Positions 1 to 64,000 of a stretch of 64,000 bases of DNA are shown piece after piece. Origin of the DNA: Desulfurococcaceae archaeon (GTDB taxonomy: Archaea; Thermoproteota; Thermoprotei_A; Sulfolobales; Desulfurococcaceae); assembly GCA_038888155.1 (NCBI GenBank), contig JAWAJB010000002.1, forward strand, positions 64,001 to 128,000. Direction: 5' to 3'. The position numbers and the translations under genes were made by a program. The notes under the pieces were generated by a model. The model worked only from the letters and a program-made list of their open reading frames with translations. It made no database searches and was not told where the DNA came from. Within the stretch, counting starts at the first letter, position 1, and each line of letters starts with the position of its first letter.

Positions 1-1
1 A

Positions 2-1069
2 TTGGGTGAATATATTAGTGGAGATGTATTAGCGGATTTATCAACTATAGCTTTGTTTAACTCAAATAGCTTAGTAGTAGTTAAAAACAGCGACAAGGCT
101 GTGAGAGAAGACAAGGTGTTAACATTAGATGAAATAATATCCAAGGACATTGAAGTAGTAGTAAATACACCTGGTAAAGAAGAGTTGAGAGGAAGGGAAA
201 TAACCCTTTCCTATCCGTGGGGCTTCACGAAATATGTTATTACTGGAAACAAATTCACTTTAAATAACATCCTGCCCGGCATTACTTATACTCTACATAT
301 ACCATCGCCTGCGCCCTACATATACGACTGCGCAATGTCTTTCATACTACGGGAGAACAAGCTAGAAGTGCTCGAGTACTACAATTCAACTGTAAAAGTA
401 GATCCTACGGGCTATAGGCTAACAATCAACATGTCCTATATAGCGTATTCAGTGATGCTGACAATAATGGACAAAATATCAGAGTCTAGGCTAGCCGGTC
501 CTATCAACATATATGCCGACGGCAAAATTATAGCGGAGAACACTCGAAGCAACGAACATTCATTACAACTTGTTTACGGCTTCCACAACATTACGGTAGC
601 CCCGGCAAAAGGCTTTGAGAATACGTATCAAGCATCAACTTTGTTAATTAACGTAGCGTCGGATACTTCTGTCGTTGTAACTTTAAATAGGAAAATGCAC
701 AGCTTAATGCTAACAGTAGTAGAACAAGGCCAATCCATCAGCAATGTAGCTGTGTACATTTACAGCTTTGAGACTGGTAAGCTAGTCACCGTTCTTTCGA
801 CAGACGCCGATGGAGTCGTAAGGACAACCATTCCGTATGGTGTCTACAGGATAGTATTTAGCCACGATAAATACAACGAAGAGGTGGTCGTGCTAGCAGT
901 GGATAAAAGCGTGAGCGATACAATTTCGCTAACTCCTACCACGTACACTTTGATGTGGAGATATATCCCAATAGTCGGAGGCCTTATTGCCGTTGGTGTT
1001 GGCATATACATTGTCTTAAAGATAAGGGTCATCATAGCTAGGAGAATGCTTAAGGAGGAGATATTCTGA
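2..1069 (+). CDS. C-terminal part of a large membrane-anchored surface protein with beta-rich (PEGA/carboxypeptidase-regulatory-like) modules; 5'-partial
   Basis: Open from the window edge; repeated beta-rich modules (TDADG..IPYGVYRIVFS, LVYGFHNITV); many N-x-S/T sequons; C-terminal TM helix followed by a basic tail. Confidence 0.6.
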   Translation: MGEYISGDVLADLSTIALFNSNSLVVVKNSDKAVREDKVLTLDEIISKDIEVVVNTPGKEELRGREITLSYPWGFTKYVITGNKFTLNNILPGITYTLHIPSPAPYIYDCAMSFILRENKLEVLEYYNSTVKVDPTGYRLTINMSYIAYSVMLTIMDKISESRLAGPINIYADGKIIAENTRSNEHSLQLVYGFHNITVAPAKGFENTYQASTLLINVASDTSVVVTLNRKMHSLMLTVVEQGQSISNVAVYIYSFETGKLVTVLSTDADGVVRTTIPYGVYRIVFSHDKYNEEVVVLAVDKSVSDTISLTPTTYTLMWRYIPIVGGLIAVGVGIYIVLKIRVIIARRMLKEEIF

Positions 1070-1134
1070 GGCAATCTCACTAGGGGAAATTAAAAATAAA
1101 TTTTTCAACTAAGATCGTTTTATTTTTGCTTAAA

Positions 1135-1563
1135 TTAAGCGAACTTAAGAATTACATTCTTTGGTAAATCATCAACGAAGACGACTATAATCCTTAACCC
1201 GCCATTGCCCACTCCGCTTAGAACCTCAAGATCCTTTCTGATAGCAGTTAGTGTGGTTATCTTGTTGTTTAGGGCCTCGACTGCTGTCTCAAGTGATGAA
1301 AGCTCCTGCTGTGGAAATGGGTTCACAAGTACTTTTACGCTACGCAGATCCACAATGTTCGTAGTTGTGCCCGCCGGCATTCCCAGCTTGCTCAGAACGC
1401 TTTTAAGTTTGGTCTCTTGCTCGCTCTTAACTCTCAGCTCCTCTATTCTCCTTAGAAGCTCTCCTAGTATTTTGCGGTAATCTGCTATTAAGTCGTCTAA
1501 GCTCTTCAGTAGCTCACCTACGCTTAGAAACTCCTTGGTAATTATAGACAACTTGATCTTCAC
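1135..1563 (-). CDS. Hypothetical coiled-coil protein
   Basis: 142-aa ORF with two long heptad-like helices; T-rich tract downstream. Confidence 0.6.
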   Translation of the reverse strand: MKIKLSIITKEFLSVGELLKSLDDLIADYRKILGELLRRIEELRVKSEQETKLKSVLSKLGMPAGTTTNIVDLRSVKVLVNPFPQQELSSLETAVEALNNKITTLTAIRKDLEVLSGVGNGGLRIIVVFVDDLPKNVILKFA

Positions 1564-1723
1564 CCCAAATTACTCAATCTTATGGTTATTAATATAAATT
1601 GTTTAGCCTATAAAAGTTTGCTGTTCTTTGTGAAGACCCTACATTATTACCCAAGCTAAGCAAATTCGGTTATTTGCTGTCCGCATTATTTTTAGGGCTT
1701 TTGTTTTTTTATTAATTTGAGGA

Positions 1724-2566
1724 ATGAGAGGGATGTTTATAGGAGCTATTAAGCCAGTCGAGTCGGGCAAAGCAAAGGATAAGACTCTGTCAAGTGTCAT
1801 AGCGGATTGTTTAGCTAAGAACTTCACGGGCTACGTGGCTTATAGAAATGAAAATGCGGGGCTGTCCTTGTACGTCCTAGTAATTGATGGCAATATTGAG
1901 GCATGTAGGTCTAGGGATAAGGACTCAATTCATGAGGGTGGAGATTGTATTGAAGTAGCTCTGAAATTCCTCGGCGACCGTGAAGGAGAGGTAGAGATTT
2001 TTAGCTCAGATAAGAAAATTGCATTGGTAGATCTTGCTTTGTTTCCTCGGTCTAGAGTTGAAGACAGTACAGTGCTTCTAAACAGCTTGGGCGTGGCAGT
2101 TAAGCCCGCTCATGAGGCGGAGAAGCCATCGATTGTTGGTGGGGAGATTACCCCTATTAGTGTGCCCTTGTCAGAGTTAAGCGCTAGGAAAGATTTCATT
2201 TCTGGGATTAAGTTCCTCGATGAATGCGTAGACCCAGTAATATTGTACAGCCTCTTAAAGCGTTCAACCCTATTTGAGTACGCCCAAGGAGAGTTGTCGT
2301 TAGGGGACATATTAAAGAAAGTAATCGATATCAAACAGAGAGAGAAGGCAATATATATTTACATAAGCGGCAGTGTTAATGGATCAGCTCTTAGGATTGT
2401 GTATGATAATAACGCAAATACATTAAATATAGAGCTCGTTGAGGAGGGAATTGCTAAATGCGGTAGATCAGCGATAAACGAGGTAGGTAGCTCACGCATT
2501 TTAAATACAAAGATATGGATTGTCTCGCGACCCCATCAGCCCGATAACTTATACGGCTTTCTCTAG
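1724..2566 (+). CDS. Hypothetical protein, N-terminus DUF2226-like
   Basis: 280-aa ORF; FTGYV...YVLVIDGNIEAC segment recalls DUF2226 (weak). Confidence 0.5.
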   Translation: MRGMFIGAIKPVESGKAKDKTLSSVIADCLAKNFTGYVAYRNENAGLSLYVLVIDGNIEACRSRDKDSIHEGGDCIEVALKFLGDREGEVEIFSSDKKIALVDLALFPRSRVEDSTVLLNSLGVAVKPAHEAEKPSIVGGEITPISVPLSELSARKDFISGIKFLDECVDPVILYSLLKRSTLFEYAQGELSLGDILKKVIDIKQREKAIYIYISGSVNGSALRIVYDNNANTLNIELVEEGIAKCGRSAINEVGSSRILNTKIWIVSRPHQPDNLYGFL

Positions 2567-2743
2567 CTCTACTCACGTGAGTAGAGATTCAGTGCCAATA
2601 AATACCTTTGGAGATAAAGCGGCGAGGTTAATAAAGCGGCCAAAAATTTCTTTGAAGTTGAGCAATGTAGCCCATCTTTTGTTCTTGACAGCCATTTCAT
2701 TGCGCGGTATTAAGGGGATTGATAGCTAACGCCTTAACAGCCT

Positions 2744-3271
2744 TTACCTAGGAGTGATGTTAAACCCGGCATCTATTATGGCCTTAGCGGCTATTCTAGC
2801 TGCTACCGCGATAACTTCGGAGCATTTATCTCTATTACCGCTTGATGAAAACTCCTCTCGCTCCTTTGGGTTCCTCAAATCGTAGTGCCTACCAAATAAT
2901 CTTACTTGTATGTCTCGGCATCTCACGCTACCGTATAAGTTCTTGAATTCATCGAAAACCTTGGTACCTACCTCTAATGCCTTGCTGTACTTTGGGGAGT
3001 CATTCGCAGGCTCGAGCCTGTCCCGGCCGAACACAAGGCTAACAGCCATAAGTGCCCCTAGTAGAGCACCGCAAACTTCGCCTCCCCTAGCTACGCCGCC
3101 AGCTAGTGCGGATGCTGCTTTAAAGGCCCCGCCGTCTTCTAGCCCCAAAGAGTCTTGGAGGGCCTTTAGCGACATTTGTGAGCATCCATGATACTTAATT
3201 CCCAGCTCTTTCGCGTAGGACTCAACTTTATCTAGATCTAGGATCGATTTATCGGCATCCAATAGACTCAC
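2744..3271 (-). CDS. C_GCAxxG_C_C family putative redox-active protein
   Basis: HGCSQ, GGVARGGEVCGALLG, GSVRCRDI and DKCSEV cysteine pattern. Confidence 0.85.
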   Translation of the reverse strand: MSLLDADKSILDLDKVESYAKELGIKYHGCSQMSLKALQDSLGLEDGGAFKAASALAGGVARGGEVCGALLGALMAVSLVFGRDRLEPANDSPKYSKALEVGTKVFDEFKNLYGSVRCRDIQVRLFGRHYDLRNPKEREEFSSSGNRDKCSEVIAVAARIAAKAIIDAGFNITPR

Positions 3272-3696
3272 CGTGTAGTAAATCAGGAAATGAGCCTATA
3301 TTAATTAATGGTTTAGATAGGTCATTAGATAAAAAGTTGAAACATTTCACATAGTAATACACATCTCTAGTAAACTTGCTAAACTAAATGATGCACCTCG
3401 CTTAAGCGTGATCGATGTAAGCCATTCATTGGCACCTAGGGCTCTTTGTTGCCAGCAACTTCATTACCATTCTCATTAGGCTTGTTTAGCATGTAACACT
3501 TACCGCCTCTCTACTCAATTGAGGACGTGTTAAGGCTTGAAAAGACAATCGCTTAATTTAGCTCTTAGCTAAATTTTTTAGGATTTTATAAACTAATCCC
3601 TAGGAATTCCGCATACCGCGAAATTTAAGTATAGCTGACCCCTTTAAACTGCAGTGAAGATTAAATGAGCGAATATAAAAAACTACATAGTCTGGA

Positions 3697-4920
3697 CTAC
3701 TTCTCTACTATCTCTAGCCGCTTTATCTTAATGCCCCTCTTCTCTAACTCGCCCTGGAGCGCGCTAAGCGGCACATCTGTGCCCGGGAACAGTATCCCCC
3801 TCTTGCTTATATCCCCCCTTAAGATCATCTGCGCCCCAACGCTAGCAGTAAAGCCAGTTGTCCTCTGCATTGCAGTGAACCCAGTCTCGAGGTCCCTGTA
3901 GTCTAAGAGCTGGTAAACTACTCTAGCGTACTTGCCTCCCTTAACCCCTCGAGCGTCGACGCGAACTAGCGCTATGTCCCTCTCGCCCTCCTTTAGCTGC
4001 AGCTGGGGCTCGAGCAGAGCTGCTAGGAACTTCCTGGGGGATACAGAGGCGCTGTCTACCCTTATAGGCTCTTCGTCTAAGAAGTGAAGATCTACAAGTT
4101 TCTTCCAGAAATCGCAGTGTCCAGGCCACCTCATGCTGTATCGCCCTGCGAACTTCAGCTTGCCGAGCAACTCAAACCTCTCGGCGTACTCAGCTGCATC
4201 CCCATTAGGATAGGACTCTAGGATGCCCAGCTCTTCTACTTTCTCTTCGCGGCAGTATTCAGGGGAGAATATTTGATCCCCCGGCACGAGCTTTACTTTA
4301 CCTTCGTGTATAATACGCGCTGGTCTTACATACGCTCTGAGCACTCCCTCGAAGTGCCAAGTCACCTTGTACTTGAGCGGGTTAGTAGAAGCTGCTTGAG
4401 GGTCGGGGATCCCTGCCCCATAAGTATAGAGCTCATAAACTTCATCCAGCTCTTTAATGGCTTGACCTGTTAGAACTAGATCTATGCCCGGGTCTAGGCC
4501 GAACTCAGGCAAAGCAGTTACCTGTCTCTTCTTGGCTATCTCATCCAATCGCCTAACCTCTTCCCTGAGCGCAGAGTAGCGCGGCGGGTCTGTTATCGCA
4601 CTCGGATCAAGGGCGTACATAGTGCTTACTATGTGTTTTCCATTTTCAATAGCAAGCTTGATAAATGTAAAGGTGAACTGCGGCGGCGATAAATCCACTA
4701 CTATATCTGCTTTCTTAATTAGCTCACTAATTTTTTCTGTCTCCTTAAAATCTAGCTTAATAAATGTAGCTTTATCGACTCCTAAGCCCTTCACGTATCT
4801 CTCTGCGTCATCGCTAATGTCAACCGCTGTAACCTCGCCTATAATGTTGCTCTTGAGGAGGTCCCATAAAGCTGCTTTTCCCTGCTTTCCTACACCAAGT
4901 AGTAGAGCTTTATAGCCCAC
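3697..4920 (-). CDS. Saccharopine dehydrogenase / lysine 6-dehydrogenase family oxidoreductase
   Basis: Rossmann motif LGVGKQG, FGLDPGID, NPLKYKVTW, MRWPGH, TAMQRTTGF. Confidence 0.85.
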   Translation of the reverse strand: MGYKALLLGVGKQGKAALWDLLKSNIIGEVTAVDISDDAERYVKGLGVDKATFIKLDFKETEKISELIKKADIVVDLSPPQFTFTFIKLAIENGKHIVSTMYALDPSAITDPPRYSALREEVRRLDEIAKKRQVTALPEFGLDPGIDLVLTGQAIKELDEVYELYTYGAGIPDPQAASTNPLKYKVTWHFEGVLRAYVRPARIIHEGKVKLVPGDQIFSPEYCREEKVEELGILESYPNGDAAEYAERFELLGKLKFAGRYSMRWPGHCDFWKKLVDLHFLDEEPIRVDSASVSPRKFLAALLEPQLQLKEGERDIALVRVDARGVKGGKYARVVYQLLDYRDLETGFTAMQRTTGFTASVGAQMILRGDISKRGILFPGTDVPLSALQGELEKRGIKIKRLEIVEK

Positions 4921-5125
4921 GGTTACACCTTGTGAGCATGTAAATTATACGCTGGTAAATATATTAAGCTTTATACCATCTGTCATAGCTTGTATTCATT
5001 GCCGACACACAGGATAAGAGAAGCACAAGAGAACAACTAGACCTCTTGGTGCTTTGTAGCACACTAAATTTCACTGGACTTTTTAACTACATAGCGCAAG
5101 GCTTGTGTTAAAGGCTTAAAGGAAA

Positions 5126-5857
5126 TTAAATGAGTAGTCTCTTCAAAACTAGCTCGACATGAGAACCTATATCAAGCTTTAGCAAGCTCGTGGGGTCTCC
5201 AGTGCACTCCTCTATTGCACTAGAGTAAGGAATGTAGCCTATGTAAATTAAATGAAGATCACGGGCTAGCGTCTCCAATGTGCCTTGACCCATGTTTTCA
5301 AGCAGAGCTAGCTTTTTGTAGTTTGCGTTCATAAGAATTTGAATGAGTCTATAAGTGGATTTGAGGGATAGAGAGGTAGGGTTAGATACAATTATGGGTG
5401 TTATAATCCCCCGTAATTTATAGATGATCTCTAAGTGCTCGTCGCCTATTCCCGGAGGAGTGTCGATAAATAGGGCATCTAGCTCCCCCCAGTTGATAAT
5501 AGATAGCGTTTCCCACAGCGCGTTTTTGGCCGCCTTTCCCCTAAGGGCTATTGGATTGTCGCCTGTGTAAGCCACTATCGAGAAGTAAAGCATATCCCTT
5601 AATTTGTATGGGGCAACTCCACGTTCTTCTTTGTACTTTAAATCGGAAGGCTTCACGCCAAGGACTATGTGCGTAGACGGGTTGACAAAGTCTAGATCTA
5701 GCAGCCCTACTCTAAAACCGAGATAAGATGAGTATAGCGAGAGCAATACAGATGTAGTTGTTTTACCGACGCCTCCCTTACTGCTAGTAACTAGGTAAAC
5801 TCTACGGGGCTCGCTGAGGCTTTTGATTGCCCTGAGCACCCTTGGATCCTCAGGCAT
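5126..5857 (-). CDS. Mrp/MinD-family P-loop ATPase coupled to hypA (probable ATPase-type HypB)
   Basis: Deviant Walker A KGGVGKTT, DLD, DTPPG, ENM; overlaps the hypA stop; lacks the C-terminal CxxC of Fe-S carrier Mrp. Confidence 0.8.
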   Translation of the reverse strand: MPEDPRVLRAIKSLSEPRRVYLVTSSKGGVGKTTTSVLLSLYSSYLGFRVGLLDLDFVNPSTHIVLGVKPSDLKYKEERGVAPYKLRDMLYFSIVAYTGDNPIALRGKAAKNALWETLSIINWGELDALFIDTPPGIGDEHLEIIYKLRGIITPIIVSNPTSLSLKSTYRLIQILMNANYKKLALLENMGQGTLETLARDLHLIYIGYIPYSSAIEECTGDPTSLLKLDIGSHVELVLKRLLI

Positions 5858-6242
5858 AGGTCTCTACCTGTACCTCGGATAATCCCCTCCCCCTTACTAT
5901 CTCAAAGTCAATGCTATTGCAGTTTGGACACTTGAAGTACGCGTATACAGCTTCAGGTAAGAAGTGTATCGCTTCGCGTATATTCTCCTCTATCTCTTGG
6001 ATCTCAACTTTCCACTCGTACCTGCACGCATTGCACTTAAGTAGCAGAGGCTCATCGACTAATTCAACGTCCTCGATGTCTATACCCCTTTCCTTGCTCA
6101 GTTCTCTAATTGCAAATGCGAGTATGTCCTTGTCTATTGATTGAAGGGCCCCCAGCCTTATGGTCAACCTCTTTATTTTTTTCTCCTTTCTTTCATGAAC
6201 GAGGAGCACGATTCCCTCGGCCAAACTCCACTCGTGGACCAA
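5850..6242 (-). CDS. hypA: Hydrogenase nickel incorporation protein HypA
   Basis: N-terminal (M)HEWSLA, two CxxC motifs (CNAC, CPNC), insertion EAIHFLPEAV, FEIVRGRG. Confidence 0.93.
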   Translation of the reverse strand: MVHEWSLAEGIVLLVHERKEKKIKRLTIRLGALQSIDKDILAFAIRELSKERGIDIEDVELVDEPLLLKCNACRYEWKVEIQEIEENIREAIHFLPEAVYAYFKCPNCNSIDFEIVRGRGLSEVQVETYA

Positions 6243-6303
6243 CTCGATTTCACCAATCTATTTAAAGTACGCGCTTTTTGTTATAAATATGGGGTGTTAT
6301 AGC

Positions 6304-7590
6304 GTGTCGCAACAGGCGAAGAGTAGCCGCATTGAGGGTTTTTACAAGCTTCCACTAGAGGAAAGGCTGAAAATTGTAGCTGAATGGGCTGGGTTAACGC
6401 GGGATGAAGTTGATACCTTAGTAAAATTTGGGAGTTTACCGCGCGAAATAGGCGAGAGAATGATTGAAAATGTAGTGGGAAGTATGGCCTATCCTTTTGC
6501 GGTCGCAGTAAATTTCCTTATTAATGGAAAAGATTACCTCGTTCCTATGGTTATAGAGGAGACAAGCGTAGTAGCCGCAGCAAGCAACGCCGCAAGAATG
6601 CTCAGGCACGGCAGGGGCATATACGCCGAGGCAGGTCCACAGGAGATGATCGGCCAAGTACACTTGGTCAAGGTTAACGCGCCATACGCAAAAGTATCCC
6701 GTTTATTGGAGCAGAAAAAGGAAATACTTGATTACGCTACGCAGCAAGATCCCGTTTTAGTCAAATTAGGCGGCGGTCCAAGAGACCTCGAAATAAGGGT
6801 TGTTGAGACTAAGGGGGGGCCAGTTATAGTTGTTCACCTCATAGTAGACGTGAGAGACGCTATGGGGGCAAACACCGTTAACACAATGGTTGAGGCCATT
6901 GCACCGCTACTTGAGAAGATTACAGGGGGAGAGGCAAGGCTCAGGATTATATCAAATTACGCGACCAGGCGTCTAGTTAAAGCTTGGGCGAGAACGCCAG
7001 CTGAAAACGTTGGGGGAATGAATATAGCCAAGAGAATAGAGGAAGCATCTATACTCGCTGAAGCCGACCCGTATAGAGCTGTTACCCACAACAAGGGCAT
7101 TATGAACGGTATTATAGCCGTATCGCTAGCCACAGCCCAGGATCATAGGGCAATAGAGGCAGGCGCCCACGCGTATGCGTGTAGAACCGGTATATATAGG
7201 CCTTTAACTACTTGGGAAGTCGACGAAGAGGGATTCCTAAACGGATACTTAGAGTTACCATTGCAGATAGGTATTGTCGGAGGGGCAACGAGAGTTCACC
7301 CTGTAGCTAAAATCGCCTTAAAGATCCTGGGAGTTACAAGCGCAAAGGAACTAGCAGAAGTAATGGGAGCCGTTGGCTTAGCTCAAAACCTCGCTGCAGT
7401 AAGGGCGCTTGTCACCGAGGGAATTCAGCGTGGCCACATGAGGTTACATGCCAAGAACCTTGCTATCATGGCAGGGGCAAGCGGAGACCTCGTGGACAAG
7501 GTAGCTGAGAGAATGATTAGAGATGGAAGGATAAGATTTGACTACGCTAAGGAGTTACTGGAGAGAGCTCACAGAGGCGAGTCAATTTAA
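6304..7590 (+). CDS. mvaA: HMG-CoA reductase, class II (bacterial-type)
   Basis: SRIEGFYKL, MIENVVG, EETSVVAAAS, DAMGANTVN, THNKGIMNGI, EGIQRGHMRLH; GTG at 6304 chosen as start (ORF opens at 6289). Confidence 0.93.
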   Translation: MSQQAKSSRIEGFYKLPLEERLKIVAEWAGLTRDEVDTLVKFGSLPREIGERMIENVVGSMAYPFAVAVNFLINGKDYLVPMVIEETSVVAAASNAARMLRHGRGIYAEAGPQEMIGQVHLVKVNAPYAKVSRLLEQKKEILDYATQQDPVLVKLGGGPRDLEIRVVETKGGPVIVVHLIVDVRDAMGANTVNTMVEAIAPLLEKITGGEARLRIISNYATRRLVKAWARTPAENVGGMNIAKRIEEASILAEADPYRAVTHNKGIMNGIIAVSLATAQDHRAIEAGAHAYACRTGIYRPLTTWEVDEEGFLNGYLELPLQIGIVGGATRVHPVAKIALKILGVTSAKELAEVMGAVGLAQNLAAVRALVTEGIQRGHMRLHAKNLAIMAGASGDLVDKVAERMIRDGRIRFDYAKELLERAHRGESI

Positions 7591-7634
7591 CTGATCGAGC
7601 TGCGCGGTAATTAGCTGCTCTACGATAAATCAAC

Positions 7635-8600
7635 TCAAGTCGCAATTGTAATGGCTAAGGCTATTGTGCAAACAATTACCTGAAGAATGTTGATCACATT
7701 CACAACGTCTTTTTCATAGCACCTGCTTTTTATGGTTATTGACAGCTTTATAGCCCAGTGCGTTAAGCTATAGGACTTGCCGTAAGGGGGTAGCAAACTA
7801 CCATCTATTTGGGCTATACCGAAATTTTCTTTATATACCTTATTCAGAAGTCCCCGGACAAACAACAGTAACTCAACAAAGTACAGCGTAAACGTGTATA
7901 TGGCGAACTTCTCGAAGTTCCAGTATATGGCCAGTGAAGCGTAGAATGCGCCAATGCCATATGTGAATGCGTTGCCCGGGAAAACCTTAGCGGGATATTT
8001 GTTGTAGCGTAAGTAAAATATCAAAATTGAAGCCATAGTGGGAAGTATTATGTAGATAATGTCTGTAAACCCCTTTAACACAGACAATAGTGTAGCATAA
8101 AATAGAATGATCAACCCTTGGCGAGCCTCTAAGCCGTTGTAGCCGGCTATCATGTTAAATGCGTTACTTGCCCCCAGAACACCTACGGGCACAACTAAAG
8201 CTGAATACAATACTCCAAGGTCCAATACACCAAGCAATGGCAGCTCTACCACACTGTACCCTGCTTTGACAGCCATTAATGGGAGAGATATCGGGATAGT
8301 GAATAAGATCCTCTTAGCTGGGGAAATGCCTTTTTTCCAACCCAGGAAGTCATCGAAGTAACCTATGAGTCCAGCCAAGATAAGCGTGAGGGCTATTGAT
8401 AACTGCGGTATAGCATCAGACGCTCTGTCTAAGTAGTTATCTATGGCTATATAGAGGAGTATTCCAAAAGTTGACGCCAATATAACCCAAAGCCCCCCAG
8501 CTTCGGCTGCCGTGTAGTTTCCAGGCTTGTTCATATCTCTACCTACTAGCCCCATTTTAGGAGCTATCTTAGTCCACCAATCTAGTAAGAGAGTAGACAC
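7635..8600 (-). CDS. UDP-GlcNAc:polyprenyl-phosphate GlcNAc-1-phosphate transferase (MraY/Alg7/AglH family)
   Basis: DMNKP, EAGG, GYFDD, NAFNMIAGYNGLE, YNKYPAKVFPGN; multi-TM; true start may be further upstream (see findings). Confidence 0.88.
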   Translation of the reverse strand: MSTLLLDWWTKIAPKMGLVGRDMNKPGNYTAAEAGGLWVILASTFGILLYIAIDNYLDRASDAIPQLSIALTLILAGLIGYFDDFLGWKKGISPAKRILFTIPISLPLMAVKAGYSVVELPLLGVLDLGVLYSALVVPVGVLGASNAFNMIAGYNGLEARQGLIILFYATLLSVLKGFTDIIYIILPTMASILIFYLRYNKYPAKVFPGNAFTYGIGAFYASLAIYWNFEKFAIYTFTLYFVELLLFVRGLLNKVYKENFGIAQIDGSLLPPYGKSYSLTHWAIKLSITIKSRCYEKDVVNVINILQVIVCTIALAITIAT

Positions 8601-8644
8601 TACTAAGCTGGATATTAACGGAAAAGCTACTTTGACAACATAAC

Positions 8645-9361
8645 CTATCGTACTTCTTCACCCCTATCACACCACCTCGTATTGAAAATAGCGTAGATCT
8701 CCTGTGCTCTTTTATGACCTATACCCTCAACGCTCATTAAGTCCTGTATAGATGCGTTGGCCAGGTTTTTAATTGTATTAAATTTGTTGAGTAACCTTCT
8801 AGCTAGAACTGGTCCCACAATTCCCTCAGCTACATAAAGCACTCTATCCTCAATGTCATTCGGCTTCTTTTCAACCCTCATGCGCAAAAATTTCTTCTCT
8901 TCTGTGGGGCCTAAGCTCTTAGCCTTTGTAATAATCCACGCTACTGTCGCGTCTTTATGAGGTGTGTAAATCACTGGTAAGTTTAGATCAAGAATTAACG
9001 TGTCTAATACGCGCAAAACGCTTTGAATTCTCCAGCGGCGTTGTTCCTCTACCCTTTCGAGCGATCCCTCAAGCAATATTACTGCCTTGTGGCCGTCTTT
9101 CTCAGCTGACTCCCTAAGCAACCTACTTTGTTCCCACAACCTATTGTCTCTAATGCTGTTAACAAAGTCATTGACTGTTTTTCTCTCAATCAGCAAAGAG
9201 GACTTTCCGGGAGGCGCCAGCAAGAGGAAATCTCCTGCAGGTAGCTCCCTCAATGAAACCTTCAAGCCGTTTCTTGTAAAAATTAGCCTGAACTCTGGGT
9301 GGGAAGCATCTTCCCTACTATCGATGACAAGATCAACGGGGACAAGCAATTTGGTGGACAT
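8645..9361 (-). CDS. xpf: Crenarchaeal XPF/ERCC4 structure-specific endonuclease
   Basis: DSRE, GDF, IERKTVNDFVNS nuclease motif; C-terminal tandem HhH (GIVGPVLA, VEGIG). Confidence 0.92.
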   Translation of the reverse strand: MSTKLLVPVDLVIDSREDASHPEFRLIFTRNGLKVSLRELPAGDFLLLAPPGKSSLLIERKTVNDFVNSIRDNRLWEQSRLLRESAEKDGHKAVILLEGSLERVEEQRRWRIQSVLRVLDTLILDLNLPVIYTPHKDATVAWIITKAKSLGPTEEKKFLRMRVEKKPNDIEDRVLYVAEGIVGPVLARRLLNKFNTIKNLANASIQDLMSVEGIGHKRAQEIYAIFNTRWCDRGEEVR

Positions 9362-9362
9362 T

Positions 9363-9842
9363 TTAAACCCTCTCCACTAGCTCTTTAGCCATTAAGTAAG
9401 CATCTCGGCATCCATAATACCCTCTAATAAAGCCTACAATCCTAAATCCAAATTTTAAGTACATTCTTATAGCTGGCTTGTTGCCGACCATTACCTCGAG
9501 AATGGCTCTTTTAGCGCCCCTCCTACAGCACTCTGATAGGCAGTCCTTTAAGAGAAGAGAGCCAAGACCTCTATTCCTGTATTCTGGCAGGATAGCAATT
9601 GATACAATGTGACATGTAGAGTTTTCAACGTCCGCTATGGAGTAGCCCACGATATTGCCTTCGCATAATATAGTTCTGAATATAGCCTTTCTCTCAACAT
9701 ACTCTAAGAAGACAAGCTCGCTGTACTGCATTTTTGGCTCAAAGCACAATCCCTCAATTGACATTATCTCTGATAAATTCTGCACGTTGAAATTTTTGAT
9801 CTCAACATTACTACACGGAGGGTGCTCTACCATAAACTTCAA
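9363..9842 (-). CDS. RimI/Ard1-like GNAT N-acetyltransferase
   Basis: HIVSIAILPEYRNRGLGSLL, LEV..N..AI.MY.KFGF, YY...DAYLM. Confidence 0.88.
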   Translation of the reverse strand: MKFMVEHPPCSNVEIKNFNVQNLSEIMSIEGLCFEPKMQYSELVFLEYVERKAIFRTILCEGNIVGYSIADVENSTCHIVSIAILPEYRNRGLGSLLLKDCLSECCRRGAKRAILEVMVGNKPAIRMYLKFGFRIVGFIRGYYGCRDAYLMAKELVERV

Positions 9843-11468
9843 CTATATTTCTCGAGGTAGATAGTTCTCGAGAATGTATTCGGGCTTATCCCTGACTGTC
9901 CTCATTGCCCTTGGAATATAATTCAATAGCGCATCAGCTGTTATGCCGTCTTCTCCTATATCAATAGCAGCAAGATCGCCAGCAAGTCCGTGGACAAGTA
10001 CGCCCATTCTAGTTGCTTCACCTAACTCTCTTAGCCCCATTCCATAAAGAGCAGCTATAATGCCGTTAAGGATGTCCCCAGTCCCCGCTTTAGCCATGCC
10101 TGGATTGCCAGTCATGTTTATATATATGCATCCGCTCGGATATCCTATAAGAGAATGTGCTCCTTTCAGGACAATAAATGCGTTTAAGTCGCGAGAAGCT
10201 CTACGTATATAACATATGGGGTCCTCAAAGATATTTTCAGTAGGTTCATTAATCAACCTTGAGAACTCAGCTGGATGGGGCGTAAGCACTGTAGGTAAAC
10301 GCCTCTTTTTCAGTGTCTCTAAGTTCTTTGAAATTGCAGTAATGCCGTCTCCATCTATTATAACTGGCTTATCAATGGATTCTGCGAGGACTCTCATGAG
10401 CTCTAGAGTTTCCTCGTTCGTTGATACGCCAGGTCCAAGGACAACTATGTCAACGCTGTGCTCATTTATTAAATTAACTATTTTCTCGTAATTGCTAATT
10501 GCTAAAGTACCCTGGTCAGTTTCATCCATGGGGTGGTAAACTACTTGGCTGCACTTAGATGCGAGCACCGGAACAATACTTTTAGGAGTTGCCAGCCTCG
10601 AGTAGCCTCCGCCTGTTACTAGAAAGGAGTACGAAGTATAGTACGGGGCTCCGTAGTAGTAACTAGCTCCTGCAACAGATAGTAGTTTTCCAAACGTGCC
10701 CTTGTGTCCCCACTTAACGCGCTCTGGTAGAGAAATTGGACAGTTGATCTGCACTCTAATGTCGCTTGAGTCCCACAATTCAGGCGGATACGAGAGCCTA
10801 GAGACGTATAACTTACCACAGTATTGGTACCCTGGATAGAGGAGGTTCCCGTATTTCGGCATCCCAAAGGTTACTGTGTAATTTGATCGCACGGCAACTC
10901 CTCGAACTCTTCCATTATTACCATCTATACCTGATGGAATATCTACGCTTACCACTAACTTGCCAGAGCTATTAATTAACTCTATTACGTCCTTGTACAG
11001 CCCTGATACCTCCCCCCTCAATCCAATGCCTATTAGGCCAACTACGACAAGATCGCTCTTGCTAATGTAGCTTGAAAGCATCTCTAGGTCTTCTCTCCCT
11101 TTAACTACTTTTACGCTCAGTCCCAATCTTAGAACTATATCATACATTGTCTTGGCAGGTCCCCTATATTTTCCAGGATCACCTACTATGAATACATCAA
11201 CGCTAGAACCAGCCGCATAGATCCTCCTCGCCACTACGAGAGCATCTCCGCCGTTGTTGCCAGTCCCCGCTAGAACTAAGAATTTTTTCCCATGTATCCC
11301 CACTTCCTTTACTATCATATTGTAAACAGCTGATCCGGCGTCTTCCATCAGTATTAGATGATCAACCCCGAGCGAAGGTGCCAATTCATCAATTTTCTTG
11401 ATTTCGTCTACACTACAAGCTTTAATCTTACAGTTAAGCAAAACGGACCCCGTACCATGATAATTCAC
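9843..11468 (-). CDS. nnr: Bifunctional NAD(P)H-hydrate epimerase/dehydratase
   Basis: YjeF-N motifs GTGNNGGD, DIPSG; YjeF-C motifs HKGTFG, LGPG, LTPHPAEF, GTGDIL. Confidence 0.93.
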   Translation of the reverse strand: MNYHGTGSVLLNCKIKACSVDEIKKIDELAPSLGVDHLILMEDAGSAVYNMIVKEVGIHGKKFLVLAGTGNNGGDALVVARRIYAAGSSVDVFIVGDPGKYRGPAKTMYDIVLRLGLSVKVVKGREDLEMLSSYISKSDLVVVGLIGIGLRGEVSGLYKDVIELINSSGKLVVSVDIPSGIDGNNGRVRGVAVRSNYTVTFGMPKYGNLLYPGYQYCGKLYVSRLSYPPELWDSSDIRVQINCPISLPERVKWGHKGTFGKLLSVAGASYYYGAPYYTSYSFLVTGGGYSRLATPKSIVPVLASKCSQVVYHPMDETDQGTLAISNYEKIVNLINEHSVDIVVLGPGVSTNEETLELMRVLAESIDKPVIIDGDGITAISKNLETLKKRRLPTVLTPHPAEFSRLINEPTENIFEDPICYIRRASRDLNAFIVLKGAHSLIGYPSGCIYINMTGNPGMAKAGTGDILNGIIAALYGMGLRELGEATRMGVLVHGLAGDLAAIDIGEDGITADALLNYIPRAMRTVRDKPEYILENYLPREI

Positions 11469-11560
11469 AGGCTAGTAAAAATCTTTAATTTCAATTAAGC
11501 TAGATGGTGCACTCTTATTTACCTTCATTTCCATCAAGGTAGACTTGTAAGGCGGTTAAA

Positions 11561-13054
11561 ATGCTCTTCCAGAACCCAACTATTAAGGAGATCTTAGAGA
11601 GATACCGCGCTATATGGAGTATAGATCATGCTCTGTCCTTGATGGGCTGGGATGCTGAAACATACATGCCGACTGAGGGGATTAAGGACAGAGCGTTGGC
11701 CCGAGCAGATTTAGCCCTTATACAACAAAGCCTCATCCTCAAACAGGAATTCTTAGAGCTAGTGGCTAAAGCCGATAAAATAGAAGATCTCAACGACTAT
11801 GAAAGAGGAACATTGAGGGTCTTAAATAGGATGATCAAGTTGGCAAAATCTTTACCCCCCTCGCTCGTTGCTGAGAGAGCAAAGATTACAGCCGAAGCTG
11901 TCATCGTATGGCGTGAAGCAAGGGCTAAGAACGACTTTGACATGTTTAGACCGTATCTCGAGAGGATCTTTGAAATATCTAAGAAAATTGCAGACTGTTT
12001 AACTTGGGAGAAGCATCCGTATGATGCACTGCTAGACCTATACGAAGAAGGTATAAAAACGGAGGACGTCAACGCGGTACTGGGCTCTTTACGCAATGAA
12101 CTTAAGTGGATTGTTCAAAAAGTGCTCTCTGAGGTTAGGTATCCCAGAGAACACCCATTAGAACGCACTAGGTATGATCCGTCTAAAATGCAAGATGTGA
12201 ACTTGAAGATCTTAGAGGCCTTGGGGTATCCTCAGGGAGTTAGGGGCAGATTAGACATATCAGCTCATCCGTTTACTGTAGATATGGGTATAAACGATGT
12301 GAGGATAACAACTAGGTACGAGGGCTTTGACTTCAAGAGATCAATGTTCTCCGTAGTTCACGAGTTCGGGCATGCTCTTTACAACCTCCAATTAGATCCG
12401 GCAATTTCGTATACCCCATTAGCTAGCGGTGTCAGTCTGGGTGTACACGAGGGACAGAGTAGATTTTGGGAAAACATTATTGGTAGAAGCATTGAGTTTG
12501 CCGAATTCGTTTACCAAATACTCAGAGAGAGCTTAGAGTTCGTATCTCGTTACAGCCCTGAGGATTTGTACTATTACTTTAACACAGTTAAGCCGAGCTT
12601 GATTCGAGTTGACGCAGATGAAGTAACTTACAACATTCACATAATAATTAGAACAGAACTAGAGAAGCTTATACTTGGGGGCGAAGTGAAAGTCTCAGAC
12701 CTCCCAGAGCTCTGGAGTACCTACATGGAAGAGTTGCTCGGCGTAAAGCCAAGCAGTCACGCAGAAGGGGTACTACAGGATATTCACTGGAGTCAGGGTA
12801 GCATTGGCTATTTCCCCACTTATACCCTCGGGAACATAGTGGCCGCTTCTATTAGAGATAACATCGCGAGGGACCTTAATCTAGGTGAAAGCGTCTTAAA
12901 TGGGAACTATAAAGTAATTCGCGAGTGGTTGAGAGAAAAGATACATAAGTATGGAGCAACCTATCCCCCAAAGGTTTTATTACAAAAAGCCCTTGGAGTA
13001 GGATATGAACCAGAAAACTTCATTAAATATATCATGAGTAAATACTTGGCGTAA
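11561..13054 (+). CDS. M32 family carboxypeptidase (carboxypeptidase Taq/Pfu type)
   Basis: HPF, DVRITTRY, HEFGH, HEGQS, IRVDADE, QDIHW, GYFPTYTLG. Confidence 0.95.
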   Translation: MLFQNPTIKEILERYRAIWSIDHALSLMGWDAETYMPTEGIKDRALARADLALIQQSLILKQEFLELVAKADKIEDLNDYERGTLRVLNRMIKLAKSLPPSLVAERAKITAEAVIVWREARAKNDFDMFRPYLERIFEISKKIADCLTWEKHPYDALLDLYEEGIKTEDVNAVLGSLRNELKWIVQKVLSEVRYPREHPLERTRYDPSKMQDVNLKILEALGYPQGVRGRLDISAHPFTVDMGINDVRITTRYEGFDFKRSMFSVVHEFGHALYNLQLDPAISYTPLASGVSLGVHEGQSRFWENIIGRSIEFAEFVYQILRESLEFVSRYSPEDLYYYFNTVKPSLIRVDADEVTYNIHIIIRTELEKLILGGEVKVSDLPELWSTYMEELLGVKPSSHAEGVLQDIHWSQGSIGYFPTYTLGNIVAASIRDNIARDLNLGESVLNGNYKVIREWLREKIHKYGATYPPKVLLQKALGVGYEPENFIKYIMSKYLA

Positions 13055-13165
13055 ATCTAAGAGCCCATTATATGTAATTCATTTTTTGGCAAAGAAGTCT
13101 TTCGCTGTATTGCCCGAGGAACTACGTTAAAGCTTAAAAACTTATAAAATATAACAACTATCCCG

Positions 13166-13534
13166 GTGGTTCTGTTGGCGTGCTTTATCACACCGTTAAT
13201 TGCTGGGGCTGTTGTGGGGTTTATAAGTAAGTTTTGGAAAAAAGCAGACAAATTAAAGCTATATGTACTGGCGTACTTGCTGTTAGGAGGCTCGCTCGTA
13301 CTAGCTGTAGAACACGCATGGCATGGTGAAATAAGTCCCTACCCACCATTTTTAACTGCTATGAGGACACCCGAAGAAATGCCAGTAGTTCTAAACGAGA
13401 TTACCAATCTAGGAGGATCTATGACTCTTGCAGTTGTAGGCCTTTGGCTCGGCATATTAGCTACCTCGAAGAAATTGGAGATTAAAGCAAAAACCGCGAC
13501 GAGGATCTCAACTACACTCGAGCTAAAGGCATAA
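13166..13534 (+). CDS. Small membrane protein
   Basis: Three hydrophobic segments; EHAWHGEI..YPPFLTAM segment. Confidence 0.65.
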   Translation: MVLLACFITPLIAGAVVGFISKFWKKADKLKLYVLAYLLLGGSLVLAVEHAWHGEISPYPPFLTAMRTPEEMPVVLNEITNLGGSMTLAVVGLWLGILATSKKLEIKAKTATRISTTLELKA

Positions 13535-13545
13535 CGGCGAGCGAA

Positions 13546-13815
13546 ATGTGGTCAATAGCACTATTCGTACTTTCAATTATCTCGAGCGCGCTATGGTACA
13601 GGACAAGGTACACTAACAAATACAAGCTAAATATCCTTGCTTTAATATCTGGCGGCGCAACGCTTATGTTCTTCGTGGATGCAATATACACTTATCTCGA
13701 GGAAGGCACATTCATTGAGCTATCGCTGGATGCACTTACTTTAAGCTTGACTTTAGTGATATTCACAATAGCGCTGTGGATTATTGCGGCAATCCCTTGG
13801 AAGACAAGAAGGTAA
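13546..13815 (+). CDS. Small membrane protein, probably co-transcribed with the previous gene
   Basis: 89 aa, three TM segments, 11 bp after the upstream stop. Confidence 0.65.
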   Translation: MWSIALFVLSIISSALWYRTRYTNKYKLNILALISGGATLMFFVDAIYTYLEEGTFIELSLDALTLSLTLVIFTIALWIIAAIPWKTRR

Positions 13816-13900
13816 TCCTATAGGGCTGAATAACCATTTATTAGTTCTAATTGCAGAGTTTATTACTTATAAAACTAAAATAAATAATTATTTGGGATAG

Positions 13901-14359
13901 GTGCAATGTAAGTTGGGAATTTCCTATCCATATCTTGCAATACTATCAACCATAGCTTTTATTGTTGTTGTTACTAGTGTAACATTTCTCTACTTATATA
14001 TTATAGATCAGGCAAACAAAACACCAGTGCTTGGAGTCTACGCTGAGGCCTACTTAGATTCTCAGGATCATATAAATTTAGTTATCACAATAAGGCATGA
14101 GCGCGGTAGAGCTGTAGAGTTAAAGAAGGTAGTGTTGAATAGCGAGAACGGGACTTTAACTTTAACCGATTTCAGAGGCAACGAGAACATATCTTTAATT
14201 GGCTGCGCTGACGGGCTTATACCTACTGGAGGGGTGTGTAGACTGAGGTTAATTTTTCATGAAGGGTTCATGGAGAATACTACTTACAAGGGGGTAGTAT
14301 TTCTCACAGAGGGCACATATCCAATTGCCTTTACTCCCGTGAGATGGAATTTATCGTGA
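13901..14359 (+). CDS. Putative archaeal pilin-like protein (paralogue of 21548-22024)
   Basis: Short leader ending KLG, hydrophobic helix, beta-rich domain; next to pilus assembly genes. Confidence 0.55.
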   Translation: MQCKLGISYPYLAILSTIAFIVVVTSVTFLYLYIIDQANKTPVLGVYAEAYLDSQDHINLVITIRHERGRAVELKKVVLNSENGTLTLTDFRGNENISLIGCADGLIPTGGVCRLRLIFHEGFMENTTYKGVVFLTEGTYPIAFTPVRWNLS

Positions 14360-14456
14360 TTATCCTACTTCCTTTATGGTTTTAGCAGCCCACTTTTAGG
14401 TATATAAAGAAAGATAATTTTATGAAACAACATTGTAAATCATTAGAGGTGATGTA

Positions 14457-15134
14457 TTGAATAAATGGAAAACTAGAGTTTTCACTTGTCTGCGATGTGG
14501 TCGTTGTTGTTTCTTTGAAAAAACCGAGGATTGCCCAATAGTATTACCCTATGAGGCCCATTACTTGAAAGCGCTAGCCGAGCACATTGGCGTTGCAGGA
14601 CTTCAGTTTGAAGACATGGGGAATGGGTTTTATAGGTGGACAATCAACAGTTACTGCCCTTTCTACAGTAAAGCAGACAATGTCTGTAGGATAAATGAAG
14701 AAAAGCCACTCGCTTGCAAAATATTTCCGCTTCTTGTAAATACTACAACTTACGAGCTACTGGTCTCCTCGGCGTGTTCTTGGATTAAGGAGAACAAATG
14801 CCGACTTGCCGAATTCGCTAGAAACACGATGGGAACATTTCCCCTAGAGCTCAAGGCAGTAAGAGAGCTACTCTCCATAGTATTCGGGGCAAAGAATGGA
14901 GATGTAATATCAGCAATATTCACAGCCAAATCCACTGCTGATGCAATCAATATACTGGCAGACAAGTGCAAAGTCTTAAAGCTGAGAGAAAGCAACTACG
15001 TTAAGGGACTAGCCTTAATTATATTATCATGCTGCACTACTAAAAATATAGCAGATATACTGCAGTCCCTAGGCGAAAATTTAAAACCGCTTTACATAGG
15101 AGATCTACGCATAGGAAATATTGCCTCACAATAG
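14457..15134 (+). CDS. YkgJ family CxxCxxCC cysteine-cluster protein
   Basis: FTCLRCGRCC, CPFY, CRINEEKPLACKIFP; GAGGTGA SD before the TTG. Confidence 0.85.
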   Translation: MNKWKTRVFTCLRCGRCCFFEKTEDCPIVLPYEAHYLKALAEHIGVAGLQFEDMGNGFYRWTINSYCPFYSKADNVCRINEEKPLACKIFPLLVNTTTYELLVSSACSWIKENKCRLAEFARNTMGTFPLELKAVRELLSIVFGAKNGDVISAIFTAKSTADAINILADKCKVLKLRESNYVKGLALIILSCCTTKNIADILQSLGENLKPLYIGDLRIGNIASQ

Positions 15135-15309
15135 GGCTACAGATGCGAAAGGCCTTTTAGCATTCTAAGCCCCAAATTCAATAAAAGCACTTGGCTTAAT
15201 AACGAGGCAACGTTTGTATCTGTGAGCTCGATGAACGCTATATAACCTTATATAACCTTAATAAAATCCACATCGACTATCTATTTTTAGGAGAGATAGG
15301 GTAGGTACT

Positions 15310-16758
15310 TTGTCTGTGAAAATTGACATTAAGCTGCGTATCTTGGAGAAGCCGGGGAGAATAGATAATTGCATTGATCAGTACACCATTCCCCGTGCAG
15401 GACCTGCACTCTATCAAGTTTGCATAGCCGATAATATCTACATTGTGTATGATCACATCCTAACCGATTCTAAATACGTAGAGGATATATTGAAATTAGA
15501 GGAAGAGCTCTACGACACTATTGTCGGTGAGACCCCCCTCGCTGAGAAAATTAGCAAGATAAATGATCCTAGGTTGAGACATATCGTCGAGCGACAATTC
15601 ACTGGATACGGCGTACTTGAACCGTTCCTTATGGATCCCGATGTGGTCAATGTACATGTTATGTCAAATAAACCAATACAGATCATACATAGGGTTTACG
15701 ACAGGCTACAGACCAGTATAGTTCCGACTATTGAGGAAGTCGAAGAACTGGCAATGAGGCTTGCTTCATCTGCTGGGAAGCCCCTCTCCGAAGCCCTTCC
15801 TCTGGTTAGCTTCATCGAGCCAAGGTACGAGGCAAGAGTTACAGTTGTCTACAGATCAGATGTTACAATGAGGCGCAACATAACAGTAGATGTTAGAAAA
15901 TTGCCCGAGAACCCATGGACTCTTCTTAAGCTCATTAATCTCGGCTCTTTGAGTATTGAGGAGGCAGCCTTTCTCTGGTTGATGGTGAAGTACAGGGTTC
16001 CAATAGTAATAGTAGGGGAACTATTGACCGGCAAGACAACTCTAGCAACGGCATTACTCGCATTAGTTCCACCGGGTTCAAGGGTCATGACGGCTGAGGA
16101 CACCCCGGAGTTCAGAATTCCTGTGACGTACTGGACCAGGACTACCACGCGTGAATTTGGAGAATATAAAGTGACTTATTTCGATCTATTGAAGACAGGT
16201 GTTAGGCTCTCTTTAGATTACATTATTGTAGGGGAGATAAGGGGAGAGGAGGCCCGCGAGTGGGCGCACTCAATACTCCTTGGACATGGTGCGATTACGA
16301 CATTCCACGCAGAGAGCCCAGAGTCCGCCTTACTGCGCCTAATTTCTCCACCTATATCTGTGGATCCTCAGGTAATCAAGTTTCTTAACGTGTTTGTTAA
16401 GACTAACGTAGTCGAAAGAGAAGTTGGCAAAAGGGTATATAGACACGAAGTTTACATTATAGAAGAGAATAGGTCAATACCACTCTTCATTTATGATCCA
16501 GAGTCCGATAAAATAATCAGGAACCCAGAGATAGAAAATCCAATTATTGCTTTTAAGTTCATTGATAGAATTATTTTAGCCCATAAAGTAACTAGGCCAA
16601 GACTTTATAGGGAGTACAAAGCCATGGAAGAGGTCATTAAGGAGACATACAGAGAGGCACATCAGATAGATCCTACATTAAATATCCCTACATTTAGCGA
16701 GATCCCCAAGATACTCTATGAAAAACTGGAGAGTAAATTGGGGGCATCAGCGCGTTAG
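15310..16758 (+). CDS. Type II/IV secretion/pilus assembly ATPase (TadA/CpaF/ArlI family)
   Basis: GYGVLEPFLMDPDV, Walker A GELLTGKTT, AEDTPEF, Walker B IIVGEIRG, His box GHGAITTFHA. Confidence 0.92.
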   Translation: MSVKIDIKLRILEKPGRIDNCIDQYTIPRAGPALYQVCIADNIYIVYDHILTDSKYVEDILKLEEELYDTIVGETPLAEKISKINDPRLRHIVERQFTGYGVLEPFLMDPDVVNVHVMSNKPIQIIHRVYDRLQTSIVPTIEEVEELAMRLASSAGKPLSEALPLVSFIEPRYEARVTVVYRSDVTMRRNITVDVRKLPENPWTLLKLINLGSLSIEEAAFLWLMVKYRVPIVIVGELLTGKTTLATALLALVPPGSRVMTAEDTPEFRIPVTYWTRTTTREFGEYKVTYFDLLKTGVRLSLDYIIVGEIRGEEAREWAHSILLGHGAITTFHAESPESALLRLISPPISVDPQVIKFLNVFVKTNVVEREVGKRVYRHEVYIIEENRSIPLFIYDPESDKIIRNPEIENPIIAFKFIDRIILAHKVTRPRLYREYKAMEEVIKETYREAHQIDPTLNIPTFSEIPKILYEKLESKLGASAR

Positions 16759-17050
16759 TTTAGTCTAAAAACAAAGTCAACCATGATTGAATTCTGGTAC
16801 CGGCTATTATTTATCATGTAGCTTGCGATAAAGCGTAAAACCAACGTTTAGGGTGCAGAGGGTTAATATGCTTACGGATTTATCAAACGAATTGCACTCA
16901 TCCCAGTAATTTCCTTTAAGCATATTTTCAATGTTATGTTTTCTCTTAAAGTAGGTATCACTAGTCTACGTTAATGTATATTTACTCGGTAAAGTAAAAT
17001 TATTAATCGAACCAGTTAACTTTGTTTTAACCTCAGTAATAGGTGTTAAA

Positions 17051-18859
17051 GTGTTGTTTAATAGGAGCCTCAATGAAATATGCACAGTGATACAAAGTAG
17101 GATCCCAGCCTTAGTAGGCTACATACTTTATATAGTGCTGATAGCCATCTTGGGGCTACATTATGCGCCTTTCTACGTTGTTCTAGTTATCTCTACGCCT
17201 TTTATTGTATTAGCTCTGCGTTTTGTCCAGGGGTACAGAAAAAAATCCCACGAGTTAATGATTAATAATTTACTTTACGCGGGTAGGGGTTTAAGCTCAA
17301 GGGGCATAGATAGGCTTTGTTCACTACTGCAATTCCTCCTTGCAACTACAATTCTAGCCATAGGCTTCGTAGCCTCGTACAGCACACTATTCGGATTCAG
17401 ACTAGATCATACCGTCGCTGTTTTGCTTCTAGGAGCTGCCACGTGGGCTATTTACTTTGCGCCTCAGCTACTTATAGGTTTCTGGGCATCTCAGAGAAAA
17501 GTAGAGATAGAAGCTGAGCTACCATATATCCTCATATTGTTTAGGGTAATGGCATCTCTTAGGCTACCTATATATGACATCTTTAATGTATTGGAAGAGA
17601 GCGTCGCACTGAAAGCCAGCTCCAAGGAGATGAAATTCGCTAGAAAGATTGCTACTCTGACATCGATGTCTTTTATTTCATCTGTAGACACGGTCTTTGG
17701 AAACCACCCATCGGAGAGAGTGAGAGAACTCCTTAGGAGAGTCGTACTTGCTGCTGTTTCCATGGGGGACATAAGAGAAGTCGTTGACAAGGTATTTGAT
17801 AATATCTACAATTGGTTTGAGGCAAAAGTCTCCGGGCTGTCCGAGAAGTTCACCATTATAGTTGGCTCGGCCCTGTTTGCATACATGTTTATACCCATAG
17901 TAGTAGCAGCCATTGCTCCTGTTATCAGTGGAAGCTTGATGAGCGCTTTAGTAGTTATTTTAAGCGTACAGATATTTATGTTCTTTCTGCTCTACGCTTT
18001 AATAACTAGTCTTTATCCCTCTAGCTTGGTAATAAAGGCACCAGCAAGATTATTTTATGCTTCAATATTGTCCTTCGCTCTTTCTTTCTCGATTGTGATC
18101 TATAATTTGTTCTCTTGTATAATTAACATACTCAGAATAGACGATTACATTGTGGCTTTAATGTTGCTTCTTTTGCTGTTACCCGCGCTAGTTCTATCTG
18201 AAGTCGAGTTAGCTCGCGTGAAGGTTTACGACAGCTTCGTGAGGATGGCCTCCGATGCACTATCGCTTGCTGCAACTACTGGTGAAAGCGCAACCTCTAC
18301 ACTAGATAGGTCATCTAGGAAGTACAATAAAGGAGTAACCATGCTGACTAGGAGAATTCTAGTGGGTTATACCTCAAGTGCTTTGAGGAAAGCGATCATT
18401 TCTCGGGCTCCTAGTTTATATTACTCATCGTTCCTAGATATATTAACTATCTCGCTTATTTATGGTTCAACACCAGATATGTTGAGGGCATTTTCTGCTA
18501 GCTTCGAAAAGCTGAACATCATAGTTAGTAGGGTTAAGGGCTTATCTAGGATGTTTGAGGCTATAATGATTGGGCTTTCTTCCATGATTGGGGGCTTCTT
18601 AGCGTACTTGGAGAATGTTTACAAGTATATTTACAGCTTAGTCCCACCCGTAGAGGGGGGATCGGTATTGGGTTTGCTCATATATGATCCCAAGATATAC
18701 AGCTTACTGAACGCAGTCTCTCTTCTGTCTATAATTTTCGTGTCGATGTTTGTAGGAAAAATTCGCGGCGGCTCGATTGTTTTTAGCTACAGGGCAATGG
18801 CATGCATGATTTTCGTCTACACCGCGTTCAGGTTTGTCTTCTCAAGGCTACTTATTTAG
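17051..18859 (+). CDS. Pilus membrane platform protein (TadC/ArlJ/GspF-like, two repeats)
   Basis: IEAELPYILILFRVMAS GspF-like segment, duplicated cytoplasmic+TM architecture, downstream of the ATPase. Confidence 0.75.
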   Translation: MLFNRSLNEICTVIQSRIPALVGYILYIVLIAILGLHYAPFYVVLVISTPFIVLALRFVQGYRKKSHELMINNLLYAGRGLSSRGIDRLCSLLQFLLATTILAIGFVASYSTLFGFRLDHTVAVLLLGAATWAIYFAPQLLIGFWASQRKVEIEAELPYILILFRVMASLRLPIYDIFNVLEESVALKASSKEMKFARKIATLTSMSFISSVDTVFGNHPSERVRELLRRVVLAAVSMGDIREVVDKVFDNIYNWFEAKVSGLSEKFTIIVGSALFAYMFIPIVVAAIAPVISGSLMSALVVILSVQIFMFFLLYALITSLYPSSLVIKAPARLFYASILSFALSFSIVIYNLFSCIINILRIDDYIVALMLLLLLLPALVLSEVELARVKVYDSFVRMASDALSLAATTGESATSTLDRSSRKYNKGVTMLTRRILVGYTSSALRKAIISRAPSLYYSSFLDILTISLIYGSTPDMLRAFSASFEKLNIIVSRVKGLSRMFEAIMIGLSSMIGGFLAYLENVYKYIYSLVPPVEGGSVLGLLIYDPKIYSLLNAVSLLSIIFVSMFVGKIRGGSIVFSYRAMACMIFVYTAFRFVFSRLLI

Positions 18860-20263
18860 GTTGCCCTCTTTCTCCAAGTGGACGCTCTCTTTAATTAAAT
18901 CTATAGACTCCGCTATGCACTCCATTATCTCCTCTTTCCTGATTATGCTTGGTTCCTCAAATCTCCTAGCTATTAGCACTCTGTAGTCTGTAGCATTGTC
19001 GTTGTAAATACGCACAGTTTTAAGAGTCAGATCAGCGATTGAAGATTCGGCATCGCAAGTTGATTGATCAACACAATTCCCTATTCTAACCACCCCTACG
19101 CCAATGGACTTCAAAAACATAACTTCTTTATACAACTCCTTGAGGTGCGACACTTTATCTTGACTGTTTATTATGTGAGTTCCATGAAAAATCACGATAT
19201 CCGGTTTAACAGCTTGGATAAGCTCGAGCTCCCTCATTGCTAACTCGTGAATACTGTAGGCAAATGGGTTTATTGCTTTAAAAACAACGCGTTTATCTAA
19301 TAGCTCGATAGAGGCTTCTTGGCTAATGCCGCCTGCTTTAAATAGATCAACTAAAATGTCCTTGAGCAGATAAGGGGGGGTAATGTAGCTTATAGTAAGG
19401 ATTTTGTAGTTGTATTTAACTGCAAGAGCAAGGAGGTAGACGAGGACTTCTCTACCAAAAATAGTCTCAGGCGGATAGAGTACATTCACCAGGAACTCTT
19501 TATGTAGGTGTCCTATCTTCTCTTTAAATACTCGACAAACGTGGTCTATACGTGGACTTTCCCTGGGTAGATCCTCAAGCTTGGGCAAATTGTATATTAC
19601 TATGCCTCGTTTCTCCACAATCGAAAAAGGCACTTCTGCCACGTCTAAAGGCGCTCCTCGAATTTTCCGCATTTCTAGCAATCTGATCAACCGACGGTCC
19701 TCTACTCTGTGCTTCAACAGAAATATAGCGTCGACAACGAACTCAGCAAAGCCGACGCTTAGCTTCTCTTCCCCAGAAGCGAGCTCAGATATAAGAATAA
19801 GGAGCCCATTAATTGTAGATGATAAGTTGTAAAAGTAGTTAAGAAGCCAAGCCCTCTTGGCGAAGTCCTCTATTATCCCATCAAGTAGAGCAGTTACAGA
19901 GTCTATAACAACGATGTCAAAACCCTCCGACAAAATTCTATTAATTGAATCTAGGATACCATCGACAGGAAGAGATAAGGGGAGCTTTATAAACTTAAGC
20001 TCTCCCTTTAATTCCACATCCCGTAATTGTATCCCCAGTCTCTCCATATAGGAGAAAAACTTGTCTTTATCTTCGTAGAATGTAATGTATAGGCACTTCT
20101 TTCCTTTAAGGGTATTGTGGTAACATATGGTAGATGCAAGGGTAGTCTTACCAGAACCTGGATGTCCCGCTATTAACATCGTGTAAGGTGCCCTCATCTC
20201 ACCAACTAATTTATCTAAACCTTCTATGCCCGTAAAGAAAACTTTTTTCTGTGTCAAAGGCAA
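18848..20263 (-). CDS. KaiC/RAD55-like ATPase with two RecA-type domains, the second degenerate
   Basis: TGIEGLD, GHPGSGKTT, VVIDS, EFVVDAI, RLLEMRKIRG; no Walker A in the C-terminal domain. Confidence 0.85.
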   Translation of the reverse strand: MPLTQKKVFFTGIEGLDKLVGEMRAPYTMLIAGHPGSGKTTLASTICYHNTLKGKKCLYITFYEDKDKFFSYMERLGIQLRDVELKGELKFIKLPLSLPVDGILDSINRILSEGFDIVVIDSVTALLDGIIEDFAKRAWLLNYFYNLSSTINGLLILISELASGEEKLSVGFAEFVVDAIFLLKHRVEDRRLIRLLEMRKIRGAPLDVAEVPFSIVEKRGIVIYNLPKLEDLPRESPRIDHVCRVFKEKIGHLHKEFLVNVLYPPETIFGREVLVYLLALAVKYNYKILTISYITPPYLLKDILVDLFKAGGISQEASIELLDKRVVFKAINPFAYSIHELAMRELELIQAVKPDIVIFHGTHIINSQDKVSHLKELYKEVMFLKSIGVGVVRIGNCVDQSTCDAESSIADLTLKTVRIYNDNATDYRVLIARRFEEPSIIRKEEIMECIAESIDLIKESVHLEKEGNLNK

Positions 20264-20345
20264 ACACCATTGATTAGTTCAAACGATCAAAACTGTCTTT
20301 TAAAATTTTGACAACAGCTTTAATACTTTATATACTTTTATTCTG

Positions 20346-20768
20346 TCACCCCGGTAGGGAGTCTTTGAGGGATTTCTTAATTAAGTCAGCAAAATCGCTG
20401 TCCCGTCCTGTTTTGACAAACTCTAGCAGCTGTTGCACTAGCTCGGGTTTTTTAAAGTACGCTGAAATGGGGCTTAGGAAAACTAGTGTAAATGCGTAAT
20501 CAGCAGACAACATGTCACCACGATAATGAGATAGGATAGTTAGGTATAGCTTGCTAGGAGATACGAGAAGCAAGCTTATGCAATCGGACCTATGCATTAC
20601 GTTACATAACATATTTAAAAAGTTCAGCATGCCCGGTATTTTCTTGGAGAGATATTCGTGCAAATATGTTTTGAGAGGCTCAAAACCATCAATGCTCATG
20701 TATCTCCACGTCTCGTCGAACAATTCTTCGAAAGGCATAAAATTCAAATAGGGAAAACCCATAAGCAA
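20346..20768 (-). CDS. Hypothetical helical protein upstream of the KaiC-like ATPase
   Basis: 140-aa ORF co-oriented with the KaiC-like gene; start uncertain. Confidence 0.55.
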   Translation of the reverse strand: MLMGFPYLNFMPFEELFDETWRYMSIDGFEPLKTYLHEYLSKKIPGMLNFLNMLCNVMHRSDCISLLLVSPSKLYLTILSHYRGDMLSADYAFTLVFLSPISAYFKKPELVQQLLEFVKTGRDSDFADLIKKSLKDSLPG

Positions 20769-20992
20769 ACCCGGTCTCTGCTTTAACTACTACTCGATTA
20801 TTCAATTATAAGGGTATAAAAAGTGCCATACTACGATGGATCAAACATATTTTAAATATAATTAAATAGAGACAATCACTTAGTTACACATATACAATTT
20901 TATTAAGAATGAAACTAATTTAGCTACATAAATTTAAGAGTAAATAATATATAAGCAGTTCGCACAATACTATTATATTAAAAGATGAGAGC

Positions 20993-21430
20993 ATGAACCC
21001 CAATAGAAAGAGACCTAAAGGGGATTTGAGTGCGCCTGTTTTAGCCATAATCGTTACAGTGGGCATTATTGCAGCTGGGCTAGTTCTTATGGCGTGGTTT
21101 TGGTGGTTTGCTCCCTCAGCCTCTCGGATGAGCGTCATCATAATTGTAGGGCAACCTGCACTTATTTATGGTGGAACGGCTGGTGGCAGTTATAATTACG
21201 TTCTATATATTTCGGTAAAGAACATCGGCAACACACAGGTAGAGGTACGAGACATTATACTTAATGGGACAAGCGCTATTAGTATCTACCCCTCTAGCAT
21301 TAAACTAGGTCAAGAAAGCACTATCATTGAGGCCGAATTTAAGTTTCTCCAGCCTATAAACGTCTCGTACGTTGACTGCGTATTATTAACCGACTCCGGT
21401 GCTTATACATTTAGAGCCATAGTGATCTAG
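20993..21430 (+). CDS. Archaeal type IV pilin
   Basis: Basic leader MNPNRKRPKG/DLS followed by a long hydrophobic helix (class III signal peptide); VKNIGN beta motif. Confidence 0.75.
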   Translation: MNPNRKRPKGDLSAPVLAIIVTVGIIAAGLVLMAWFWWFAPSASRMSVIIIVGQPALIYGGTAGGSYNYVLYISVKNIGNTQVEVRDIILNGTSAISIYPSSIKLGQESTIIEAEFKFLQPINVSYVDCVLLTDSGAYTFRAIVI

Positions 21431-21547
21431 ACTTTGTTAAGCACAATATATAAACTAACCTGGCTCTTAACTCTAAGTCGGTTATAAAGAATATCATGTA
21501 TATGGATGTAACATTTAGATTTTAATACTCAAGAGCATATAAGAAGG

Positions 21548-22024
21548 TTGGCCAAGCGAAGTGATAAATTGGGCATAGAGTATCCCACATTGTCTATTAT
21601 GGCAACCATAGTCTTCTGTATCGTAGTTTTCAATTTGCTATTTTCGTACTTATATGTAGTAAATGAAGTATCCAGGTTACCCAACATAAATGTTCACGTT
21701 AAAGCATTCATTGAAACGCACTCAAATACAACGAAGATAAAATTAGTAATTCAACACGAGCGCGGTAGCCAAACTGCAATAAACTACTTGGTCTTAAAAA
21801 CAGATTTTGGCGATCTCATAGTTTATTTGCCTTCCATGAGCAATGAAACCATCTTCGTTACTTCACTCGGGTTAGAGAATGGTACAACAATATTACCTGG
21901 CAGTACATCCTACATTTTAATCGAATCCGGAGGACGCCTATTCACAGAGAACAAAGACTACGGTGGATTGATTTTCCACGCTAAGGGGGTTGCAGCTTTC
22001 CGTTTTATTGCTGGAATTAGTTAG
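21548..22024 (+). CDS. Putative archaeal pilin-like protein (paralogue of 13901-14359)
   Basis: KLGIEYPTL leader/helix, HERG motif, similar C-terminus to its paralogue. Confidence 0.55.
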   Translation: MAKRSDKLGIEYPTLSIMATIVFCIVVFNLLFSYLYVVNEVSRLPNINVHVKAFIETHSNTTKIKLVIQHERGSQTAINYLVLKTDFGDLIVYLPSMSNETIFVTSLGLENGTTILPGSTSYILIESGGRLFTENKDYGGLIFHAKGVAAFRFIAGIS

Positions 22025-22354
22025 GAGACCCCACTCAAATAGCACTATAAGCCTTGAGGATCTCTTTGATTCCCCAAATAAAATACAGAAGAAGCTCCTT
22101 CTTGGCAATTTAATTTATAAAGGTCTGGGCTACTAATGGGAAACGTTCTCTGTTAATTTCCATAAGCAATTAACTCACGCTCCCCCAATTTTTACGTTAA
22201 TTCAATTAATTTTCTCGCATTAAGCATGTGTTAATATAGAGGAACTGGCTCAAAATAAGCTCTAGTCTCTTCAATATTTGAAACTCGGCTAAGTCTGCCT
22301 TTAAAAGGTACCTGTTTAAAAACCATTGCACAAATTTATCTATTGGGTGATACG

Positions 22355-23404
22355 TTGGACAATTTGTCCAAGCATGTTTATTCATTAATACTGTTTGCGA
22401 TGATATTTTGCGCTCTTACTTCAATTCAAGTGGCTAGCTCGGAGTTCGAGATAGAAATTGTGGACGCGCTTCAACGCCATGTCGAGATACGCTACCCCCT
22501 TAGAAGAGTTATATCGCTCGTGCCATCATTAACAGAGACCCTCGTTGCTTTGGATCTTGATGAATACCTAGTAGGCGTTGACTCTTTTTCTCTTAGCGAC
22601 TGGTTCATTAACACAAGTGAGAGGTTGAAGTCTCGTAACGCAGAAGAAGTGGGTGGATATTGGTGGAGCACTATAAGAGTTGAGAAAATTTTAGAGCTAA
22701 ATCCCGATTTAGTGCTCGCTGACAGCCTAGCCCACAAGCCCCTTTTAGAAGTATTTGAGAGATACAATATAACAGTTTTTTACTTTAGTAATGGTAGAAG
22801 CATTAGTGATGTGTACAGCAACATATACACAGTTGGCTTAATTTTCAATAAGACTGGCGAGGCCCAGAATTTAATAGAGGAGATAGAATATTCTCTTGAA
22901 GCCGCAAGGGAGAAATTAAAGCCATATATGGGGACAAAGGTAATCGTAGTTGTTGATTTCTGGCAGGGTATCTGGGTAGCAGGGAAAGCTACTTACTTAG
23001 ATGACCTTATCGCAAGGATGGGGTTAACGAACGTTGCGCCTGTATATGGCTGGAGTCCTGTTAGCGTTGAGGCCATTTCTAACTGGAACCCAGATGTAAT
23101 AATAATTGCTTGTCCATACGCTACCGAGGATACTGTAGCAAACTCTGGTCTATTAGATCTAAACAGGAAAATAGCTGTCTTAAATTCAACCGAAGTAGAC
23201 ATAATATCAAGACCGGGTCCTACCCTCCTACTAGCCCCTGCAATCCTACATAACTTAATAGCTAGAAATCAACCTTCCTCATTTGAGGTCAAGACGTCAT
23301 CGAACGTATCAATATTAGATACATATGTGAAGTTATTTGCGTTGGCTATTACGTGTGGAGCTATAGGATATTTTATTGGGTTGAAGAGGGGACCCAAACC
23401 TTGA
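22355..23404 (+). CDS. ABC transporter substrate-binding protein, Fe-siderophore/cobalamin (BtuF-like)
   Basis: RVISLVPSLTE, LVGVD, EKILELNPDLV, ISRPGP; N-terminal signal and C-terminal TM anchor; TTG start after GGTGA. Confidence 0.88.
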   Translation: MDNLSKHVYSLILFAMIFCALTSIQVASSEFEIEIVDALQRHVEIRYPLRRVISLVPSLTETLVALDLDEYLVGVDSFSLSDWFINTSERLKSRNAEEVGGYWWSTIRVEKILELNPDLVLADSLAHKPLLEVFERYNITVFYFSNGRSISDVYSNIYTVGLIFNKTGEAQNLIEEIEYSLEAAREKLKPYMGTKVIVVVDFWQGIWVAGKATYLDDLIARMGLTNVAPVYGWSPVSVEAISNWNPDVIIIACPYATEDTVANSGLLDLNRKIAVLNSTEVDIISRPGPTLLLAPAILHNLIARNQPSSFEVKTSSNVSILDTYVKLFALAITCGAIGYFIGLKRGPKP

Positions 23405-24357
23405 TTACAAAGAAAAAGCTAATTTTTTGTTTATTACTTCCCCCATTCACGCTTGCCTTAGTCTACATAACTGTTCACGCTTCTAATGTTCTTCAGGGAG
23501 GGAGCAGCTACGTTCACACCTATAGGCTTTACAGAGCTCTATACTCTTCATTGGCTGGGTGTATATTGGCAATAGCAGGCTGCATTTTACAGTCTGCACT
23601 TAGGAATCCACTTGTAGATCACCACGTCCTAGGGGTGGGTAGCGGGGCTCTCTTCGCATCATACATTTCAATCCTACTGTACAGCTATACCCCCCTTTTG
23701 GCAACTACATTTGCAATTATAGGAGGCCTAATCGCGCTTGCGTTAACAGTCATTATAGCCGAGGGGATTTCCGGTAGCGACGTGGCATATGTACTTTCGG
23801 GGATAAGCGTTACGAGTCTTTTTTCGGGCCTTTCAATTTTCCTATCTTATTACGTCACATCCAGGTACCCTTACGCCGGTTTAATGCTATCTGGCAGTTT
23901 TGTTTTATCTAGACCGGACTATGCACCGTATGTGTCAGCTGCACTAGTGCTGGCGCTATTTGGGTACACAGCTCTCTCCAAGAAACTTAACGTAATTCTC
24001 CTTGGTGATGATCACGCTACTCAACTAGGCGTTAAGCCAAGGCATGTAAGATTTTTTTCCGCATTAATTACGGGTTTGTCCTCGAGCATAATAGTAGCCA
24101 CTTTCGGTTTAATTGGATTTGTCGGGCTGATAACTCCTCATATATCTAGGTTCCTATCAAAGACTAGCGATAATAGAGTAATTGTGCCCATCGCATCATC
24201 GATAGGGGCTTTGTTATTATATGCTGCTGACTTATTTTCAAAGTACGTTGTGGCGCCAGTAGCTGGAGAGGTACCTGCGGGAGCGCTGGTTTCTCTAATT
24301 GGATCGCCATTCTTTCTCTTACTTGTTGTTAAGAGATTTAAGGGGAGAGTCCTTTGA
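23401..24357 (+). CDS. ABC transporter permease, FecCD/BtuC family
   Basis: LQSALRNPLVD..LGVGSGA, LLGDDHATQLG, IGFVGLITPH; TTG start overlapping the upstream stop. Confidence 0.92.
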   Translation: MITKKKLIFCLLLPPFTLALVYITVHASNVLQGGSSYVHTYRLYRALYSSLAGCILAIAGCILQSALRNPLVDHHVLGVGSGALFASYISILLYSYTPLLATTFAIIGGLIALALTVIIAEGISGSDVAYVLSGISVTSLFSGLSIFLSYYVTSRYPYAGLMLSGSFVLSRPDYAPYVSAALVLALFGYTALSKKLNVILLGDDHATQLGVKPRHVRFFSALITGLSSSIIVATFGLIGFVGLITPHISRFLSKTSDNRVIVPIASSIGALLLYAADLFSKYVVAPVAGEVPAGALVSLIGSPFFLLLVVKRFKGRVL

Positions 24358-25148
24358 TCTCAACTGAAAAGCTAAGCGTTATATATAAATCGACGAAACT
24401 CGAAGCCCTCAAAGAGGCGTCTATTTATCTACCGAGAAATAATGTCACTTGCGTGATAGGTCCTAACGCCTCAGGCAAGACAACTCTCCTTAAAGCAATA
24501 GGGGATATCATCGACTATAAGGGGATGATTCTCATCAATAATCAAGATGTGAAGCGCTTGGGCAGGGCTTTGAGGAAAATGCTAGCTTATGCATCTACGG
24601 TTATAAAGGATGATCTCTTGGCAGTAAGGGTAAAAGATCTACTTCTTGCCTCAAGGTACCCTGTTTCTAGAGGCCTATTTGATACCGAAGAAGATTTAGA
24701 AGAAGTTCAAAGAGTGGCTAAGATAATGAGGGTAGAACATCTACTTGACAGGAAGATTGGTGAGCTAAGCTCGGGGGAGCTTCAGAGAGTAGTTGTGGCC
24801 GCAACACTAATTCGGAGACCAAGCATAGTTTTACTAGATGAGCCTGACAGCCACTTAGACATCGCAGCTAAGCCGTGGCTATCGAATCTGTTGAGAGATA
24901 TATCGAAGGAGTGCACTGTTGTAATTACCACGCATGACGTTATTTTTGCACTCAATACATGCGACTATTTCGTAGTCATCTCTAAGGGTAGGGTTATATT
25001 CCAAGGGTATTACGAGGAACTTGTTAAGAGCCCTGCCCCACTCGAGGATGCATATGGAGTTAAATTCATTAGCGCCCGCTCCGGCAGCCGCACTTTATTT
25101 GTTCCCCTATATATTGATCAGCCTACAGAGATTACTAAGCGAGGCTAG
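24354..25148 (+). CDS. ABC transporter ATP-binding protein
   Basis: GPNASGKTT, LSSGELQR, LLDEP, THD. Confidence 0.93.
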   Translation: MISTEKLSVIYKSTKLEALKEASIYLPRNNVTCVIGPNASGKTTLLKAIGDIIDYKGMILINNQDVKRLGRALRKMLAYASTVIKDDLLAVRVKDLLLASRYPVSRGLFDTEEDLEEVQRVAKIMRVEHLLDRKIGELSSGELQRVVVAATLIRRPSIVLLDEPDSHLDIAAKPWLSNLLRDISKECTVVITTHDVIFALNTCDYFVVISKGRVIFQGYYEELVKSPAPLEDAYGVKFISARSGSRTLFVPLYIDQPTEITKRG

Positions 25149-25715
25149 GAGTATGGAGTCATCGGTGTACTTTCTGTAATTCCTCCAGCACAACAATACA
25201 CCATTGGTCCCCTTGATCAGTCCAACAAGTTTTTGGTAGGGCTCAGATAGCTCAATCGGTAGGCCAGGATATTTAAGCTCTCGATCATACAACAAGCCTA
25301 TTGTCTCCACTTTGTTTGGATCCCCCGAAAATATTACTAAGTAATCCCTTAGAACTACTACTTTACTCTCAATTTTTTCAAGTAAGGCTGGATCGAAATA
25401 CCCGTAAAATACAGGTTTACTTTTTAACCAAGGCGCGTTGATTTCTACTATGTTAAAATACTCTAGTAACCCCAATAGGGATATGATGTGATCAGAAGAC
25501 TTGAGCTTATCAATAGCTTCTCGCACAAACCTCTCCCTGTACTCAAGTCTCTTTGATATAGCTGTCCTGCCCAAACCCTCCTTTAATAGTAAACCTATGC
25601 TGATGAGCTCTATGAGCTCCAACCCCATTTCCTTGGCCTCGTTCAAGACCTTCATTAGTTTTGCGCAGTCGATCAAGTCAACCACAAAACAACATACTAA
25701 AATAATTTGCCGCAC
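25107..25715 (-). CDS. Hypothetical protein with N-terminal winged-helix/HTH
   Basis: LGRTAISKRLEYRERFVREAIDKL HTH-like segment; start uncertain, probably later than 25715. Confidence 0.55.
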   Translation of the reverse strand: MRQIILVCCFVVDLIDCAKLMKVLNEAKEMGLELIELISIGLLLKEGLGRTAISKRLEYRERFVREAIDKLKSSDHIISLLGLLEYFNIVEINAPWLKSKPVFYGYFDPALLEKIESKVVVLRDYLVIFSGDPNKVETIGLLYDRELKYPGLPIELSEPYQKLVGLIKGTNGVLLCWRNYRKYTDDSILLASLSNLCRLINI

Positions 25716-25739
25716 TTAGATATATTTCTAGGGGTCTAT

Positions 25740-27089
25740 ATGCGTAGAGTTCCTGTAGCAATGAGCATAGCGGGGAGCGACTCAGGTGGCGGAGCCGGCA
25801 TACAAGCTGACTTAAAGACATTTAGCGCATTGGGAGTATACGGTACAATAGCTATAACTAGCATTACGGCCCAAAATACAAGGGAAGTAACAGCTGTGCA
25901 CGATCTACCTGGTCGATTTGTGTACGAACAAATAAAGACTGTTGTCGAGGACATTGGAGTTGACGCTGCAAAGACTGGGATGCTGAGTAACACAGATATA
26001 ATTAAGAACGTGGCTAGCGCGATAAGGGAATTTAAGATACCTTTAGTCGTAGACCCTGTTATGGTGGCAAAGTCTGGCGCTAAATTACTTCGTGATGATG
26101 CTGTCGAGGCATTGGTAACCGAGCTCTTCCCCTGTGCGTTGGTTGTAACTCCTAACGCCGTTGAAGCTGCGGCTTTAAGCGGGATGGCTGTTTCCTCGAT
26201 AGAGGACGCAGAAAGGGTGGCGAGAGTAATTGCAGAGAAGTATGGACCCAAGTCAGTCGTAGTAAAAGGAGGCCATTTAGGGCATGATAGGGCAGTAGAT
26301 GTCCTTTACTATAAAGGGAGCCTCTATCACTTTGAATCAAGTAGATTAGAGGGCTGTTTCCATGGCGGAGGGTGTAGCTATGCCGCTGCTATAGCAGGCT
26401 ATATTGCCAAGGGACTAGACGTAGTTGACGCTGTAGGTAAAGCCAAGGAATTTATTGTGTATGCAATAAGGCACGGCGTGAGGATAGGCAAGGGACACTG
26501 CCCGGTAAATCCAATGGCGTGGGTGGAAATTCCGGCAGAGAAGTATAGGACCTTGGAAAGCGTGAAGCAAGCCGTCAACCTCCTAATGGAAAATAATTTA
26601 CGCCTTTTGTCGTATATACCTGAAGCCGGTTTAAACATTGTTGAAGCCATTGATGCCAGATATGCCCTAGGTCTCGAAGATGTTGCTGGAGTGAAGGGGA
26701 GGGTAGTAAGAGTAGGCGAGAAACTTATACCCGCAGGCCCTATCGAATTCGGATTATCAAACAACCTATCTCGACTTGTCCTCGAAGTAATGAAATATAA
26801 GCCTGATTATAGGGCTGCTGCGAGCATCAAGTATAGCAAAAATCTAGTTGACCGAGCAATCGAAATGGGATACTCTGCTATTTCTATAGGCGGAGGTCTC
26901 GAGGATCTAGGGCTATCGGAAAATCAAAAGATCAGTTCTCCGTTGATCATCAAGGAAATCCTTCAAAGACACGGCGAAATACCCGACATAATTTATCACA
27001 CTGGAGAAATAGGTACCGAATCCATGCTCATAGTAATTGGCAGAAATGCGGTTGAAGCAATTAACAAGCTCCTCCGCGTGGTTCCTTAG
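25740..27089 (+). CDS. thiD: ThiD-ThiN fusion (HMP/HMP-P kinase plus ThiN domain)
   Basis: IAGSDSGGGAGIQADLKT, DPVMVAKSG, TPN, KGGH, HGGGC; C-terminal ThiN-like IPEAGLN, DVAGVKGR, PDIIY. Confidence 0.92.
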   Translation: MRRVPVAMSIAGSDSGGGAGIQADLKTFSALGVYGTIAITSITAQNTREVTAVHDLPGRFVYEQIKTVVEDIGVDAAKTGMLSNTDIIKNVASAIREFKIPLVVDPVMVAKSGAKLLRDDAVEALVTELFPCALVVTPNAVEAAALSGMAVSSIEDAERVARVIAEKYGPKSVVVKGGHLGHDRAVDVLYYKGSLYHFESSRLEGCFHGGGCSYAAAIAGYIAKGLDVVDAVGKAKEFIVYAIRHGVRIGKGHCPVNPMAWVEIPAEKYRTLESVKQAVNLLMENNLRLLSYIPEAGLNIVEAIDARYALGLEDVAGVKGRVVRVGEKLIPAGPIEFGLSNNLSRLVLEVMKYKPDYRAAASIKYSKNLVDRAIEMGYSAISIGGGLEDLGLSENQKISSPLIIKEILQRHGEIPDIIYHTGEIGTESMLIVIGRNAVEAINKLLRVVP

Positions 27090-27114
27090 CTTTTTTTAAC
27101 ATTTTATCGTATAA

Positions 27115-27414
27115 ATGGATAAAGTGGGTGAAACCGTGAAGAAACTAACTATAGGCGATAAGCCGGTTCACAAACATGTAGGACTTGCGCTTATAATACT
27201 AGGTGTAGTGTTCATATTGCTTGCTGTTGCAGTAGCATATAATTCATTCTATAATTATAGGTTGCCTTTGGTTTCTGGTTCTGATCTCGAGTCGGTCATT
27301 ATCTCAATGATCAATGTTCTCGTGGAGATTGCAATTAGGCTGGGCTTCATCGGTATAATAGTTTGGGCCGGTGGTTTACTGCTGAAACATGGTGTTGCTG
27401 CAATAAGACCTTAG
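27115..27414 (+). CDS. Small membrane protein
   Basis: Two TM helices; first of three tightly spaced ORFs. Confidence 0.6.
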   Translation: MDKVGETVKKLTIGDKPVHKHVGLALIILGVVFILLAVAVAYNSFYNYRLPLVSGSDLESVIISMINVLVEIAIRLGFIGIIVWAGGLLLKHGVAAIRP

Positions 27415-27423
27415 GGGTATATC

Positions 27424-27795
27424 GTGTTCACACTGTTCAAATTCTGGTTTATACTAATGGCAATTGTTATTCCTCTAATGGTCGCAGCTCCGCTCATTGT
27501 GTTTATCGTTGATTTTGCAAGAAGCATCGAATGCCTCAGAGTCAGCAGTGAGGGCGTAAGATTTGTAGATCAGGAAATGGTAGAGGTAAAGCTCGTAGTA
27601 AATTATTGTTCTAGCGCACCAATTAAAAGGCTGACCTTAAATTTTGGGGGTACTAATGTTACATTTGATGACGTAAGAAAGGGGGCAGTAGAGAGAACTC
27701 TTATAATACCACTCAAAGATTTTCAGCGAGGAGTAAAGGAAATAACAGTCGACATTGCGGGCATATATAAGCTATTAGTTAGTTACGGTGGCTAG
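27424..27795 (+). CDS. Membrane-anchored hypothetical protein
   Basis: N-terminal TM followed by a beta-rich domain. Confidence 0.6.
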   Translation: MFTLFKFWFILMAIVIPLMVAAPLIVFIVDFARSIECLRVSSEGVRFVDQEMVEVKLVVNYCSSAPIKRLTLNFGGTNVTFDDVRKGAVERTLIIPLKDFQRGVKEITVDIAGIYKLLVSYGG

Positions 27796-27798
27796 AAC

Positions 27799-28212
27799 TT
27801 GGCCACGCACATTCTAAAAAAGATAATACTAGCTTTTCTCAGTGCCTCAATTTTCTTTACACTGTTCTTGATCCTATCATTTGTAATCAGTTCTCTGCTT
27901 CAAGTGCCAATGTTGGATATTACTCGCGCTGATGTATTGCTGTACTTAGGGTTAGCTGTTTCTCTGAGCATAATAGCGTCAAACGTTAAATTGCCTATAG
28001 CGATTGTATTCGACGCAATTATTGCCTTGCTTTCTTTATTGCTAATTGTTGAGCTAATAGGAGCAGGGCACATTAGGAGTGCCGTTATCTCGGATAGCGC
28101 TAGATTAAATATTGTTTTAGATTGTAAGCCATTATTTGCTATTATGGTAAGCTTTGTTGCGTTTTATACTCTGTTAAAGATATTTAAGAGAATTGTTGAC
28201 TATGAGGATTAG
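27799..28212 (+). CDS. Membrane protein
   Basis: About four TM segments. Confidence 0.6.
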   Translation: MATHILKKIILAFLSASIFFTLFLILSFVISSLLQVPMLDITRADVLLYLGLAVSLSIIASNVKLPIAIVFDAIIALLSLLLIVELIGAGHIRSAVISDSARLNIVLDCKPLFAIMVSFVAFYTLLKIFKRIVDYED

Positions 28213-28279
28213 CTAACAGCCCTAATATCAGTAAAAATATCTTGGAAACATTTTTTACTAGCTTCCTCTTGTAAGATAT

Positions 28280-29272
28280 ATGGTGGTTGTTTTGAAAATA
28301 GGTATATACGGCTTTGGAGCAATTGGCAGATTATTATATAAGTACGCTATTAGTAGAGGGCACGAGGTTGTGTCAGTCGTCGACATTGACGAGAAATTCC
28401 TCGGGAAAGATGCGGGCGAAATATCTGGTATTGGGAGACAAGGCGTCTTGGTGTCGAGCTCTCTCACAGGAATAGAGGAAGCAGATGTTGTAATCCACGC
28501 AACAGGGTCATACCTAGATAAAGTATTTGATCAAATAGTCTCGCTTGTAGAGAGTGGCGTGAACGTGGTTTCTACGTGCGAGACGTTAGCCTACCCCTAC
28601 TACAGATATCCCGTTCTCTCCAAGAGATTAGATGAGCTGTCGAGGGGATACGGAGTAGTAGTTATTGGTACAGGCATAAATCCCGGTCTGTTAATGGACA
28701 CCCTTGTGGTCGCGGTTTCATCTTCTCTTCCCTCAGTAAAGAAGATCAAAGTGGTTAGGAGCCTCGACGCTGCCAAGCGGCGGGAGCCTTTTAGAAGAAA
28801 AATTGGAGTAGGCGAAAAACCAACAATTGTCAAGGAGAGGTTGTTGAAAGGCGAGTTAACGGGGCACGTAGGCTTCGCTGAATCTATTTACTTAATTGCC
28901 CAATCTGGTGATCTAGAGTTGTCCCATGTGGTGGAAGGGCAGGAGCCTGTTGAGGCGAGCGAAGTCGTGGAGTCAAGCAGTATAAGAGTTGAGAGGGGTC
29001 TTAACAAAGGCGTTATTGGGTATGGTGTCGGCTACGTTGGTGAAAATGAACTTATTAGGTTGGAGTTTCACGCATACGTGGGGGCACCCGAATACGAGGA
29101 GATAACAGTTGAAGGTAGAGATGCTACTGTTACGTGGAGAAGTTCAGGCACACCTGGAGATCTCGGGACAGTTTCGATGGTTCTCAACGTAGCCGAGAAA
29201 GTGTTGTATATACCTTATGGGCTAAGGCTAATGACGGAGTTACTACCATTTAGGATAAAGTTTGAGTTATAA
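28280..29272 (+). CDS. DapB-like NAD(P)-dependent dehydrogenase (2,4-diaminopentanoate dehydrogenase / amine dehydrogenase family)
   Basis: GFGAIG, GKDAGE, NVVSTCETL.YP, GTGINPGLLMDTL, GHVGFAES, PGD.GT. Confidence 0.8.
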   Translation: MVVVLKIGIYGFGAIGRLLYKYAISRGHEVVSVVDIDEKFLGKDAGEISGIGRQGVLVSSSLTGIEEADVVIHATGSYLDKVFDQIVSLVESGVNVVSTCETLAYPYYRYPVLSKRLDELSRGYGVVVIGTGINPGLLMDTLVVAVSSSLPSVKKIKVVRSLDAAKRREPFRRKIGVGEKPTIVKERLLKGELTGHVGFAESIYLIAQSGDLELSHVVEGQEPVEASEVVESSSIRVERGLNKGVIGYGVGYVGENELIRLEFHAYVGAPEYEEITVEGRDATVTWRSSGTPGDLGTVSMVLNVAEKVLYIPYGLRLMTELLPFRIKFEL

Positions 29273-29279
29273 AAATGAA

Positions 29280-30410
29280 TTAAGCCTTAGTCCAGAATTC
29301 TTTTTTCCAGTCCGGTTTAATTACTCTTAACAATCCAATTGTTACTATTGGAACAAAGTAAACAGCGAAGAATACCCATGCCATAGTTCCATAGCCTTGA
29401 GCAACGAGAGTTACTAGGCCTACTTGTGCTGTGACGATTGAGACCACGAATATAGTAGCTGAGAGCAGAGCCTCGCCCCTCCTACCTAGGCTCTTGCCGT
29501 GTAGCTTTAATTGCGAGTCAACTCTTCTCACAATTGAGTAAACCATGCCCAGCGCTGTCTCTATTAGCGTGTAGAATATCCAGAAAACGTATATTGCGAG
29601 AGCCCATGGCACTCCAATTGCCTTTAGAATGTCGTATAGGGGCACGGTCCAATTTATTACCTCAGGGTAGAACGCCATGAAGCAAACCCAGAGCGCAACG
29701 GCTGCCCCGTATATAAGGGCAACGCCAATTATCGTTGCAACCAAACTTTCGAATTTACCTTTGTACCTGTCAATTGATTGAAGAGCAGGCATAACTACAC
29801 ATAGGTTGTACATAGTGTACTTGAAGCCGTCTATGATGGCTTCAGTTGGTGTTCCCTGGCTGATGCCGCTTGAGATATTGCTAAGAGCTATAGAGCCTCT
29901 ATTGTACAGTATCACGGCCCATATGATGGCGTACATCACATAAAGACCTATAGTGCCAACTATCCACCATGCCTCTATTGCTCTACGACCATAAAAGTGG
30001 AGGAGGGCTACTACAATTAAAACTATTACAGCGGACAACCAGTAGGGTATTCCAGCTAGATCGGACAGCATGTAGCCGGCAGCAGCTCCAACAATTGCAA
30101 TGACTATCCACGCAAGCACTATAAAGGCAATATCAAATATCCACCAGAATTTCCATAGGAATTGTTTAGCCCACGTCATGTAATCGTAAGCCTTAAAAAC
30201 TCGTGCAACCTCGAACGACGGTATTAAGGCAATTACCAGTGTAATTGCCCCTATCAAGATGGCTATCCAGCCTGTAGAGCCATATTTGGCGATAAACTCT
30301 ATAATTTCCCTCCCACTTCCGTACCCTCCTCCTATCCACACGCTTTGAATGATTATCGATGTTATGGCGGCGTACCAGATCCTCCTCCATATAGATGACT
30401 TATCGGGCAT
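29280..30410 (-). CDS. YkvI-family membrane transporter
   Basis: IGGGYGSGREIIEF N-terminal motif, about 10 TM helices, GLVTLVAQGYG. Confidence 0.8.
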   Translation of the reverse strand: MPDKSSIWRRIWYAAITSIIIQSVWIGGGYGSGREIIEFIAKYGSTGWIAILIGAITLVIALIPSFEVARVFKAYDYMTWAKQFLWKFWWIFDIAFIVLAWIVIAIVGAAAGYMLSDLAGIPYWLSAVIVLIVVALLHFYGRRAIEAWWIVGTIGLYVMYAIIWAVILYNRGSIALSNISSGISQGTPTEAIIDGFKYTMYNLCVVMPALQSIDRYKGKFESLVATIIGVALIYGAAVALWVCFMAFYPEVINWTVPLYDILKAIGVPWALAIYVFWIFYTLIETALGMVYSIVRRVDSQLKLHGKSLGRRGEALLSATIFVVSIVTAQVGLVTLVAQGYGTMAWVFFAVYFVPIVTIGLLRVIKPDWKKEFWTKA

Positions 30411-30562
30411 ATAGACAGCCCCTCGTGGAATTTAAGTAAGGGCAGGTATATATATTTTATTAAGTCTTGAGGTAATAGATTCCCACAAATCTAGTACTCA
30501 AAAATATACGGATCGATTTAACGATATATGGAAAATAAAAAATTGAGACAGCTTAGAAAGAA

Positions 30563-31966
30563 CTACCATCCTCTTATGTAGCTAAGGACTTCATCGGGAA
30601 TATTACCAGCAATTGCATCCTTTATGGACTCATTAATTATTTCTAGCCCCCTCTCTAGTTCATCATCACGTATGTTCAAAGGTGGTGCAATCCTTAGTAC
30701 ATTGCCGTGTTTACCGAAAGTTATTAAGATTAGCCCCTTCTCCCATGCCCTCCAGCAGATCTTAAGCGCTAGTTCCCTAAATGGTTCCCTTGATTTCTTG
30801 CTTTTAACTATGTCTACTCCTATCATTAGGCCCTTTCCTCTGATATCTCCGACAATTTCTCCGGTCTTTGAGTCTTCCGCTATCTCGCCGAGCCTCTTCT
30901 TAACGTATTCACCGAGTTTTGATGCTCTATCAACGAGGTTTTCATTTTTAATAGTCTCAATCGTAGCTATAGCAGCCCTTGATGATACAGCGTGGCCTAA
31001 GTGAGTGAAAACAAATAGAGGCATTGGCGGTATGCTATCTGCTATCTCTCTCTTCATAACTACTGCTGAAATGGGCATTCCGCCACCTAGTGCCTTAGCA
31101 CTGACCAATATATCTGGTTCAATGCCGAAATGCTCTATTGCCCACCATTTGCCTGTTCTGCCCATACCTGCTTGAACTTCTTCATCTATTAAAACCATAT
31201 TGTTTCTCTGCGCCAAATCTCTTAGTCCTCGCATGAACTCAACTGGCGGGACTATTACTCCTGCATCGCCCTGAATTGGCTCTATAATTATGGCAGCTAC
31301 GTTTTCCTTGAGCTCATTCACTTTTTTCTCTACCTGCTTAAGTGCGACTGAAGCTAAATCCGATGGATTCTCGTATCCATCTATGCCCCAGGGGTTCCTA
31401 TAAGGATCTGGATAGTCTACGAAGTGTACATCCTTTAGGGGACCAATAGGTTCTTTGAGCATAGGATCCACAATGCCCGTAACTGATAATGCCCCATAGG
31501 TCATGCCATGGTAGGATCCATAGAATGAAATTATTGGAGTTCTTCTAGTATAAACTCTTGCTGCTTTCAAGGCATTGTCTACGGAGTCAGAGCCAGAAAA
31601 ACCGAAAGTCACTTTCTTCTTAAAAGAGCCTGGCGTTATCTCGGCAAGCAATTTAGCTAGCTTTACTGGTTGTTCTTCGTAAAAGTACGCGGGGGTGTAA
31701 TTGAGCAGCTCTTCGGCTTGGTTTTTAACGGCTTCAACTACTCGTTGGTTGCAGTGTCCAACGTTGTAAACAGCAGCGCTTGTCAGGAAATCAATATATT
31801 CATTACCATCGGCGTCCCATACGCGCGCGCCCTTTGCCTTAGTAACAACAAGGGGAAAGTACTTTAATGCCGAAGATGCTGGAATGTACTCTTCATCTAA
31901 GCTAACAATTCTCAAGTTATTTGTTAGCTTTTTACTAGTAAGTCTCGTAATTCCATCCCAGCGCAT
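30563..31966 (-). CDS. Class III PLP-dependent enzyme (GABA-AT fold), probable amino-acid racemase
   Basis: [50 protein letters not shown] (PLP lysine). Confidence 0.88.
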
Positions 31967-32793
31967 TGGTCAACACCCGTAGTATGAATTATAAAGTAAG
32001 CTTAAATTAATTACTCGTACTTGATTTTATCGTTGTTCTTAATAGTTAGAGCGAGAAATGTAAGGAATTTAGATCTAAAGGCTACAGTGGCTTCTTTCAC
32101 CGATTTAAACTATCGTCCTCCAATTTAGCTTCCAACGCTCGAACAAATTTGTTCGCTGCATTTTTGATCATCAGACCAAACATTTAACGTATAGTTATCT
32201 AACTTTATGATTACTACAACTCATCTTTTGTAGCTTTCCTAGGCTTTACAGCTCTTAGGTAATCTACAAAAGATGTAATAGAGCCATGTGCGCATCACTA
32301 GCATGCTAAATCCCATAATTTCATTATAGCGGGTCTGACGAGTAAATCCACGGGACTACTATTAACGCAAGAGAATCTAAACTGTTCAATGAGGTATTTG
32401 AGGTAAGTACTATGTTAATAAAGAAATGCATATACATTTGTGAGTATTAATTAGCTTTAAACTTTGTTACACAAAAAGCTCATAGCTAGTAAAATCAATT
32501 CAGTGAATATGAGCATTTTTCAGCAGAGTAACAAAAACCTTAAATCTTGTGAAAAACAACAAGCTCGAACCTCACACTAACTTGCTCAACTCTACTAAGG
32601 TAGTTAGATCAATGTATAAATCTTGGAAGCCAGTTCATAAATTGAGTTGAAAATAAAAATGTCGGTATAAGTTGAAAACGGGATTTTCGTTATTATAGTA
32701 CCACAGAAATTTCCCGAGGTATCTAGCTTTTTATTTTCGTTTTTAACTTAATGCTATCATGGACACTTAATTAAGAACGGTGTATTTTAGGCT

Positions 32794-35274
32794 ATGAACA
32801 TAGCTAGGGCACTGAAGAAACTAGAAAGTCATGTTGGGTGGATTATCTATAATTTCGCGTCTAAACCTAAGATATTGAAGGTATTTACAGCGCTAGTCGT
32901 GATCGTTTCATTGATTTTCGGAGTAGCTATTAGGTCATCCTCCTATAGATTAAACGAGTTTGAGTTTTATGAGCTAGACAGCTATGTAGAGTACTGGCAG
33001 GCTAAGTACGTATATGAGCACGGTCCGCTGTCGTGGTATACATTAACACCAGAAAATCCATCTACGCATGTATTTTGGTATCCCTGGGGAAGGGACTTTT
33101 TACGCACTAGTTACCCGCTCCTACCCATGTGGACTGGCCTCTCTTTCCATATTGCAAGCTCTTTAGGTTTTAGCTTAAAAGAGTGGGCCTCTATCCAGCC
33201 CATTTTGTTCTCAGTTATAGCTACAATACTTGCGTGCTTAGCAGCGATTGAGATCTCTGAGAGCTATGTAGCCGGGGCGCTGGCCTCAATTTTCTATGCA
33301 ATACTGCCCGCAGCAGTTGAGAGATCGGTGCTAGGTTACGTGGAAAAAGAGGGCGTTGCAGCAGTTTTCTTGTTTTTATTTCTATTTTTTTACGCTAAAA
33401 ACTTGAAAAGCATAAGCAAACATCTCAAGGCGAGTCACTGGGTAAGGTATACAATACTCAGTGCTTGGTCGCTATCCATGATAGGGTGGCTGTGGGGGGG
33501 CTATGTGTTCATTCTCGGCACTGTTGTAGCATTTTCTGTGATGTCTCCTATACTTGTTAGAAGATATCTATCTAAGGATTTTGCTCTAAGCAACGTACTC
33601 TTGGTTATATTTTCATTTATCTTCGTTCTGCCGTCGCCATCTACTGCAAGCTCTCTAGGTCTCTATCCAATCTCTTTACGCGGCTTGGGTTGGATACTCC
33701 TAGCAGGTACTTTGCTCCCCCTGTTATTTTACTATCTTAATGTTGAGTACAGAAAACTAGGCTTCAAGAAACCGGTTCTCACAATGGGAGTATACGCTGT
33801 AGCTCTAATTGCGTTGGCTACCATTGGGGCCCTCTTGTCAGTTTACGGCATTCTGCCTATAGGTGGTAGGCTTGCGTGGGCGCTTGGACTGAGGTTTGTT
33901 GAAGTTCAACCTCTAGTGGAGAGCATTGCTGAGCATCAATCCCCCTTAACGAACATCTACACTGTCCTGGGAATGTTGCGTTCATGGGGTGTCTACTGGG
34001 AGCCTCTATTGTTTGCTTCTCCTCTATTTATGAGCATAATTGGAACTTTATACCTTCTGTATAAAGGCACTCCCGAGAAGGTCTACTTGTCGGTCGCTTT
34101 CGCTGTAGCTTTCTACTCATATTTGAACGCGGTTTACATGATTGGAGCAGCATCTTATCTAGGAGTTATTGTAGCAGCATCCATGGTAGCCATAATGATA
34201 AGCTACGTAGTTCCTAGGATCTCTCCCGTGAAATTGGGCAAGAAAAAAGAGCGCATCAAATCTCCCCATACTACGATCAATCCGTATATAAGAGTTGCGT
34301 TATTATTACTACTAGTAGCCATCCTCGCAAATACTGTATATGCAGGATACAGCGAACTTCAGAGCAACTCTAGGGTTATATACACTCTTAGAGCTGGACT
34401 ATCGGATTTGTCTCTCTACTATACAAGTAGCTGGTACAAAGCCATTGATGCGATGAAGTCTACTCCCAACGGGTCAGTTATTATCGCGTGGTGGGACTAT
34501 GGATATGGAATTAGCGTGGCAGGGAATAGAGTGTCAGTTGCAGACGGATCAACTTTGAATAATACCCAGATAGGGATCATAGGATTAATAATGCTCTCTA
34601 ACTCTACAAGACAGGCCGCTGAGTTAGCAGGTTTATTTAAAGCTAGGGCTAATGAGACATTCCTAATGGTCATAGAGGGCGTGTTTATATCCGAGCAAAA
34701 CGACAGTTTAGTGATCTGGCCCGTCCTAACCGGGCGAGTTCTCCCAGGGCTAGTTGATTGGCCCAAGAGTCTTTGGATGATAAGGATAGGCAACTCTGTT
34801 GTTGACGAATTGCGCGGCAAAGGAGTCAATATAGACTACATTAGTACAGAGAAATTTCTTTACTTGTATAATATTGGGCAGGGCGTTATAAGTCCTAGAT
34901 ATGATCAACCAGAGAGAATGCCATTAATATACAGGCTTATAGTAGACGCTGTTTTATATTGGGCCGAGGAAAATAATAAAAACGGCATATTTGAGTGGTT
35001 TACTGGAGAGGAGCAAATTCTATCAGAGTCAGATGTAAGAAACGTCTACAGCTACCTTAGAATAAATATTTCCAGGAGAGTTCAGGTGACAGATGTTGTT
35101 GGTATCTCAGAAAGACCCTTGGTTAACGATACCTACCTTGAGCCGTTTGCAGTCGTAGTTGAGCCATTCATTGACCCTGAAACTAAAGAGCCATTTACAA
35201 CAACTTATATGGGTTATCGCGGCCGCGTTTACAGCGTAATCATCCTGTATAAATTCAGGGAAATACCTACCTAG
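32794..35274 (+). CDS. aglB: Oligosaccharyltransferase AglB (STT3 family)
   Basis: ELDSY, WYPWG, ESIAEH, WWDYG, VADG; multi-TM N-terminal region. Confidence 0.93.
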   Translation: MNIARALKKLESHVGWIIYNFASKPKILKVFTALVVIVSLIFGVAIRSSSYRLNEFEFYELDSYVEYWQAKYVYEHGPLSWYTLTPENPSTHVFWYPWGRDFLRTSYPLLPMWTGLSFHIASSLGFSLKEWASIQPILFSVIATILACLAAIEISESYVAGALASIFYAILPAAVERSVLGYVEKEGVAAVFLFLFLFFYAKNLKSISKHLKASHWVRYTILSAWSLSMIGWLWGGYVFILGTVVAFSVMSPILVRRYLSKDFALSNVLLVIFSFIFVLPSPSTASSLGLYPISLRGLGWILLAGTLLPLLFYYLNVEYRKLGFKKPVLTMGVYAVALIALATIGALLSVYGILPIGGRLAWALGLRFVEVQPLVESIAEHQSPLTNIYTVLGMLRSWGVYWEPLLFASPLFMSIIGTLYLLYKGTPEKVYLSVAFAVAFYSYLNAVYMIGAASYLGVIVAASMVAIMISYVVPRISPVKLGKKKERIKSPHTTINPYIRVALLLLLVAILANTVYAGYSELQSNSRVIYTLRAGLSDLSLYYTSSWYKAIDAMKSTPNGSVIIAWWDYGYGISVAGNRVSVADGSTLNNTQIGIIGLIMLSNSTRQAAELAGLFKARANETFLMVIEGVFISEQNDSLVIWPVLTGRVLPGLVDWPKSLWMIRIGNSVVDELRGKGVNIDYISTEKFLYLYNIGQGVISPRYDQPERMPLIYRLIVDAVLYWAEENNKNGIFEWFTGEEQILSESDVRNVYSYLRINISRRVQVTDVVGISERPLVNDTYLEPFAVVVEPFIDPETKEPFTTTYMGYRGRVYSVIILYKFREIPT

Positions 35275-35331
35275 TTAAAGGGTGTCGTATTTTTTAAGTC
35301 CACGGATACGATATTACCACGGTGAAAGGTA

Positions 35332-35859
35332 GTGCTCAGAAAAAAGGACCCCTTGAGGAAGGGGTTTGAGTTATTATATACTACTAGGCTTTTGAAGACC
35401 AGAGTAAGCAGGGTACAGAGTAGACTTAATGATAGAATTGGCGAGCTGTCAAAGCGAATGTTGGATCTCGAGGCAAGAGGTGAAGGCTACCTCGCAAAGA
35501 GATACGCAGAAGAAATAGCTAAATTAAAGGAGCTGTCAAGAAGAATGGATACACTTCTTTTAGTCGTGGATAAGGTAGACCTTGCAATTCAGCACGCTCT
35601 AGTACTTAAGGAATTCAACTCTCTGTCGAGAGAACTAGCGGTATTGCTAAAAGATGTAACTAAGCTACCCGAGTCCCACATGCCTGACGTAGGCATATTA
35701 TTTGCTGATCTCGAGGAATCGGTCAGGGAGCTATCGAGCCTTACAGGAACTTGGAGTACAGGTACATTAAATCACGCCCATCCTAGCGACACTGAAGTGA
35801 AAGCTATACTTGCAGAGGCACGTGAAATACTCAGGAAGAACCTTGAGCCAGGTTCTTAG
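35332..35859 (+). CDS. ESCRT-III/Snf7-like protein (CdvB paralogue)
   Basis: Basic N-terminal helical hairpin with AKRYAEEIAKLK, acidic C-half ending EVKAILAEA. Confidence 0.65.
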   Translation: MLRKKDPLRKGFELLYTTRLLKTRVSRVQSRLNDRIGELSKRMLDLEARGEGYLAKRYAEEIAKLKELSRRMDTLLLVVDKVDLAIQHALVLKEFNSLSRELAVLLKDVTKLPESHMPDVGILFADLEESVRELSSLTGTWSTGTLNHAHPSDTEVKAILAEAREILRKNLEPGS

Positions 35860-36530
35860 AGCTGTATTGTGTACCTCCTTTCCTCTCTTATTGTTGCTAG
35901 TTTTGTGTTAAGCTTTCCCAGGAGATCTATTATTTCTTGGGGAACTCTCTTGTATAAATCTCCTGGTATTAGAACTAAGTACTCTACGTATTCTCGGTTT
36001 AGCAAACACGAACCGATTATATAGGCTAAGTACCTATACTGCGTTGATAGAGGCGCAGACGGATCTATTACCCAAACCCCTGTTAGCTCATTTTCCTCTC
36101 CTTTCTCGGCTATGATATCTGGTTCGAGTGGCTTGTTAGTTCTATTCAAGCTGACATCATAACCCATACCTTCAAGTTTTTTTACAACTTCTTCTACTAG
36201 CATTTTCCTGGCTGCAATCATCCTCTGAGTGCCAATGTATTTTTCAAGTTCGCCGTGCTCCTCTGGGTTATAAAGTGTGTATTTTCCCCGCTCAATCCTA
36301 TAGAGGAATAATTTCTCAGGATCCCTGTACTTCTCTTTACTGCTACTGTTCACTGTCACTAGGTCTATTTCAAAGTCGAGGCTCTCTCCAGATCTAGAAG
36401 GATCTCTCCTCCTAACTTCTTCTACGAGCTCTTTCCTTGTGAAGTAGACTTTACCGTTCCTGTATAGTGCCTCTGCAGCCTCCTTCAAGAGTGTCCAGTT
36501 AGGTTTTTTACCTATTTCCTCACTACTCAA
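35856..36530 (-). CDS. Hypothetical protein: N-terminal wHTH-like plus C-terminal restriction-endonuclease-like fold
   Basis: FTRKELVEEV..LFLYRIERGKYTLY; LEGMGYDV..EPDIIAEK. Confidence 0.55.
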   Translation of the reverse strand: MSSEEIGKKPNWTLLKEAAEALYRNGKVYFTRKELVEEVRRRDPSRSGESLDFEIDLVTVNSSSKEKYRDPEKLFLYRIERGKYTLYNPEEHGELEKYIGTQRMIAARKMLVEEVVKKLEGMGYDVSLNRTNKPLEPDIIAEKGEENELTGVWVIDPSAPLSTQYRYLAYIIGSCLLNREYVEYLVLIPGDLYKRVPQEIIDLLGKLNTKLATIREERRYTIQL

Positions 36531-36544
36531 AAATGCTACACCTT

Positions 36545-37417
36545 TTAGACTTTGGGCCCTGATTCATTACTCCAGTTGTATTTATTCTCAACAAGGTTTA
36601 TTACTTTATCAACTATACTTGAGATAGCTCTCGCCGCTTCTCCATCTCTCTTGTTCAACATATATGGTTTTCCTTGTTCTATTGCCTCATTGACTTCAGG
36701 GTCTATTGGTATTTTGCCTAATAGCTGGGTGTTGTATTTAGCTACCAGCCTCTCGCCCGAGTAACCGCCCATGATGTTTGTTATTTTGCCACAATAAGAG
36801 CATTTGAAGTAACTCATATTTTCAATAACACCAAGTAGCTTTATACCCGCGGATGTTGCAAAATTGGCCGCCTTAGCCACTATGGTTTCGCTGAGCGTAT
36901 TGGGCGCTGTTACTAATATCCCGCCAGTAATTAATGGGATAGTTTGGGCCACTGTAAGAGGCACATCTCCTGTCCCTGGCGGCATATCTATGATTAAGTA
37001 CTCACCTTCTCCCCACGCAACTTTTGCAGCTAGCTCTACAATAGCCCTGGCTACTAGAGGGCCCCTCCACATAACAGGGGTGTCGGGAGACTCCAGCATT
37101 AAGTTGATAGCAACTATTTTTAATCCGAGTGGCCCATCAACAGGTAGAATCTCGCCGCTTTCGTTTGCGTAATGTTTCTTTCCCTGCACGCCTAAGAGCA
37201 ATGGAACAGAAGATCCATGTAGATCGGCATCAAATACAGTAACTTTGCGTCCACGCATCGCTATGCCAAGAGCCAACATTGACGATATAAACGACTTGCC
37301 GACGCCGCCTTTGCCGCTTATGACAACTATTTTGTACTTGTAGTTGCTCATTTTGTTTTTAGCTACTTCTTGCAGGCTGAAGATGGGAGTAAACTTAACC
37401 TTCTTTTCGCTCGTCAT
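36545..37417 (-). CDS. Mrp/NBP35 (ApbC) Fe-S cluster carrier ATPase
   Basis: SGKGGVGKS, DADLHGSS, WRGP, DMPPGTGD, ENMSYFKCSYC; ATG at 37417 chosen as start. Confidence 0.92.
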   Translation of the reverse strand: MTSEKKVKFTPIFSLQEVAKNKMSNYKYKIVVISGKGGVGKSFISSMLALGIAMRGRKVTVFDADLHGSSVPLLLGVQGKKHYANESGEILPVDGPLGLKIVAINLMLESPDTPVMWRGPLVARAIVELAAKVAWGEGEYLIIDMPPGTGDVPLTVAQTIPLITGGILVTAPNTLSETIVAKAANFATSAGIKLLGVIENMSYFKCSYCGKITNIMGGYSGERLVAKYNTQLLGKIPIDPEVNEAIEQGKPYMLNKRDGEAARAISSIVDKVINLVENKYNWSNESGPKV

Positions 37418-37485
37418 ATAATACAACCCAGCTAGTTTATATCTCAAAGATAGCTAAATAAACCCAGAAGACAGAGGTAAAGAAC

Positions 37486-38421
37486 ATGATATGTAGTATT
37501 GCACCCGCTAAGGTACTTCTATTTGGAGAGCACTTTGTTGTTAGGGGCAAGCCTGCCCTTGGACTTGCCGTTGCTGTTTACGCCAAGGCGTGCGTACACA
37601 GTGGGTCTGGGAAGATATTTTCAAGGCAGTTGGGCATAGTTGAAAAGGATTCAAAAAAGCACGCCCTATTTTCAGCCCTGATTAACGCAGTCTATGAGAG
37701 GTATGGCCCACTGCCTAGCTTTGATATATATATTGACTCCGATATTCCAATGGCTTCTGGCATGGGCTCTTCTGCTTCAATTTCGGTTGCATTAACGCAG
37801 GCGCTCCTAACAGCATTAGGAGCGGATTTCAATCGAGAAGATATCCGAATAATAGCACATGAGGCAGAAAAATCAGTGCACTACAAGCCTAGCGGAGTTG
37901 ACACCTCTCTTGCCACTTACGGCGGACTTCTATACTATAAGCAGGGTTTATTTAGGAGACTTAATTTAAAGTTGCCGGAAAACATTGCGCTAATTATTGT
38001 GAACACAGGTATAGAGAGGTCTACGGGTGAAGTGGTGAGGGATGTCCTTAATAGAAGCGAACGCTTAGGTATAATAGCCGAGCACATATATAGTGCGGGC
38101 GAAAACATAGTTGAAAAAGCGGTTAAGTCGATTGAGTCCGAGGATATCGTTCTCTTGGGTGAATTAATGACCGTTAACCACGGCTTACTATGGTCACTGG
38201 GTGCCTCAAATAAAAGTTGTGATGAAATTGTTTACGCGCTAATTAACTTGGGGGCTTACGGCAGTAAACTCAGCGGTGCAGGAAGAGGGGGGATAGTTAT
38301 AGGCCTTATTAGTATGGAGTCAGCTAAAGTCGCTCAGAGGACCCTAAATGAAATGGGTTATAAAAGCATCATAGCAACGCCAGATTACATAGGCGTCAGA
38401 AATGTACAAAGTGAAGAGTAG
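37486..38421 (+). CDS. mvk: Mevalonate kinase
   Basis: APAKVLLFGEHFVV, PMASGMGSSAS, HYKPSGVD, KLSGAGRGG GHMP motifs. Confidence 0.92.
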   Translation: MICSIAPAKVLLFGEHFVVRGKPALGLAVAVYAKACVHSGSGKIFSRQLGIVEKDSKKHALFSALINAVYERYGPLPSFDIYIDSDIPMASGMGSSASISVALTQALLTALGADFNREDIRIIAHEAEKSVHYKPSGVDTSLATYGGLLYYKQGLFRRLNLKLPENIALIIVNTGIERSTGEVVRDVLNRSERLGIIAEHIYSAGENIVEKAVKSIESEDIVLLGELMTVNHGLLWSLGASNKSCDEIVYALINLGAYGSKLSGAGRGGIVIGLISMESAKVAQRTLNEMGYKSIIATPDYIGVRNVQSEE

Positions 38422-38438
38422 TTACTTATAAATATCTA

Positions 38439-38497
38439 GGGGATGAAGTAATAGTAAGTTCTGAATGCGTGATTGATACTCCCATGGTCGGACCCCC
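38439..38497 (+). ncRNA. Candidate C/D box sRNA
   Basis: C-like GGGATGA 38440-46, D' CTGA 38461-64, C'-like TGATTGA 38470-76, D-like CGGA 38489-92, G-run and C-run at the ends; target not identified. Confidence 0.35.
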
Positions 38498-38935
38498 ATG
38501 ATATCTAACAGTAGCGGAAGAAAAGGCAGAGTTTCCATTAAGGAATCAACAGATATATTAGTGAAGCTTAGTTTAATTATAGGCGAGATTATTCCAGTAT
38601 TCTACGAGTATAATAATAGGATCAGGCGAACTGGCTTCTACCTAAAGCCAGTCCATATAGCAACTAGAAGGCTAAGCAACGGGACTACAGTTAAATACTA
38701 CTATTATGGAAGGTACTGGTATAGAATCGAGCGCGATCCTATTGGCAGACTCAAATGGGTATACATGGGGAAAGAGAAACCATCTCTGAACATCCCAGAC
38801 CCCCCTCGCAACCCTCTCGAAGGAGTTGTCATAAAAAAATATAGTACCAATAGCAACATAGAGATAGAGTTTGCCAGCGAAGAGCTCTTTAGGGAAATAT
38901 ATAATAGACTCTTAAAGCTGAGCGGCAAGGTCTAA
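38498..38935 (+). CDS. Hypothetical basic, aromatic-rich protein (possible nucleic-acid binder)
   Basis: YLKPVH, YYYYGRYWYR, LKWVYMGKEKP, PPRNPLEG. Confidence 0.6.
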   Translation: MISNSSGRKGRVSIKESTDILVKLSLIIGEIIPVFYEYNNRIRRTGFYLKPVHIATRRLSNGTTVKYYYYGRYWYRIERDPIGRLKWVYMGKEKPSLNIPDPPRNPLEGVVIKKYSTNSNIEIEFASEELFREIYNRLLKLSGKV

Positions 38936-39013
38936 TTTTCACATAAGTAAATAATCTTTAATTTTTATTAAAGAAAATCATAATAGTGATTGAAATAAAG
39001 CGGTGTCATAGCG

Positions 39014-40126
39014 TTGACTCGCAACATTATTGTAGATGGATTAATGTCCGCAATTCTACTGGGCTTGTTGGCATACTCTACACTAATATCTTTAGGTATA
39101 GCAAGCTACTTCTTCTACAAGCCCAAAAGAGGATCTAAAAGAGCAGAGAACATCGAGATAGTTGTAGTGTCTAAGGCTGACCACAAAGTCAAAAACAGCC
39201 TCCTCGAGGTTGTTAAATACCACATCAACAAGTACGGAAAAATTACAGTTGTAGTCGATGAAGATGCTCCGCTTACAGGCCTTTTAAGGAAAACCAGAGG
39301 GGCGAGATTGGTAGAGGTACCTGCAGGCTACAGAAAAGACCTCATTGGAAAAGGTAGGGCTCTTCAATACTTCGTAGATTATTTCGTGGAAAGAGGTAAA
39401 TGGTATGCTTTTATAGATGATGATAACCTGATTATCGATGACTCCTTTCTATATGAAATACCGAAATATGAGGAGAATGGCTATGTCGCCTCAAACGGTA
39501 TACTCGTTCCTCGACCTGGCCGAAGTACAATTGCATATGTAATGGACTGGATCAGGTACATGGACGACCTCTTATTATATAGGTTTTTCACAGGATCTCT
39601 TAAAAGACCTTTGCTCGGTCTTCATGGCGACTTAATTATAGTTAAAGGTGATGTGCTGAAGGAGATAGGATTTCATAGGAGAACGCTTACTGAAGATTTT
39701 GAATTCGCTGCAGAGTTAGTGAGAAGAGGGTACAAGACGTGGCAATCTGCTACAAGGGTATCCATAAAGAGCCCAAGTAGCATTAAGGATCTTGTCTTAC
39801 AGCGCGGGAGGTGGTTTAAGGGTATAGTTGAGGGCATTAGGAGATGTCCCCTTAAAATGAAACTAACTGTAATATTGCGAAGCTTCACCTTCGGTATAGG
39901 CTTCCTCCTCCTAATGATATTAGCTCCTATTGTATCGTATATTGGTCTTGTTTGGTTTGTGATACCTGGGGGCATTTATTACATGAGTACTTATACTTAT
40001 GGGATATACAAGGCTAGGAAGCTTTACTTGATACTGTTACTACCACTATTTGGGTTAATAGAAGCCACCTCTAGGGTATATGGACTTTTAAACGTAAATG
40101 AATACGTAGTTATTGACAAAAATTAG
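39014..40126 (+). CDS. Membrane GT2 glycosyltransferase
   Basis: GKGRALQY, IDDD, GLHG, LTED, QRGRW; N- and C-terminal TM helices. Confidence 0.9.
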   Translation: MTRNIIVDGLMSAILLGLLAYSTLISLGIASYFFYKPKRGSKRAENIEIVVVSKADHKVKNSLLEVVKYHINKYGKITVVVDEDAPLTGLLRKTRGARLVEVPAGYRKDLIGKGRALQYFVDYFVERGKWYAFIDDDNLIIDDSFLYEIPKYEENGYVASNGILVPRPGRSTIAYVMDWIRYMDDLLLYRFFTGSLKRPLLGLHGDLIIVKGDVLKEIGFHRRTLTEDFEFAAELVRRGYKTWQSATRVSIKSPSSIKDLVLQRGRWFKGIVEGIRRCPLKMKLTVILRSFTFGIGFLLLMILAPIVSYIGLVWFVIPGGIYYMSTYTYGIYKARKLYLILLLPLFGLIEATSRVYGLLNVNEYVVIDKN

Positions 40127-40152
40127 TGTTCCAGTTATCGTAATTGGCGACC

Positions 40153-41370
40153 TTAGCGCACGGGATAATATGCGCTTTTAACTCTCCTTGCGAACTTAGC
40201 TAAGTTCTTCAGTAGGAACTCCTTTTCGTGTCTGGCGACTTTAAGCTCACTTAGAAATGTTGAAAAGAAATTAATTGTTCTGTCCACCTCCTTGGCCCTA
40301 ATTTTGTAGGGGATACCGTCCTTGCCTCCATGAGCGTACGAATAAAGAAATGGATCAAATATATGGGTGGTAGGATCTCTCAACGATGGTTCGTATCCGT
40401 AGATCAAGTCAGCCACTAAAACAAATGCTCTCAAGGATTCGGGACCAATTCCTTCCATCATCATTAGTTCCTTGAAACTAGCAGGGCACTGCTTTTTTAT
40501 TTCCTCAGCTATTGTGGCTACTCTCTTCACATCTATAATTGGTCTATAGTATATGGGACACCTGTGGATCTTCTCTTTAACTGGGAGTCCGTGGCTTTGT
40601 ATTTCAATCATATCGGTGGTTGTCCTTAAAAATGATGTTATCTTGGGCAATCCCTTAATTAATCTGTTGACTTCGTGAATATCGCTAATTAGCGAACTAA
40701 CGGGCGTCGACTCGACTATTTCCATTAAAGCAGCTCTAACAGGCCTAGAAGAATCATCAACCATATTTAGTGAAGATCTAATTTTTGATGACAATACTCC
40801 CGAGTGGGGATCTTTCTCGCAGTCAACCATTTCCAGATTTCTGAGGTGGATGTGATACCTTCTTGCAACTCTTTCACTGATGTTCATGCCTTGCTGGATA
40901 ACCAAAAATTCTTCACTAGTCGTTGTTATCAATCCTTGTATATACAAAGCGTATCCATCTTGAATTCCTATAGAATCTATTCTAGCAGCAAGCCTACTTG
41001 TTTCAACTATACCCTCTAGATTAAATCTTCCTCCGAGGGATTTGACCTCTTGTAGGATCATAAGAGCATCTCTTCCCTTGCCCCCAAGAACTGCAATGCC
41101 GCGATCTTTTGCCTCTGAAGGTTTAAATGCATTCTTTAGCACGTAAAGGACTACCGTGGTAGATCCGCTGCTGTCCCAATCCATTCCTATGATATTGTTA
41201 AAGGCTTGAAACCATAAAGGATCAGCCAATCTTTCTAGGAGAGCACTCTCTCCATATATATCGACAATTAATCTAGCAATGATCGATCCCAATGTTTTCA
41301 TCCTTTTCAACAAGTATTCTGGTACTCGACCTTCATGAAGGGGAAGATCAGCTACTCCGCTTATTGACAT
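40153..41370 (-). CDS. DUF763 family protein
   Basis: GVADLPLHEG, LADPLWFQAF..GMDWDSSGSTT, DGYALY, QQGMN, YSYAHGGKDGIPY; ATG at 41370 chosen. Confidence 0.9.
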   Translation of the reverse strand: MSISGVADLPLHEGRVPEYLLKRMKTLGSIIARLIVDIYGESALLERLADPLWFQAFNNIIGMDWDSSGSTTVVLYVLKNAFKPSEAKDRGIAVLGGKGRDALMILQEVKSLGGRFNLEGIVETSRLAARIDSIGIQDGYALYIQGLITTTSEEFLVIQQGMNISERVARRYHIHLRNLEMVDCEKDPHSGVLSSKIRSSLNMVDDSSRPVRAALMEIVESTPVSSLISDIHEVNRLIKGLPKITSFLRTTTDMIEIQSHGLPVKEKIHRCPIYYRPIIDVKRVATIAEEIKKQCPASFKELMMMEGIGPESLRAFVLVADLIYGYEPSLRDPTTHIFDPFLYSYAHGGKDGIPYKIRAKEVDRTINFFSTFLSELKVARHEKEFLLKNLAKFARRVKSAYYPVR

Positions 41371-41574
41371 TAAATCCATCCTGCAATTTTGGTACCAGCT
41401 TTCTACAGAGAATTCCGTCATTTTATAGTTTGTCACATTCACTTTATATATTTCAGCAGTGTAAGCACTAAGGTGAGAAAAGCTTAGATTGTATTATGAT
41501 AGAGTCTTCAACAAGGTATATCATCGAATGTTGAACTTTTAACTTACATCCACGCTTAGATGATATGAGCTTTC

Positions 41575-42639
41575 TTAGCATATTCTAGGGACAAGCTCTC
41601 CTCGCGGCGGCTCTATTAGCCTTAGCCCGCCAATGCTCGTCTCTGCAACTACGTAACCTTTGAAGAGATCGCTTTTTCTTACTTCACCTATAATCCTTGC
41701 ATTATCAAAGCCTTGGCTGTGGATAAACTCTAAGACTTCAGCGGCTAAATCGGCTCTTATGGAGATCACCGCCACTCCCTCGCTAGCTAAATAGAGAGGA
41801 TCAACACCGAGGGCTTCCGCGTAGCGTCTAACTGGTTCTCTTATCGGCACATCTTCCTCCTTTATGTGTATTAATACGCTGTTGTTATAGGCCCACTCGT
41901 TTAAAACTCCTGCTAACCCACCTCGCGTGGGATCTCTTGCTGCACTGATATATTTCCCATACTTTGCTAATAGTGGCAACATAAAATTGCTCAAAGGCTT
42001 TACATCGCTCTTTAAAAGCCCACTCGAAAACTCATTAAGAGTGCTATCAAGACCCATTTGGGCGAGCATTATTACAGCTCCATGATCTCCAACATAATCA
42101 CTTACAATAATCTTATCCCCACTTTGAGGCCTATCTAGGATAGGCCTCTCTGCTATGCCAACTCCTGTGGTTGTTATAACGATCTTGTCTATTTGTCCTC
42201 GTGGCATTACTTTGAAATCTCCTCCAATAAGCGCAACGTTCTCTGAGCTAATTAGGCGTAGCATAGAGTCGAGAATGCGCTCTAGATCATTTAAGGGGAA
42301 TCCCTCTTCAACAACTATAGAGTCCAACAATGCGATTGGCTTTCCTCCAAACATTAAAACGTCGTTTATAGAACCAGCCACAGCTAATACCCCAATATCC
42401 CCTCCTGGGAAAAATATAGGATTAACTGTATACGCATCTGTAGAAAGGATAAGGTATTTGTCTCCAGGCATTGGAATGGCAGCAGCATCATCGGGAAAAT
42501 CGATCCCAACCCCACCTATTACTTTTTTAAGCTTTTCATCAACTCGTTTAAACAGTATACTCTCAAGCAGCTCCCTAGTTTCAAGTCCTCCCGCTCCGTG
42601 AGCTAGCGTTATCCTACTCAAGCTAAAATCACCAAGCAA
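41575..42639 (-). CDS. hypE: Hydrogenase maturation protein HypE
   Basis: LAHGAGG, FFPGGDIG, GGDFKV, RDPTRGG, C-terminal PRIC. Confidence 0.96.
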   Translation of the reverse strand: MLGDFSLSRITLAHGAGGLETRELLESILFKRVDEKLKKVIGGVGIDFPDDAAAIPMPGDKYLILSTDAYTVNPIFFPGGDIGVLAVAGSINDVLMFGGKPIALLDSIVVEEGFPLNDLERILDSMLRLISSENVALIGGDFKVMPRGQIDKIVITTTGVGIAERPILDRPQSGDKIIVSDYVGDHGAVIMLAQMGLDSTLNEFSSGLLKSDVKPLSNFMLPLLAKYGKYISAARDPTRGGLAGVLNEWAYNNSVLIHIKEEDVPIREPVRRYAEALGVDPLYLASEGVAVISIRADLAAEVLEFIHSQGFDNARIIGEVRKSDLFKGYVVAETSIGGLRLIEPPRGELVPRIC

Positions 42640-42642
42640 TAA

Positions 42643-42933
42643 CTATTCGCGGAGGCTTTTAGCTATCTCCAGTAATAAGCGATACGATGAGACTAGGGAC
42701 TCTGGCTCGCCACCGAGAATCTCCTCGAAGAATTTTACCTGTTCGAGCAGTTCTTCGATACTAATTTTAGAGACAATAGTCCCGGCGTGAACAATAACAA
42801 TATCGCCCCTGCTTACTCTATTTTCCGATATTCCAACTAGAACTGTCCTATTAACTCCGTCCCCATAATCAACAGTAGCGGTCATATTAGAGTAGTTAAC
42901 ATCTATAACTACTGCAGGTATACCGAGGCACAA
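42643..42933 (-). CDS. hypC: Hydrogenase maturation chaperone HypC
   Basis: (M)CLGIPA..GDIVIVHAG; TTG at 42933 behind GGAGGGGGTG gives the required N-terminal Cys. Confidence 0.93.
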   Translation of the reverse strand: MCLGIPAVVIDVNYSNMTATVDYGDGVNRTVLVGISENRVSRGDIVIVHAGTIVSKISIEELLEQVKFFEEILGGEPESLVSSYRLLLEIAKSLRE

Positions 42934-42934
42934 T

Positions 42935-44158
42935 TTAAACACCCCCTCCATTTACAAAATTTTCATTTAATTCGTCAGCTAATTTTGTTAATAGTTCTCT
43001 AGACCCGTATTTAGCCCAAATTGCGCAAGTTCCCTCGCTGGAAACCATGCATGGCCCTACTGGTCTTTGAGGGTTACACAGTCTTAGAAATAGCGGACAT
43101 TGTGATGGGTAAATTTTCCCAAGTATAACGTCACCACATCTGCAGCCTGGAGATAAGTCATTTTTTGCATCATAAGCTACTAAGTCTCTTATGCTGTACT
43201 CGATAAAGGCATCATGTTCAGAGAACTCCTTTCTAATTCTCAACCCGCTATCAGGTATTAAACCAATACCTCTCCAGGCATCGTCGACCACTTCGAATAC
43301 TTTTGCAATGTTTGCTTGCGCCCTAGCGTCGCCTTGCCATGATACCGACCTTACGTATTCCACCACTGTTTTAGCCTCTCCTTTAACTAATTGCCTTAAG
43401 ATCTCAAGGATTGACACCAAGACATCAAGTGGCTCAAATCCAGAAACGACTACCGGTATACCACACTTTTTAGAGACAGACTCCCATGCCTTTGCTCCAG
43501 TTATTGTTGATACGTGACCTGGAGCTATTATCCCCATTATTGGAAAGCCCTTGGAATCATTTTTTAACGCGCTCAGAGTGTAAAGCATTGCGGGAGGTGT
43601 AAGCTTAACAAGGCTTATTAACTTTAAATGCGAAGGCAAATGACTTTTCAATAGTGCCTGAGCGTAACCCGGAGCCGCAGTCTCAAACCCTACACCAACG
43701 AAAATTGATGGTTTATTATGCTTATTGGCATCCTTAATTGCTGATATTATATCTGAGACCACTCTTATATCGCCTCCAAGAGAACGGGCTTCGCTCAATG
43801 AAAAGACATTGCTAACGCTTTTAGTAGTTCTCAACCTATAAGTGTCTCCATAGGTATAAATAACAATGCCATTCAGCGCTAACTTAATAAGTTCTTCTAT
43901 GTAGTGTGATGGAGTCACACAAACGGGGCACCCAGGTCCAGCTACAAGCTCTATCTCTCTAGGCAGTAAAGTCCTTATCCCATAATGTGTAATAACCCAC
44001 TCATGTGTTCCACAAAAATCCATTATTTTTAATTTAGTGAAACCTAAGTTCGCTCTGATCTTGGACCAATACTCGTTAATTTTCTTATTAGCCGCGATGA
44101 CTAGCGACCGGTCATAGCGTAAAATTCTCTCGACATCTTTGTGTAAATTTTTTGACAT
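42935..44158 (-). CDS. hypD: Hydrogenase maturation protein HypD
   Basis: FCGTHE, GPGCPVC, GFET, PGHVS, CRCG, CPLF, GPCMVSSEGTC. Confidence 0.95.
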   Translation of the reverse strand: MSKNLHKDVERILRYDRSLVIAANKKINEYWSKIRANLGFTKLKIMDFCGTHEWVITHYGIRTLLPREIELVAGPGCPVCVTPSHYIEELIKLALNGIVIYTYGDTYRLRTTKSVSNVFSLSEARSLGGDIRVVSDIISAIKDANKHNKPSIFVGVGFETAAPGYAQALLKSHLPSHLKLISLVKLTPPAMLYTLSALKNDSKGFPIMGIIAPGHVSTITGAKAWESVSKKCGIPVVVSGFEPLDVLVSILEILRQLVKGEAKTVVEYVRSVSWQGDARAQANIAKVFEVVDDAWRGIGLIPDSGLRIRKEFSEHDAFIEYSIRDLVAYDAKNDLSPGCRCGDVILGKIYPSQCPLFLRLCNPQRPVGPCMVSSEGTCAIWAKYGSRELLTKLADELNENFVNGGGV

Positions 44159-44696
44159 TTACACACCTGTATACCTCTACTTATATAGTACAGATAAAAT
44201 TTAAGGCCAAATTCATGTTACTTCTTGTAGTATATTATGCATACTGCAAAATATTGATAGCATCAATAACACGTTCATTAAACGTAAGTTTAAACGTACT
44301 CTCTATTTTCTTGCTTTTAATATGATGATTTAATTAAGAATAACAAAGTGTATTGAGGATGCGGAAGTTCGGCATGCAGTCTATTGGACTACCTGTAGAG
44401 TTGATCAGACCTGATGATGTAGCCAGAACCCTAGAGGTAAAGAAATCATTTGAACGATTCTGGATCGGTACTTACTCTTCACTGGCATCGAGTTACTTTT
44501 GATGTGAATAGTATAAATAATTTGAAACTTCTTGAGGTCGCAATAAGCTTGCTGTAGTTTAAAGCGATGTTTACTACTATTCAAGTGCTTGGAACGCATT
44601 ATACTTCATTAAGGTGCATAACGTCTGTTGCTATAGCTATAGCGGTGGTGTATAGTTTAAAAGCATTATCAATCTTATTTTACCTCGGTGTAAGAT

Positions 44697-44765
44697 ATGT
44701 CAAGCAAAGAGGAAAAGGGAAAGGAAGCAAAGAAGGAATCACACAAATGTGGAAAGAAAAAGTGA
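44697..44765 (+). CDS. Unannotated 22-aa Lys/Glu-rich microprotein MSSKEEKGKEAKKESHKCGKKK
   Basis: TTTAAAA TATA-like box 44656-62, GGTG SD 44687-90, ATG 44697, TGA 44763-65, T-tracts downstream. Confidence 0.55.
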   Translation: MSSKEEKGKEAKKESHKCGKKK

Positions 44766-44969
44766 ATTAACTCCCAAAGTCAATATAGGTTTTTCTAAAA
44801 AGTCCTCTGAATTTTATGATGTTTTAATAAACCCTTTACCCAATTAATCATCTGTAAATCTATGTCTAGTTCATTGTTATACGAAGCCTCTCTTGATCCG
44901 CACAAATGAACTATTTACGAACATTATTATTAGAGAACGCATAGTGCAGACAGGCTTTATGTTTATGAC

Positions 44970-45275
44970 CTATATTTCATGGCTTTGGGGATCTCCCCTA
45001 CGAGCTCCCTTAAATATGTGTCGTGAAAACAATACGCTTAATAAGACGAGCAATAAACTCATTGAAACCACTATAAGCAACAAGTGTACGGGGAAATCGC
45101 CGGCCCCGAAGCATATTGGTATAAACCCAATCAGTATACAAGCCCCAGTAGTTATAGAAACGCCAGATCCATCCTGTTTAAATTTAAGTAATGGAATTAT
45201 GGTACCAATAAACGCTAGAACAAGGCCAGCGAGAATCATAACCAAACCTAGTTTAAACAGCTTGGAAGAATTCAT
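44970..45275 (-). CDS. DUF131 (TIGR00304-like) membrane protein
   Basis: TM - GACILIGFIPICFG - TM; start overlaps the stop of its paralogue. Confidence 0.75.
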   Translation of the reverse strand: MNSSKLFKLGLVMILAGLVLAFIGTIIPLLKFKQDGSGVSITTGACILIGFIPICFGAGDFPVHLLLIVVSMSLLLVLLSVLFSRHIFKGARRGDPQSHEI

Positions 45276-45535
45276 TTCAAGATCCCGCCTAAGAGCATAA
45301 ACGAGGTAACAGAAACAACTAGTAGCACAATAGCGAGAATGACTAAGACCCTCGTTACCCGTTCGCTTGTACCGAAAACTATTGGTAGCGGCCCAATAAT
45401 TAACACGCCACCTCCTTCTATCTGTTTGTCCTCATTTCTAGTGCGGCTACCTTGAATTATAGAGATAAAAACCAGTAACGAACCAATGACGAACAAGATA
45501 AATGCAACTGCAAATATTGTCAAGGGAGCCACCAC
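45272..45535 (-). CDS. DUF131 (TIGR00304-like) membrane protein
   Basis: TM - GGGVLIIGPLPIVFGT - TM. Confidence 0.85.
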   Translation of the reverse strand: MVAPLTIFAVAFILFVIGSLLVFISIIQGSRTRNEDKQIEGGGVLIIGPLPIVFGTSERVTRVLVILAIVLLVVSVTSFMLLGGILK

Positions 45536-45675
45536 GGCTATCCCCTAAGTCTCATTTTTGTGAACTACATTATTAAATTTTAAGGAGTAATTCTTAATTC
45601 AGCGGGCTTTCAAAGGTAAAGATAGCAACTCACGTAGTGACAAATTAATTGTAAATATTTAATGAAGAAAGGAGT

Positions 45676-45857
45676 GGGCAACATGACCCCCATACTCCCA
45701 ACCAATGGGAAATACTAGTAATGAGCTGGTAACTGCTAGGCATTCGGAGACTACTCCCACCCGGGTCACCGGGTGGGAGTAACCCCGTAATGCCCGGCTA
45801 ATTACCAGCTCATTACCAGCTAAATCCCACTAATTGAGTTTGAGTGGGGCCATGCCC
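45676..45857 (-). ncRNA. Rod-like structured ncRNA with a strict bulge-helix-bulge motif; predicted precursor of a 148-nt circular RNA
   Basis: 182-nt end-to-end fold-back including perfect 13-bp and 14-bp stems; 8 G-U pairs on the minus strand; 53% GC (97/182) in AT-rich flanks; no ORF; TATA-like box upstream and pyrimidine tract downstream. Confidence 0.75.
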
Positions 45858-45879
45858 TAAATATATATACTCTATCTTG

Positions 45880-45899
45880 TACTTAAGTTAATTTTTTTG
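45880..45899 (-). promoter_or_regulatory. Putative BRE/TATA promoter of the ncRNA
   Basis: Minus strand CAAAAAAATTAAC-TTAAGTA; TATA-like heptamer 45886-45880 lies 23-29 nt upstream of G45857. Confidence 0.5.
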
Positions 45900-46010
45900 T
45901 ATAACAGGTTCTTATCAACGATAAAATGAGTATTGTTGTATATATTTTTGTATAATTTTGTTCAAGTAATACATTTACCATGATATACGTTGTATTACAT
46001 CCACTCATAG

Positions 46011-46583
46011 TTAATAAGTTGAGATCATATATGGTGAAACCAACACAATCCCTCTTTGGTGAGATTCCTGAATCGCAGAAGGATGTATATATAACCCGTA
46101 CATTAAGAGAATCGCCCTTGTTGATAAAAGCTTTTTTGTTTGAATTATTTGATTTACTTTTTCGTGGAAGCTTTTAATGTCTTCCCCGTGGATTCGGGAC
46201 TTTGATTCTCCGAAGATGAGAACAGATTCATTGCCATTATTAACTCCCTCCCCATAGAAATCTAGCTCAACAAACCTGTCTCCTAGGTCAAAGAAAGCCC
46301 TATCTAACTTATTTGTGGTTATTCCCATTTTCACGTATAGCCATGCTGGGAGAAAGCTTCTTGCAACGTCTTCTAATATCAGCCCAAAAGAATCGCTCAA
46401 CCGACTCATTTCCTTTGACAGCTCTCCTACATACTTTGCAATCTTCTCCATTCTCTCTACTAGTATCGCATTAGTCTTCTTAACTTCATCTATTTCTTTA
46501 GTAATCTCCTCAATTGATTTCTTAACTTCGCTGTATTCCTGTTGATCTTTATTGCTTTTTGCTTTCAGTAAAAGCATTGACAA
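46011..46583 (-). CDS. Coiled-coil plus PD-(D/E)XK nuclease-like protein
   Basis: Heptad N-half, then LSDSFGLILED, VELDFYG, FGESKSRI (E...D...ExK). Confidence 0.7.
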   Translation of the reverse strand: MSMLLLKAKSNKDQQEYSEVKKSIEEITKEIDEVKKTNAILVERMEKIAKYVGELSKEMSRLSDSFGLILEDVARSFLPAWLYVKMGITTNKLDRAFFDLGDRFVELDFYGEGVNNGNESVLIFGESKSRIHGEDIKSFHEKVNQIIQTKKLLSTRAILLMYGLYIHPSAIQESHQRGIVLVSPYMISTY

Positions 46584-46730
46584 AAACCCAACGCTGTCCC
46601 ATAAGCTTCATCCAGGGTCAACCATTAATAAGGGATTACCTGCAGTATTACCTTAAATGGGAACCTAGATCCGAGTTAATAGTGAATTGCTTAACAGGGT
46701 TTATTTTATAAATATCGCTATTAAATTCAG

Positions 46731-47552
46731 GTGTTCGCGTTGATTAGTGGATGGATTAGCAGCGAACAAATTTTTGAAGTCGTTAAAATGTTTCTCTCAA
46801 TCGCGATACTGTTTGTACTTGGGATTCAAGACTTGAAGAGCAGGGAACTTAGCGAAACGATCGTTTATCTGTTCTTGTGTTGCTCTTTAATAGGATTCAT
46901 TGTTTCTACCTTTATTCTCGGAAGCATGCAACCGATATTAAGACTCGCCTATGCAACAATATCACTTTTAGTTACTATAGGAGTTTTTTTAACGTTATAT
47001 AAGCTCAACTTAATAGGGGATGGAGATCTGTACATCTCTACATCTTTAGGACTAATGTTTCCTTATCCGATTACTTATAGGGCCACATTGGTGAGAACAG
47101 GAATTTTGCCACCCTCTCTTATAATTGTGCTTTACGCTTCTATGCTGGGAATCATCTTTTCTGCAATTAACGCGGTTATAGTAATCTCTAGACACAAGGA
47201 ATCCCTCGATGCGATGCCAACTAAAATTAAGATGATCATACCGTTTATTGCTAAACCCGTTAAATTAATTGATTACTTAGAAGGAAAGGTTAAGCACTGT
47301 CATCCAATTCAAGTCTTTAAAGTTGTCAACGGAAAAGTAATTTCCGAGTATAAGTTCCTTATAGATATAAACCAAGACATAAATGAAGAGGTTAAAGACC
47401 TGATAAATAAAGGCTCTTTAAGCCCCAATATCTACTTGTGGGTAACGCCTGGTCTACCCTACGTTTTCCACTTGTTACTGGGCTTGATTATGCTTTTTAT
47501 ATTAGGCGACAGTCCAGTTCTTTTACTTATATTCAAGCTTTTTGGTGTTTAA
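46731..47552 (+). CDS. A24 prepilin/prearchaellin peptidase (PibD/ArlK-like)
   Basis: QDLKSRE (first Asp), GDGD (GxGD), C-terminal WVTPGLPY. Confidence 0.88.
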   Translation: MFALISGWISSEQIFEVVKMFLSIAILFVLGIQDLKSRELSETIVYLFLCCSLIGFIVSTFILGSMQPILRLAYATISLLVTIGVFLTLYKLNLIGDGDLYISTSLGLMFPYPITYRATLVRTGILPPSLIIVLYASMLGIIFSAINAVIVISRHKESLDAMPTKIKMIIPFIAKPVKLIDYLEGKVKHCHPIQVFKVVNGKVISEYKFLIDINQDINEEVKDLINKGSLSPNIYLWVTPGLPYVFHLLLGLIMLFILGDSPVLLLIFKLFGV

Positions 47553-47654
47553 ATCTCAATTACAGGACCCAATTTGTAGGACAGGCAGGCTTGCTTCTAA
47601 AGTAGTAAAGCTTATAAGTAAGAAAAATAAAACATAGCTCTATTGGTGGTACAA

Positions 47655-47714
47655 ATGGCTGCAAAGAAGGAGGAGAAGAAGGCAGAGAAGAAAGAAGAGA
47701 AGAAGAAGAAATAG
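47655..47714 (+). CDS. Unannotated 19-aa Lys/Glu-rich microprotein MAAKKEEKKAEKKEEKKKK
   Basis: TTATAAG TATA-like box 47612-18, GGTGGT SD 47645-50, ATG 47655, TAG 47712-14, long T-tracts downstream. Confidence 0.6.
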   Translation: MAAKKEEKKAEKKEEKKKK

Positions 47715-47751
47715 CTCCTTTAATTACCAATTGCTGTGAACATTTACTATA

Positions 47752-47782
47752 TTGCTTTTTCTTTTCACTTTTTTATGTTTTT
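47752..47782 (+). terminator. Oligo-T archaeal terminator candidate
   Basis: TTGCTTTTTCTTTTCACTTTTTTATGTTTTT about 40 nt after the microprotein stop. Confidence 0.45.
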
Positions 47783-47915
47783 GTATTACATCAGGAAAGT
47801 AAAGCTACATTACATTACTCTCTCGTCTTTATGCATCCCAATCTAAGTATTCAAATTCAGCGAAAATAAGCGCACAAGTCAAGCATCCATTATTAACAGA
47901 AGAATGTAGGGTTCT

Positions 47916-48284
47916 TCATTCGATGAGAAAGTCAACTATTTTTCTTATCGAATGGAGTGCTTTAACTCTTTCCTCTAGGTACTCCTTTCCCTCACTAGTT
48001 ATAGTGTAGACTTTGATAGGGTTGCCTTCTGAGATTTTATCCCAAGTCGAGTACACAAATCCCCTTTCTTCCAATCCCTTCAATACCATGTATATAACAG
48101 CACTAGGAATTTCAAAGCCAAATCTATCCTTAATGGTATTTTTAATGTCTATACCCCTCATTGGTTTTTGACTTAATGATTTAATAATTAACAACTGAAG
48201 TAAACCTCTAACGGGGAGACCTATGCCGCACTTGTGAAGCCCGCGATGTTTTTTGTGAAAATCGGGAGGGCTTTCGTGAGCCAC
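47916..48284 (-). CDS. PadR family transcriptional regulator
   Basis: RGLLQLLII..L..KPM.G, IYMVLKGLEERGFV.S.W, KVYTITSEGKEYL. Confidence 0.9.
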   Translation of the reverse strand: MAHESPPDFHKKHRGLHKCGIGLPVRGLLQLLIIKSLSQKPMRGIDIKNTIKDRFGFEIPSAVIYMVLKGLEERGFVYSTWDKISEGNPIKVYTITSEGKEYLEERVKALHSIRKIVDFLIE

Positions 48285-48398
48285 TATACCACCATATAAG
48301 TTATTTAGTTAAGTAACTTATATAATTTTATTACAGCAACACAATTTAAAGTTCGCGGAAGCTTTATAAAATCATGAAATCATGGATGGTGATTCAAG

Positions 48399-49130
48399 TT
48401 GTCATTTGTTGATCACAACGAGTGGTCTAAAATCTACGGAGAAATTTCCACTAAATTGCTGTACCTAAATTTTTCTCGCGATCAAGAGGCCGCGGAAAAA
48501 TTGAGCAAGATCCTATTAAATATGAGCAATGTTATAACAGCCGATCTTTTGTTCGAGAGGATAAGGGGTAGAAGTTACGCCATTGTTGTTGGATGCGGGC
48601 CAAATGCTCAAAAAGAAGCTCAGTTAATTAGGAGAATAAAAGAGAGGAATTTTCTTCTCGTAGCCGCTGATGGCGCCACTAAAATTTTATTGGATTGTGA
48701 TATAACCCCAGACCTAATCGTAACCGATCTCGACGGCAATCTAGAGGCGCTCTTAGATGCATCAAAAAATGGAGCCATAGTTGTATTCCATGCTCATGGA
48801 GACAATATTGAGAGAATTGATCTGATCAAAAAATTCAAGGGACCAGTTGTAGGTTCTACTCAGGTTGAGCCGAGACCTTTTGTATATAACTTTGGTGGTT
48901 TCACCGATGGCGATAGAGCGATATTTATTCTACAAATTGCAGGATATAGAAGAGTCTATGTATCTGGTTTTGATTTCGAGATCCCCTACTCTTGTCCAGG
49001 TAAAGAGGCTGTTAACTATAATATAAAAAAAGTAAAACTTTATTTTGCAAAAAGGCTCATCTCTATGCTTCAACAAAAAGGCATAGATATACAAGAGGTG
49101 AGATATCTCTTTGGAGGATCCAGCGTCTAA
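48399..49130 (+). CDS. mptE: 6-hydroxymethyl-7,8-dihydropterin pyrophosphokinase (DUF115)
   Basis: AADGA, IVTDLDG, HAHGDN, STQ, NFGGFTDGDRA, GFDF. Confidence 0.9.
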   Translation: MSFVDHNEWSKIYGEISTKLLYLNFSRDQEAAEKLSKILLNMSNVITADLLFERIRGRSYAIVVGCGPNAQKEAQLIRRIKERNFLLVAADGATKILLDCDITPDLIVTDLDGNLEALLDASKNGAIVVFHAHGDNIERIDLIKKFKGPVVGSTQVEPRPFVYNFGGFTDGDRAIFILQIAGYRRVYVSGFDFEIPYSCPGKEAVNYNIKKVKLYFAKRLISMLQQKGIDIQEVRYLFGGSSV

Positions 49131-49491
49131 GTATTTTTCTAGTAAAGTCTCGAAAAGGGATAGGGCTTTATTTGAAGCTGGAATAGCTATTGGCACGCTT
49201 GTACATCAATTTACAGGCATCCCAATTAAGAATGTCAACGATTTGGCTGTCCTTGAGGATGCTATGAGAAGGGCCTTGTTGTCGCAGCCATTTAGAGAAG
49301 ATGTTATCATAAAGATCAACGTTGACCTTCCAAGGGCCGAGTCACCTTATAGCTACACAACCGTTAAAGCGAGAAACTTAGACGCAAAAATAGTAGTTAA
49401 TTATCATGGATGCAGAGTTATTGCAAGGTTGAGGTATATTCCAGAGTTAGACTATACTCTCGGGTACGTAGAGGACATTGAGGAGGATTAA
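49111..49491 (+). CDS. mptD: Archaeal dihydroneopterin aldolase
   Basis: RDRALFEAGIAIGTLVHQFTGIP, SQPF, ELDYTLGYV. Confidence 0.88.
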   Translation: MEDPASKYFSSKVSKRDRALFEAGIAIGTLVHQFTGIPIKNVNDLAVLEDAMRRALLSQPFREDVIIKINVDLPRAESPYSYTTVKARNLDAKIVVNYHGCRVIARLRYIPELDYTLGYVEDIEED

Positions 49492-49496
49492 CAGCA

Positions 49497-50219
49497 ATGC
49501 GTAAAAATGTGGCCTGGGGGATCACAGGAGCGGGTGCCTTATTGCAAGAGTCTATTAGTGCACTTAGGTCGTTGATCAAAGGAGGAGTGGGCGTAACAGT
49601 GTTTGTATCCAAGGCTGGCGAGACTGTTCTTAAGATGTATGGATTCAAAGAAGTTATCGAAAATATTGTAGTGGGCAAATATCCAACTGGTATTGTTTAC
49701 GAAAGCTCAGAACATCCAGGATATCCTACAACAGGTAGGTTGTATTTAGGATTGTATTCTGCGGTTATTATTTCACCAGCTACTTTAAACACTGTTGGCA
49801 AGATAGTTAACGGAATAGCAGATAGCCTGGTGTCCGCACTTGCAATGCACGCTTTAAAGACTGGTATACCTATTTATGTCATACCAGTTGATGCCTTTGA
49901 AACTAAAAGCACCATACCGATATTAATTGACAGGGAGAGATGCGAGCGGTGTAATGCTTGTAGTGTTGTGGGGAAGTGCCCCGTCTCCGCTATAGATGAA
50001 CATCCATATTATAAACTTACCATAGATCCCACTAAATGTATAAAATGCCGCCTGTGCTTAAAGTTATGTCCTCTTGGAGCAATAAGATTCGATGTAGATA
50101 TAGTAGTGAAACCCTTTCCGTACTACCTTGAGATTATTGAAAGGGCTAGGAGGATTGATAACTTAAATGTGATATCATCTCCAACTCAGGTCCTGGAATT
50201 GCTCGGTGTCGAGCATTGA
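49497..50219 (+). CDS. Flavoprotein plus ferredoxin domain; dihydromethanopterin reductase DmrX-like
   Basis: AWGITGAG, SKAG, PATLNTVGKIVNGIADSLV; CxxCxxC...CP twice. Confidence 0.85.
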   Translation: MRKNVAWGITGAGALLQESISALRSLIKGGVGVTVFVSKAGETVLKMYGFKEVIENIVVGKYPTGIVYESSEHPGYPTTGRLYLGLYSAVIISPATLNTVGKIVNGIADSLVSALAMHALKTGIPIYVIPVDAFETKSTIPILIDRERCERCNACSVVGKCPVSAIDEHPYYKLTIDPTKCIKCRLCLKLCPLGAIRFDVDIVVKPFPYYLEIIERARRIDNLNVISSPTQVLELLGVEH

Positions 50220-51736
50220 AGTTAGTTTTTATAACGGGGCAAGTTGCTGCAGGAATAATTAGGGAAATTGCAGAAAAAGTACGAGCTGATTTTAACATAG
50301 ACGTAGATGTTGTTGTATTGCCAATTCCCGTAGCGGCTATGATGAACCTAGAGTACCTTAAGAAGGAGATCCCCAAGCGCTTAGAGAGCCTGAGAAATGC
50401 TGATTTAATCATAGTTCCTGGATATACAACAGGCGATATGAGAGAATTGTTGGAGATTACTGGACTAAATGTTGTTAAAGGCCCTCGCTATGCTTATGAC
50501 CTCCCATTAATGATTAAAGCCATTCAAGAAGGAGTTAAGTTTTCGACTTCGATTCCGGCAGATGAAGTTATTAAGGACCAAGTAATGGCCATTGAGGCAA
50601 ATACGCTAAAGGAGGCGAGGTTTAGGGCCCTAAAGGGTGCTCTATTTAACATTGGAAACCTTCCAGTCAGCTCGCACTACCCCCTTGTAGTACTTGAGGT
50701 TTACGTAAGCGGGGAAGACGAACTGGAGAAGTATATAGCTGCGGCAAACACTGCCGATCTAATATCAATAGGTATCCCTTACGGATTTGGAGAGAGAAAG
50801 GCTGAAAGTGTTTTAGGAACTCTAAGAGAAAGGCTAAAGGATAAACCAATCGGCATAGATTCAGCAGAAAAGTCATTAATCATAAACACTGCCGATCTCG
50901 TTGATTTCATTAACGGAGTATCCGTTGATAGCTTAGATTGGTTAATTAAAAATTCGGATCAATTAAAGGACAAACCAATCATCCTTGTAAACACACAATG
51001 TTCTTCAACTTGTTGCCTTGAAAAATTATTGAAATGCGCAGAGCTACTTAGAGGGGAGGGATACGAGAAAATAATCCTAGACCCCGTATTACAACCTCCT
51101 CTATTGGGGTTGGTAAAGTCTCTCGAAATATACTTTGAGCTTAAGAGAATTGCCCCACACATTCCTTTAATTATGGGGGTAGGAAATGCGACCGAGCTTG
51201 TAGACGTAGATAGCATTGGCGTCAATGCGCTGTTGGCATTCATTGGAGTTGAGATTGGCGTAGAGATGTTCCTAACCACGGAGAGTAGTATTAAAACTCG
51301 CGGCTCTACTAAAGAGCTTCGAAAAGCGCTCGATATGGCAATCTTGGCAAGGGACCTAAAGAGAGTTCCAAAGGATCTATCTATAAGCCTGCTCTTGGCT
51401 AAGAGCAAGAAAAAAGTAGATTTTCAACTGCCAAAGACAGAAAACACTATTAGAGCTAGCAAGAAGTCATTAATAAGATCTGATCCAAAGGGATACTTCA
51501 AGATAAAGGTTGATCATGAGAAAGGAGAGATAATAGTACAGCACTACCAATATAGTTCAAGTCAACCCACTATAGAAATAAGAGGCGCAGATCCTTATGA
51601 AATTTTAGCAGAACTAGTAAATAGAGACCTATTATCCCTAGTAGAACACTACTTCTATATGGGGGTAGAGCTATCAAAAGCACGGATGGCTTTGACGATT
51701 GGAAAAGAGTATGAACAAGATAAAGACTTATTTTGA
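50216..51736 (+). CDS. Dihydropteroate synthase-like protein with C-terminal DUF4346-like domain
   Basis: LPIPVAA, KGP..AYDLP, IGIDS, ILDPVL, GVGNATELVDVDSIG, DPKGYFKI, HYFYMGVEL.KA. Confidence 0.85.
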   Translation: MKLVFITGQVAAGIIREIAEKVRADFNIDVDVVVLPIPVAAMMNLEYLKKEIPKRLESLRNADLIIVPGYTTGDMRELLEITGLNVVKGPRYAYDLPLMIKAIQEGVKFSTSIPADEVIKDQVMAIEANTLKEARFRALKGALFNIGNLPVSSHYPLVVLEVYVSGEDELEKYIAAANTADLISIGIPYGFGERKAESVLGTLRERLKDKPIGIDSAEKSLIINTADLVDFINGVSVDSLDWLIKNSDQLKDKPIILVNTQCSSTCCLEKLLKCAELLRGEGYEKIILDPVLQPPLLGLVKSLEIYFELKRIAPHIPLIMGVGNATELVDVDSIGVNALLAFIGVEIGVEMFLTTESSIKTRGSTKELRKALDMAILARDLKRVPKDLSISLLLAKSKKKVDFQLPKTENTIRASKKSLIRSDPKGYFKIKVDHEKGEIIVQHYQYSSSQPTIEIRGADPYEILAELVNRDLLSLVEHYFYMGVELSKARMALTIGKEYEQDKDLF

Positions 51737-51875
51737 AGGCCAATTTATGTATAGCCTCAGCTTGTACACAAAGTACGCGGATCAATAAAAATTATACTTA
51801 ATGCTTTTTAAAAAATAAATAGCGCGAGGTAGTGTATCGGGTTTTTATAATGATTGGACTAGTAAAAATATCTCT

Positions 51876-52589
51876 CTATTTGTTGCACGAAATCTTTGCA
51901 GCTCTCTCTAGCCACTTTCTAACCTCAGCTACATCTTCGGATGGCAGTCGACTCTCTTCATAGCAGAACCACCAGTCAAAGCACTTAAACTGTTTAAATC
52001 TCTCCTTTGCATCCTTTACTGTTCTTGCTGGAGGAACTATAAGGGAATCGTTGATTAGCTCATTATTAGGCCAGTTAGCAGGCAGTGCCCTTTTAAGTTC
52101 CGTGTTAACTTGAAGAGCTTTGACAAGCCTTAATATTTCGTCCATATTTCTCCCTGCTTCCTGAGGGTAGTATAATATTGCCCTCACTGTTCCTTCAGGG
52201 TCTATTATTATCACAGACCTAACAGTGTGGGTTGCGCTTTGTGCATGTAAGAAACCCAATCGCTTTGACACTTCTCCATTGGAGTCAGCTATAACTGGGA
52301 ACGGAATTTCCACATTGAATTTATCCTCGATCCACTCAATCCACTTAATGTGCGAGTAGACGCTGTCAATGCTCAGACCTATCAGCTCTGTATTTAATCT
52401 CTTGAAATCGTTGTATCTTTTAGCGAACGCTATGAACTCAGTTGTGCAGACAGGTGTAAAGTCAGCAGGATGGCTAAAGAGCACTAACCATTTTCCTGCG
52501 TAGTCGCTCGGCAACTTTTTAAGTCCATGGGTAGTTTCGACTTCCATCTGGGGCAGTTTTTCGCCAATAAGGTAAATGCTTCCCGGCAA
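51876..52589 (-). CDS. Peroxiredoxin (archaeal Prx6-type)
   Basis: [33 protein letters not shown] at 52589 after GGTG (ORF opens at 52601). Confidence 0.95.
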
Positions 52590-53019
52590 ATCTAACACCA
52601 TTTATATAATATTAATTTTAGGGTTTTTAAAATTTTCTTATTTTTAGAGTTTTTGTTAAAATTAGTTGAAAAATTTATACAAATAAATCATGAATTGATA
52701 TATCTATTAGAGAAGGTTAAAGGGGATGATAGTAATTTTCAATGAGGAAGTTGTGAGATCGTAGAATGAGAGATTCATTGGAAATAGCCAATTAACACAT
52801 TAACAATTAATTTCAGTGCCCTTACACGGATTGCTCTGGGTTAATCTTAATTTGTTTATTACTAAGGCGCTTAATATGAAGGAAGCGGGGTTAGCAACAA
52901 TTTTACTCATCGCTTGATAGCAAGCAAAGCATATATTAATGCGCTTTTATAAAGCCTCAACACAATTTTTTAAACGATCTTAGAAGGGCTAGTAATTCTC
53001 GTTAATTTTAGGTGTCTAG

Positions 53020-54630
53020 ATGACTTGGTTTAATTCGGAGGAGATTAGTTCCGCGTCCATTATTTCCTTTAGCGGACAAGTTAGGGATCCAATATATGGT
53101 TATATAGACTACTTAAAGGGTCTGGAAGATCTAGTAATGGACTCGTGGCCTCTTCAAAGGCTGAGATATATTTACCAATTGCAGGCAGGACATTTTGTAT
53201 ATCCGGGTGCTACACACACTCGTTTTTCGCATTCTTTGGGCGTTATGTATTCATCGTACAAGTACATTTCATTCCTCCTCAGATCGCTACAGGCATCTAA
53301 TTTGCCGGAAGAAGTAATCGGCCAAGCACGTAGAAATTATAGAGAAATTACGCTAGCAACGAGATTACTTGGACTACTACACGATATAGGTCATGGTCCG
53401 CTTAGCCACGCATTTGATAAGCACGTATATAGAACTAGGTGGTTCCTAGGGTACAGAATTGGCAACCACGAAGTAATGGGTTATTTGATATATAGAGATT
53501 ATATAAGGAACTTGATTAGGGGGATAACTACAGCCAATAAAAAATATCTCAACATAGATGTAGATTGCTTGCTAGAACTGCTCGATGCCGGAATGAAACC
53601 ACCTCTAGGCATGAAGGGATACAGCGATCTAACCGAAAGAGGTGTAATCAAAGAGGGCGAATTCTACTGGTCCGGCGGATCAGGGTTAGAGCACATTATA
53701 AGAATGGTAGTAAGAGACTACATCTATACCAGCGATATAATGGACTACTTGAAGAGGGACAGCTACTTTACAGGCGTGCCTATAGGGCAAATAAACGATG
53801 ACTGGATCATTAGGAATTCTTTTATTTTCGAAAAGGACGGAAGGCTAACCATAGCGGTTGCATCTAAAGCGCTTGACGAAGTTTCTAGACTATTTGACGC
53901 TAGAAGATTAATGTATAAGTTCATTTACCTTCATCCAGTTAATGTTGCGTTCATAGAGACATTGGGGTATCTTCTACGATGTATAAAGAGCTATGTGGTC
54001 AACGCACTAGATGGAGTGTTCGGACAGGCAGGGGATTACGAGAAGTATATAAATCTCACAGATTATTCCTTTTACACTAAACTCCAAGAGCTACTCTTTG
54101 CAAGCGCTCAAAGCTATGAATGCGAAGATTATTTATTTGCAAATACAGCGCTAAAGAGCATATTTTATCGTAGAAAACCCGTGTGGAAGCTCCTAAAGAG
54201 ATTTACTTATGATCTAGATGATGTAAAAGTTCTATTCGGCGAGATAGGAGAACATGTTCAGGAATTAATTAAGAGGCGCGTAAAGAGCGAAGTCTCAGCC
54301 ATTTTCTCAAATAAGGGAATTTCCGACGTCGATATAAACGTAACAATTGATAGAGTAGAGGCGTATCCCACAGCAGGGGCTGAAATAGTTAATAAAATCG
54401 AAATTGTTGACATCAAAGAAGGACGTGTTGTATATGAAAACACAATGACGTTCGAAGAGTTCGCAAAAGAACACGGAATACTCTCTGAGGCTCTTATAAC
54501 TGTTTACCTAAACAGAGAGAAGTACAAGTCCCTCAACAACAAAGACATTGAAGACATTATTGGAATAGTCAAAGAGATAGCAGACAGCTCCATCAAGGGG
54601 CGCCGAAGAGATGCCCCAGAGACTAGCTGA
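53020..54630 (+). CDS. HD-domain phosphohydrolase (dNTP triphosphohydrolase-like)
   Basis: RDPIYG, QRLRYIYQL, YPGATHTRFSHSLG, LLHDIGHGPLSH, DIMDYLKRDSYFTG. Confidence 0.9.
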   Translation: MTWFNSEEISSASIISFSGQVRDPIYGYIDYLKGLEDLVMDSWPLQRLRYIYQLQAGHFVYPGATHTRFSHSLGVMYSSYKYISFLLRSLQASNLPEEVIGQARRNYREITLATRLLGLLHDIGHGPLSHAFDKHVYRTRWFLGYRIGNHEVMGYLIYRDYIRNLIRGITTANKKYLNIDVDCLLELLDAGMKPPLGMKGYSDLTERGVIKEGEFYWSGGSGLEHIIRMVVRDYIYTSDIMDYLKRDSYFTGVPIGQINDDWIIRNSFIFEKDGRLTIAVASKALDEVSRLFDARRLMYKFIYLHPVNVAFIETLGYLLRCIKSYVVNALDGVFGQAGDYEKYINLTDYSFYTKLQELLFASAQSYECEDYLFANTALKSIFYRRKPVWKLLKRFTYDLDDVKVLFGEIGEHVQELIKRRVKSEVSAIFSNKGISDVDINVTIDRVEAYPTAGAEIVNKIEIVDIKEGRVVYENTMTFEEFAKEHGILSEALITVYLNREKYKSLNNKDIEDIIGIVKEIADSSIKGRRRDAPETS

Positions 54631-54755
54631 TATCCTAAAGCTGGATGTTGTATAAAGCGTAAAATTGAAGTAAACTAATGAATTGCTGTTTAATACTGTG
54701 TAGTCATAAGTATATTTTCAACAAGAGAGTAAATCTCTCTCTGTGGTGCTTATTA

Positions 54756-55250
54756 ATGGAACTGTGGCAATATGCTTTAGCCATCTTAATGTCAATAATG
54801 CCGATAAGCGAAGTGAGAGGGGCCATACCATATGTAGTGCTGGTAGCCAAGGACACAAGCTCTGTCGTAGTTGGGTGTATTATTTCCACAATATCCAATA
54901 TGGTTGTTCCAGTAATTGTTTTTAATGCATTAGATCTTCTTAATAAGTTCGCTAAATCTTCAGACAGGCTTAGTTTCTTCAAGAAGACCTATTCATGGAT
55001 AGTTGAACACGGTAAAAAGAAGGCACATAAGGTTGAAGCTGGGGGGTATGTAGCATTGTCGGTTTTCGTTGCTCTACCATTTCCTGCAACTGGCGCTTGG
55101 ACAGGCAGCCTTATAGCTTACCTGCTAGGTTTAGATAGATGCAAATCTATCCTCTTCATAAATTTAGGCGTTTTGATTGCATCAATTATAGTCTTTTCCG
55201 CAGTATACTTGAGCGTAGAATTTTTAAAGAAAATTTTCTTTATATTCTAA
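54756..55250 (+). CDS. COG2426 small multidrug-export-like membrane protein
   Basis: MPISEVRGAIP, FVALPFPATGAWTG. Confidence 0.88.
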   Translation: MELWQYALAILMSIMPISEVRGAIPYVVLVAKDTSSVVVGCIISTISNMVVPVIVFNALDLLNKFAKSSDRLSFFKKTYSWIVEHGKKKAHKVEAGGYVALSVFVALPFPATGAWTGSLIAYLLGLDRCKSILFINLGVLIASIIVFSAVYLSVEFLKKIFFIF

Positions 55251-55262
55251 GACTTATTTGTT

Positions 55263-56711
55263 ATGGACAGCTTAGCAAGCTTTGCAAAACTGAGAATTGC
55301 GGTGACATCAGTGGAGGTTATCGGAAAATACAGGGATATGGTTATTAACGAACCCGTAGGCAAAACCCTTTTACGCCTAGGTCTGCCGTTGATGGTCTTT
55401 CAACTAGTAAACATATCATATAATTTAGTTGATACATATTGGCTCAGTCAATACAGCGATATTGCTTATGCTGCTCCGCGCCAGGTTTGGCCGTTCTTCA
55501 TGTTCATTAACTCAATTGCGCAGGGTCTTGCTGCTGCGAACACTGCTCTAATAAGTCAGGCAGTTGGAGCCCAGGACTATAGCTATACAAAGCGCGTGGT
55601 GTCTCAATTCGTATCTGCAACTTTAATTTTCAATGGATTAATAACATTTATTTTCCTGCTTTCAGGCCCATTTATCTATAAATACTTAGTTGCAACACCT
55701 ATGGAGATTTATGACTCGGTAGTAACCTACTCGACAATTATATCTATCGACCTTTTGCTCTCAGGCCTCACCATAGGCTACGGGACCATATTTCAAGCAT
55801 TAGGTGACACCAAGACGCCCTCCAGGTTTGGAATCATATCTTCAATTTTAAATGTACTGCTAGATCCCATCATGATTTTCGGCGTAAAAATCGGAAACAC
55901 AGTCATATTTCCTGATCTAGGCATTGCAGGCGCTGCTTGGGCAACAGTTTTATCTAGGTTCATTGGGCTGGTACTCGTATTCAAAGTGTTATCCCAAAAG
56001 TATATGTTTTTGAGAACAAAACTCACGTTACAAATCGACATAGAATGGCTAATGAAGAGCCTTAAAATAGGCCTGCCGGTAACTTTAATGCACATGAGCA
56101 ACAGCCTAGCCTTTATGCTACAGAATAGACTGATAAACTTATTTGGAGTGTATGTGGTTGCGGCAGCCGTTATTGGCTTTATACTGATGGACTTGGCTGA
56201 CGCGGCCCTGTGGGGCTTCACGTTCTCAGTTTCAACAATGATTGGACAAGCTATTGGTGCTAATCTCGAGAAAAGGGCCAGAGAAGTTGCAATTAAATCA
56301 ATGGTATATATAGGAATAATGACTTCTCTCGGCTCCCTATTCGTCTTAATATTTAGGCAGACCTTCATTAACGTGTTTACAAGTATACCAACAATAGTCA
56401 ATGAAGCCGACTTGTTCGTTAAGTTATTTTCACCAACTCTTTCATTCTTCGCCATTTTCTTCATTGGAATGTCGATCGGAAGAGGGTCTGGACACACGCT
56501 TTATCCCACGGTCGTTGGAATTATAAGGCTATGGATCTTTAGGCTTGGATTCGGTTACTTGTTATCGGTACTTCTCGGTACAGGAACAATAGGACTTTGG
56601 ATTTCTATGAGTTTAAGCAACTTGTTCTCAGGACTAGCAGTGATTCCTTGGGCTCTATGGGGAAAATGGACTATTCCAGTGATAAATAAAAGCGAAGATA
56701 GGCAAGGATAA
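55263..56711 (+). CDS. MATE family efflux transporter
   Basis: YNLVDTYW, ISQAVGA, ALGDTKTP, LNVLLDPIMIFG, GIAGAAWAT; start may be later. Confidence 0.92.
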   Translation: MDSLASFAKLRIAVTSVEVIGKYRDMVINEPVGKTLLRLGLPLMVFQLVNISYNLVDTYWLSQYSDIAYAAPRQVWPFFMFINSIAQGLAAANTALISQAVGAQDYSYTKRVVSQFVSATLIFNGLITFIFLLSGPFIYKYLVATPMEIYDSVVTYSTIISIDLLLSGLTIGYGTIFQALGDTKTPSRFGIISSILNVLLDPIMIFGVKIGNTVIFPDLGIAGAAWATVLSRFIGLVLVFKVLSQKYMFLRTKLTLQIDIEWLMKSLKIGLPVTLMHMSNSLAFMLQNRLINLFGVYVVAAAVIGFILMDLADAALWGFTFSVSTMIGQAIGANLEKRAREVAIKSMVYIGIMTSLGSLFVLIFRQTFINVFTSIPTIVNEADLFVKLFSPTLSFFAIFFIGMSIGRGSGHTLYPTVVGIIRLWIFRLGFGYLLSVLLGTGTIGLWISMSLSNLFSGLAVIPWALWGKWTIPVINKSEDRQG

Positions 56712-56972
56712 ATAACCATAGTGCATTTGTACACTCCGCCGATCTTCGATACGTGGGCAAGAGCAAAGTAATAGTGAATTACATAACGTCGGTAACTGTC
56801 ATCAGCGATAGCATTTCTTCTACAATGAAAACATTTGAATCCTGTACATTTTTAATAAAAATGTTACAGTGAACTGTCATTGGGCTTTTACTACCATTGG
56901 CACAATATTTAATCAAGTTTGGGCAATAATTTATGTATTGTTAACGCGACTTCACTTGGCGAGGGGGTAATT

Positions 56973-57896
56973 ATGTATAAACACATGGATGTAATATCCG
57001 CACTTCAGTTCGGCAGAAGTGATATCGAGGGATTAATACGTTTGGCAGAGGAGTTAAGATACTCCGTCGAAAGGGGGGAAAAGCTACACATAGCCGAAAA
57101 GAGCGTAATGTTTACGGCCTTCTTTGAACCTAGCACAAGGACAAGGCTGAGCTTTCATTTTGCAATGACCAAGCTAGGAGGCAAGGTTGTTGATCTAGGG
57201 CCCGAAGAAGTGACAAGCATGGCCAAAGGTGAAAGCCCAGAGGATACATTACGTACTGTAGATAGCTATGGACCTGATTTAATAGTACTTAGACACCCTA
57301 AACCGGGCTTTGCTAGTCGGGCAGCAGAGATTTGCAGAGCACCAGTGATCAATGCCGGCGACGGTCACAACGAGCATCCTACACAGGCACTTCTAGACGT
57401 ATACACTATATGGAGGGTAATGGGACGAATCGATGGAGTCAAAGTCGGGATGATGGGCGACTTGAGGTACAGCAGAACGATTTCTAGCCTCTCATTTGCC
57501 TTGTCCAACTTTCGCTCGGTGGAATTATACTTCATATCCCCGGGAGATCTACGACCACGCGAGGATATACTAAAAGTGTTAGATCAACGGAGGACTCGTT
57601 ACAATTTAGTGGAAAGACCAGAGAACATAATAGAAAATTTGGATGTTTTATATATAACTAGGTTGCAAAAAGAGCGAATGAAGCCCGAAGAATACGAGAG
57701 ACTTAAAAATAGCTATACAATAACATATGACTATTTGAGACAATTCAGCAAGATCCCCGTTATTTTGCACCCGTTACCCAGGGTTTGGGAGCTTAAAGAG
57801 GACGTAGATATATTGCCGCACGCGATGTACTTTGAACAGGCCAAAAATGGTCTCTATATAAGGATGGCCTTAATCAAGGCCATTCTGGGATTGTAA
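56973..57896 (+). CDS. pyrB: Aspartate carbamoyltransferase catalytic subunit
   Basis: FEPSTRTRLSF, SMAKGES, NAGDG..EHPTQALLD, GDLRYSRT, TRLQKER, HPLPR. Confidence 0.93.
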   Translation: MYKHMDVISALQFGRSDIEGLIRLAEELRYSVERGEKLHIAEKSVMFTAFFEPSTRTRLSFHFAMTKLGGKVVDLGPEEVTSMAKGESPEDTLRTVDSYGPDLIVLRHPKPGFASRAAEICRAPVINAGDGHNEHPTQALLDVYTIWRVMGRIDGVKVGMMGDLRYSRTISSLSFALSNFRSVELYFISPGDLRPREDILKVLDQRRTRYNLVERPENIIENLDVLYITRLQKERMKPEEYERLKNSYTITYDYLRQFSKIPVILHPLPRVWELKEDVDILPHAMYFEQAKNGLYIRMALIKAILGL

Positions 57897-58439
57897 GTAT
57901 ACACAATTTTTGTCGAAATTTTCGCTTTACCATTAAGCTAAAATATTTTACAGTTCAACTAATAATTTTAAAACTTTCCTACAATAAAAACTAATCAACC
58001 TTCCGTCCTGTGCGTATTTACCTTGTAGTTCATGTTCAACTTGAGCGTTGATAGTTTTACCTCGGTCAGTTGGTTGCTGCAACTATGTTGACCGCGACTT
58101 TAATCCGCCATCTTGCATTTAACGCTTTGTCTAATTGAAGAACAGTCAAGGCAGGATTGTAGTAATCATAATTAATTCGCTGTTAGCTACCCTATTTCAC
58201 TATCCCGAACTCAATTCGACGAACTTGGGGCTCTGTTATGTAGCGTTTTAAAACGATACATAATATTCTTCAAGAACCACAAAAAATTAAAGTTAATGGA
58301 GTAAGATCAAGCGATCGCGGAGCGACGATTACATCTTTTGAAGAACTTTAATAAATCTGATCCCCCAATTTAAAATATTATCCCTCGCTTCGATTTAACG
58401 TTTTGTGAGAATTTTTTAGTTCATTTCGAGATTTTGGAA

Positions 58440-58620
58440 AAACCGACTTCCACATTTAGACATTCCGGCAATTTAAAGAAAGATGATCGCAGAATTAATA
58501 GCGCCTACAACCAATAACAGTAAGACAGCATTTAAGGATCATCCCTTAAGTGTCAAACAAATCGGGAACAGCATTGCTATAATCGCAATGACACATTTAT
58601 TCTCATTGCACAGGACCCAT
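58440..58620 (-). pseudogene. Possible relic of a membrane-protein gene
   Basis: One minus frame reads CVIAIIAMLFPICLTLKG*SLNAVLLLLVVGAINSAIIFL*IAGM inside a 1.3-kb gap with no credible gene. Confidence 0.3.
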
Positions 58621-59226
58621 GATCTTTTAGATAATTACTTAGACTTATCAGAGCAGTCCATAGCTCGATTCGAGGTTACATTAATTGCACTTTGTCAGAT
58701 ATAGGGATAGCCCTTTAAAAGAAAAAGTCCCACATAAACATCGTGTAGTTGTTAAACCAATCTTTATAAACTACAGAAAGTCAATTCATTAAGGCCATTT
58801 AATAATCTTGTCTGGCCCATATAGTGGCGAAGGATCGTCGAAAATATTGTTACCCAGAACAATAGCGCAACTCTGTTAGTTTGAGGTAGCTGTGAAGGTC
58901 AACAGTATTATTGTACACAATTTGCCCTTTTCCTACTTAATTACATTTATAGTCGATAGTTCCATAATTGTAGAGTTTTTCGCCTATGCTTGAAAATCTA
59001 CTACTTGTTCACCGGTCTCAGTAAAATATGGAGGCTAGCATAAACTATTTGAGCAACCTATAAAGTCAAGGTTAGAGATGCCTTTAAGATGCTCATACAA
59101 TACGCGGGGATGCAATGGACTAATATAAGAATACTCATCAGACATTTTAATGCCGGGCAAACATACTGCTTTGTATATAAACGTTTCGAAAGGTAAAAAC
59201 CCCTTAGGAGTCAAGAGGTCTATGGC

Positions 59227-60408
59227 ATGATTAGCTTGACGCTATTGTTCACGATTTCGGTATGTATAGCCATTACTCTTATATTCTTAGGAGTGAATAT
59301 ACCAATAGCTTTGCTTTTAGCTATGCTTCTCTACTCTGTCCCAACTCTCGGAAAAGACCTTATACCTACAGTTTTTAGCTCCTTTAACATGAACATGCTA
59401 AACACCGTCCTTTCATTGATGTTTGCCCTTCTATTAGCCAACTTGTTTAAGTCTAAAGCTATCTCAGATCAACTTGTCAGCTCGTTTCAATCTATAGGAA
59501 TTCGCATAGCCACTGTAGCAATTCCTGCCATTATTGGATTGTTACCTATGCCAGCAGGGGCCTATATTTCAGCAACAATGGTAGAACCTATTTACAGAAA
59601 ACTTGGGTTAGATAGGGAAAAAAGTACTTACATCAACTTCTGGCTTAGACATATATGGCTAGCAGTTTGGCCCCTGTACCAGGGGATCATTCTCGCATCT
59701 GGTATTCTAAAGAAGACATCAATAGAGATCATTTCGTGGACTTGGCCGATAGCTTTAGCCTCGCTGATTGCCGGAATCATTGTTGTCAGCCTCATTGTTC
59801 CTAAGGAAACGGGTGAAGAAGGCTGCAGGAAAAATTTCAGGGGCCTTATCCACATATGGCCCTTCTTGCTTGTGGCTTTGCTGACATTTTCAGGGTTGCA
59901 GTTAGTTTTTCTCTCCGTATTGATCACAATAGTTATTTTTGTAATAATCTATAGGGTATCATTTCGCGAACTGATGACAAGTCTTAGAAAGTCAATTGAC
60001 TACAGCTTGATTGGGCTGGTGGTTGTATCGTTGGTTTTCGGCGATGTTTTAGCTATAACGGGGCTATCCAATCAGCTCGTCGGCTACCTGATGGGAGATT
60101 ACAAGTATGTCTTAATGCCCCTTGTTCCACTCTTCATTGTATTGGCTACGGGGTTTGAGTTCACATTCGTGGTTTTAACCTTTCCGGCCCTGCAACCGCT
60201 CCTTTCAGGGCCCGGATTAACGCTAGCTTATTTAGGAGGTTACTTAGGGGCAATGCTGTCTCCTTCACATGCTTGTCTAGTTATGTCTGCTAAATATTTC
60301 AATGCAAGTCTCCCAAGAGTTTATAAGTACTTAATTCCATCCGCAGCTCTAACAGCTATTATAACTGTGTTATTTATATTTGCAGCTAATCATGTATTTA
60401 TGGTCTGA
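59227..60408 (+). CDS. DUF401 family membrane protein (putative transporter)
   Basis: IPAIIGLLPMPAGA, INFWLRHIW..WPLY, MLSPSHACL...YF. Confidence 0.85.
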   Translation: MISLTLLFTISVCIAITLIFLGVNIPIALLLAMLLYSVPTLGKDLIPTVFSSFNMNMLNTVLSLMFALLLANLFKSKAISDQLVSSFQSIGIRIATVAIPAIIGLLPMPAGAYISATMVEPIYRKLGLDREKSTYINFWLRHIWLAVWPLYQGIILASGILKKTSIEIISWTWPIALASLIAGIIVVSLIVPKETGEEGCRKNFRGLIHIWPFLLVALLTFSGLQLVFLSVLITIVIFVIIYRVSFRELMTSLRKSIDYSLIGLVVVSLVFGDVLAITGLSNQLVGYLMGDYKYVLMPLVPLFIVLATGFEFTFVVLTFPALQPLLSGPGLTLAYLGGYLGAMLSPSHACLVMSAKYFNASLPRVYKYLIPSAALTAIITVLFIFAANHVFMV

Positions 60409-60487
60409 TTAACCACAGTAGATTTTATCAAAAATAAATAGTGATCAAAAGAAAGCGAGCTCATGCCGTTTATTTTGTTAAATATCC

Positions 60488-61828
60488 TTAGCTTACTGGT
60501 TTAACCCATTTGCCAATTTTTCTACCCGTTAGCTCACCATTTAACACCACTAACTCACCTCTCAAAACAACATGCTTAACTTTGCCTCTGAGTCGCCAGC
60601 CAATGAATGGAGATATTTTGTATTTATATTCAAGCCACTCGGGCGTTATTTCAAAGTCCTCGTTTGGATCTACTATCACAAGGTCTCCGCTTGAGCCGGG
60701 CATAATTGATCCCTTCCATGGCCACAACTTAAATAGCTTTGCGGGAGCCTCGGATAGCAACTCTGGAATTTTAGTCAGCGGAATTAGTCCCTTCATGGCT
60801 GTGTCAAATATTAGTGGGAACAACGTTTGCACTCCAGCAAATCCAGAGGATGCCTCCCATACAGATTTGTCCTTCTCTTCTGGTGTGTGGGGGGCATGAT
60901 CAGATCCTATTGTCTCAATAGATCCATTAATTACGGCATCCATCAAGGCCTTTCTGTGAATACCTCCCCTTATTGGGGGATTCGCCTTTATTAAAGTACC
61001 ATACTTGGAGTATGCATCTTTATCCAATAAAAGGTAGTGTGGGCATGTTTCTGATGTGATGTCCACTCCCAAATTCTTAAACTGCTTGATATATTCTAGT
61101 GCATCTAAGGACGAGACATGAACTATATGAGCTCTGCCACCTGTGTACTTGGCCAACAGGGATATCTTTACAATGCTGTAGACTTCGGCTATTGGGGGTC
61201 TAGCATAATCGTGAATAGAGGGATCCAAGCTATTAGCTTTTCTTGCTTTGTCTGAAAAATATGTAATTAGTCCAAAATCTTCTGCGTGAAACATCACGCG
61301 GGTATTAGTTTTTGCTGACTTCCACATAATTTCGTATAGTGTTGGGTCGCTTGGGGGAGGTATGTTACCGGTTGTTGGGCCCATGAACACTTTGAATCCC
61401 ACAGCACCTGCAGATAGCATATTTTCAAATTCATGGATATTGCTGTCGTGGAGAACCCCTATAAGGGCGAAATCTGCATACGCTTTAGATTCTAGGACTT
61501 TTCCCTTGTAAACTAAGTTTTTCTCGCTTTCAACGGGTGGAAGGGTGTTAGGATGATCTATAACTGTTGTGACCCCACCTTTAATAGCGGCTTTTGAGCC
61601 ATGTTCAAAGTCGTCTTTATACTCAAGGCCCGGCTCTCTCATATGAACATGCTCGTCTATTATTCCTGGGAAAACATAGTTACCTTGTGCATTGATTACT
61701 TCCTGCATGCCTTCAGAAGGGAGATCTCTACCGATCTCGGAAATAACCCCGTCCACTATCCTTATGTCAAGCTTGTGTACACCAGCAGTCGAGACAACTA
61801 GACCGCCCTTTACGAGCAAACTTGCCAA
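60488..61828 (-). CDS. pyrC: Dihydroorotase-type cyclic amidohydrolase
   Basis: DEHVHMREPG, PNT, HAE, HIVHVS, ETCPHYL, KANPPIR, SDHAPH; the Arg after HxH and the DHAPH motif favour dihydroorotase over allantoinase. Confidence 0.75.
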   Translation of the reverse strand: MASLLVKGGLVVSTAGVHKLDIRIVDGVISEIGRDLPSEGMQEVINAQGNYVFPGIIDEHVHMREPGLEYKDDFEHGSKAAIKGGVTTVIDHPNTLPPVESEKNLVYKGKVLESKAYADFALIGVLHDSNIHEFENMLSAGAVGFKVFMGPTTGNIPPPSDPTLYEIMWKSAKTNTRVMFHAEDFGLITYFSDKARKANSLDPSIHDYARPPIAEVYSIVKISLLAKYTGGRAHIVHVSSLDALEYIKQFKNLGVDITSETCPHYLLLDKDAYSKYGTLIKANPPIRGGIHRKALMDAVINGSIETIGSDHAPHTPEEKDKSVWEASSGFAGVQTLFPLIFDTAMKGLIPLTKIPELLSEAPAKLFKLWPWKGSIMPGSSGDLVIVDPNEDFEITPEWLEYKYKISPFIGWRLRGKVKHVVLRGELVVLNGELTGRKIGKWVKPVS

Positions 61829-61938
61829 GCTTTCTACACCTATATTCCTAAATAGACTGAAATGTTAATATTTCTCTCGCTACGAACTAATTGCATTTAA
61901 ATTTTTAGCGGCTATAAAGTAATTTAAGGGATATCGTT

Positions 61939-64000
61939 TTGGAAGACCCCTATAAATTGTTAGAGAAGTGGATCTCTGCTGAGTCCTATTTCGTTGTTAG
62001 TAAAGATGTTAAGAGGGTAGACGCTTTAGAGAAAGCCCTCGGCGTTGCTAAATTTACCGAGGATTACCTTATTGATTACTTACAAGGAAACACTTTGTTC
62101 ATTAAGCAAGTCTTAAGTCAAACTCCTCATGCGAGAATAATTAGCATTGATCCAAGCAAAGCGCTATCTATTCCAGGCGTTGTGGGAGTTTTCACGTCCC
62201 ACGACATACCTGGAAGCAACCAAGTTGGATACGCAATTCAAGATCAGCCCCTTATTGCAGAAAGAAAAGTTAGATACGCAGGTGAAGTAGTGGCCTTAGT
62301 GGCAGCCGTCGATTACGATAAATCTATTATGGCTTCCGAGGAAGTTAATCTGCAATACGAACCCTTACCGTACATATTAGACCCCGTAGAGGCTATGCAG
62401 AGGCGGGATTTACTAGTACACGAAGAAAAAGGAACTAATGTAGCTTTCACAACAAGAGTACAAAAAGGCGACGTGGAAGAGGGCTTCTCAAGGGCCTATG
62501 TAGTTGTTGAAAATGAGTACCACCTCCATCATCAGGAACACGCTTATTTAGAGACCGAGGCAGCATTAGCTCTGCCTGATGCTGAAGGAAGAATAACGGT
62601 TATAGGAGGACTACAGTATCCCCACTTAGGTCAGAAGATAATAGCGAGAGTTCTAGGAATTCCAATGAGCAATGTCAAGGTAATTGCCCCCTACATTGGG
62701 GGTGGGTTTGGAGGCAAAGATGATGAGGGGCCCTTAACCTGTGCAAAAGCCGCTTTAGTGAGCTACTTAACCAAACGACCATCGTTCATCATTTACAGCC
62801 GTGAGGACTCAATGAAGGTCCATCCGAAGCGCGAAGCCGCTGTAATAAAGTACAAAAGCGGTGTTGGGACAGACTGTAAACTAACTGCTATAGATGTCAC
62901 TATAATTCACGATACAGGCGCTTATGCTAATAGAGCGCCGTTCATTCTGTGGAGGGCCACAATGCATGCATCAGGCCCATACGAAGTCCCAGCTGGTAGA
63001 GTTAATGGTTATGCTGTTTATACCAATAAGGTTTATCAGGGGTCATTTAGAGGCTTTGGAAACCTATCAGTTCAATTTGCGGTCGAGAGACAAATGGATC
63101 TTTTATCTGAGAAGCTAGGCATGGACCCAGTCGAATTTAGGCTGAAAAACATTCTAAAGCCTGGATCTCTGACGTTAACCAGTCAATTGCTGGATCACTC
63201 GGTCGGCATTAGCGATGCATTAAAGAGCGTCGCTGAAAGGGCAGAGTGGTGGAGAAAGAGAAAAGAGTACAACGAGTTCAACGAAAAGAGTTCTAGATAT
63301 AAGCGCGGTATTGGGGTTAGTGTGGCATGGCACGGTATAAGTACCTCTAGAGCAGTGCCCGATTGGTCAAATGCTTACATTAAAATAGAGATTGATGGCT
63401 CTGTAATAGTGTACACTGGAATAGTGGAGATGGGACAGGGCTCGCCAACTTCATCTCATGTTCAAATAGTCTCAGAGATTCTTGGGATCCCCTTGAGTAC
63501 TATAAAAGTCGTTTTTGCGAGTACAGACGCCCCTGATACAGGAGCAACGCATGCATCAAGGGGGACTGGAATCGGGGGGCTAGGTGTACTCGTAGCTGCA
63601 GCCAAGCTAAGGGAGCGACTGTCGCGTTTAGCCTCACGTATAGTTGGCGTTGATCCAGAGGAACTCGTTTTTAACGATGGCAGAGTATATTGGAACAAGG
63701 ATAACAGCGTGGGGATATCCTGGAGCGACCTCATACGTGAAGCCTATTCGAGGGGAATTAATGTATCTGCTACAGGATACTACTATATACCCAAGGGAAG
63801 ATTTGATGAGGTGCATGGACAGGGATTTGCCTATCCGGCGTACAGTTTCATAGTACTTATAACAGAAGTCGAAGTCGACACTTGCACTGGATCAATTAGA
63901 GTGCTTAAGGTCTACCCGAGTCTTTCGTCAGGCAAAATAATCAATCCACAGCAAGTAGAGGGGCAAATAGAGGGAGCCGTCGCCCAAGCCATAGGTTATA
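61939..64000 (+). CDS. Xanthine dehydrogenase/CoxL-family molybdopterin-binding subunit; 3'-partial, not in the ORF track
   Basis: Frame from TTG 61939: RVDALEKALG.AKF, HAYLETE, IGGGFGGKDD, FRGFG, MDPVEFRLKN, EMGQG, THASRG, NPQQVEGQIEGAVAQAIG; the motifs checked near the start, middle and end fall in the same frame. Confidence 0.92.
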   Translation, partial: MEDPYKLLEKWISAESYFVVSKDVKRVDALEKALGVAKFTEDYLIDYLQGNTLFIKQVLSQTPHARIISIDPSKALSIPGVVGVFTSHDIPGSNQVGYAIQDQPLIAERKVRYAGEVVALVAAVDYDKSIMASEEVNLQYEPLPYILDPVEAMQRRDLLVHEEKGTNVAFTTRVQKGDVEEGFSRAYVVVENEYHLHHQEHAYLETEAALALPDAEGRITVIGGLQYPHLGQKIIARVLGIPMSNVKVIAPYIGGGFGGKDDEGPLTCAKAALVSYLTKRPSFIIYSREDSMKVHPKREAAVIKYKSGVGTDCKLTAIDVTIIHDTGAYANRAPFILWRATMHASGPYEVPAGRVNGYAVYTNKVYQGSFRGFGNLSVQFAVERQMDLLSEKLGMDPVEFRLKNILKPGSLTLTSQLLDHSVGISDALKSVAERAEWWRKRKEYNEFNEKSSRYKRGIGVSVAWHGISTSRAVPDWSNAYIKIEIDGSVIVYTGIVEMGQGSPTSSHVQIVSEILGIPLSTIKVVFASTDAPDTGATHASRGTGIGGLGVLVAAAKLRERLSRLASRIVGVDPEELVFNDGRVYWNKDNSVGISWSDLIREAYSRGINVSATGYYYIPKGRFDEVHGQGFAYPAYSFIVLITEVEVDTCTGSIRVLKVYPSLSSGKIINPQQVEGQIEGAVAQAIGY

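Follow-up and report, generated by a model that had tools for sequence, protein, structure and literature searches.

A conserved rod-shaped RNA gene with a bulge-helix-bulge motif beside PD-(D/E)xK nuclease-like genes in Thermoproteota

Structure and identity of the hairpin

Within the window, the whole stretch of 64,000 nucleotides from a Desulfurococcaceae archaeon, one intergenic segment, which follows a gene of the same strand, can fold end to end. The question raised by this locus is whether the segment encodes an RNA and whether that RNA is, as the original prediction had it, a stand-alone product that is excised at a motif called bulge-helix-bulge (BHB) and joined into a circle. The two features that define the segment are:

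45676-45857, minus strand: predicted rod RNA gene (primary hairpin transcript of ~182 nt, outer helix to outer helix), from the minimum free energy (MFE) fold and covariance model R1
45765-45768, minus strand: apical tetraloop UGAC, closed by CGG/CCG, from the MFE fold

Folding of both strands bears out an end-to-end structure and favors the minus strand. Read from 45857 to 45676 the minus strand forms a hairpin with an MFE of -125.0 kcal/mol (z -13.9), which none of 200 shuffled sequences equaled, as compared to -99.0 kcal/mol (z -10.1) for the plus strand. Both stems that had been described are fully paired (14 of 14 pairs between 45719-32 and 45802-15, and 13 of 13 in the apical stem between 45752-64 and 45769-81), and the UGAC loop is found where it was expected, at 45768-45765. 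The proposed outer helix CAUGGCCCC/GGGGUCAUG is present in the MFE structure for seven of its nine pairs and absent for the other two; the ends of the rod are closed by GGGCA/UGCCC. Among the 77 pairs 10 are G-U, and there is one C.A mismatch that becomes G-U on the opposite strand, so that the direction of the strand bias and the single opposing mismatch had been read correctly while the number of G-U pairs had been put too low, at eight. As had also been stated, the rod is non-coding as far as its reading frames go, with no ORF longer than 51 aa.

We compared the segment with known RNAs. Rfam 15 at the gathering score gave no match in the window and none in 18 homologous loci, and a search at E<=10 of positions 45300-46200 returned only chance miRNA-like matches; a known RNA family is therefore ruled out by Rfam for these sequences, as the prediction had implied. 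A tRNA or rRNA intron was rejected, since ARAGORN found no tRNA and Rfam no match in the window, which also agrees with the claim that the flanking 'exons' are tiny and neither tRNA nor rRNA. SRP RNA was rejected as well: two ordinary SRP RNA genes are encoded elsewhere in the genome and the rod has no SRP motifs, while weak R1 matches at loci L075-L077 turned out to be SRP RNAs. Finally, the rod is single-copy in the 2.42-Mb assembly, and a MITE or dispersed repeat, for which many copies with target-site duplications would be expected, was rejected. Relatives likewise have one rod locus per genome, except for one genome of the window's family (f1) that has two copies each of the rod and of the nuclease gene described below, each rod beside its own nuclease gene.

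Conservation of the rod in related genomes

Homologs of the rod could be found only through synteny and folding; BLAST of positions 45640-45900 against 62 family genomes returned nothing except a 27-nt chance match. At all 19 f1 loci, which come from 18 genomes, the orthologous nuclease gene is followed after ~180 nt by a rod that has the same architecture but an unrelated stem sequence, and a rod is also present at all seven metagenome loci of this orthologue. A covariance model had been proposed as a check, and the one that we built, R1, recovers the rod family across f1 genomes: it scores the rod at 45676-45857 with 75.8 bits (E 2e-18) and has matches in 18 of 63 f1 genomes; these coincide exactly with the genomes of genera g1, g15 and g19 in which the nuclease orthologue occurs. 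The consensus that RNAalifold drew from a MAFFT alignment was poor, with 16 pairs, and for this reason the structures of R1 and R2 were set by hand and script; the middle of the R1 and R2 alignments is not structure-aware, so that pair counts there are underestimates.

The changes between relatives follow the pairing. In alignment A1 85.6% of cells are paired, versus 67.9% in shuffles and 28-48% when partners are slid, and 26 of 35 pairs changed on both sides; none of 500 shuffles reached the observed values. Differences between close rods are almost solely pair-preserving, with five double and five wobble changes versus one broken pair between L012 and L013, and 10 double and 19 wobble changes versus two broken pairs between L019 and L020. 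The apex of the relatives keeps the CGG/CCG closure and carries GNRA-type tetraloops or GAUAA-type pentaloops. At all 19 f1 loci it is the strand of the neighboring gene that folds better, and its G-U pairs number 203, compared with 58 for the other strand. By this comparison an RNA on the minus (gene) strand is shown to be under selection, and the early argument for selection on RNA rather than on a DNA palindrome gains a family-wide basis.

Rods are also found in families f8 and f9, where they adjoin the gene of a second PD-(D/E)xK-fold protein at 18 of 19 loci in f8 and at 10 of 11 in f9. The gene strand again folds better in all 19 f8 protein loci scanned, 18 of which carry the rod. Altogether there are about 50 rod sequences across the three families, with strong covariation. 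On comparative grounds, then, the region is a gene for a rod-shaped non-coding RNA on the minus strand whose shape is conserved in three families of hot-spring archaea.

The bulge-helix-bulge motif

The archaeal tRNA-splicing endonuclease EndA acts on a substrate (hBHBh') defined in PMC4090602 as a central helix of exactly 4 bp together with two bulges of 3 nt, one on either strand and both placed 3' of their helix strand; the rule that the cut falls after the second bulge nucleotide is derived from the same BHB description, and crenarchaeal EndA is reported there to tolerate relaxed motifs. This geometry, with its 4-bp helix and a 3-nt bulge 3' of each helix strand, is kept across the three rod families. 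Of the 19 f1 loci, 12 have the strict 3-4-3 form, five have a 5-nt 5' bulge, one has a 4-nt 3' bulge, and one (L016) has no bulges and is fully paired at the motif site. The f1 tally was anchored by homology and by eye; with a strict automated scan the homologous motif came out at just 9 of 19 loci, next to false motifs within perfect helices, and a relaxed scan produced many ties. At the strict f1 loci the BHB fold lies 0-2 kcal/mol from the MFE. Covariation is seen in the central helix (at position 2 from C-G to U-A, at position 1 from G-U to G-C or C-G), the outer helix has 5-13 bp and is also conserved together with a GCCC-type loop, and the predicted excised piece measures 153-166 nt at 18 of 19 loci.

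All 18 f8 rods have the 4-bp BHB helix, with a strict motif in 16, and all 72 cells of the central helix are paired, with GU, UA, AU, CG or GC as its first pair; the outer helix has only 1-4 bp. Across the aligned sequences the BHB at the base is the best-conserved part of the rod family. The predicted ligation junction would be a G[GGUAA]C pentaloop in six f1 loci, mirroring a CGG[GAUAA]CCG apical loop in three of the six (L008, L009, L010), while the other three have GNRA tetraloops.

Two registers of the motif can be drawn in the window:

45842-45845, minus strand: register A (the originally predicted one), ACUC as the 5' strand of the 4-bp helix, with 45694-45697 as its partner and a 4-nt bulge AAAC after it at 45838-45841, from a constrained fold
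45691-45697, minus strand: register A, 3' strand GAGU (45697-45694) with a 3-nt bulge AUG (45693-45691), from the fold
45844-45850, minus strand: register B, 5' strand of the central helix, GCCC (45850-45847), with a 3-nt bulge CAC (45846-45844), by homology to relatives
45683-45689, minus strand: register B, 3' strand GGGU (45689-45686) with a 3-nt bulge CAU (45685-45683), by homology to relatives

Register A had been described as a strict BHB, and this did not hold: its 3' bulge has 3 nt, but its 5' bulge (AAAC, 45841-45838) has 4 nt, because G45697 has two competing partners, C45842 in the 4-bp helix and C45838 in the inner helix. The fold is nevertheless near-optimal (-124.2 versus -125.0 kcal/mol, ~12% of the ensemble), and the predicted cuts would release 45839-45692, a piece of 148 nt. 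Register B lies 5 to 8 nt further out. It has the 3-4-3 form, aligns with the GCCC and 3-nt bulge of L007-L009, L011, L014 and L023, and its predicted cuts would release 45844-45684, or 161 nt, a length inside the range of 153-166 nt predicted for 18 of 19 family loci. In thermodynamic terms register B is the poorer fold (-116.5 or -118.0 versus -125/-126.5, a cost of ~8 kcal/mol), and it has two mismatches beside the central helix. The flanking helices h and h' are present in the window, the inner one being the rod itself and the outer one having 5-16 bp depending on the register. We infer that the cut sites in the window would be those of either register A (148 nt) or register B (161 nt). 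Several points count against cutting by EndA: in the window the homologous motif is weak and the stable motif has a 4-nt bulge, L016 has no bulges, and five loci have 5-nt 5' bulges.

Elements flanking the hairpin

Sequence elements on both sides of the rod were identified by alignment with the relatives:

45880-45887, minus strand: TATA-like promoter box CTTAAGTA, which lines up with TTTAAATA and comparable boxes in relatives (upstream alignment, 19 loci)
45895-45904, minus strand: conserved upstream motif TTATACAAAA, second copy (first copy at 45946-45955), conserved across genus g1
45966-45998, minus strand: conserved inverted repeat GTAATAC ... GTATTAC just past the nuclease stop codon, from the upstream alignment
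45660-45675, minus strand: pyrimidine- and T-rich tract directly after the hairpin, with similar tracts after the hairpins of relatives

A TATA-like box upstream of the rod had been predicted. A conserved box does exist, at 45887-45880; it precedes the hairpin's first paired G by about 22 nt, stands at a fixed distance in relatives, and presumably governs the start of transcription. The sequence TATATATATTT directly upstream of the hairpin is not the conserved promoter element. The inverted repeat may possibly serve as a terminator or as a protein-binding site. The predicted pyrimidine tract is present at 45675-45660 and is a likely terminator.

Nuclease-like partner genes

The gene next to the rod in the window is:

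46011-46583, minus strand: partner gene encoding a 190-aa protein with a long N-terminal coiled-coil helix and a C-terminal predicted PD-(D/E)xK fold (DUF3782/DUF8196 type), from AF2 and Foldseek

Sequence-based searches of this protein were of little help, as Pfam, NCBIfam and PADLOC returned coiled-coil noise, with no PADLOC defense model above noise, and a PDB sequence profile returned coiled coils only. Its AF2 model has a pLDDT of 93.7, and the best Foldseek matches are NucS/EndoMS, MspJI, Card1 and Can2, with a best E of 6e-4 and TM-scores of just 0.3-0.4 over the domain. Residues E106, D108, E126 and K128 do not vary among the 10 sequences compared, and the atlas labels for this protein are DUF8196 and PDDEXK_10. 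The modeled structure and these residues place the protein encoded at 46011-46583 in the PD-(D/E)xK superfamily, which is marked by an alpha/beta fold like that of restriction endonucleases, acidic residues and an E-x-K motif, as a predicted nuclease. Its closest protein relative is P0002, with 73% identity; among the more distant homologs of the f1 protein (L024-L039) none has a rod close by.

The partner in f8 and f9 is a second, unrelated PD-(D/E)xK-fold protein, from a family of 130 aa. We found no sequence homology between it and the f1 partner, and apart from one weak domain of 13.9 bits, searches for the f8-type protein in the window, in the rest of its genome and at the f1 loci found nothing. 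Both partner proteins have restriction-endonuclease or Hjc-like folds. Four different gene arrangements occur, and in each the rod gene lies within ~250 nt of a small PD-(D/E)xK-fold gene, a link made up of adjacency and co-occurrence in related, non-independent genomes. The RNA is thus not stand-alone as had been claimed, since its gene always accompanies a nuclease-like gene, and because this closeness is kept through four arrangements the rod most likely acts with the nuclease-like protein, as a bound partner or a regulator.

Splicing enzymes and proposed explanation

The enzymes required for splicing are encoded in the same genome. Two EndA-family genes (PF01974, 94.3 and 31.2 bits, both over the cut-off) would together form an (alpha-beta)2 enzyme of the broad-specificity, two-subunit type, and RtcB is found with 587 bits. 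The conservation of the BHB in f1 and f8 and the presence of EndA and RtcB genes make the originally predicted splicing into a circle well supported by comparison, although unproven. We mapped four of the seven listed sequencing runs and saw no junctions; the runs other than the raw one consist of contigs. In the raw metatranscriptome 0 of 12.9 million reads mapped to the locus, a sample that covers ~3% of a run in which the presence of the organism was not established. One 445-nt metatranscriptome contig covers only 45450-45728 and ends in the 3' arm of the rod, and DNA contigs from the sequencing runs break at the rod apex.

We consider it probable that the locus is a dedicated gene for a rod RNA of an undescribed family, which would be cut by EndA, circularized by RtcB and act with the neighboring nuclease-like protein. 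The crenarchaeal (alpha-beta)2 EndA would cut within both bulges, RtcB would then join the ends of the excised rod of ~150-160 nt into a closed, double-strand-like circle, and the leftover flanks of ~30 nt would be by-products. The circle could work with the adjacent PD-(D/E)xK protein through direct binding or by regulating it.

Alternative explanations

The alternative that survives best, though we regard it as unlikely, is a linear structured RNA in which the basal internal loop docks a protein, such as the neighboring PD-(D/E)xK protein, and is left uncut by EndA, so that the mature RNA would be a hairpin of ~180 nt. All of the comparative structure evidence fits such an RNA equally well, and no junction reads were seen, with 0 raw reads mapped and ~3% of the run covered. 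Moreover, the window and five relatives depart from 3-4-3 and L016 is fully paired, which a pure EndA substrate should not tolerate, yet relaxed motifs are reportedly accepted by crenarchaeal EndA (PMC4090602). What the linear RNA leaves unexplained is that the geometry kept in three families is the exact EndA substrate, by the definition in that article, while the sequence of the helix varies freely by covariation.

It is improbable, more so than the linear RNA, that EndA cuts the transcript and the circular rod is not the product, whether the rod stays linear and unligated or whether the functional RNA is the hairpin of ~25-35 nt, with a loop of 7 nt, that the joined flanks would form, the rod then being a disposable intron. 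The same BHB evidence would apply here, and the conservation of the outer helix and GCCC-type loop in f1 would suit a functional exon hairpin. A disposable intron, however, would have no need to keep its apical loop, its near-perfect pairing and a length of 153-166 nt (18 of 19 loci), all of which are conserved in the rod, and the f8 outer helix of 1-4 bp would give no stable exon hairpin in that family.

A DNA palindrome or cruciform with an incidental transcript, acting as a target or control site of an Hjc-like nuclease or as a recombination or replication site, would fit the restriction-endonuclease or Hjc-like folds of both partners and the breaks of the assemblies at the apex, which are also seen at DNA palindromes. 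We nonetheless judge it very improbable: a duplex has no preferred strand, yet G-U pairs number 203 versus 58 and the gene strand is the better one in 19 of 19 loci in f1 and 19 of 19 in f8, the promoter-like box stands at a fixed distance with a T-rich tract after the hairpin, and conservation extends to the asymmetric bulges. A last reading, in which the hairpin arose by chance, is a MITE or some other dispersed repeat, or terminates the upstream gene, has nothing in its favor except the intergenic position downstream of a same-strand gene, and we give it practically no weight given that 0 of 200 shuffles fold as well, the rod is single-copy, and both position and structure are conserved across three families.

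Relation to known systems

If the rod is released as a circle, it can be compared with several known RNAs. Some excised archaeal introns persist as circles, among them the Desulfurococcus mobilis rRNA intron and the Haloferax volcanii tRNA-Trp intron, according to PMC3326292. These introns share with the rod the BHB flanking the excised piece, an EndA and ligation route to a stable circle (proposed for the rod) and the Desulfurococcaceae lineage, and differ from it in interrupting functional tRNA or rRNA genes. The rod has flanks of only ~30 nt and its own promoter-like box, and it has no ORF and no C/D boxes, the latter as checked in the original prediction. The permuted SRP RNA of Thermoproteus becomes functional through BHB cleavage and circularization (PMC4731332); it too is a gene for neither tRNA nor rRNA whose product arises through the tRNA-splicing machinery and is circular, as predicted for the rod, but it is a known RNA in permuted order, and the rod has none of its motifs. 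The 16S and 23S pre-rRNA processing stems of archaea contain BHBs and give circular pre-rRNA intermediates (PMC3326292 and PMC7714728). They resemble the rod in a long helix of 5' and 3' flanks with a BHB near its base and in circularization of the excised part, predicted in our case; their helix encloses a large rRNA, whereas the helix of the rod is the whole molecule.

Viroids are rod-like circular RNAs. Metazoan tricRNAs are made from tRNA introns by tRNA-splicing enzymes (PMC6614914). The predicted product would resemble both in being a small, highly paired closed rod, here of ~150-160 nt, and would share the tRNA-splicing enzymes with tricRNAs; it differs in being chromosomally encoded and single-copy, with no RNA replication and no origin in a tRNA intron.

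Type III toxin-antitoxin pairs and retron ncRNAs with their effectors are two-gene modules of a protein and a structured RNA. Like them, the rod locus has a small nuclease-like gene tightly linked to a structured-RNA gene and a patchy distribution among close relatives; unlike them, it has no tandem RNA repeats and no reverse transcriptase. Going further, we would tentatively entertain a two-gene module of hyperthermophilic Thermoproteota that pairs a gene for a viroid-like RNA circle with a dedicated PD-(D/E)xK nuclease, which the circle might load, guide or restrain. If true, such a module would amount to an RNA-controlled nuclease system of a new kind, with virus defense or genome maintenance, for instance, as its role, and its RNA genes would be the first cellular genes with a viroid-like circular rod as sole product.

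The circular RNAs known from archaea, namely introns of tRNA and rRNA, pre-rRNA, some C/D RNAs and one SRP RNA in permuted order, are by-products or intermediates. In full-text literature and Rfam we found no conserved gene with a BHB-excised rod as its only evident product, and in full-text literature no such rod RNA paired with a nuclease gene; the literature searches covered article texts as distinct from supplementary circRNA tables such as those of PMC3326292. This suggests that a gene for a rod released as a small RNA circle, if the rod is so processed, would be of a kind not described before. Confirmation would add a new RNA family, extend both the known range of substrates and the biological role of the endonuclease and ligase of tRNA splicing, and give a handle on two uncharacterized PD-(D/E)xK families (DUF3782/DUF8196 and the 130-aa family). 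The proposal is directly testable because several carriers of the rod are complete single-contig genomes, among them G036, G039 and G040 of genus g19 and G162 of family f8.

Fold and setting of the rod RNA

The rod RNA (45676-45857, minus strand) sits within the 475-nt gap that separates two genes of the same strand, surrounded more widely by ordinary chromosome (hypC/D/E, a PibD-like A24 peptidase, PadR and MptE).

46011-46583, minus strand: 190-aa ORF, one border of the gap
45272-45535, minus strand: first of two DUF131 membrane-protein genes, the other border

The minus strand folds into a single rod of -125.0 kcal/mol (z -13.9), which none of 200 shuffles equalled; the plus-strand fold of the interval reaches -99.0 kcal/mol. 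The minimum free energy (MFE) structure comprises 77 pairs, including 10 G-U pairs, plus one C.A mismatch, and it places a 14-bp stem, a 13-bp stem and a UGAC loop exactly where the original prediction, made from the sequence alone, had drawn them. What that prediction observed was essentially right. No tRNA and no Rfam family was found for the rod, and none of its ORFs exceeds 51 aa. The rod is present in a single copy, with no further copies in the 2.42-Mb assembly. Its only other match in the genome is a chance one of 15 nt, so a simple antisense role in cis or in trans is not indicated.

Conservation as an RNA gene

Homologues of the 190-aa protein are present in 21 of the 62 genomes of the window's own family (f1), among which BLAST found no DNA homologue of the rod. 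Rod homologues were reached by synteny and sliding folds rather than by DNA similarity. A near-perfect hairpin of 150-215 nt occurs at 18 further loci (L007-L023, L028), about 170-250 nt downstream of the protein gene and always on its strand; near the most distant protein homologues the sliding fold found no hairpin (five of five loci). The stem sequences have nothing in common. What the rods share is their architecture, both flanks and the apex, which is closed by CGG/CCG and carries a GNRA-type tetraloop or a GAUAA-type pentaloop.

Several comparisons bear on selection at the RNA level. The gene strand is the better-folding one at all 19 f1 loci, with 203 G-U pairs versus 58 on the opposite strand and a mirror pattern for A.C 1x1 mismatches (27 versus 117). 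For a covariation test we used a MAFFT alignment of the f1 rods with a hand-set structure of 35 pairs, 26 of which show changes on both sides. Paired cells amount to 85.6%, versus 67.9% in shuffles, and none of 500 shuffles matches any of five measures; this control overstates the signal because the sequences are related. Sliding the partners, a control free of that bias, leaves 28-48% paired. Changes between sister rods are almost exclusively pair-preserving: 5 double and 5 wobble changes versus 1 broken pair (L012/L013), 1 and 9 versus 2 (L020/L021), and 10 and 19 versus 2 (L019/L020). We regard the rod as almost certainly a conserved structured RNA gene.

A bulge-helix-bulge at the base of the rod

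When all 19 f1 sequences are anchored on their flanks, the 5' strand runs from the outer helix through a 4-nt helix strand and a 3-nt bulge into the inner helix, and the 3' strand runs back from the inner helix through its own 4-nt helix strand and 3-nt bulge to the outer helix. This layout is the EndA substrate geometry given in the available excerpt of PMC4090602. The bulge-helix-bulge (BHB) is a strict 3-4-3 at 12 of 19 loci, counting the window in the homologous position (register B, below). Five loci have a 5-nt 5' bulge, three of these with one G.A in the helix, and one has a 4-nt 3' bulge. The remaining locus (L016:1137-1335, genome G052) lacks bulges, rod and base forming one 96-pair helix, and represents a degenerate copy or a differently processed variant. 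The central helix covaries (GCCC/GGGU, GCCU/GGGU, GUCC/GGAU, GUCU/GGAU, CCCC/GGGG, GCCU/GGGC), and at strict loci the BHB fold lies 0-2 kcal/mol from the MFE, coinciding with it in L019 and L023.

Assuming cuts after the second bulge nucleotide, the predicted excised piece measures 153-166 nt at 18 of 19 loci and 214 nt at L011. Ligation would create a G[GGUAA]C pentaloop at the junction, on a stem of CCGG/CCGG type, at six loci (L007-L011, L014). In three of these (L008, L009 and L010) it mirrors the rod's own apical CGG[GAUAA]CCG pentaloop, so that both ends of a rod-shaped circle would be alike; in L007, L011 and L014 the apex is a GNRA tetraloop. As support for a circle this mirroring is suggestive only.

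In the window itself two registers compete. The original prediction had read a strict BHB and a 148-nt excised piece (register A); alignment with the relatives gives register B.

45845-42 with 45697-94, minus strand: register A helix, as originally folded
45693-91 (3', 3 nt) and 45841-38 (5', 4 nt), minus strand: register A bulges, constrained fold
45850-47 with 45689-86, minus strand: register B helix GCCC/GGGU, by homology to relatives
45846-44 and 45685-83, minus strand: register B bulges, 3-4-3

The original interpretation, a rod RNA with a BHB and predicted splicing, is right in kind; the motif is not strict, since G45697 would have to pair with two partners at once, and the 5' bulge therefore has 4 nt rather than 3. 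Bulges of 4 or 5 nt on this side are inside the family's natural range. Register A costs little (-124.2 versus -125.0 kcal/mol, about 12% of the ensemble), and ACUCAA is duplicated on the 5' strand, which from the sequence looks like the event that created this register. Register B would release 161 nt, within the family range, at a cost of about 8 kcal/mol, with two adjoining outer-helix mismatches and a slipped inner helix. Energy alone does not decide, because the relatives' relaxed motifs pay similar penalties (7-10 kcal/mol). We tentatively place the cut sites in register A; register B is a possible but less favoured alternative, and cuts in neither are unlikely. The ligation junction written in the original prediction has a little under an even chance of being the real one.

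Flanking elements

In the upstream alignment a TATA-like box, preceded by TTATACAAAA, stands at a fixed distance of about 22-27 nt before the first paired base (window 45887-45880), and a T- and pyrimidine-rich tract follows the hairpin. From these flanks we infer a separate transcription unit consisting essentially of the hairpin. The non-coding spacer that separates the nuclease stop codon from the RNA is also highly conserved (window 45946-45998 and 45895-45904); it may act as a terminator or operator, or encode another small RNA.

45998-45992 and 45972-45966: inverted repeat GTAATAC/GTATTAC, upstream spacer
within 45946-45998 and at 45895-45904: two copies of TTATACAAAA, upstream alignment

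Association with nuclease-fold proteins in three families

A covariance model of the 19 f1 sequences (R1) matches 18 of 63 f1 genomes (genera g1, 12 of 16; g15, 1 of 1; g19, 4 of 5). These are exactly the holders of the protein orthologue in those genera, with no match in a genome lacking it, and one genome has two copies of both. Scanning metagenomes with the protein gave seven loci, all with the RNA downstream on the same strand; two of the seven are new rod sequences (L068, with a strict BHB, and L071).

Across 151 evenly sampled genomes of the order, R1 also matched three genomes of a second family (f8). The match in G163 was rejected as its SRP RNA; in the two real ones the rod sits 150-250 nt upstream of the gene for an unrelated 130-190-aa protein, in divergent orientation. 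This protein occurs in 19 of 26 f8 genomes, with a rod at 18 of 19 loci and the divergent strand scoring better in all 19 scans. Every one of the 18 f8 rods has the 4-bp central helix, 16 as a strict 3-4-3, with 100% of its cells paired and a variable first pair (GU 9, UA 3, AU 2, CG 2, GC 2). A model of these rods (R2) matches 15 of the 18 f8 genomes sampled, each at a single locus, and, outside f8, has one match in a third family (f9). There the protein profile detects 13 of 52 genomes, and a rod lies within about 150 nt of the gene at 10 of 11 loci searched. The arrangement is divergent in f8; in f9 the RNA is upstream on the same strand (genera g58, g61) or convergent, with an overlap of about 15 nt at the 3' end of the gene (g59) (L078-L095 versus L135-L144).

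Both partner proteins are predicted with high confidence to adopt a PD-(D/E)xK nuclease fold (pLDDT 93.7 and 94.0) with invariant acidic/E-x-K residues; the f1 protein has an additional 70-residue coiled-coil helix, and we found no sequence homology between the f1 and f8/f9 proteins. The adjacency persists through four gene arrangements, the f1 tandem included, and two protein families, which speaks for the rod RNA and the nuclease-like protein working as a pair. The RNA had been called stand-alone, a description that the adjoining PD-(D/E)xK-fold gene in f1, f8 and f9 contradicts.

The overlapping DUF131 gene pair that adjoins the rod in the window (44970-45535) is some 1.2 kb away from the rod in two relatives of the genus (L012, L013) and, in one f8 genome, adjoins the f8-type module (L073/L081:1676-2271); it was not found at the remaining loci.

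Processing and expression

The window's genome codes for two EndA-family proteins and RtcB. The weaker-scoring EndA-family gene (C3:116569-116805), probably a structural subunit, lies 1.6 kb from RtcB (C3:118380-119684). We consider it likely that EndA cuts the rod RNA and, with somewhat less confidence, that the rod is circularised. A family of such rods is absent from Rfam 15, and we found no description of the rod in published full text on BHB, archaeal circular RNA, Desulfurococcus, splicing-endonuclease substrates or DUF3782. The Sulfolobus circular RNA survey, in its available part, lists tRNA introns, rRNA intermediates, C/D RNAs, RNase P and a few unknowns (PMC3326292). The processing route is known chemistry; what would be new is a gene dedicated to a rod predicted to be excised at a BHB, with a nuclease gene as its partner.

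No reads matched in the raw metatranscriptome of the same study, of which about 3% was sampled and in which the organism's presence is not established. A metatranscriptome contig (run X3) covers just 45450-45728, ending at 45728, and DNA contigs of run X2 break at the rod apex (45761/45766). Short-read assembly breaks down at the palindrome, so MAGs may often lack rods of this family or carry them in pieces.

The assembly itself is large (2.42 Mb, 6.4% contamination, versus 0.9-1.5 Mb in 16 genus relatives), has two SRP RNA genes (C75:6682-6930 and C3:147360-147629), and may hold more than one genome. Weak R1 matches in f8 (L075:196-459, L076:1501-1737, L077:1501-1737) were rejected as rods, being SRP RNAs with a visible helix-8 motif. 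In these SRP RNAs the terminal helix is nearly perfect and very long, with a base that resembles the rods' BHB, and they too may be BHB-processed.
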